This document shows positions 1-5,214 of a stretch of 5,214 bases of DNA, in pieces. The number at the start of each line of letters is the position of its first letter. Positions within the stretch are counted from its first letter, which is position 1. The translations under genes were made by a program, and so were the position numbers. The DNA comes from a virus. Taxonomy: Duplodnaviria > Heunggongvirae > Uroviricota > Caudoviricetes. The notes under the pieces were generated by a model, which was not told the origin of the DNA, did no database searches, and worked only from the letters and a program-made list of their open reading frames with translations. The stretch covers positions 1-5,214 of IMG/VR virus record IMGVR_UViG_2534681705_000014. One strand, given 5' to 3'.

Positions 1-191
1 TCCATGAACCGGCAACGGATGTCAGCCGGGTGTTCTCAACGGTGATAGATATGCCGGCAGGACGGGGCCATGTCACCCTGACGTTTAATGTGTCATCGAC
101 CGGCGCGAACAAATGGACGCCGACAACGTACATCAGCGATTTACTGGTGGTGGTCATGAAAAAATCCACGGCAGGAATCAGTATCAGCTGA
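1..191 (+). CDS. J: Tail tip / host-specificity protein J-like, C-terminal fragment (5' partial; gene continues upstream of the window)
   Basis: Open frame in phase with codons starting at nt 3 runs from the window edge to a TGA at 189-191 (…[21 protein letters not shown]). It is not in the ORF track because it has no start codon in the window. The call is by synteny only: in lambda-type prophages the gene immediately upstream of lom is J. I cannot verify the residues against J from memory. Confidence 0.55.
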
Positions 192-208
192 CGATTTATT
201 AACCCGGA

Positions 209-234
209 GGGGCACCCGAAGCGGTGCCTTTTTT
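209..234 (+). terminator. Rho-independent terminator downstream of the J-like gene
   Basis: Seen in sequence: GC-rich inverted repeat GGCACC (211-216) / GGTGCC (223-228) with a 6-nt loop CGAAGC, followed directly by TTTTTT (229-234), 18 nt after the TGA stop. Confidence 0.7.
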
Positions 235-258
235 ATTGACTGAAAACGAGAGGTAATC

Positions 259-870
259 ATGCGCCATATTTTATTTTTTGTCGCTTTTCTGGCAGGAATG
301 GCCCTTCCTGCGCAGGCTGAAGTCGGACACGGTGCGTTTTCCGTGGGATATGCTCAGGTTCACCCGGGCGGCGTGCCGGCATTGTCCGGTACCGGTGCCC
401 GTACAGGTGATTTAAAAGGGATTAACGTGAAATACCGTTATGAATTCACGGACCATGCGGGTGGTATTGTTTCGCTGAGTTATGCGTCGGCGAAAAAAAG
501 CGACACGATGAAGACGGGTGAAAATACGTTCCATTATGAAAGCCTGCGCGGTCGTTATGTGAGTCTGATGGCCGGCCCTGTCTGGCAGGTCAGTGAGCAG
601 GTCAGTCTCTATGGCACGGCTGGGATGGCTTACACCCGCTGGTCTGACAGTGTTCAGGATTACCGACGTGATGAATTGAAACCGGGGTATGTGAAGGAGA
701 CGACCACCGCCAGTGATGGCTATACCGCACGACACCTGTCGCTGGCATGGGGTGCGGGTCTTCAGTTCAGCCCGGCAGAATCCGTGGCCATTGATATTGC
801 TTATGAAGGCTCCGGCAGTGGTGACTGGCGCACTGACGGTTTCATCGTGGGTGTCGGTTATAAGTTCTGA
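259..870 (+). CDS. lom: Lom-family outer-membrane protein (Ail/Lom/PagC/OmpX-type 8-stranded beta-barrel), prophage lysogenic-conversion gene
   Basis: 203-aa ORF with a Shine-Dalgarno AGAGG (249-253) 5 nt before the ATG. N-terminal signal peptide MRHILFFVAFLAGMALPAQA with an A-x-A cleavage motif. Alternating aromatic/hydrophobic beta-strand pattern and a C-terminal …DIAYEGSGSGDWRTDGFIVGVGYKF ending in Phe, as expected for a BAM-dependent barrel. The segments KGINVKYRYE, FHYESLRGRYVS and KETTTA and the C-terminus match my recollection of phage lambda Lom. Position between J and stf matches lambda. Confidence 0.9.
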   Translation: MRHILFFVAFLAGMALPAQAEVGHGAFSVGYAQVHPGGVPALSGTGARTGDLKGINVKYRYEFTDHAGGIVSLSYASAKKSDTMKTGENTFHYESLRGRYVSLMAGPVWQVSEQVSLYGTAGMAYTRWSDSVQDYRRDELKPGYVKETTTASDGYTARHLSLAWGAGLQFSPAESVAIDIAYEGSGSGDWRTDGFIVGVGYKF

Positions 871-896
871 TTAGCCAGGTAACACAGTGTTATGAC

Positions 897-923
897 AGCC
901 CGCCGGTTCAGGCGGGCTTTTTT
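897..923 (+). terminator. Rho-independent terminator downstream of lom
   Basis: Seen in sequence: perfect 8-bp inverted repeat AGCCCGCC (897-904) / GGCGGGCT (911-918) with loop GGTTCA, followed by TTTTT (919-923). It lies 27 nt after the lom stop and just before the stf ribosome-binding site. Confidence 0.75.
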
Positions 924-934
924 GTGGGGTGAAT

Positions 935-3900
935 ATGGCAGTAAAGATTTCAGGTGTACTGAAAGACGGTGCAGGTAAACCGGTACAGAACTGCACAATC
1001 CAGCTGAAAGCAAAACGTAACAGCACCACGGTGGTGGTGAACACGGTGGCCTCAGAAAATCCGGATGAAGCCGGGCGTTACAGCATGGACGTTGAGTACG
1101 GTCAGTACAGCGTTATTCTGATGGTGGAAGGCTTCCCGCCATCGCATGCCGGGACCATCACCGTGTATGAAGACTCACAACCGGGTACGCTGAATGATTT
1201 TCTCGGTGCCATGACGGAGGATGATGCCCGTCCGGAGGCACTGCGCCGCTTTGAACTGATGGTGGAAGAGGTGGCGCGTAACGCGTCCGCAGTGGCACAG
1301 AACACGGCAGCCGCGAAGAAGTCAGCCAGCGATGCCGGCACATCAGCCCGTAAGGCGGCAACCCATGCGACTGATGCTGCAGGCTCAGCACGTGCAGCCA
1401 GCACATCAGCCGGGCAGGCCGCGACGTCGGCTCAGTCAGCGTCTTCCAGCGCAGGAACGGCATCAACAAAGGCTACTGAAGCATCAAAAAGTGCTGCCGC
1501 TGCAGAGTCCTCAAAAAGCGCTGCGGCTACCAGTGCCGGTGCGGCGAAAACGTCAGAAACGAATGCTTCAGCGTCACAACAATCAGCCGCCACTTCTGCA
1601 TCCACCGCGACCACGAAAGCGTCAGAAGCTGCCACCTCAGCCAGAGATGCGTCGGCTTCAAAAGAGGCGGCAAAATCATCAGAAACGAACGCATCATCAA
1701 GCGCCAGTAGTGCAGCTTCCTCGGCAACGGCGGCAGGAAATTCCGCGAAGGCGGCAAAAACGTCCGAGACGAACGCCAGGTCTTCTGAAACGGCAGCGGG
1801 ACAGAGCGCCTCGGCTGCGGCAGGCTCAAAAACAGCGGCTGCGTCGTCTGCCAGTGCCGCGTCAACAAGTGCCGGGCAGGCCTCAGCCAGTGCCACCGCT
1901 GCCGGAAAGTCGGCAGAAAGCGCCGCATCATCCGCTTCAACAGCCACAACGAAGGCTGGCGAAGCCACTGAACAGGCCACGGCAGCAGCGAGGTCAGCTT
2001 CCGCAGCGAAGACATCCGAAACGAACGCGAAAGCGTCGGAAACCAGCGCAGAATCCTCAAAAACGGCTGCCGCATCGTCAGCCAGTTCGGCGGCGTCATC
2101 GGCATCATCGGCGTCTGCTTCAAAAGATGAGGCGACCAGACAAGCGTCAGCAGCGAAGGGCAGCGCCACGACGGCATCCACGAAGGCGACAGAGGCAGCT
2201 GGCAGTGCGACGGCGGCAGCTCAGAGCAAAAGTACGGCGGAATCCGCGGCAACGCGCGCCGAGACAGCAGCAAAACGGGCAGAGGATATTGCATCCGCTG
2301 TGGCGCTTGAGGATGCGAGCACGACGAAAAAGGGGGTAGTACAGCTCAGCAGTGCGACCAACAGCACTTCCGAGTCACAGGCGGCAACGCCAAAAGCCGT
2401 TAAGGCCGCGTATGACCTGGCTAACGGGAAATACACCGCACAGGACGCTACGACAGCACAAAAAGGAATTGTCCAGCTCAGTAGTGCAACCAACAGCGCA
2501 TCTGAAACGCTTGCCGCGACACCGAAAGCAGTGAAAGCAGCTAATGATAATGCGAATGGTCGGGTACCTTCTGCCCGTAAGGTGAATGGTAAGGCGCTTT
2601 CAGCGGATATAACACTGACGCCGAAAGATATTGGTACGCTTAACTCAACAACAATGTCATTCAGCGGTGGTGCTGGTTGGTTCAAATTAGCAACGGTAAC
2701 CATGCCACAGGCGAGTTCCATCGTTTACATCGCATTGATTGGTGGCGCTGGTTACAACGTCGGTTCCCCACATCAGGCAGGCATTTCAGAACTGGTTCTA
2801 CGAGCAGGCAATGGAAACCCCAAAGGAATTACCGGGGCTTTGTGGAAGCGTACAGCCGTCGGATTAACGAATTTCGCCTGGATCAACACATCCGGCGATA
2901 CATATGATATTTACGTTGAGATTGGCAATTATGCGACGAGTGTAAATATCCATTGGGATTGTACTGCAAATGCGTCAGTTTCTGTTTATACCTCGCCAAC
3001 ATATTCAGCGAGTAAGCCTTCCAGCGTTACCTATGGTGTTGTTTATACGATGTATAGCTCACATCAGAAACCTACACCATCAGATATTGGAGCACTGCCA
3101 ACAACCGGAGGAACAGTTTCAGGTCCGTTGTCTGTTACAGGTGGATTAACTGGTTCATTGAATGGTAATGCAAGTACAGCCACGAAATTGCAGACGGCAA
3201 GATCTATCGGTGGAGTTGTTTTCGACGGTTCTGCAAATATTAACCTTCCAGGTGTAAACACTACGGGTAATCAGAACACCACTGGTAATGCTGCAACTGC
3301 TACAAAACTTCAGACTGCAAGAAAAATATCCGGTGTTCCATTTGATGGTTCTACTGATATCACTTTAACCGCCGCGCATGTGGCTGCTTTTGCCAGAAGG
3401 GCAACGGATACATATGCCGATGCGGATGGTGGCGTTCCCTGGAATGCCGAATCAGGCGCTTACAATGTCACCCGCTCTGGCGACACCTATATTCTGGTTA
3501 ACTTCTATACCGGAGTCGGAAGTTGCCGGACCCTGCAGATGAAGGCGCATTACAGAAATGGAGGTCTGTTCTACCGTTCCTCAAGAGATGGCTATGGTTT
3601 TGAGGAAGGCTGGGCAGAAGTTTATACCTCGAAAAATCTTCCACCAGAAAGCTACCCAGTCGGCGCACCAATCCCGTGGCCATCAGATACCGTTCCGTCT
3701 GGTTATGCCCTGATGCAGGGGCAGACTTTTGACAAATCTGCCTACCCGAAACTTGCAGCCGCTTATCCGTCAGGCGTGATCCCTGATATGCGTGGCTGGA
3801 CGATTAAGGGCAAGCCCGCCAGTGGTCGTGCCGTATTGTCTCAGGAACAGGACGGCATTAAATCGCACACCCACAGCGCCAGCGCATCCAGTACGGATTT

Positions 3901-4294
3901 GGGGACGAAAACCACATCGTCGTTTGATTACGGCACTAAATCCACGAATAACACTGGTGCGCATACCCATAGTGTTAGCGGTACGGCTGCTTCAGCCGGT
4001 GCACATACCCATTCGATGACATTTGTTTCAGGTGGTTCCAGTGGTGCTCCGGGAAGTGGATCACCTGATTATTCTAAATACAGTGTTAACACTTCTTCTG
4101 CAGGCGCTCATACGCACTCTGTATCGGGTACTGCTGCAAGCGCAGGTGCACACGCACATACTGTCGGTATTGGTGCTCATACGCACTCCGTTGCGATTGG
4201 TTCACATGGACATACCATCACCGTTAACGCTGCTGGTAACGCGGAAAACACCGTCAAAAACATCGCATTTAACTATATTGTGAGGCTTGCATAA
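935..4294 (+). CDS. stf: Side tail fibre protein Stf, intact long form (about 1119 aa from the ATG), with conserved N-terminal domain, Ala/Ser/Thr-rich periodic stalk, tail-fibre repeats, a distinct central module and a His-x-His-rich C-terminal tip
   Basis: One uninterrupted frame. The ORF track begins at GTG 929 (MNMAVK…) but ATG 935 ([12 protein letters not shown]…) is better placed, 5 nt after GGGG at 926-929, and matches the lambda Stf N-terminus as I recall it. N-terminal block [26 protein letters not shown]…[15 protein letters not shown]…[23 protein letters not shown], the tail-fibre repeat [11 protein letters not shown]…[10 protein letters not shown], and the C-terminal …[36 protein letters not shown]…[29 protein letters not shown] are hallmark lambda Stf / T4 gp37-type segments. 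The stop TAA (4292-4294) overlaps the tfa ATG. Confidence 0.93.
1280..2326 (+). repeat. Degenerate tandem repeat tract inside stf: about 25 copies of a 42-bp (14-residue) Ala/Ser/Thr-rich unit
   Basis: Seen in sequence: the AAK(T/S)SETNA motif recurs in-frame at nt 1541, 1667, 1751 and 2003, spacings of 126, 84 and 252 bp, all multiples of 42. The protein parses into 14-residue units (…[14 protein letters not shown] / [14 protein letters not shown] / [14 protein letters not shown] / [14 protein letters not shown]…). GC is high here, about 70% in the 60-nt line 1801-1860, and the tract throws off long shadow ORFs in other frames. Confidence 0.8.
2333..2542 (+). repeat. Two tandem copies of the conserved phage tail-fibre repeat (about 44 aa, 132-bp period) inside stf
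   Basis: Seen in sequence: [34 protein letters not shown] and [33 protein letters not shown], with matching DNA gtacagctcagcagtgcgaccaacagc (2336-) and gtccagctcagtagtgcaaccaacagc (2468-). The motif corresponds to the phage tail fibre repeat family as I recall it. Confidence 0.8.
3164..3370 (+). repeat. Two tandem copies of a 40-aa (120-bp) tail-fibre shaft repeat inside stf
   Basis: Seen in sequence: [28 protein letters not shown] and [28 protein letters not shown], starting 120 bp apart (3164 and 3284) and separated by a Gly/Asn/Thr linker [12 protein letters not shown]. Confidence 0.8.
3863..4225 (+). repeat. His-x-His repeat region of the Stf C-terminal tip (SHTHS, GAHTHS x3, GAHAHT, SHGHT)
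   Basis: Seen in sequence: repeated (S/G)AH(T/A)HS units, including two near-identical [17 protein letters not shown] blocks. Established knowledge: the homologous T4 gp37 tip coordinates metal ions through His-x-His motifs in a trimeric needle, and the lambda Stf C-terminus belongs to this family. Confidence 0.8.
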
Positions 4295-4875
4295 TGGCAT
4301 TCAGAATGAGTGAACAACCACGGACCATAAAAATTTATAATCTGCTGGCCGGAACTAATGAATTTATTGGTGAAGGTGACGCATATATTCCGCCTCATAC
4401 AGGTCTGCCAGCAAACAGTACCGATATTGCACCGCCAGATATTCCGGCAGGCTTCGTGGCTGTTTTCAACAGTGATGAGGCATCGTGGCATCTCGTTGAA
4501 GATCATCGGGGTAAAACGGTTTATGACGTGGCTTCCGGCGACGCGTTATTTATTTCTGAACTCGGTCCGTTACCGGAAAATGCCACTTGGTTATCCCCGG
4601 AAGGGGAGTTTCAGAAGTGGAACGGCACAGCCTGGGTGAAAGATGCAGAAGCAGAAAAACTATTCCGGATCCGGGAGGCGGAAGAAACAAAAAACAGCCT
4701 GATGCAGGCAGCGAATGAGCATATTGCGCCACTTCAGGATGCTGTAGATCTGGAAATCGCAACGGAGGAAGAAAACTCGTTGCTGGAAGCCTGGAAAAAG
4801 TATCGGGTGTTGCTGAACCGTGTTAATACAACAACTGCACCGGATATTGAATGGCCAGTAGCACCTATAGGGTAA
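4294..4875 (+). CDS. tfa: Tail fibre assembly protein Tfa (chaperone for Stf trimerisation, T4 gp38-like family)
   Basis: 193-aa [57 protein letters not shown]…[24 protein letters not shown], which matches lambda Tfa as I recall it. Shine-Dalgarno GAGG (4282-4285) lies inside the end of stf. The ATG (4294-4296) overlaps the stf TAA, consistent with translational coupling. Confidence 0.93.
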
Positions 4876-4961
4876 ATTCGTAATGATTACCTAAATACGT
4901 TATTCTTTTGTTCAAAAAGTGATTTTGCTATAGGTAGGGAGTATGTTCTTGGATTAATAAT

Positions 4962-4992
4962 AAAAAATCGCCATGAAAGAGCTTCATGGCGA
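4962..4992 (-). terminator. Strong rho-independent terminator oriented for minus-strand (leftward) transcription, facing the 3' end of tfa
   Basis: Seen in sequence: perfect 10-bp inverted repeat TCGCCATGAA (4968-4977) / TTCATGGCGA (4983-4992) with a 5-nt loop AGAGC. On the minus strand the hairpin is followed by UUUUUUAUUAUU (complement of 4950s-4967). There is no T-run on the plus-strand side. Confidence 0.7.
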
Positions 4993-5214
4993 GTACATAA
5001 ACGTACAAAATGTGATGAAAGTAGAGTGGCGTAAGCCACTATATTAAGATATGACAATAGCAAACAAAAGTAAATAACATTTTATGGACGTTTAATTGTT
5101 AATTATAAAAACTAGAGTGCCCGATATTGTTTATCTTGCTTTAAAATAATGTACTCAAACCAAATTTTTGAGCTAAAAGCTCAAATAATATAAATGCAAT
5201 GATAATGTTTAATA

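Follow-up and report, generated by a model that had tools for sequence, protein, structure and literature searches.

We analysed a 5,214-nt stretch of DNA (hereafter, the window) that corresponds to the rightmost part of the tail region in a lambdoid prophage and in which all genes lie on the + strand (Table 1). At its left edge the window includes just 191 nt of J; the longer J sequence upstream of this point was taken from relatives. The J fragment matches the Pfam family Ig_GpJ_C (PF12421; E = 5.5e-18), and its nearest solved structure is 9wca_J (E = 8.6e-24). Next comes lom, which is the sole long + strand ORF within 192-934, and then stf and tfa. The C-terminus of Stf (residues 905-1119) matches the receptor-binding tip of T4 gp37 (2xgf; E = 5.6e-88), and residues ~130-470 (window 1330-2340) consist of long, low-complexity repeats rich in Ala, Ser and Thr, a region that accounts for a number of long spurious ORFs, both in other frames and on the - strand. 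The counterpart of tfa in E. coli 90-9281 is annotated tfaQ. Entirely inside the tfa coding sequence (4637-4835, + strand) lies a strong match to IS009, a candidate sRNA family (Rfam RF02111), with 212 bits where the gathering score is 117 (E = 1e-52).

Beyond tfa, positions 4876-5214 form an AT-rich tail (GC 0.28) with a terminator-like hairpin on the - strand (4992-4968) and a 58-aa ORF on the same strand (4887-5063). This tail has a 100% identical counterpart behind tfaQ in E. coli 90-9281, in which the prophage borders on a truncated ydfJ (the Qin-type site), and it is probably the right end of the prophage or another cargo region.

Table 1. Genes and sequence features of the window (positions in nt, numbered from the first base of the window).
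Feature	Position	Strand	Details
J, 3′ end (last 62 codons)	3..191	+	C-terminal receptor-binding Ig domain; stop TGA 189-191
T1, predicted intrinsic terminator after J	206..237	+	stem 211-216/223-228, loop 217-222, T-tract 229-234 then ATT
lom cassette, presence/absence unit of 685 nt	236..922	+	alignment of lom-less 1H12 and HannyBb with lom-bearing L052 and the window
Shine-Dalgarno GAGAGG	248..253	+	5 nt 5′ of the lom ATG; read from sequence
lom, Ail/Lom family outer-membrane β-barrel protein (predicted), 203 aa	259..870	+	ORF, ATG to TGA
Perfect 13-bp palindrome TAACAC-A-GTGTTA	880..892	.	in the 26-nt lom-T2 spacer; read from sequence
T2, predicted intrinsic terminator of the lom cassette	897..923	+	stem 897-904/911-918, loop 905-910, T-run 918-923
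stf, side tail fibre, 1119 aa	935..4294	+	ORF; Pfam phage_tail_N, Phage_fiber_2, Collar
tfa, tail fibre assembly protein, 193 aa	4294..4875	+	Pfam Caudo_TAP, E = 6e-43

lom encodes a predicted outer-membrane β-barrel

The product of lom covers positions 8-199 of the 199 in the Pfam profile Ail_Lom (PF06316; 171.1 bits against a cutoff of 23) and shares 64% identity with lambda Lom and 88% with the Lom of Stx phages. It aligns over residues 2-203 with a solved chain of lambda Lom (9wso_C; E = 3e-83), and it also matches Yersinia Ail (3qra) and OmpX (1qj8), with E values of 6e-15 to 7e-14. Homology to these three structures predicts an eight-stranded β-barrel fold. At the N-terminus, we read from the sequence a predicted Sec signal peptide, MRHILFFVAFLAGMALPAQA followed by EVGH (residues 1-20, window 259-318), with a basic n-region, a hydrophobic core and an A-x-A site, which aligns with the leader of lambda Lom. 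At the other end, the uninterrupted ORF closes with ...FIVGVGYKF, placing an aromatic residue last, as in a β-signal. An earlier note on this DNA had described lom as an intact gene with a signal peptide and a C-terminal Phe, and the complete 203-aa ORF, the full-domain Pfam match, the leader and the ...GVGYKF end all bear this out. An adhesion or serum-resistance role is described in literature that concerns lambda Lom only (PMC3594210, PMC1151598). Upstream of the gene, the Shine-Dalgarno sequence is kept in lambda and in all Lom loci examined.

Two side observations concern this gene and its structural relatives. On the - strand, a promoter-like site (295-268; CTGCCA-16-TAAAAT, 9/12) lies within the signal-peptide codons of lom and points toward J; it is also present in locus L024, and the count of such sites in the window equals the chance expectation. 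PDB entry 9wso, the solved lambda Lom, holds two Lom chains, of which chain C was the one matched. Structure queries with J, Stf and Tfa did not retrieve this entry, and none of its remaining chains is J, Stf or Tfa; a literature search found no paper on 9wso.

Two conserved hairpins flank lom

T1, in the gap after J, has the stem GGCACC/GGTGCC, with six pairs (five of them G-C) closing the loop CGAAGC; the T-tract (U6) follows directly, the sequence there reading TTTTTTATT. The stem-loop alone folds at −10.0 kcal/mol, and in a 41-nt context it reaches −15.1 kcal/mol (z = −1.99), a stability equalled in 7/200 shuffles. T2, in the gap after lom, has a stem of eight pairs (seven G-C), the loop GGTTCA and a U-run, and folds at −17.6 kcal/mol (z = −2.3). 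A consensus terminator scan detected T2 and failed to pick up T1, probably because a G-U/A-U extension of the T1 stem consumes the T-tract; T1 was examined by direct folding, the scan having overlooked it. Across the window the scan returned 8 terminator-like sites, against 6.3 ± 2.7 in shuffled sequence. With folding z-scores of only about −2 and a scan at chance level, energy and scan alone are weak evidence, and both would sit comfortably with the view that the hairpins are chance inverted repeats without function.

Position and conservation argue strongly against that view. The operon has just two intergenic gaps, and T1 and T2 fill them, each positioned exactly after a stop codon; both hairpins recur in lambda, in Stx phages and in ~160 IMG/VR loci that were fetched by their Lom or by the N-terminus of their Stf. 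Both have the form of an intrinsic terminator, a G+C-rich stem-loop with a U-tract directly after it on the sense strand, and the GenBank record of phage mEp460 (NC_019716) annotates a rho-independent terminator at both the T1-equivalent and the T2-equivalent site.

The variation of T1 among relatives is a further argument. At least 17 distinct sequence variants were seen, the T-tract being invariant in all of them, and the stem variants carry paired substitutions (GGGCACCA/TGGTGCC, GGGCGCCA/TGGCGCC, GGGCGTCA/TGACGCC and, in lambda, CGTCCG/CGGGCG). In the alignment, 95.6% of cells were paired in the true register, compared with 35-57% in register controls. Both sides had changed in 4/8 pairs, with 15 cells changed on both sides and with replacements of G-C by A-U and of C-G by U-A at two stem positions; the observed covariation score was reached in 0/500 shuffles. 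Such compensatory changes beside an invariant T-tract point to selection on an RNA structure plus a U-tract, and they contradict an origin by chance, which we regard as having almost no probability left.

For T2 the pattern is different. This hairpin is nearly invariant in ~145 loci, and the few changes to its stem comprise five that are one-sided and wobble-compatible, three that break a pair and no compensatory pairs. The support for T2 therefore comes from conservation rather than covariation. Taken together, the case for the two hairpins as terminators is made by position and conservation, with covariation added for T1. On this evidence the two + strand terminators that the earlier note had seen on either side of lom appear to be real and conserved, and its coordinates for them (209-234 and 897-923) are exact.

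Searching the two spacers against Rfam assigned no family. One match, to Trp_leader at 843-925, was rejected: it scored 21 bits where the gathering score is 41 (E = 0.78) and reflects only the shape of the terminator. The palindrome between lom and T2 is unchanged in most Lom loci and has a one-base variant in L024, L029, L031 and L054. It may bind a protein, or it may simply belong to a conserved block: the sequence around it is conserved throughout, and the conservation is therefore not specific to the palindrome.

T1 belongs to the tail-operon backbone, and lom to a separate cassette

In phages HannyBb (PP925841) and 1H12 (NC_049947), J is followed directly by stf, with no lom between them. 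Their junction runs from the J stop codon through ~20 nt and a T1-type hairpin to TTTTTTATT joined to TGTGGAGTGAATATG of stf. Since T1 is thus also present in lom-less relatives, it belongs, as judged from these alignments, to the J-stf backbone: it is the resident predicted terminator of J and lies outside the moron. The presence/absence unit is the cassette delimited in Table 1, whose boundary is ambiguous by 2 nt (236-920 to 238-922) and whose two junctions both fall within T-tracts. It contains the Shine-Dalgarno leader, lom, the 26-nt spacer and the T2 hairpin, and leaves T1 outside.

Both arrangements are common. Of 5,426 complete E. coli genomes, at least 1,145 contain a lom-less J-T1-stf junction and 4,236 (~78%) the lom-T2-stf junction, the latter in as many as 13 copies (median 2). 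In two respects, then, lom resembles a moron: it is extra DNA that is absent from collinear relatives (HannyBb, 1H12 and those E. coli genomes), and its own downstream terminator, T2, lies within the indel unit. As to the proposal that lom is an inserted unit, the comparison with relatives supports a presence/absence cassette, since clean lom-less J-stf junctions with collinear flanks were found. As to the direction of the event, an insertion of lom and its deletion between T-tracts are both possible.

Two loci that had seemed to depart from this scheme were set aside. L024, taken at first for a lom without an upstream J, actually has a lom whose 5′ end is interrupted by an IS3-family element (L024 1233-2446). 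L158, the sole stf locus with no lom immediately upstream, carries an IS200-like transposase gene (~1870-2490) directly before stf, which replaces the T2 context.

A promoter search upstream of lom

As defined by Juhala and Hendrix, a moron consists of a promoter, a gene and a terminator, usually with a deviant GC content (PMC3594210), and reviews place lom among morons or prophage-expressed genes (PMC3594210, PMC7067206, PMC1151598). Were lom a classic autonomous moron, the repressed prophage would transcribe it from a lom-specific promoter, placed within the 192-258 spacer or at the 3′ end of J, and T2 would end the transcript. The good terminator directly after lom and the absence of the cassette from relatives both fit such an arrangement.

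The upstream sequence and the composition of the gene fit it less well. We scanned positions 1-258 for + strand sigma-70 sites and found no match of 8/12 or better with this consensus scan, which is a test of sequence only and may miss weak, non-consensus or activator-dependent promoters. In five relatives, over up to 600 nt upstream, the same kind of scan gave scattered weak matches, none of them positionally conserved; one 9/12 site was seen at −429 in L004. The gap between the T-run of T1 and the lom ATG is 24 nt long and is taken up by the Shine-Dalgarno sequence. The hexamer TTGACT at 235-240 was rejected as a −35 element of lom, since by inspection a matching −10 would land on the lom start codon. 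Further upstream, lom-bearing and lom-less phages have a homologous 3′ end of J, and a promoter in it would therefore not be specific to lom. Any promoter inside J would, moreover, have to fire through T1, which its transcripts would meet first. Finally, the GC content of lom (0.542) does not deviate from that of J (0.556, in L004) or stf (0.538).

Published reports on expression point both ways. Lambda lom is stated to be transcribed in lysogens (PMC1151598, PMC7067206), and the lom of phi24B, whose genomic surroundings are different, is described as constitutively expressed and not coupled to phage regulation (PMC3342100, PMC4651098). In one array study lom went undetected in lysogens, a result that speaks against autonomous expression, and little is known about the lom promoter (PMC2147009). 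Overall, we consider it unlikely that lom is an autonomous moron here. The earlier note had called the arrangement the classic moron layout; the classic layout is promoter-gene-terminator rather than terminator-bracketed, and one of the two brackets, T1, is part of the backbone. The description of lom as autonomously expressed likewise has no visible promoter to stand on and goes back only to the literature on lambda and phi24B.

Mosaicism around the lom-stf boundary

The window is recombinant: positions 1-978 are 98.7% identical to L004 (IMG/VR contig UViG_2534681703_000014), and positions 738-5214 are 99.7% identical to the ydfJ-adjacent prophage of E. coli O128:H27 90-9281, whose lom is another allele, encoding 199 aa. 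For 1-1100, the phage and E. coli collections gave best DNA matches of ~90%. A 42-mer had no exact counterpart in a collection of genome contigs, and a scan by protein turned up nothing close. Loci in which the N-terminal two-thirds of Lom are only ~50% identical share one block, made up of the final 130 nt of lom, T2 and the opening bases of stf. The 3′ end of lom, T2 and the 5′ end of stf are thus a recombination block common to different lom alleles and different stf bodies.

This mosaic structure bears on another reading of the hairpins, in which they serve mainly in RNA processing or stability, or as linkers for recombination at module boundaries, lom being an ordinary late gene. Mosaic breakpoints do cluster at lom-stf, where the two nearest matches to the window part company (L004 matching 1-978 only and 90-9281 matching 738-5214 only); in L062, L074 and L080, the downstream sequence switches right after the T-run of T2; and the indel boundaries fall in T-tracts. 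Set against these points are the full intrinsic-terminator form of both elements, with a G+C-rich stem directly followed by six T, and the preservation of the T1 stem by compensatory changes next to an unvarying T-tract. We therefore judge it quite improbable that such roles are the main function of the hairpins, although terminator and linker or stability roles are not mutually exclusive.

Two groups of loci depart from the window in other ways. The Lom proteins of L036-L040 (80% identical, with the end ...GYRF) are encoded upstream of a different lom-stf spacer of 150 nt (e.g. L037 3104-3254), which contains TTGGTATAATGAG (extended −10-like TGGTATAAT) and its own terminator, GAAGCCCG...CGGGCTTTTTT, before a divergent stf. 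A lambda-type lom (67% identical to the window Lom, which is the level of lambda lom) was found on low-coverage contigs, L171-L185, from unrelated assemblies that include Neobacillus, Kitasatospora, Pseudomonas, Shewanella and Bradyrhizobium. Some of these contigs are ~48.4-48.5 kb long, and the group looks like contamination of the assemblies with lambda DNA.

A model for lom expression

The reading that we favor, with a probability of roughly 55%, is that lom is a 685-nt accessory cassette in the J-stf slot behind T1, and that this cassette has no recognisable promoter and is expressed as a Q-gated late gene. During lytic growth, Q-modified polymerase from the late promoter pR′ would pass T1 and T2, a single late transcript would give rise to the J, lom, stf and tfa products, and Lom would reach the outer membrane via Sec and BAM. 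In the repressed prophage, unmodified polymerase would be halted at T1 and T2, so that T1 would keep stray tail-gene transcription off lom, as T2 would for stf and tfa.

The need for late transcription to read through this region, which the earlier note had also proposed, is well grounded for the genes beyond lom. Only 11 nt separate the T-run of T2 from the stf ATG (935), which leaves no room for a promoter, so stf and tfa can be transcribed only by read-through. That the read-through depends on antitermination by Q is suggested by analogy with lambda biology, Q, qut and pR′ lying outside the window.

For a cassette with no recognisable promoter, any Lom made in lysogens would have to originate in one of three ways: by leak through T1, from a promoter that is non-consensus or activator-dependent, or in a minority of cells that are spontaneously induced. 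A formulation that we hold only tentatively, and think rather doubtful, has lom as a promoterless passenger of the late operon gated by T1, with lysogenic conversion arising from T1 leak or from the induced minority and with the T-tracts acting as the joints of the cargo.

The location of lom between J and stf and its flanking terminators are already known and very common (textbook lambda; the mEp460 GenBank record). The sole refinement offered here is that T1 is assigned to the tail-operon backbone and that a lom promoter is not visible. That lom is an autonomously transcribed moron is a common statement, unproven at the level of sequence. The distinction is relevant to prophage annotators and to students of prophage-encoded virulence factors, and otherwise matters little.

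Comparison with known systems

The lom region of lambda (J02459/NC_001416, lom at 18965-19585) has the same order as the window: J, a hairpin with its T-tract, a Shine-Dalgarno sequence, lom, a spacer, a second hairpin with its T-tract, and stf (orf-401). The lom-stf spacer and T2 are almost identical in the two, and high conservation extends over the final 130 nt of lom and the beginning of stf, whereas the Lom protein as a whole shares only the 64% identity given above. Lambda T1 has a different sequence, CGTCCG-GGAA-CGGGCG, and the same shape. The stf of the window is intact at 1119 aa; in laboratory lambda, stf is frameshifted. Phage mEp460 likewise resembles the window in the annotated rho-independent terminator on each side of lom, but it encodes the 199-aa type of Lom and has a T1 variant, GGGCGTCA-GGAA-TGACGCC, that is unlike that of the window.

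HannyBb and 1H12 are homologous to the window in the 3′ end of J, the T1-type hairpin, the T-tract, the stf leader and the N-terminus of Stf; they differ in having no 685-nt leader-lom-T2 cassette, so that T1 stands directly before stf. Gene 15 of HK97, an archetypal moron (PMC3594210), is like lom in being an extra tail-operon gene that relatives lack, with a terminator after it and a benefit to the lysogen. By definition the archetype also has its own promoter and a deviating GC content, neither of which was found for the lom cassette. Among cellular proteins, the eight-stranded barrels Ail, OmpX and PagC/Rck belong to the same Pfam family or clan as the window Lom; their genes are chromosomal or plasmid-borne and have their own regulated promoters, whereas the lom of the window is phage-borne and lies in a late operon.

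Finally, the J-stf slot of Salmonella Gifsy-2 holds, as in the window, an ORF with a signal peptide (STM1049.2n) and a T2-like terminator (...GGGCGGGCTTTTTTATGGAGG) before the stf ATG. Its cargo is an 80-aa protein unrelated to Lom. By this parallel, the gap between J and stf may be a general cargo slot.

Follow-up and report, generated by a model that had tools for sequence, protein, structure and literature searches.

The Ala/Ser/Thr-rich tract within the side tail fibre gene (stf) of this tailed-phage sequence very probably forms the proximal rod of a StfR/Stf-type side tail fibre from a lambdoid prophage. A single heptad register holds over its 357 residues, giving 51 unbroken repeats of the consensus S-A-x-x-A-x-x, and the evidence supports an Ala-rich alpha-helical coiled-coil stalk, probably trimeric by analogy with published homologues, rather than a disordered linker. 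That the Stf fibre has a heptad stalk is already known. The window is the whole 5,214-nt stretch that was analysed, and residues of the stalk are counted from the ATG at 935.

The gene order, J - lom - stf - tfa, is that of the right end of the tail operon in lambdoid phages; gpJ, upstream of lom, is seen in a 99.7%-identical genome locus (L122). The ORF lister starts stf at GTG 929, and ATG 935 is the counterpart of the lambda Stf start MAVKISG in PDB 9e7m. Pfam recognises phage_tail_N, Phage_fiber_2, Collar and Phage_fiber in the protein, with PF08400 covering residues 1-134 (E=4e-72). The collar domain attaches to the tail tube and tip, and is followed by a linker region in which the AlphaFold2 (AF2) model has a pLDDT below 50 (aa 85-101). 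Further traits of lambdoid Stf and StfR proteins are all present: an Ala/Ser heptad stalk directly after the collar, then a Phage_fiber_2 repeat (with a second copy directly 3' of the first), GAHTHS repeats, a Collar domain and a gp37-like C-terminal tip. Pfam gives no credible match for the long ORFs (335, 249 and 255 aa) that cross the tract in other frames and on the minus strand, and these are taken as by-products of a stop-poor GCN/TCN/ACN codon composition.

Table 1. Features of the window, with nucleotide positions, strand and supporting evidence or remarks.
Feature	Position (nt)	Strand	Evidence or remark
lom, Ail/Lom outer-membrane protein gene, upstream of stf	259..870	+	Ail_Lom, E=3e-50
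stf, side tail fibre gene	935..4294	+	1119 aa from ATG 935
N-terminal collar domain, aa 1-94	935..1216	+	E=5.8e-52 to lambda Stf 1-94 (PDB 9e7m/9mgh)
7-residue linker after collar domain	1217..1237	+	Layout of heptad register; lambda linker; AF2
Stalk tract, aa 102-458, 51 unbroken heptads, consensus S-A-x-x-A-x-x	1238..2308	+	Autocorrelation, Fourier, register, AF2
AAKTSETNA motif, copy 1 (heptads 15/16)	1541..1567	+	
AAKSSETNA motif, copy 2; left junction of -16-heptad alleles (P0128, P0131, L005)	1667..1693	+	
AAKTSETNA motif, copy 3	1751..1777	+	
AAKTSETNA motif, copy 4; right junction of -16-heptad alleles	2003..2029	+	
9-bp tandem repeat (CGGCATCAT, 2.4 copies) within the tract	2091..2112	+	Tandem Repeats Finder
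First Phage_fiber_2 repeat, after the stalk	2318..2440	+	Pfam
Distal receptor-binding tip, aa 905-1119, T4 gp37 needle homologue	3647..4291	+	E=5.6e-88 to PDB 2xgf
tfa, tail fibre assembly chaperone gene	4294..4875	+	Caudo_TAP, E=6e-43

The periodicity of the tract was studied by Fourier analysis, autocorrelation and a custom heptad-register Viterbi model. The first-pass annotation had placed an Ala/Ser/Thr tract at 1280-2326, which is in frame with stf and corresponds to residues 116-464. Its composition is as described, with 37% Ala, 24% Ser and 13% Thr, alongside just 3.7% Gly and an absence of Pro; the limits need adjusting, as the periodic tract starts 42 nt earlier and ends 18 nt earlier. 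For lags up to 56, residue autocorrelation has z values of 8-10 whenever the lag is a multiple of seven, and the Fourier peaks of Ala fall exactly at 3.50, 7.0 and 2.33 residues. Position 5 of the heptad is occupied by Ala in 47 of 49 cases and by Val in the other two, while Ser occupies position 1 in 37/49 and Ala position 2 in 35/49. Hydrophobic heptads are found at both ends of the tract, the C-terminal one being IASAVAL, and the larger hydrophobic residues are confined to heptads 1-3 and the final one.

The same annotation had read the tract as about 25 units of 14 residues in strict 42-bp phase. Such a tandem array, expanding and contracting by whole units, would be a contingency-type repeat making the length of the fibre hypervariable. 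Four AAK(T/S)SETNA motifs are indeed present, spaced 126, 84 and 252 nt apart, each distance being divisible by 42; given heptad phasing, the chance of four motifs sharing one parity is 1 in 8, and the related SETA and SETS heptads sit on the opposite parity. No 14-residue unit underlies these motifs. Autocorrelation at lag 14 (0.385) is not stronger than at lag 7 (0.415) or lag 21 (0.399), and permuting the order of the heptads gives no support for a 14-residue super-period (p = 0.58). Super-periods of 2-13 heptads yielded a marginal signal only at 11 heptads (p = 0.046, uncorrected), and no higher-order duplication was found inside the tract, the best 28-aa window, at 71% identity, lying at the 95th percentile of column-preserving shuffles. 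The period is seven residues, and therefore the number of units is 51.

The nucleotide sequence likewise argues against a 42-bp array. Tandem Repeats Finder (minimum score 30) detects neither a 21-bp nor a 42-bp array, its sole report being the short 9-bp repeat, and DNA autocorrelation is higher at 21 nt (z = 6.6) than at 42 nt (z = 4.5). No exact direct repeat within the tract exceeds 12 nt. The repeat copies are only 60-81% alike as DNA and share no more than 12 nt of exact identity, so the proposal that 42-bp units make the tract prone to recombination is not supported: these copies are not similar enough for the slippage or frequent unequal recombination by which a DNA tandem repeat or contingency locus is recognised. 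Where identical residues lie one to four heptads apart, the third codon positions match at a rate of 0.23-0.34, and codon usage alone predicts 0.23-0.34; synonymous sites in the tract are random.

Among complete Escherichia coli genomes, 3582 of 5426 contain the tract at near-full length (at least 80% matched), places containing the tract number 8414 across the 5426, and its span is identical in all 16 that were sampled, down to 89% nucleotide identity. In a first homologue search all matches were at least 91% identical to the query and nearly all had the tract length of the window; the diversity of alleles was hence drawn from a search of representatives together with IMG/VR loci. Most of the length differences between these alleles and this tract are of whole heptads, at -28, -105, -112 and -224 aa, equivalent to -4, -15, -16 and -32 heptads, and an indel of -1 heptad is also seen. 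The expectation that fibre length can vary through gain or loss of repeats is thereby borne out, and the junction of the -16-heptad deletion does lie inside two of the AAK(S/T)SETNA motifs. By contrast, the -15 and -1 differences are odd numbers of heptads, which a 14-residue unit does not accommodate. A 14-residue, 42-bp array in the form proposed is refuted by the autocorrelation, the permutations, the synonymous sites and the constant span, and is barely credible as an account of the tract.

The 51-heptad tract is the common form. As K-12 StfR and most E. coli genomes have this stalk as well, the tract is ordinary, and it can be called expanded only in relation to lambda. A few rare alleles differ by -3, +4, +9 or -253 aa and so break the heptad register. 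The 3-aa deletion (a gap at aa 387-389 in P0019, P0063 and P0110) corresponds to the loss of one copy of the 9-bp repeat, with the register shifted. The existence of these alleles implies that strict phase is not absolutely required; alternatively, they may be defective.

A different proposition is that the tract is a low-complexity spacer, acting as a flexible tether that is possibly glycosylated or unstructured. Ala, Ser and Thr together make up 74% of the residues, large hydrophobic core residues are nearly missing from its interior, and the AF2 monomer model, made from the single sequence with no alignment, is of low confidence (mean pLDDT 60), falling below 50 in the stretches richest in Ser. 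The same model nonetheless predicts helix throughout, from residue 99 to 462, and Pro is absent and Gly scarce (3.7%). Nor does disorder offer any reason why one register should persist over all 357 residues and, unbroken, in 49 of 56 representatives of the family's clusters, with tracts of 81 to 344 aa, or why position 5 should be so consistently Ala. Across 128 distinct alleles of the same tract length, entropy is 0.03-0.04 at heptad positions 1, 2 and 5 and 0.15-0.28 at positions 3, 4, 6 and 7, such that the former are 4-8 times less variable; an unstructured spacer gives no cause for this selective constraint. Furthermore, the homologous parts of the lambda and DT57C fibres appear in cryo-ET and cryo-EM as rigid rods and three-helix bundles. 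The first-pass annotation's preference for an Ala-rich trimeric coiled coil is thus supported by the register, the Ala peak at 3.50 residues, the lack of Pro, the predicted helix, the positional constraint and the trimeric coiled coil of the published lambda gpStf model, and a disordered spacer is very improbable.

At the positions that may form the core, Ala, Ala and Ser stand in place of Leu, Ile or Val. In sequence terms this fits a core of the alanine-zipper type; an Ala/Ser core is unusually weak for a coiled coil. The assignment of the core is ambiguous, as either positions 5 and 1 or positions 2 and 5 could represent a and d.

Ala at each seventh residue is also the hallmark of antiparallel Alacoils, and the helices might accordingly be packed in some other bundle, whether through a chain folding back on itself, through antiparallel packing of the Alacoil type or as an oligomer other than a trimer. 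The AF2 monomer does fold back on itself, at residues 242-254 and 381-395, yet the heptad pattern is kept at both sites and neither has a Gly or Pro turn signal. AlphaFold3 similarly folded back full-length lambda Stf, a prediction its authors considered inconsistent with cryo-ET of extended, hinged fibres (PMC12617516). In that work lambda gpStf consists of a collar, a linker (92-101), a trimeric proximal coiled coil (102-393) and a hinge, the published rod being an AlphaFold3 prediction fitted into cryo-ET density of low resolution (PMC12617516). Twelve copies of the collar domain form the collar and give rise to four trimeric fibres, with three linkers seen entering one bundle (PMC12617516); twelve collar domains for four fibres implies three chains in each. 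A folded-back, antiparallel or non-trimeric bundle is therefore very improbable, and the parallel trimeric coiled coil is the reading retained here. PDB sequence searches identified no solved structure of the tract, returning only marginal matches (E about 0.03), and PDB coverage of the lambda homologue extends to residues 1-94 only.

The closest comparison is with StfR of the K-12 Rac prophage (1120 aa; WP_000279097.1). Its first 494 residues are 97% identical to the Stf of the window without a gap, which implies that StfR has the same 51-heptad tract in the same position, and its C-terminal 336 residues are 90% identical. Both genes are preceded by lom and followed by tfa. By contrast, the two proteins are unrelated in their middle part (about aa 495-783), indicating a mosaic module swap, and the window prophage lies at ydfJ, the Qin site, whereas StfR is at the Rac locus. 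The gpStf of Ur-lambda (774 aa; PDB 9e7m/9mgh for 1-94; Yu et al. 2025, PMC12617516) has a collar domain and linker like those of the window, a heptad register that begins at residue 102 and ends in IASAVAL, an aligned stalk that is 82% identical and a gp37-like tip. It has 36 heptads as opposed to 51, the difference being a single block of 105 aa, so the first-pass statement that this tract is longer than that of lambda was correct, by exactly 15 heptads. There is one Phage_fiber_2 repeat in lambda and two in the window, and the distal shaft of lambda is shorter and different. The tract end motif and register are common to the window, lambda and StfR.

More distant parallels are suggested by weak sequence matches of the tract to T7 gp17 (173-267) and DT57C LtfA (33-158), each at E=0.03. 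The N-terminal rod of the L-shaped fibre formed by DT57C LtfA/T5 pb1 (PDB 8hqz) has Ala/Ser/Glu heptads with S-E-x-x-A and SETNA-like motifs. In LtfA a three-helix coiled coil, observed by cryo-EM from residue T40, leaves a dodecameric ring at the tail tip (PMC10713586). Attachment differs: LtfA is joined by beta-strand augmentation to a separate LtfC ring, while the collar domain of Stf is built into the fibre protein. The proximal half-fibre of T7 gp17 (about 150-270) is trimeric, and its rod has similar small-residue heptads (…SAGNSASAAHQSEVNAENSATASANSA…), although it is much shorter, has more charged residues and follows an unrelated N-terminal docking domain. Alanine-zipper trimeric coiled coils, such as Lpp-56 and its Ala-core variants, are parallel trimers with Ala in the core that form thin, tightly packed bundles. 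These are short (<60 aa) and are not fibre proteins, hence their likeness to the Stf stalk is by analogy only. A literature search combining 'SETNA' with 'tail fiber' returned no match.

These observations suggest an architecture in which three Stf chains would each contribute one collar domain, bound at the junction of tail tube and tip. Past the linker, aa 102-458 of the chains would come together as a three-stranded, parallel alpha-helical coiled coil, in which the small residues at positions 1, 2 and 5 may form a slim Ala/Ser core and T, S, K, E and Q would occupy the outward positions. At approximately 1.04 nm per heptad, the rod would measure about 53 nm, compared with about 37 nm for the 36 heptads of lambda. 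It would separate the tail from the hinge, distal fibre and gp37-like receptor tip, and the side fibres would thereby make contact with the cell surface ahead of the central fibre. The periodicity is probably maintained by selection on the protein fold, as opposed to recent duplication of DNA. Changes in length between alleles probably result from occasional slippage, or unequal recombination, between heptad-phased motifs that are imperfect and scattered, such as AAKxSETNA, and for this reason most are of whole heptads.

A bolder possibility, which seems unlikely, is that this is an exceptionally long trimeric Ala/Ser zipper of 51 heptads and about 53 nm without discontinuity, whose length is set in whole-heptad quanta by rare recombination between SETNA motifs to give adaptive length classes. 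These discrete classes would be of about 19, 35/36, 47 and 51 heptads. In each, the reach of the side fibre would suit either how deep the host surface layer (O-antigen or capsule) is or how long the central J fibre is. In the rare +2 and +6 (mod 7) alleles, the stalk might then contain hinges, or breaks resembling beta layers.

The main value of these results lies in the correct annotation of the tract as a coiled-coil rod of 51 heptads, exactly as long as the one in K-12 StfR; it should not be annotated as a 14-residue repeat array or as a hypervariable locus. The consensus S-A-x-x-A-x-x, with constrained positions 1, 2 and 5, is a simple rule by which such rods can be found and measured in fibre proteins. 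The natural series, in which one collar domain is combined with 19, 35, 36, 47 or 51 heptads, is a ready test set for the effect of side-fibre length on adsorption, and is similarly useful for engineering Stf-display or retargeted lambda fibres.

The window covers the right-hand end of a lambdoid prophage's tail operon, and the same block, annotated gpJ, Ail-Lom, phage tail protein and tfaQ, is present in an E. coli chromosome at 99.7% identity. The ORF lister starts stf, the side tail fibre gene, at GTG 929; Stf is numbered here from ATG 935, matching the MAVKISG start of lambda Stf in PDB 9e7m. In PDB sequence searches, its N-terminus matches lambda Stf 1-94 (E=5.8e-52), aa 905-1119 match the T4 gp37 needle (E=5.6e-88), and pieces of the Mu tail fibre gpS are also matched (5yvq at aa 492-551, 8ju3 at aa 816-910). 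PHROG 3299 ('unknown function') spans aa 501-816. The strong hairpin between lom and stf (8 pairs, 7 of them G-C, then a T run) lies only 17 nt upstream of the stf start codon, hence stf expression is predicted to need read-through or antitermination. GC content falls to ~34% 3' of tfa (4876-5214). As a truncated ydfJ adjoins the block in the near-identical chromosome, separated from tfa by a small hypothetical gene, this segment probably represents the boundary between prophage and chromosome at the Qin site.

Features of the window, with Stf residues numbered from ATG 935
Feature	Position	Details
J 3' end	to nt 191	
lom	nt 259-870	Ail_Lom, E=3e-50
Terminator-like hairpin	nt 897-918	between lom and stf
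stf	ATG 935	3.36-kb gene between lom and tfa; 1119 aa
phage_tail_N	Stf aa 1-134	Pfam
Heptad tract	nt 1238-2308	Stf aa 102-458
Phage_fiber_2, two repeats	Stf from aa 462	Pfam
Phage_fiber	Stf	Pfam
Collar	Stf aa 910-957	Pfam
Other-frame ORF (+)	nt 1332-2339	335 aa
Other-frame ORF (-)	nt 1432-2181	249 aa
Other-frame ORF (-)	nt 1527-2294	255 aa
tfa	nt 4294-4875	Caudo_TAP, E=6e-43
Terminator-like hairpin (-)	nt 4992-4968	downstream of tfa

The first-pass annotation had described nt 1280-2326 as an Ala/Ser/Thr tract of about 25 units of 14 residues. The span is in frame (Stf aa 116-464) and of that composition (37% Ala, 24% Ser, 13% Thr, zero Pro; Gly is 3.7% of the tract), and its four AAK(T/S)SETNA motifs, separated by 42, 28 and 84 residues, are real. 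The bounds and the unit have to be revised, as a single unbroken register runs from ALRRFEL (aa 102) to IASAVAL (aa 452-458), giving 51 heptads at 1238-2308. Residue autocorrelation is 0.39-0.42 at each multiple of 7 over lags 7-56 (z 8-10 against shuffles), and its value at lag 14 (0.385) does not rise above those at lags 7 (0.415) and 21 (0.399). Shuffling of heptad order reveals no 14-residue super-period (p=0.58), nor is any other prominent, the top candidate being 11 heptads (p=0.046, uncorrected). Given heptad phasing, the four SETN heptads would share parity by chance in 1 of 8 cases, and the related SETA and SETS heptads sit on opposite parity. The Ala Fourier peaks fall at exactly 3.50, 7.0 and 2.33 residues, and the consensus, counted over 49 heptads, is S-A-x-x-A-x-x, with Ser at position 1 in 37, Ala at position 2 in 35, and Ala (47) or Val (2) at position 5.

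Nor is the strict 42-bp phasing previously proposed found in the DNA. The sole DNA tandem repeat that Tandem Repeats Finder returned for the window, even at a permissive threshold, has a 9-bp unit in 2.4 copies (2091-2112; CGGCATCAT; protein SSASSASSA), and DNA autocorrelation is maximal at 21 nt (z=6.6), being lower at 42 nt (z=4.5). The direct-repeat families of the SETNA motifs are 60-81% alike across 32-35 nt, the longest exact direct repeat within the tract is 12 nt, and the best 28-residue self-match (71%) is not above column-preserving shuffles (95th percentile 0.71). Between identical residues spaced one to four heptads from each other, the third codon position agrees in 23-34% of cases, against a codon-usage expectation of 23-34%. 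On these results, the periodicity is kept at the protein level, and is not the leftover of recent 42-bp unit duplication. A-over-T skew is strong in the tract (up to 0.46). Pfam gives no credible match for the stop-free ORFs that overlap it in another frame or on the opposite strand; they most likely arise as a side effect of its GCN/TCN/ACN codon composition.

As stated in the first-pass annotation, the tract is longer than that of lambda Stf, which has 36 heptads; the distance between conserved flanking anchors is 105 residues greater here, in one alignment gap equal to 15 heptads. However, 51 heptads is the usual form, 'expanded' only relative to lambda. Over its first 494 residues, Stf aligns without gaps to StfR of the Rac prophage in E. 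coli K-12 MG1655, at 97% identity; the middle is unrelated (aa ~495-783, window 2417-3284) while both ends are 90-97% identical, so a module has been swapped. Of 5426 complete E. coli genomes, 3582 match the 1099-nt tract across 80% or more of its length. The span is identical in all 16 full-coverage matches of a sample spaced evenly down the ranked hits, to 89% nucleotide identity, and the anchor distance equals the window's in 64 of the 80 IMG/VR loci whose N-terminal domain is closely similar. The locus is therefore length-stable rather than hypervariable, which, with the divergence of the copies and the shortness of exact repeats, argues against the suggested recombination-prone 42-bp array.

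Length does nevertheless vary by gain or loss of repeats, as had been proposed. Alleles sharing both anchors fall into classes of 0 (128 distinct sequences), -28, -105, -112 and -224 residues relative to the window, or -4, -15, -16 and -32 heptads, and one homologous protein, P0132, has a deletion of a single heptad. A 14-residue unit is excluded by the odd counts of the -15 class and P0132. The junction of the -16 alleles (P0128, P0131 and locus L005), SKEAAK(S/T) SETNAKA, lies within AAKxSETNA motifs 2 and 4, supporting the idea that these motifs can serve as crossover points. Out-of-phase alleles are rare: -3 aa, coinciding exactly with the 9-bp repeat (protein clusters P0019, P0063, P0110), +4 aa (L032), +9 aa through duplication of a 27-bp unit (L020) and -253 aa with TAAA microhomology at the junction (P0143, P0145, P0154). 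The -3 and +4 alleles are stutters in coiled-coil terms, with a shifted heptad register. The +9 and -253 changes, which amount to +2 and +6 in heptad phase, belong to the insertion classes that yield beta-layers in other trimeric coiled coils (PMC4786415), and might do so here; some out-of-phase alleles may be defective. Under our register model, 49 of 56 family representatives (50% identity clusters in which the N-terminal domain is present and the tract reaches 70 aa or more) keep one unbroken register, over tracts of 81-344 residues. Experiments have shown that lambda stf and Rac stfR can recombine (PMC3945230), a plausible route for swapping stalk variants.

The reading of the tract as a coiled-coil stalk is supported by the 3.5-residue periodicity, the lack of Pro and the constraint on positions 1, 2 and 5 (mean entropy 0.03-0.04, against 0.15-0.28 at 3, 4, 6 and 7, in the 128 distinct same-length alleles), as expected of an alpha-helical coiled coil whose core is made of small residues. 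Conventional hydrophobic heptads, in register with the rest, close the tract at either end, IASAVAL being the C-terminal one. The core could comprise positions 5 and 1 as a and d with 2 as e, or 2 and 5 as a and d with 1 as g. A single-sequence AF2 monomer model, of low confidence (mean pLDDT 60), is helical over 99-462 save for two fold-back breaks, weakly favouring helix over disorder. No PDB structure spans the tract; of the lambda homologue, residues 1-94 alone are deposited. Ur-lambda gpStf has been studied by cryo-EM, cryo-ET and segment-wise AlphaFold3, and is described as having a collar domain (1-91), linker (92-101), trimeric proximal coiled coil (102-393), hinge and distal part, with 12 collar domains per four fibres and three linkers entering one bundle (PMC12617516). 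The feature is already known, its sequence being that of K-12 StfR and its structural reading that published for lambda gpStf. When the tract is searched by itself, marginal matches (E~0.03) appear in the proximal rod of T7 gp17 and in DT57C LtfA 33-158 (PDB 8hqz). LtfA is a three-helix coiled coil from T40 on by cryo-EM (PMC10713586), and its aligned sequence has S-E-x-x-A heptads and a SETNA motif, as in Stf.

A similar tract follows a different ~150-aa N-terminal domain in P0140, P0159, P0172, P0181, P0185, P0197 and P0230 (up to 394 residues in a single register in P0230), which suggests that the rod is exchanged among attachment modules. Seven giant proteins of 2496-4436 aa (P0210, P0212, P0215, P0235, P0241, P0244, P0250) have 5-14 separate S-A-x-x-A-type tracts of ~30-200 aa with spacers of ~160-240 aa, as if coiled-coil rods alternated with globular domains in a very long fibre. 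Divergent alleles from Escherichia ruysiae and Escherichia sp. (L097, L101, L105) keep the register, but their higher-order pattern is visibly different; L097 has a nine-heptad block twice, followed by a different distal domain (…PLPDVWIPFNDSLDMITGF…). Low-coverage contigs L083-L096, L098, L099 and L104 have an stf N-terminal domain 93% identical to the window's, and come from assemblies of unrelated organisms, including Pseudomonas, Shewanella, Leeuwenhoekiella, Desulfosporosinus, Oceanobacillus and Kitasatospora. Several are ~48.4-48.5 kb, L083 codes for the 401-aa product of the frameshifted lambda PaPa stf, and they look like phage lambda DNA contaminating these assemblies.

The standard rise of such a helix is ~0.148 nm per residue, from which the rod would be ~53 nm long here and ~37 nm in lambda, a difference of 16 nm. 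In the proposed arrangement, collar domains would anchor three chains where the tail tube meets the tip, and the chains would zip into a slim parallel coiled coil of 51 heptads with an Ala/Ser core. This rod would place the hinge, distal shaft and gp37-like tip such that the side fibres reach the cell surface first.

Follow-up and report, generated by a model that had tools for sequence, protein, structure and literature searches.

The His-x-His needle of a lambdoid prophage side tail fibre: identical stem arms flank a variable tip cassette

Positions 3863–4225 of the window (the whole stretch of DNA analysed, 5,214 nucleotides) almost certainly encode the stem and tip, or "needle", of a lambdoid prophage side tail fibre (Stf), a part equivalent to domain D11 in T4 gp37. 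The Stf needle is in itself already known, as the fibre tip with iron-binding His-x-His (HxH) motifs shared by lambda and T4. Two 17-residue blocks within it are the ascending (HxH 2–3) and descending (HxH 4–5) stem arms that flank the tip; the view that they arose by a recent duplication is already largely refuted. Remodelling does occur in this family, through exchanged tip cassettes and through units gained or lost in a coupled manner; the identity of the blocks is evidence for neither.

Genomic context

In the window we recognise the lom–stf–tfa module of a lambdoid Escherichia coli prophage. As a whole, the window shows 99.7% identity to the chromosomes of several E. coli strains, and RefSeq annotates the 99.7% identical locus with gpJ, Ail/Lom, a phage tail protein, and tfaQ, adjoined by ydfJ; the window genes and this RefSeq context together follow the lambdoid gene order J–lom–stf–tfa. 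All genes and features described below lie on the plus strand. The lom gene for an Ail/Lom outer-membrane beta-barrel (259–870; PF06316, E = 3.1e-50, and RefSeq annotation of the same locus) is located upstream of stf, as in lambda.

The stf gene for the side tail fibre occupies positions 935–4294 and matches PF08400, PF03406, PF07484, and PF03335. The mechanically predicted reading frame spans 929–4294 and begins at GTG 929 (1121 aa); the true start is probably ATG 935 (MAVKISG..., 1119 aa), as seen from lambda and from RefSeq, whose CDS starts at window position 935. Residue numbers are counted throughout from GTG 929. The anchoring domain, that is, the N-terminal domain of prophage tail fibres, is found at aa 3–136 (PF08400, E = 4e-72). 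The start of tfa, the gene for the tail fibre assembly chaperone (4294–4875; PF02413, E = 6e-43), overlaps the stf stop codon (TAATG). Tfa shares 93% identity with lambda Tfa and 26% with T4 gp38 (E = 8e-18).

In nt 3770–4283, the remaining reading frames and the complementary strand contain only short embedded open reading frames of 41–86 aa, treated as by-products. The Rfam search of the same interval yielded no RNA family, and the promoter and terminator scans gave counts at the background level.

The HxH motifs and their match to T4 gp37

The interval 3863–4225 is in frame with the reading frame 929–4294, corresponds to aa 979–1099, and falls within the last 145 residues of Stf. The preliminary description of this DNA listed six His-containing repeats here; the repeats are real, and their number is seven, with HxH starting at aa 980, 1012, 1026, 1061, 1075, 1084, and 1093 (nt 3866, 3962, 4004, 4109, 4151, 4178, and 4205). 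The last 150 residues of Stf contain 14 His, all inside HxH motifs, while the remaining 971 residues contain seven His and no HxH. Shuffling of the last 150 residues (20,000 trials) produced 1.2 HxH on average and six at most, so that seven were reached in 0 trials; shuffling of the whole protein gave a mean of 0.37.

Comparison of the C-terminal 215 residues with the PDB (phmmer) reveals an end-to-end match to 2xgf_A, the tip of T4 gp37, with E = 9.9e-90 and ~70% identity (query aa 50–264 vs. chain 27–242, gaps only in the tip). All 14 His of the Stf needle are in register with those of T4 residues 811–1026, likewise 14 in number, which form seven HxH and are the only histidines of the T4 needle; these positions are invariant or nearly so in 30 diverse homologues. 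The initial assignment to the gp37/Stf family with a metal-binding needle is supported, and since all seven HxH are in register with T4, no positional mismatch with the metal-coordinating His of gp37 is seen.

In T4 gp37, the collar comprises residues 811–881 and 1010–1026; the stem, 882–931 and 960–1009; and the tip, 932–959 (PMC6957217). The Stf collar domain is found at 3662–3805 (aa 912–959; PF07484, E = 6.5e-12; aligned to 2xgf_A) and is equivalent to D10 of the T4 domain map (PMC6957217). HxH 1 (H980/H982; 3866–3874) is aligned to T4 H883/H885 and is followed by a His-free stretch of the ascending stem arm (27 residues; 3875–3955) with one SFDYGTK unit, where lambda has two. The ascending 17-residue block (aa 1010–1026; 3956–4006) contains HxH 2 (3962–3970; T4 H915/917) and the first His of HxH 3 (4004–4012; T4 H929/931). 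Then follow the hypervariable tip cassette of 30 residues (aa 1029–1058; 4013–4102), aligned to the T4 tip, and the descending 17-residue block (aa 1059–1075; 4103–4153) with HxH 4 (4109–4117; T4 H966/968) and the first His of HxH 5 (4151–4159; T4 H980/982). Two 9-residue descending units (4160–4213), also aligned to T4, bear HxH 6 (4178–4186; T4 H989/991) and HxH 7 (4205–4213; T4 H998/1000). The final 25 residues (4214–4291) form the C-terminal return into the collar and are nearly invariant from lambda to T4. The Phage_fiber family PF03335 matches aa 1007–1020 (whole-protein E = 3e-6; 27.2 bits vs. a cut-off of 20).

In the T4 needle, the HxH histidines coordinate seven iron atoms (PMC6957217; PMC11705849); the substitutions H929A and H931A are lethal, and residues of the tip bind LPS and OmpC (PMC6957217). 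Lambda Stf has the same tip and docks into OmpC (PMC12617516). From the ~70% identity to T4 gp37, we infer trimerisation, metal content, and receptor binding of the Stf studied here. By homology to 2XGF, three Stf chains would intertwine, each running out of the collar, up the needle, through a small distal tip, and back down to end in the collar. HxH from the three chains would, at each of seven levels, supply six imidazoles to one buried metal in octahedral coordination; the fibre would hold seven such ions (iron in T4), and these may rivet a thin, SDS-resistant trimeric rod. Tfa, encoded downstream, would be the folding chaperone for Stf. The AlphaFold2 single-chain model of the C-terminal domain (30-sequence alignment) has a mean pLDDT of 54.8 and a pTM of 0.18, low scores being expected of an obligate intertwined trimer folded as a single chain; this poor model shows a long two-stranded hairpin across both arms and yields no further independent structural support.

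The two 17-residue blocks

The blocks had been described as almost identical and placed at nt 3957–4008 and 4104–4155, and were read as an internal duplication indicative of ongoing remodelling. They are real and, at the peptide level, exactly identical (17/17); the coordinates were 1–2 nt off, and the reading did not hold. At the DNA level, the blocks share 34 of 51 nt and 6 of 17 third codon positions; they differ by three switches between the Ser codon families (AGY/TCN), and their longest in-register shared run is 8 nt. Random synonymous encodings of the block peptide would share 37.4 ± 2.6 nt of 51; as the observed value does not exceed this expectation, the blocks bear no DNA-level trace of duplication. 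They are also non-tandem, and their layout is common to the homologues. Tandem Repeats Finder detected no repeats in the window, and the repeat search on the window gave only 20-nt families with 70–90% identity; the HxH repeats are repeats of the protein only. We also considered selection against intragenic DNA homology, which would keep the codons of the two blocks apart, and rejected it: 34/51 is just 1.3 sd below the expectation, and other alleles span 33–40, hence there is no evidence beyond saturation.

A recent internal duplication, with the receptor-proximal part of the fibre under current remodelling, would agree with the complete peptide identity of the blocks and with the varying number of repeats in the family: the preliminary description was right that lambda Stf differs in this respect, having eight HxH vs. 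seven here, and some homologues have five, six, or nine. It would also agree with the metagenomic contig L004, in which this very allele has lost 147 nt in frame between the blocks. However, such an origin is very improbable given the synonymous divergence and the Ser codon switches described above; the blocks are not adjacent and flank the tip as in T4 and lambda; other alleles write the same peptide in different DNA, sharing 33–40 of 51 nt; and the allele is stable, with 452 complete-genome records showing ≥99% identity. Rather, the blocks represent one 14-residue Phage_fiber repeat per arm, and purifying selection for the metal-binding core would maintain the block peptide, which would not stem from a recent duplication. 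The fold alone leaves the degree of arm identity next to the tip unexplained, as it amounts to 17/17 here vs. 8/17 in T4 and 11/17 in lambda.

The tip cassette

The tip cassette between the blocks is a Gly/Ser-rich stretch of ~30 residues whose length and sequence vary among the homologues, while the flanks are constant. Given the receptor role of the T4 tip (PMC6957217), it is presumably the receptor-contacting pole, equivalent to the T4 tip subdomain 932–959 plus linker. In 120 homologous clusters (the best 120 of ~1,500 homologues), the HxH spacing is 32, 14, X, 14, 9, 9; X corresponds to the tip and is the only value that changes freely (33–56). The 14-X-14 layout is seen in T4, in lambda, and in essentially all homologues (>100). 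Around at least four tip cassettes that are unrelated to one another, the block peptide is the same.

When ten alleles are compared codon by codon, the DNA ahead of the first block and that following the second block are near-identical; between these flanks, the divergence is saturated, even where the block peptide is unchanged. Specificity would reside in the cassette, which is exchanged wholesale among alleles within almost identical flanking DNA. The cassette of the window is present in 527 of 5426 complete E. coli genomes (~10%).

Reportedly, Tétart and Krisch proposed for T4 gp37 that His-boxes act as recombination linkers. Applied to Stf, this would mean that the blocks are conserved mainly as linkers for the swap or duplication of tip cassettes, by homologous or microhomology-mediated exchange, and that their metal-binding role is secondary. 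In nine allele comparisons the divergent cassettes indeed run from the first block into the second one, and in L004 the deletion junction falls precisely within GGTGCACA, the longest stretch over which the two blocks are identical in register. Still, the DNA of the blocks has itself diverged between alleles (37/51 for the ascending blocks of the window and phage 2H10), and leaves little homology at which exchange could occur; near-identity over long stretches is seen outside the blocks, so that crossovers are more probable there; and the conservation of the peptide despite saturated synonymous change indicates selection on protein rather than on DNA. We consider this explanation rather unlikely, although less so than the recent duplication. 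Another alternative is that the His segment is a metal-bearing or siderophore-mimicking surface device (a "Ferrojan horse") whose fibre-bound iron engages iron-uptake receptors, and that it is no buried structural metal core. HxH-bearing fibres have been discussed as iron ligands (PMC11705849), but the irons of the T4 needle are structural and lie on the trimer axis, LPS and OmpC being bound via the tip (PMC6957217); lambda Stf binds OmpC (PMC12617516); and every one of the 14 Stf His is in register with the structural sites of T4, which makes this alternative extremely improbable.

Discussion

Beyond the buried metal-binding needle with an exchangeable tip, we tentatively suggest, as a possibility with the odds against it, that the needle is a two-armed modular ladder with strict pairing, in which the arms of the E. 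coli alleles have converged on one socket-like peptide. Under such a pairing rule, each extra descending unit GAHxHxVxI (9 residues) would be matched by an extra ascending unit SFDYGTKxTx (10 residues), with a first HxH gap of 32 going with two 9-residue units, one of 42 with three, and one of 52 with four; the 14-residue unit would be present on both arms or on neither. In the E. coli prophage alleles, the arms flanking the tip would have converged on an identical peptide written in unrelated codons. This shared arm peptide could be a universal protein-level socket into which any tip cassette fits, and the 8-nt identity that remains between the arms may still allow deletion of the tip, as in L004. 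The cited literature does not appear to state the pairing rule explicitly.

If general, the pairing would provide a design rule for fibre length and tip swaps, and it suggests how the needle length might be changed without breaking the fold. The receptor cassette is delimited to nt 4013–4102, or ~3950–4153 with both arms, with flanks nearly identical across alleles, and is a natural exchange unit for Stf chimeras in phage-derived delivery particles. As a discovery it is minor, being a textbook feature in an allele carried by ~10% of the complete E. coli genomes.

Comparison with known fibres

The tip of T4 gp37 (2XGF) has the same collar and the same seven HxH in register, with the spacing 32, 14, X, 14, 9, 9; the C-terminal strand is almost identical (16 residues), and a dedicated chaperone gene directly follows in both cases. 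On the other hand, the tip cassette is unrelated to that of T4, and in Stf it is two residues shorter (the gap between HxH 3 and 4 is 35 here vs. 37 in T4). Elsewhere the protein is a lambdoid Stf and not a T4 distal half-fibre, and the chaperone is a lambda-type Tfa, with the identity to gp38 being as low as given above. The blocks do not differ from the curated description of PF03335, each being one such 14-residue repeat (G-x-H-x-H-S-x-S-G-x-x-x-x-x).

Ur-lambda, with Stf of 774 aa and Tfa, has the same lom–stf–tfa order. The ~350 N-terminal residues of lambda Stf (1–352) are 80% identical to those of the protein studied here, and the C-terminal domain is 68% identical. Among the eight HxH of lambda Stf, the additional one belongs to an extra 9-residue descending unit, GAHQHPVVI, paired with an extra 10-residue ascending unit, SFDYGTKTTG. 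The lambda tip is also longer, with 48 residues between HxH 3 and 4 vs. 35 here. Conversely, the shaft of the present Stf is ~345 residues longer than that of lambda, due to extra Ala/Ser-rich repeats and a second Phage_fiber_2 repeat, and a central part of ~360 residues is absent from lambda Stf.

The tail fibre of Escherichia phage 2H10 (Glaedevirus) is 91% identical over the C-terminal 264 residues and shows the same layout of seven HxH and the same block peptide. It differs only in the cassette from block to block, blocks included, where it has another tip and, in the blocks, synonymous changes. E. coli prophage Stf alleles of the type described here are annotated simply as "phage tail protein".

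Gene content of the locus

The window contains, all on the + strand, the end of a J-like gene; lom (259–870, PF06316); stf (929–4294), a 1121-codon ORF with the Pfam domains phage_tail_N, Phage_fiber_2, Collar, and Phage_fiber; and a tail-fibre assembly gene, tfa (4294–4875, Caudo_TAP), whose ATG overlaps the stf stop codon. Several E. coli chromosomes carry the window at 99.7% identity (megablast), and the RefSeq gene order at the locus is gpJ, Ail/Lom, "phage tail protein", and tfaQ, with a truncated ydfJ adjoining; hence, the window belongs to a lambdoid prophage located at ydfJ. The stf gene is a common prophage gene, already annotated, and its His needle is a known feature.

The mechanical ORF of the fibre gene starts with GTG at 929 (MNMAVKISG), compared to an ATG at window 935 (MAVKISG, 1119 aa) in RefSeq, for a locus 99.7% identical, and in lambda Stf; residue numbers here are counted from 929, and RefSeq numbers are lower by 2. 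Tfa shares 93% identity with its lambda counterpart and is distant kin of T4 gp38. A strong terminator-like hairpin (897–918, + strand; eight pairs, seven of them G–C, followed by a T-run) is seen between lom and stf, 11 nt 5′ of the stf ORF. Rfam family RF02111 (IS009) matches at full length at 4637–4835 (+ strand), wholly inside tfa (212 bits, gathering score 117, E = 1e-52); what this "RNA family" describes may be nothing but the conserved tfa coding sequence.

Histidine motifs and homology to T4 gp37

The region 3863–4225 is in frame with the stf ORF and encodes aa 979–1099. The Stf C-terminus shows seven His-x-His (HxH) motifs, not the six His-containing repeats counted in the preliminary description; they start at aa 980, 1012, 1026, 1061, 1075, 1084, and 1093. 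All 14 histidines of the last 150 residues sit in these motifs, and the remaining 971 residues contain seven scattered His and no HxH. Shuffling of the last 150 residues (20,000 trials) yields 1.2 HxH on average and never seven.

The last 215 residues of Stf align with the T4 gp37 receptor-binding tip as solved in crystal structure 2XGF (chain A; E = 9.9e-90, ~70% identity), with gaps in the tip only. In a four-way alignment of the window Stf, T4 gp37, Ur-lambda Stf, and that of phage 2H10, the seven motifs align with T4 H883/885, 915/917, 929/931, 966/968, 980/982, 989/991, and 998/1000, besides which T4 residues 811–1026 contain no histidines. The His residues are thus clearly conserved in position between Stf and T4 gp37 (14/14 matching T4 HxH). 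The 2XGF match and the in-register HxH support the earlier reading of a metal-binding needle of the gp37/Stf family.

In T4 gp37, as described by Islam et al. 2019 (PMC6957217), the needle holds seven iron atoms coordinated by these HxH motifs, and the domain map comprises collar D10 (811–881 and 1010–1026), stem (882–931 and 960–1009), and tip (932–959). The same study reports lethality for the substitutions H929A and H931A, and binding of LPS and OmpC by residues of the tip. For Ur-lambda Stf, a tip of this type and docking into OmpC are stated (PMC12617516). Transferred to Stf, the T4 map would place the collar at about 908–978 and 1105–1121, the stem at 979–1028 and ~1055–1104, and the tip at ~1029–1054. 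By homology to the T4 structure, three Stf chains would intertwine, with Tfa aiding their folding; each HxH level would set six imidazoles around one axial Fe2+, giving seven ions per fibre; and the Gly/Ser-rich tip loop (30 residues) would touch the receptor. An AlphaFold2 model of one chain of the C-terminal domain is of low confidence (pLDDT 54.8) and uninformative.

The two blocks and the tip cassette

Two 17-residue blocks, described earlier as almost identical and placed at nt 3957–4008 and 4104–4155, are real, but exactly identical (17/17) and shifted by 1–2 nt: aa 1010–1026 (nt 3956–4006) and aa 1059–1075 (nt 4103–4153). Each comprises one copy of the 14-residue Pfam repeat PF03335 and the next G-A-H. 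On the ascending stem arm, the first block spans HxH 2 and extends to the leading His of HxH 3; its counterpart on the descending arm spans HxH 4 and the leading His of HxH 5. The pair is not a tandem duplication, the tip being located between the two. At the DNA level, the blocks have 34/51 nt in common (6/17 at third positions, with three Ser AGY/TCN switches and a longest in-register run of 8 nt), compared to 37.4 ± 2.6 nt of 51 expected for two independent synonymous encodings with the codon usage of the gene; therefore, no nucleotide trace of duplication is left in them. The suggestion that internal duplication points to ongoing remodelling is, given this identity and arrangement, unsupported. 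Of the earlier readings, the metal needle and the family assignment find support; the count of six and a recent duplication do not.

The same peptide in Escherichia phage 2H10 (Glaedevirus) is differently encoded, with 36–40/51 nt common with the window blocks, and alleles with arms 16–17/17 identical in protein have only 33–40/51 nt in common (80 IMG/VR loci). This pattern is one of long-term purifying selection on the block peptide, not of recent remodelling.

In a single observation (locus L004, 988–1902 of a Logan contig from run ERR3061932, protein P0084), the window's allele has an in-frame 147-nt deletion relative to window 3956–4153, which takes out the tip and two HxH; its two sides meet at the 8-nt GGTGCACA, the longest run over which both blocks are identical in register. 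The gene there is a fusion with a TMP_2-like N-terminal part, and the prophage is probably a decayed one.

Among the best 120 of ~1,500 homologues (protein clusters), the 103 with a complete C-terminus were scored for HxH: seven are found in 89, eight in 6, nine in 2, and five or six in 6. The spacing is (32,14,X,14,9,9), where X, the tip, is the sole freely varying gap (33–56 residues). Many unrelated tip cassettes are flanked by the block peptide or near variants, the exact 17/17 pair being seen around at least four. At the codon level, the window and nine other alleles are almost identical in DNA 5′ up to the module and from about its 3′ edge to the stop; between these flanks divergence is saturated, synonymous changes within the blocks included, which points to an exchangeable module at about nt 3950–4153 with long conserved flanks on either side. 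Mosaic evolution of these adhesins has been described (PMC3157838) and agrees with such a module. Of 5426 complete E. coli genomes, 527 carry the window's cassette at ≥80% coverage; identity reaches ≥99% in 452 records. Many database proteins with the Stf C-terminal tip are short fusions (P0007, P0080, P0098, P0103, and similar matches) whose N-terminal parts come from phage proteins of other kinds, unrelated to Stf (terminase, DUF1441, C40 peptidase, ParB-like). Prophage remnants may thus often keep the stf 3′ end along with tfa.

Arm pairing and comparison with lambda Stf

Each extra descending 9-residue unit (GAHxHxVxI) is paired 1:1 with an extra ascending 10-residue unit (SFDYGTKxTx): a first HxH gap of 32 occurs with two 9-residue units (91 clusters), 42 with three (8 clusters), and 52 with four (2 clusters). 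T4-like phages obey the same rule, with a gap of 42 or 41 and three units at loci L085 and L087, and 32 and two at L089; the 14-residue unit is missing from both arms together in proteins P0112 and P0120 and locus L086. Further examples are window 3875–3955 with 4160–4213, proteins P0104, P0111, P0102, and P0116, and locus L001. Arm pairing thus seems to be general in gp37/Stf needles. We infer that stem length would change only through coupled changes on both arms, compatible with an up-and-down hairpin.

The Stf shaft (window ~1300–3650, aa ~125–905) is ~345 residues longer than that of lambda Stf, with additional Ala/Ser-rich (KTSETNA-type) repeats and a second Phage_fiber_2 repeat (aa 464–504 and ~505–547); its central ~360 residues have no lambda counterpart. 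Residues 859–913 are similar to the Mu tail fibre S protein (8ju3_A, E = 6e-13).

In the needle, the difference in repeat number from lambda Stf, as suggested earlier, is borne out: lambda Stf has eight HxH, compared to seven here. Its descending arm has one more 9-residue unit (IGAHQHPVV), its ascending arm one more 10-residue unit (SFDYGTKTTG), and its tip is longer.

Follow-up and report, generated by a model that had tools for sequence, protein, structure and literature searches.

The AT-rich DNA that directly follows the tail fiber assembly gene tfa in a 5,214-nt stretch of phage DNA (hereafter the window) carries a real, common and overlooked small gene, whose architecture and evolutionary pattern are unsurprising and which does not found a new class of system. 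We read this gene as a moron, a leftward unit encoding a YncL-like membrane peptide in the short mosaic right arm of a lambda-like E. coli prophage at ydfJ, an assignment that we consider likely though well short of certain. Below we describe the composition break at which the segment starts, the 33-codon ORF that crosses the right edge of the window, its resemblance to YncL and its transcription signals, and then the arm beyond the window and its distribution across prophages.

A composition break follows the tail fiber genes

The left part of the window carries three + strand genes and leads into an AT-rich spacer, with the following features (window coordinates):

259-870, + strand: lom (Ail/Lom), by family match
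929-4294, + strand: stf, with prophage tail fiber N-terminal, fiber-repeat and collar domains
4294-4875, + strand: tfa, tail fiber assembly (Pfam Caudo_TAP, E = 6e-43; annotated as tfaQ in identical genomes)
4856-4875, no strand: mosaic joint, where similarity to lambda tfa and K-12 tfaQ ends inside the last tfa codons
4876-4957, no strand: AT-rich spacer from the tfa stop to the terminator, without a conserved ORF

GC content is 28.3% in 4876-5214 versus 53.1% in 1-4875, where the lowest-GC 339-nt stretch anywhere has 42.5%; positions 5101-5160 reach 26.7%. The abrupt drop at the end of tfa that a preliminary description of this DNA had pointed out is therefore real, and the flanking tail fiber genes that it had assumed (Ail/Lom, Stf and the Caudo_TAP protein Tfa) were all identified. 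It had also stated that no sizeable + strand ORF follows tfa, and indeed none of at least 30 aa is present in 4876-5214. The ORFs of 249-335 aa at 1332-2339 (+), 1432-2181 (-) and 1527-2294 (-) were rejected as genes because they are other frames of the Ala/Ser-rich stf, by-products of its GC-rich, repetitive coding sequence.

Compared with other tfa genes (lambda tfa, K-12 tfaQ), homology is lost ~15-20 nt ahead of the tfa stop (~4856-4860), which assigns the final tfa codons to the segment downstream. When window 4200-5214 is compared with phages, the matches end at query positions 657-659, which is window 4856-4858, and the alignment concurs. The spacer 4876-4957 is the most variable part among relatives, with 53-73% identity in divergent alleles. 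The junction would be this abrupt because of modular recombination at the conserved tfa 3' end. At the other end of the window, the genomes with 99.7% identity over 738-5214 have no match to 1-737 (the end of J and the 5' part of lom), which points to a second mosaic joint inside lom.

A conserved 33-codon ORF crosses the edge of the window

Positions beyond the window were read in E. coli strain 90-9281 (L001), where the window coordinate equals the L001 coordinate minus 7125. Together, the window and this extension contain the following leftward elements:

L001 ~12085-12560 (window ~4960-5435): module A, the segment that holds the small gene
5305-5277 (L001 12430-12402), - strand: promoter-like site TTGACT-17-TATTGT, outside the window
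5242-5141 (L001 12266-12367), - strand: 33-codon ORF encoding a predicted YncL-like single-pass membrane peptide, of which 5141-5214 lies in the window
4993-5140, - strand: 3' UTR of the small gene, ~150 nt
4992-4958, - strand: intrinsic terminator closing the leftward unit, with UUUUUU after a stem of 10-11 bp

A minus-strand frame that stays open to the window edge had been noticed in the preliminary description and set aside as too short to call. The frame exists, reading ...LNIIIAFILFELLAQKFGLSTLF up to a stop codon at 5141-5143, and it is the one real gene here, being the tail of the 33-codon ORF. The ATG lies outside the window at 5242-5240, and codons 11-33, the last 23, lie inside it. 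The gene is convergent to tfa, the left neighbor of the AT-rich feature. Its product, MKIQSKLIVLLNIIIAFILFELLAQKFGLSTLF, has one hydrophobic stretch (residues 7-23) and a GRAVY of 1.51.

We aligned module A across 10 loci representing four kinds of downstream context and three named attachment sites, with DNA identity down to 79%. The 33-codon ORF is the sole ORF that survives in 10/10 of these loci, with the same start, stop and length. It is equally intact in 45/45 IMG/VR loci with the module, where three protein variants occur, and hence in 55/55 loci in total. Three other ORFs of the region were tried and discarded: a 58-aa ORF on the minus strand at 4887-5063 is disrupted by frameshifts or stops in five of the ten relatives, a 31/37-aa minus-strand ORF annotated in phage PhiR70_1 is broken in loci L013 and L010, and a 35-aa + strand ORF at L001 12430-12537 carries indels in the same two loci.

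Between L001 and the most divergent allele, L010, the ORF differs by 12 synonymous and 7 non-synonymous changes (pS 0.61, pN 0.088; binomial P = 4.7e-5). Since most copies are at least 95% identical, the evidence for selection comes mainly from one divergent lineage (the L010 type, 13 genomes) and from the L011 and L012 alleles. No synonymous bias appears in the other reading frames of the same stretch in this pair. Because substitutions in the ORF are biased to synonymous sites, selection acts on the peptide itself, and the substitution pattern shows that the ORF is under purifying selection.

The weakest point of the gene model is that the ATG has no Shine-Dalgarno sequence ahead of it. The gene has also largely escaped annotation: no feature is annotated under the module among the matches listed (90 E. 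coli records), gene callers have predicted the exact peptide just two times in ~15 billion proteins, without a name in either case, and a literature search with the peptide sequence found nothing.

The peptide is a distant homolog of YncL

The NCBIfam model NF000537 (YncL) matches the 33-aa peptide with E = 1.3e-5 and 25 bits, which is below the curated 35-bit cutoff of this equivalog family, so the peptide is not a YncL ortholog. BLASTP aligns it to K-12 YncL with 39% identity over 28 aa, ungapped from Met1. The Smith-Waterman score between the two is 60, versus 20.2 +/- 4.1 for 20,000 composition-preserving shuffles, none of which reaches 60; judged by these scores, the similarity to YncL is specific and goes beyond composition.

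Both proteins consist of a single helix with a hydrophobic core at residues 7-23, and they share M1, S5, K/R6, V9, L10, N12, A16, L19, F20, L22, F27 and G28. K-12 YncL (b4598) has 31 aa, and the C-terminus of the prophage peptide is two residues longer. For each, the transcript is short and monocistronic and ends at a terminator of its own, as predicted in the case of the prophage gene. The genes differ in their surroundings: K-12 yncL is chromosomal (1517099-1517194, in the patD-ortT gap), whereas the prophage gene directly follows tfa, in prophages that occupy ydfJ, bio/ybhB or zinT or that carry sit genes. They also differ in that the prophage gene lacks the GGTGG-type ribosome-binding site of K-12 yncL and has a 3' UTR of ~150 nt with an extra hairpin, compared with ~60 nt in K-12. 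Because it falls under the equivalog cutoff and sits at another position, we file the prophage gene as a distant YncL homolog rather than as YncL.

In K-12, YncL is induced by heat shock and in minimal medium, and its production depolarizes the inner membrane, condenses the nucleoid and lowers viability (PMC12542507). YncL is also a substrate of the RseP protease in vivo (PMC10470546). The Salmonella ortholog (STM14_1932, within STnc1110) was first listed as the "sRNA" STnc1110 and is RpoS-dependent (PMC5437024). Heat shock, minimal medium and RpoS regulation are reported for YncL only, and membrane localization, like depolarization on production, is documented for the K-12 protein only (PMC12542507, PMC10470546). 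By analogy with YncL, the prophage peptide probably acts on the membrane energetics or stress tolerance of the lysogen.

Predicted transcription signals and a structured 3' end

A terminator scan found 2 sites versus 0.3 expected. The predicted terminator at 4992-4958 folds at -15.2 kcal/mol (z = -5.1; 0/200 shuffles are as stable) and is one-directional because the + strand has no T run. It is kept in 10/10 aligned loci, including a G-to-A change that converts the top G-U pair into an A-U pair. The end of a leftward transcript had been guessed to lie near 4960, which fits this predicted minus-strand terminator. Upstream of it, the 3' UTR contains a conserved hairpin, GUGGCUUACGCCAC, at + strand 5026-5039, followed by an unpaired U-rich stretch and then the terminator; the fold of 4955-5050 (-) reaches -27.1 kcal/mol (z = -7.0).

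The candidate promoter is a 9/12 match to consensus. In the divergent allele its -35 hexamer is fully conserved and its -10 hexamer is conserved at 5/6 positions. With 3 such matches in this AT-rich DNA versus 8.9 expected, the site is no better than chance would give, and we infer a promoter here only tentatively.

An inverted repeat of 25 nt, whose arms are 76% complementary, lies at L001 12150-12174 and 12480-12504 (window 5025-5049 and 5355-5379). It brackets the 33-codon ORF and the promoter-like site, and the 3' UTR hairpin falls within one of its arms. This repeat may be due to chance or be the trace of a small mobile unit.

The structured 3' end raises the possibility that the locus is an RNA gene, in which the ~90-nt conserved end would be an Hfq-type sRNA, either UTR-derived or independent, and the peptide would be secondary or part of a dual function. 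The fold is far better than that of shuffled sequence, the 3' end is the best-conserved part between L001 and L010 (93-97%), and Salmonella yncL itself entered the literature as an sRNA (PMC5437024). That conservation is, however, confounded by a recombination breakpoint, as L010 and the L012 type have the same sequence up to about L001 12165 from the left. Rfam gives no match for the module at E <= 1, there is too little variation for a covariation test, and the synonymous-biased substitutions of the ORF argue that the peptide is under selection. We regard the RNA gene as an unlikely explanation of the locus.

Toxin-antitoxin and spacer explanations

The properties of the peptide (33 aa, GRAVY 1.51, a single helix) would also suit a type I toxin-antitoxin system, where a hydrophobic membrane toxin and an antisense RNA would stabilize the prophage or abort infection. 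Like Hok, Ldr, Ibs, TisB and ShoB, the peptide is small and hydrophobic and has a predicted inner-membrane location. A weak + strand promoter-like site at 5051-5080 would yield an RNA antisense to the ORF, and the homolog YncL depolarizes the membrane and lowers viability when produced (PMC12542507). The -35 hexamer of the + strand site is, however, not conserved in the divergent allele, and we found neither a + strand terminator nor a conserved antisense unit. A long folded leader is typical of hok, ldr and tisB. The prophage locus differs in this respect, its 5' leader measuring only ~27 nt, with no long regulatory leader and no antisense RNA partner found. Searches of NCBIfam, Pfam and PADLOC revealed no sequence similarity of the peptide to these type I toxins, and YncL counts as a small protein of the stress response rather than as a toxin-antitoxin toxin. 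Taken as a type I pair, the locus would be a quite unlikely case.

The segment could instead be non-functional filler, left behind by recombination or serving as a spacer from tfa to the attachment site, with an ORF that is open by chance. The arm is full of decayed tfa fragments, the ORF has no Shine-Dalgarno sequence and is almost never called by gene finders, and its promoter match is no better than chance. This reading is difficult to reconcile with an ORF that is intact in all 55 loci while neighboring ORFs decay, with the bias to synonymous sites (P = 4.7e-5), with a YncL similarity that composition does not explain, or with a strong terminator in the right place, and we consider it distinctly improbable.

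The right arm beyond the window is short and mosaic

In L001 the prophage extends for 1,733 bp past tfa and stops at a truncated ydfJ, which serves the Qin prophage of K-12 as attachment site. An arm of this length ending at ydfJ is present in all complete genomes with at least 99.7% identity to the stf-tfa of the window. Among genomes with 98.8-99.7% identity to window 738-5214, eight (seven of which reach 99.7%) are 100% identical over the tfa-to-ydfJ stretch, and five further genomes (98.8-98.9% over 738-5214) are 99.8-99.9% identical there. The GC content of the whole arm is 33%, versus 55% in the phage genes that precede it (L001 1-12000). Besides module A with the 33-codon gene, the arm contains the following:

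L001 12585-12687: first decayed tfa 3' end
Between these remnants of tfa: module B, whose single annotated ORF is a 65-aa orphan
L001 12820-13017, - strand: this 65-aa ORF of module B, hypothetical protein WP_001421370.1
L001 13346-13445: second decayed tfa 3' end, which continues 51 nt into lambda post-tfa sequence, to 13496
Last 273 bp of the arm: attachment-site-proximal part, shared with the end of K-12 Qin and several phages

The arm contains nothing beyond the small gene, the two tfa remnants, the 65-aa orphan and the part next to the attachment site. The three tfa 3' ends are direct repeats, and the decayed copies look like scars of successive stf-tfa module replacements that separate the segments of the arm. 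An invertible tail fiber segment of the Mu G, P1 C or e14 P type was rejected, as the tfa ends are direct repeats and no recombinase gene is present in the arm. A general mechanism in which a cassette is flanked by tfa ends was likewise discarded, since no tfa remnant follows the module in the AraC and sit contexts described below.

Relatives of the 65-aa ORF were found only in E. coli, at 88% identity or more, several of them with different lengths; the product of the ORF matches no family, and a PDB search with it gave no match. This ORF may not be a real gene, its copies being too similar for a selection test. Products of the arm have no match in Pfam or PHROGs, and PADLOC defense models yield none at E <= 1 when queried with the 33-aa and 65-aa products. 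Tandem Repeats Finder detected no arrays. Rfam yields nothing in the arm beyond IS009 (RF02111), a family listed as a candidate small RNA that marks tfa 3' ends. It matches L001 11800-11960, 12573-12648 and 13212-13403; the first match corresponds to window 4675-4835 in the coding 3' end of tfa (168 bits), and the two decayed copies score 41 and 33 bits. In this locus the IS009 "RNA family" simply tracks the conserved protein-coding end of tfa and not the AT-rich module.

The module is widespread and its downstream context varies

We counted 942 copies of the AT-rich 339 bases, every one chromosomal, in 829 of the 5,426 complete E. coli genomes, which places the module right after tfa in ~15% of E. 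coli genomes; nine genomes carry 4876-5214 at 100% identity. In E. coli IAI1, for example, the module is at NC_011741.1 853053-853413. It comes directly after a tfa in all contexts that we examined. By comparison, tfa-like DNA is present in 5,418/5,426 genomes. In 43/45 IMG/VR loci module A lies 289-291 nt after the stop of an intact or truncated tfa, and in one locus the distance is 334 nt. Two exact-pattern scans covering one genome per species, in which the E. coli representative does not have the module, found no copy outside E. coli.

Among phage records, 54 match tfa and three of these continue into the module, two of the three being the same phage; PhiR70_1 is a fourth record with the module and has no tfa match. 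Lambda and 50 other phages match only up to the end of tfa. The preliminary description had likened the segment after tfa to the variable b region of lambda-type phages, and had suggested comparing the junction across prophages for a conserved stf-tfa with changing content after it. Both hold: the segment is the arm that leads from tfa to the attachment site, equivalent to the lambda b region, its content differs between prophages, and because lambda and about 50 lambdoid phages have tfa without the module, the expected pattern of a conserved stf-tfa followed by variable DNA is borne out.

Four kinds of context follow the module. In L001, L013 and 17 IMG/VR loci, a tfa remnant, module B and ydfJ come next. 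Phages ev099, mEp332 and PhiR70_1 and a prophage at bioA/ybhB have an AraC-family regulator, IS fragments and int. The third kind has sitABCD directly after the module, and the fourth a tfa remnant, a Bcr/CflA (MFS) efflux gene and then sitABCD. The AraC-family regulator is found ~0.9 kb past the module (L002 10180-10923, L007 7506-8249, L008 7506-8249); a prophage next to zinT has the same sequence context as the AraC loci and no annotated AraC gene. The iron/manganese transporter sitABCD, with or without the Bcr/CflA efflux gene, occupies the arm directly downstream of tfa at L010 5803-10349, L011 3703-6356 and L012 3699-6352. On one contig, L039 (IMG/VR 2526164599_000005), module A, module B and the AraC context are stacked in series; arm segments can thus accumulate serially. 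All of this cargo is of known kinds, and the prophage of the window has none of it.

These contexts bear on the proposal that the window edge marks the start of a sizeable undescribed accessory or defense system running rightwards, for which the preliminary description had called for the sequence to be extended and annotated. We find it very improbable: genuine cargo does follow the module elsewhere, in the form of sitABCD, an MFS efflux pump or an AraC regulator, and no complete E. coli genome matches the window over its full length, 1-737 differing in the best-matching genomes, but the extended arm runs only 1.73 kb to ydfJ in eight genomes with an identical and five with a 99.8-99.9% identical arm, this short arrangement is common to 575-578 E. 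coli genomes, no large cargo is present, annotation of the arm gave no PADLOC, PHROG or Pfam match, and the cargo seen elsewhere is of known kinds. The locus is an ordinary kind of phage add-on gene and not the edge of a large new system.

A probable small moron in a b-region-like arm

The moron concept reportedly goes back to Juhala and Hendrix in 2000; lom, bor and ea47-ea59 are the lambda examples of morons and b-region genes. As in lambdoid morons, the locus comprises an added gene whose GC content is unlike that of its flanks and which is present in some lambdoid genomes and absent from the same place in others; it comes with a predicted terminator and a candidate promoter. Like the lambda b region, it lies between the tail fiber genes and the attachment site. 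The arm is shorter, 1.73 kb versus ~5 kb to att in lambda, and shares no sequence with the lambda b region beyond the 51 nt after a decayed tfa end. With its predicted expression, the 33-codon gene is a candidate for one of the smallest morons.

We propose that the AT-rich segment is the start of the b-region-equivalent arm and that the window would hold the downstream two-thirds of the moron. The latter would be a ~310-nt leftward transcription unit, convergent with the late tail fiber operon and consisting, in order, of a putative sigma-70-like promoter, a ~27-nt leader devoid of a Shine-Dalgarno sequence, the 33-codon ORF, the 3' UTR and the terminator. A short leftward mRNA would be made from the prophage, and the terminator at 4992-4958 would halt it ahead of an antisense run into tfa. 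Going by YncL, the lysogen would insert the peptide into its inner membrane, where it could alter membrane energetics or stress tolerance.

A more specific suggestion, which we regard as doubtful, is that the phage deploys the YncL-like peptide as a membrane effector that lowers the membrane potential of the lysogen, the 3' end of the transcript possibly also acting as a regulatory sRNA. If so, the peptide could block superinfecting phages or, toxin-like, switch the cell into a low-metabolism state.

As a moron, the locus adds to the E. coli pan-genome an unannotated small-protein gene under purifying selection, and a member of the YncL stress-peptide family that is carried by lambdoid prophages. 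For researchers interested in small proteins it offers a natural paralog to compare with YncL, and for phage biologists a compact candidate lysogenic-conversion gene, at a locus that is a textbook case of mosaic exchange at the 3' end of tfa.

Follow-up and report, generated by a model that had tools for sequence, protein, structure and literature searches.

The window analyzed here, a stretch of 5,214 nucleotides from IMG/VR virus record IMGVR_UViG_2534681705_000014, probably carries near its end the gene of a previously undescribed, prophage-borne small RNA (sRNA), which would share its terminator with an unannotated gene for a YncL-like small protein. The 148 nt between a minus-strand stop codon and the terminator are best read as two distinct things, an unconstrained spacer followed by a 78-nt RNA unit. 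These 78 nt, in turn, are best interpreted as a discrete RNA unit under selection that is composed of a 5′ hairpin, an invariant CUCUACUUUCAUCA, a weak hairpin, and the terminator. The candidate RNA has no Rfam family and no existing annotation. Copies of the locus were assigned to three lineages, A (the window), B (L004-like), and C (Escherichia albertii, L058). The features under discussion are the following.

4962..4992, minus strand: intrinsic terminator; 4992..4982 paired with 4978..4968, loop 4981..4979, U6 at 4967..4962
4993..5006, minus strand: small 4-bp hairpin GUAC-GUUUAU-GUAC beside the terminator; weak, less certain
5007..5025, minus strand: single-stranded stretch UCUACUUUCAUCA(C/U)AUUUU, the presumed seed; its CUCUACUUUCAUCA is identical in all lineages, in part by ascertainment (see below)
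5025..5040, minus strand: 5′ hairpin; GUGGC/GCCAC stem, 5039..5035 with 5030..5026, loop UUAC
4962..5039, minus strand: candidate sRNA of ~78 nt (the core); putative 5′ end at G5039, 3′ end within the U-tract
5046..5074, minus strand: putative sigma-70 promoter of the candidate sRNA; −35 TTTACT at 5074..5069, 17 nt, −10 TATCTT at 5051..5046
5075..5140, minus strand: poorly conserved spacer that separates the ORF stop from the putative promoter region of the candidate sRNA
5141..5214, minus strand: 3′ part of the gene for a YncL-like small membrane protein (24 of 33 codons plus the stop codon); unannotated

A convergent boundary at the tail-fiber end of a lambdoid prophage

The window represents the lom, side-tail-fiber (stf, 929-4294), and tfa (4294-4875) end of a lambdoid prophage. 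A prophage of E. coli O128:H27 strain 90-9281 is 100% identical to the window and is inserted in ydfJ; in this locus, designated L001, a position equals the window position plus 1201. The ydfJ insertion site corresponds to that of Qin in K-12. The last 415 nt of the window match the viable phages mEp332, PhiR70_1, and ev099 at 98 to 99%, and mEp332, a carrier of the module formed by the candidate sRNA and the ORF, grows on K-12 MG1655.

The minus-strand terminator lies 93 nt past the tfa stop codon (4875) and marks a convergent boundary. The original prediction had placed a minus-strand stop codon at 5141-5143 and about 150 nt between this codon and the terminator. A TAA is indeed present at 5143..5141, and the distance to the terminator stem was measured as 148 nt. 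Scanning of the minus strand from 4993 to 5140 revealed no terminator-like site. The interval upstream of the terminator had been proposed to be a 3′ untranslated region (UTR) or an sRNA; this proposal is supported for the last 78 nt, which are conserved and structured, but not for the ~65 nt proximal to the stop codon, which are not conserved. These first ~65 nt after the ORF drift freely, and ~100 nt separate the stop codon from the candidate sRNA.

The hairpin at 4962-4992 has the properties of a minus-strand terminator

On the plus strand, T4968-A4977 and T4983-A4992 show a perfect 10-bp pairing. In the minus-strand RNA the stem gains a G·U pair for a total of 11 bp, the loop has 3 nt, and U6 comes next (A4962-A4967 on the plus strand). 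The hairpin has a ΔG of −15.0 kcal/mol with five G-C pairs in the stem. The minus strand thus shows a G+C-containing stem-loop followed by a U-tract, the hallmark of Rho-independent terminators, and the 10-bp perfect stem with U-tract that had been described at 4962-4992, oriented against stf and tfa, was found exactly there. The hairpin had also been called the strongest terminator in the window; its terminator stem is indeed the longest, but at −15.0 kcal/mol it is less stable than the plus-strand terminator that follows lom (897-918; −17.7 kcal/mol). On the plus strand, the stem is followed by GTACATAAACG rather than by a U-tract, and the hairpin should therefore be a poor terminator for the late operon.

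Nine pairs of the terminator stem are invariant in 13 distinct variants, and the G·U pair is replaced by A-U in three variants. The loop is rewritten in E. albertii. The U-tail consists of U6 in lineage A, U5 in some variants, and UUUCUU in lineage B, where it is poorer (CUUUCUUAUU); six or more U residues are expected of Hfq-type sRNAs.

Predicted fold of the core

The 80 nt from 5039 to 4960 fold with −26.2 kcal/mol, compared to −9.75 ± 2.36 kcal/mol for 200 dinucleotide-preserving shuffles (z = −6.97), none of which folded as well (0/200), and the whole 189 nt have a folding z of −4.43. RNAalifold, run with no structure supplied, returned the same three hairpins as our hand-built model, and the covariance model scored 119.7 bits at the window locus and 88.6 bits in E. 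albertii. The folding energy is nearly equal on both strands (−26.2 versus −26.4 kcal/mol); it is the U-tract and the wobble-type substitutions, not the folding energy, that point to the minus strand. Four one-sided changes were found in the stems, namely, C to U (giving U·G), A to G (G·U), C to U (G·U), and G·U to A-U. All four pair on the minus-strand RNA, with 96.3% of cells paired, whereas three of the four (the U·G and the two G·U gains) would be C-A mismatches in a plus-strand RNA. Double compensatory changes were found at none of the base pairs, and the covariation statistics equaled those of shuffled controls; the structural support therefore rests on conservation, one-sided changes, and the contrast between stems and loops. 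The fold and covariation check across homologs that had been suggested gave a fold with hairpins kept in the homologs but no covariation.

The 5′ hairpin had been recognized as AGTGGC-GTAA-GCCACT at 5025-5040, and we could confirm its position. The GNRA-type loop ascribed to it on the plus strand concerns the wrong strand, as the loop reads UUAC on the U-tract strand and varies by lineage, being UUAU or AUAU in the others. The GUGGC/GCCAC stem is kept in all copies, and the outer A-U pair 5040/5025 is optional. A C-to-U exchange results in a U·G wobble in two variants, the equivalent of which on the plus strand is an A-C mismatch. In the small hairpin, one pair is broken in two variants; in E. 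albertii, an A-U pair is changed to G·U and four of the six loop bases are altered.

A coding reading of the core (a 58-amino-acid ORF, 4887..5063, with a TTG start and a 113-amino-acid ORF in E. albertii) was rejected, as these frames are not shared. Because E. coli and E. albertii do not have the same reading frames across the core, we regard it as non-coding.

Conservation of the core in three lineages

Copies were recovered by BLAST with the whole 404-nt module and by pattern scans of IMG/VR, metagenomes, and species-representative genomes. The BLAST search yielded L004 (77%), L005 (90%), and L006 (94%), and the pattern scans yielded L058 from E. albertii as well as L081 and L086, two relatives of L058 from metagenomes. 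Scanning of genome contigs with a 31-mer gave zero matches, and with an 18-mer one true locus, that of E. albertii, besides six chance matches. Of 41 matching stretches in the metagenome scan, 13 were left out, comprising 12 chance matches and the true copy L065. Pairwise identities along the module, listed as A versus B and A versus C, were as follows.

ORF promoter and leader: 72%, 54%
ORF: 79%, 64%
Spacer 5075..5140: 57%, 39%, with indels
45 nt upstream of the candidate RNA: 73%, 60%
Core 5039..4962: 94%, 79%
100 nt downstream of the core: 66%, 40%

The core is the best-conserved part of the module, above the neighboring protein gene, and drifting sequence lies between the two. It has changed more slowly than its flanks, with the reservation that 18 nt of the seed are subject to ascertainment: lineages B and C were partly retrieved by a pattern lying within the core, so that conservation of the seed is overstated, and the invariance of the 18 nt from 5030 to 5013 in the divergent copies is in part a consequence of their retrieval with this 18-mer. 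Outside the retrieval 18-mer, E. albertii differs from the window by one change in 33 stem positions (A to G, with a G·U pair kept), while ~8 of 13 loop positions are changed. Each of the 827 E. coli carrier genomes has a 91-nt core with an identity of at least 90%, whereas identity over the whole module goes down to 77%. Lack of hairpin conservation in homologs had been named as an outcome that would speak against the original prediction; instead, both hairpins and the single strand are the most conserved part in the three lineages.

A promoter-like site upstream of the 5′ hairpin

A promoter-like site consisting of TTTAC(T/A), 17 nt, TA(T/A)(C/G/A)TT, 6 nt, and GUGGC is common to the three lineages. 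In the window, 6 nt separate the −10 element from G5039, so that +1 coincides with the base of the 5′ hairpin, and the corresponding arrangements are TTTACT-17-TAAGTT-6-GTGGC in lineage B and TTTACA-17-TAAATT-6-GTGGC in lineage C. The positions −12T, −11A, and −7T as well as TTTAC are invariant across the lineages, and the spacer varies. −12T, −11A, and −7T are the positions of greatest weight for sigma-70. The match amounts to 8 of 12 positions in AT-rich DNA, below our scan threshold of 9 of 12, and about 9 of 81 loci carry a C at −12 (CATCTT). From this arrangement we propose that the candidate sRNA would be transcribed from its own sigma-70 promoter with a start at G5039. Since no terminator was found between the ORF and the core, the mRNA of the small protein should also end at the 4962 terminator, and the candidate sRNA would probably be at the same time the 3′ end of this mRNA. 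It may arise as a primary transcript, by processing as a 3′ fragment, or in both ways.

An unannotated gene for a YncL-like small membrane protein

The original prediction had postulated a minus-strand gene on the basis of the stop codon, and a 33-codon YncL-like ORF was indeed found there. The full ORF extends over 6443..6342 of L001, equivalent to positions 5242..5141 of the window, and its start is 28 nt past the window end. The part inside the window translates as LNIIIAFILFELLAQKFGLSTLF followed by the stop codon, and the complete 33-amino-acid product is MKIQSKLIVLLNIIIAFILFELLAQKFGLSTLF. The NCBIfam model for YncL (NF000537) matches this product with an E value of 1.3e-5 and 25 bits, below the curated cut-off of 35, and K-12 YncL is 39% identical to it over 28 amino acids (E = 2e-7). 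K-12 YncL is a stress-induced inner membrane protein of 31 amino acids; the two proteins are alike in length, in their single hydrophobic helix, and in 11 of 28 residues, sharing the pattern M..S(K/R)..VL(L/I)N...A..LF.L....(K/R)FG. The ORF described here differs from K-12 yncL in being prophage-borne, in having no obvious Shine-Dalgarno sequence, and in a model score of 25 bits against a cut-off of 35. On this comparison, the product is YncL-like but not an equivalog. Production of K-12 YncL was reported to depolarize the membrane and condense the nucleoid (PMC12542507).

The frame is intact in 76 of 76 E. coli-type loci, and the distinct codon variants comprise 13 synonymous and 7 nonsynonymous ones, a ratio typical of coding sequence. 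Judged by its sequence, the 33-codon ORF is a real gene under purifying selection. The RefSeq annotation of the ORF was “none” among the matches listed (829 matching genomes). A promoter-like TTGACT-17-TATTGT precedes the ORF and is kept in other lineages. A tblastn search with the 33-amino-acid product against phages gave zero matches, PHROGs and Pfam contained no family for it, and its exact sequence occurs in a collection of 15 billion proteins in only two entries, both unnamed. The YncL-like gene is best explained as a prophage “moron” whose start lies just past the window end. Two K-12 sequences considered for comparison turned out to be unrelated, namely, the 3′ UTR of yncL and YnaM, a small protein encoded in the same slot of Rac.

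Conservation of the core next to a decayed ORF in E. albertii

The three lineage-C copies are ~97% identical and occupy the same chromosomal place between uspF and ttcA. In K-12, uspF-ttcA is the Rac attachment site, and the lineage-C copies sit there in a remnant of only ~2.3 kb. Zero variable sites were found from −79 to +59 relative to G5039, whereas the flanks vary at ~1 site in 30 nt and the 120 nt of the ORF part contain 11 variable columns; the nearest variable sites beyond this stretch are in the terminator loop (+60) and past the U-tail (+82). We estimate the chance of zero variable sites in 138 nt at the flank rate as ~0.01. The lineage-C ORF shows frameshifts and poly-A length changes, with no shared start and no stop codon before the core. 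As the ORF has decayed while −79 to +59 is free of variation, the RNA seems to be kept independently of the protein; in E. albertii, the RNA and ~80 nt upstream of it appear to be maintained for their own sake, without the protein.

Alternative explanations

The conserved sequence might be nothing but the 3′ UTR of the YncL-like mRNA, with hairpins and terminator acting in cis in termination, in protection against 3′ exonucleases, or in control of this mRNA. This is in line with the absence of a terminator-like site between the stop codon (5141) and 4992, with the nearly complete co-occurrence of core and ORF among E. coli genomes (827 versus 829), and with the weakness of the putative internal promoter (8/12). 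We nevertheless consider it unlikely, as a terminator leaves the invariant single-stranded 14-mer and the conserved 5′ hairpin 50 nt upstream unexplained, the link between ORF and core is the least conserved stretch, and the E. albertii ORF varies and carries frameshifts next to an invariant −79 to +59, so that selection cannot act there through the protein. An island of identity may also arise without any RNA function, either by phage mosaicism (a recent exchange or a recombination hotspot where the tail-fiber module ends) or through a site acting at the DNA level. Recombination has evidently occurred at this locus: L005 resembles L006 over the ORF and the core but L004 past the terminator, which indicates a breakpoint at the core or terminator; further downstream, L001 contains a stack of decayed tfa 3′ ends, indicating repeated recombination; and the module is found beside differing cargo (the ydfJ att site, sitABCD, intS, or uspF-ttcA). 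Recent exchange does not explain, however, why stems are kept and loops rewritten in E. albertii, why wobble pairing accommodates the one-sided changes on the U-tract strand alone, or why the fixed-site E. albertii copies are still free of variation exactly over promoter and RNA, and we regard this explanation as quite improbable.

It is very unlikely that the locus represents a type I toxin-antitoxin system in which the hydrophobic YncL-like peptide is the toxin and the downstream RNA the antitoxin acting on the toxin mRNA. The peptide would suit such a role, having 33 amino acids, a hydrophobic character, and no obvious Shine-Dalgarno sequence, its gene adjoins a small structured RNA, and K-12 YncL depolarizes the membrane and condenses the nucleoid (PMC12542507). 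The RNA, however, is located on the same strand, downstream and in tandem, neither antisense nor divergent, and E. albertii retains it while the ORF decays. The best duplex of its single-stranded region with the ORF mRNA has −14.1 kcal/mol compared to −12.8 ± 2.5 for shuffled sequences in lineage A, and in lineage B it is worse than shuffled. An antisense or extensively complementary antitoxin RNA, as expected for type I systems, was thus not found, and pairing between RNA and ORF mRNA that is no better than chance argues against this explanation. Equally small is the probability that the hairpin serves simply as an insulator, keeping transcription that starts in the cargo region from entering tfa and stf in antisense and perhaps weakly stopping late transcription arriving from the opposite side. 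Its location at a convergent boundary, 93 nt past the tfa stop codon (4875), and a symmetry sufficient for equal folding on both strands agree with this function, but the plus strand has GTACATAAACG instead of a U-tract, and the conserved sequence upstream of the hairpin is left unexplained. An insulator role is compatible with the sRNA reading rather than an alternative to it.

Relation of the candidate sRNA to known RNAs

A search of Rfam 15 at permissive E values with the window and 2.5 kb of the full locus identified no sRNA family at threshold. The best scores were 23.4 bits for MicC, 23.0 bits for VrrA, and 15.6 bits for Esr41, compared to gathering thresholds of 90, 50, and 102 bits, respectively. 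Subthreshold matches to MicC, VrrA, Aar, Hrs12, RseX, GcvB, and Esr41, all of them Hfq-type sRNAs, were located on the minus strand and ended at the terminator. These weak matches show a generic sRNA architecture, not membership of a family. Significant matches to IS009 were tfa coding sequence or tfa remnants. The covariance model, applied to the right end of K-12 Rac, the K-12 yncL region, the tail region of EPEC PP6, and mEp332, found only the expected copies, with none in the first three. A literature search with strings from the core retrieved no relevant paper from the library covered, the only match being an unrelated proteomics paper on alfalfa, and a search for prophage sRNAs near tail-fiber genes gave nothing matching.

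DapZ, MicL, and CpxQ are 3′-end sRNAs that share the terminator with the upstream mRNA, with DapZ and MicL each being transcribed from an internal promoter of their own and CpxQ being released by RNase E processing. The candidate RNA resembles them in having a conserved seed and a terminator at the extreme 3′ end of a transcription unit, and sharing of the terminator, as in sRNAs embedded in a 3′ UTR, is indicated by the ORF stop at 5141 without a terminator-like site before 4992. It differs in that the upstream gene is a moron of 33 codons and that a gap of ~100 nt, ~65 of them unconstrained, lies in between. IpeX, DicF, and KilS are sRNAs encoded by the K-12 cryptic lambdoid prophages DLP12, Qin, and Rac, and IpeX follows the gene of a phage porin. 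The Rac gene kilR gives rise to KilS from its 3′ UTR, and RIL-seq linked KilS to yncL (PMC8175672). The candidate RNA is likewise prophage-borne and, like these regulators of host genes in K-12, is proposed to regulate host genes, but it shows no sequence or Rfam relationship to them and occupies another genomic slot.

PasB and the other Pas sRNAs of EPEC E2348/69 are Hfq-dependent and encoded in intergenic regions of lambdoid prophages (PMC8550237; bioRxiv 10.64898/2026.05.13.724894). PasB and the candidate RNA have in common a size of ~80 nt, a location on the strand opposite to the tail genes, a 3′ stem-loop with U-tract, a proposed single-stranded seed immediately upstream of the terminator, occurrence as a single copy in numerous E. 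coli strains other than EPEC, and IS009 (tfa) matches within 10 kb. Identity of the two, suspected from the IS009-rich flanks, was rejected on the basis of sequence and position. PasB maps to the interval that separates tail gene I from tail gene J (NC_011601.1, 1466261-1466343), whereas the candidate RNA follows tfa; the PasB probe sequence AATCCCGCAGTGATCGCGGAGCT has no counterpart in the window; and the candidate RNA, unlike PasB, adjoins a small-protein gene.

Proposed function and targets

The candidate RNA has the anatomy of a base-pairing sRNA: its 5′ hairpin is followed by CUCUACUUUCAUCA, which is unpaired and invariant, by an A/U-rich stretch, and by the terminator and its U-tail. We propose that it would act in trans by base pairing as an sRNA of the Hfq-dependent type and that, in a lysogen, the single-stranded stretch would pair with one or more mRNAs. 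Because AUG occurs in UGAUGAAAGUAGAG, the complement of the seed, one plausible target would be the region around a translation start. No site stood out when 140 kb of K-12 and the genome of mEp332 were scanned for duplexes, the duplex energies being noisy. The start region of ompF (AUGAUGAAG) reached −17.5 kcal/mol, which ranks it among the best 1% of windows, but six candidates had been tried in all, and this value is subject to the same noise. With equally noisy energies, ompC was unremarkable (−12.2 kcal/mol, 13%), as was yncL. A more far-reaching model, which we regard as rather doubtful, is that the 78-nt RNA might reprogram envelope or porin synthesis of the host in lysogens by occluding a start codon. 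It would be useful enough to have been domesticated, surviving in E. albertii with its promoter in a decayed prophage remnant, and together with the small protein it would form a hitherto unrecognized two-part moron present in ~15% of E. coli.

Distribution of the module

The module was found in 827 to 829 of 5,426 complete E. coli genomes (~15%), at 933 to 943 places, all of them chromosomal, with up to three to four copies per genome. It is also present in E. albertii and in the viable lambdoid phages mEp332, PhiR70_1, and ev099. Provided that the RNA is expressed, the module would add to the E. coli pangenome a widespread regulator of the accessory genome and an unannotated YncL-like membrane peptide. 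As prophage-borne Hfq-type sRNAs are already well known, no concept would be changed by this addition. The E. albertii copies can be regarded as a natural experiment in which a candidate prophage sRNA would have outlived its phage.

The module invariably follows a tfa gene or a tfa remnant and thus occupies the classic cargo slot after the tail-fiber genes, in which other prophages carry virulence effectors or sitABCD. Past the module, the cargo varies: it is sitABCD in 20 genomes, among them that of the mouse commensal MP1, and elsewhere the ydfJ att site, intS, or uspF-ttcA.

The YncL-like small-protein gene

The ORF adjoining the candidate small RNA encodes a YncL-like small membrane protein. 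In the coordinates of the window, of its E. coli 90-9281 locus (L001) and of the K-12 Rac prophage region (L102), the features concerned are as follows.

Window 5141-5214, continuing to L001 6443, minus strand: unannotated YncL-like small membrane protein gene of 33 codons (sequence comparison)
L102 8406-8503: KilS, a small RNA from the kilR 3' UTR of prophage Rac (K-12)

Sequence comparison indicates that purifying selection acts on this gene. Among the matches listed, from 829 carrier genomes, there was no RefSeq annotation of it, and a collection of 15 billion proteins held only two entries identical to its product, both unnamed. The yncL gene was reported as an interaction partner of KilS by RIL-seq (PMC8175672), and this interaction is a second tie between YncL-type peptides and lambdoid prophages.

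A module copy in a prophage remnant of E. albertii

E. albertii NBRC 107761 and two metagenomic relatives retain the module between uspF and ttcA, at the site where the Rac prophage is attached in K-12; the prophage itself is absent, and the module lies in a remnant measuring about 2.3 kb.

L058 (E. albertii NBRC 107761) 1500-1900, and likewise L081 and L086 (metagenomic relatives): module copy

In all three loci the candidate small RNA and its upstream region are without variation and the ORF is frameshifted. Judged from these sequences, the remnant represents a possible case of small-RNA domestication.

Recombination at tfa 3' ends and further cargo

The Rfam family IS009 (RF02111) matches tfa with 145 to 212 bits in the 3' portion of its coding region. 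Past the module, on its downstream side, it also matches two decayed copies, in one of which the translation still reads ...EWPAVPVG.

Window 4700-4835, plus strand; L001 5838-6036, 6649-6724 and 7288-7479: IS009 (RF02111) matches (Rfam)
L001 6896-7093, minus strand: hypothetical protein WP_001421370.1, 65 aa
L005 and L006 (E. coli) 2500-3300: module between tfa and sitABCD, an iron/manganese transporter operon
L105 (phage mEp332) 15358-16455, minus strand: NmpC/Lc-type porin gene, between the Q and S genes

The IS009 'RNA family' looks like a tfa coding fragment, and the stacked tfa remnants indicate that recombination occurred repeatedly at tfa 3' ends, with cargo added each time. The gene for WP_001421370.1 is the only one annotated from tfa to the att site in L001; its product showed a faint likeness to GlgS (E = 0.037, 14 bits), far under the cut-off. 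About 20 complete genomes, among them that of the mouse commensal MP1, have the module immediately flanked by tfa on one side and sitABCD on the other, and L005 is a recombinant with its breakpoint at the terminator of the candidate small RNA. The viable phage mEp332 carries both the module and the porin gene, and the host outer membrane is already remodelled by this porin-encoding phage.

Other signals in the window

Window 897-918, plus strand: strong intrinsic terminator, 8 bp (7 G-C pairs), T5, -17.7 kcal/mol
Window 5051-5080, plus strand: promoter-like site ATGACA-18-TAACAT, 9/12

The terminator, located directly after lom and before stf, exceeds that of the candidate small RNA in stability. 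The promoter-like site, which shares positions with the proposed minus-strand promoter, would direct transcription antisense to the small ORF.
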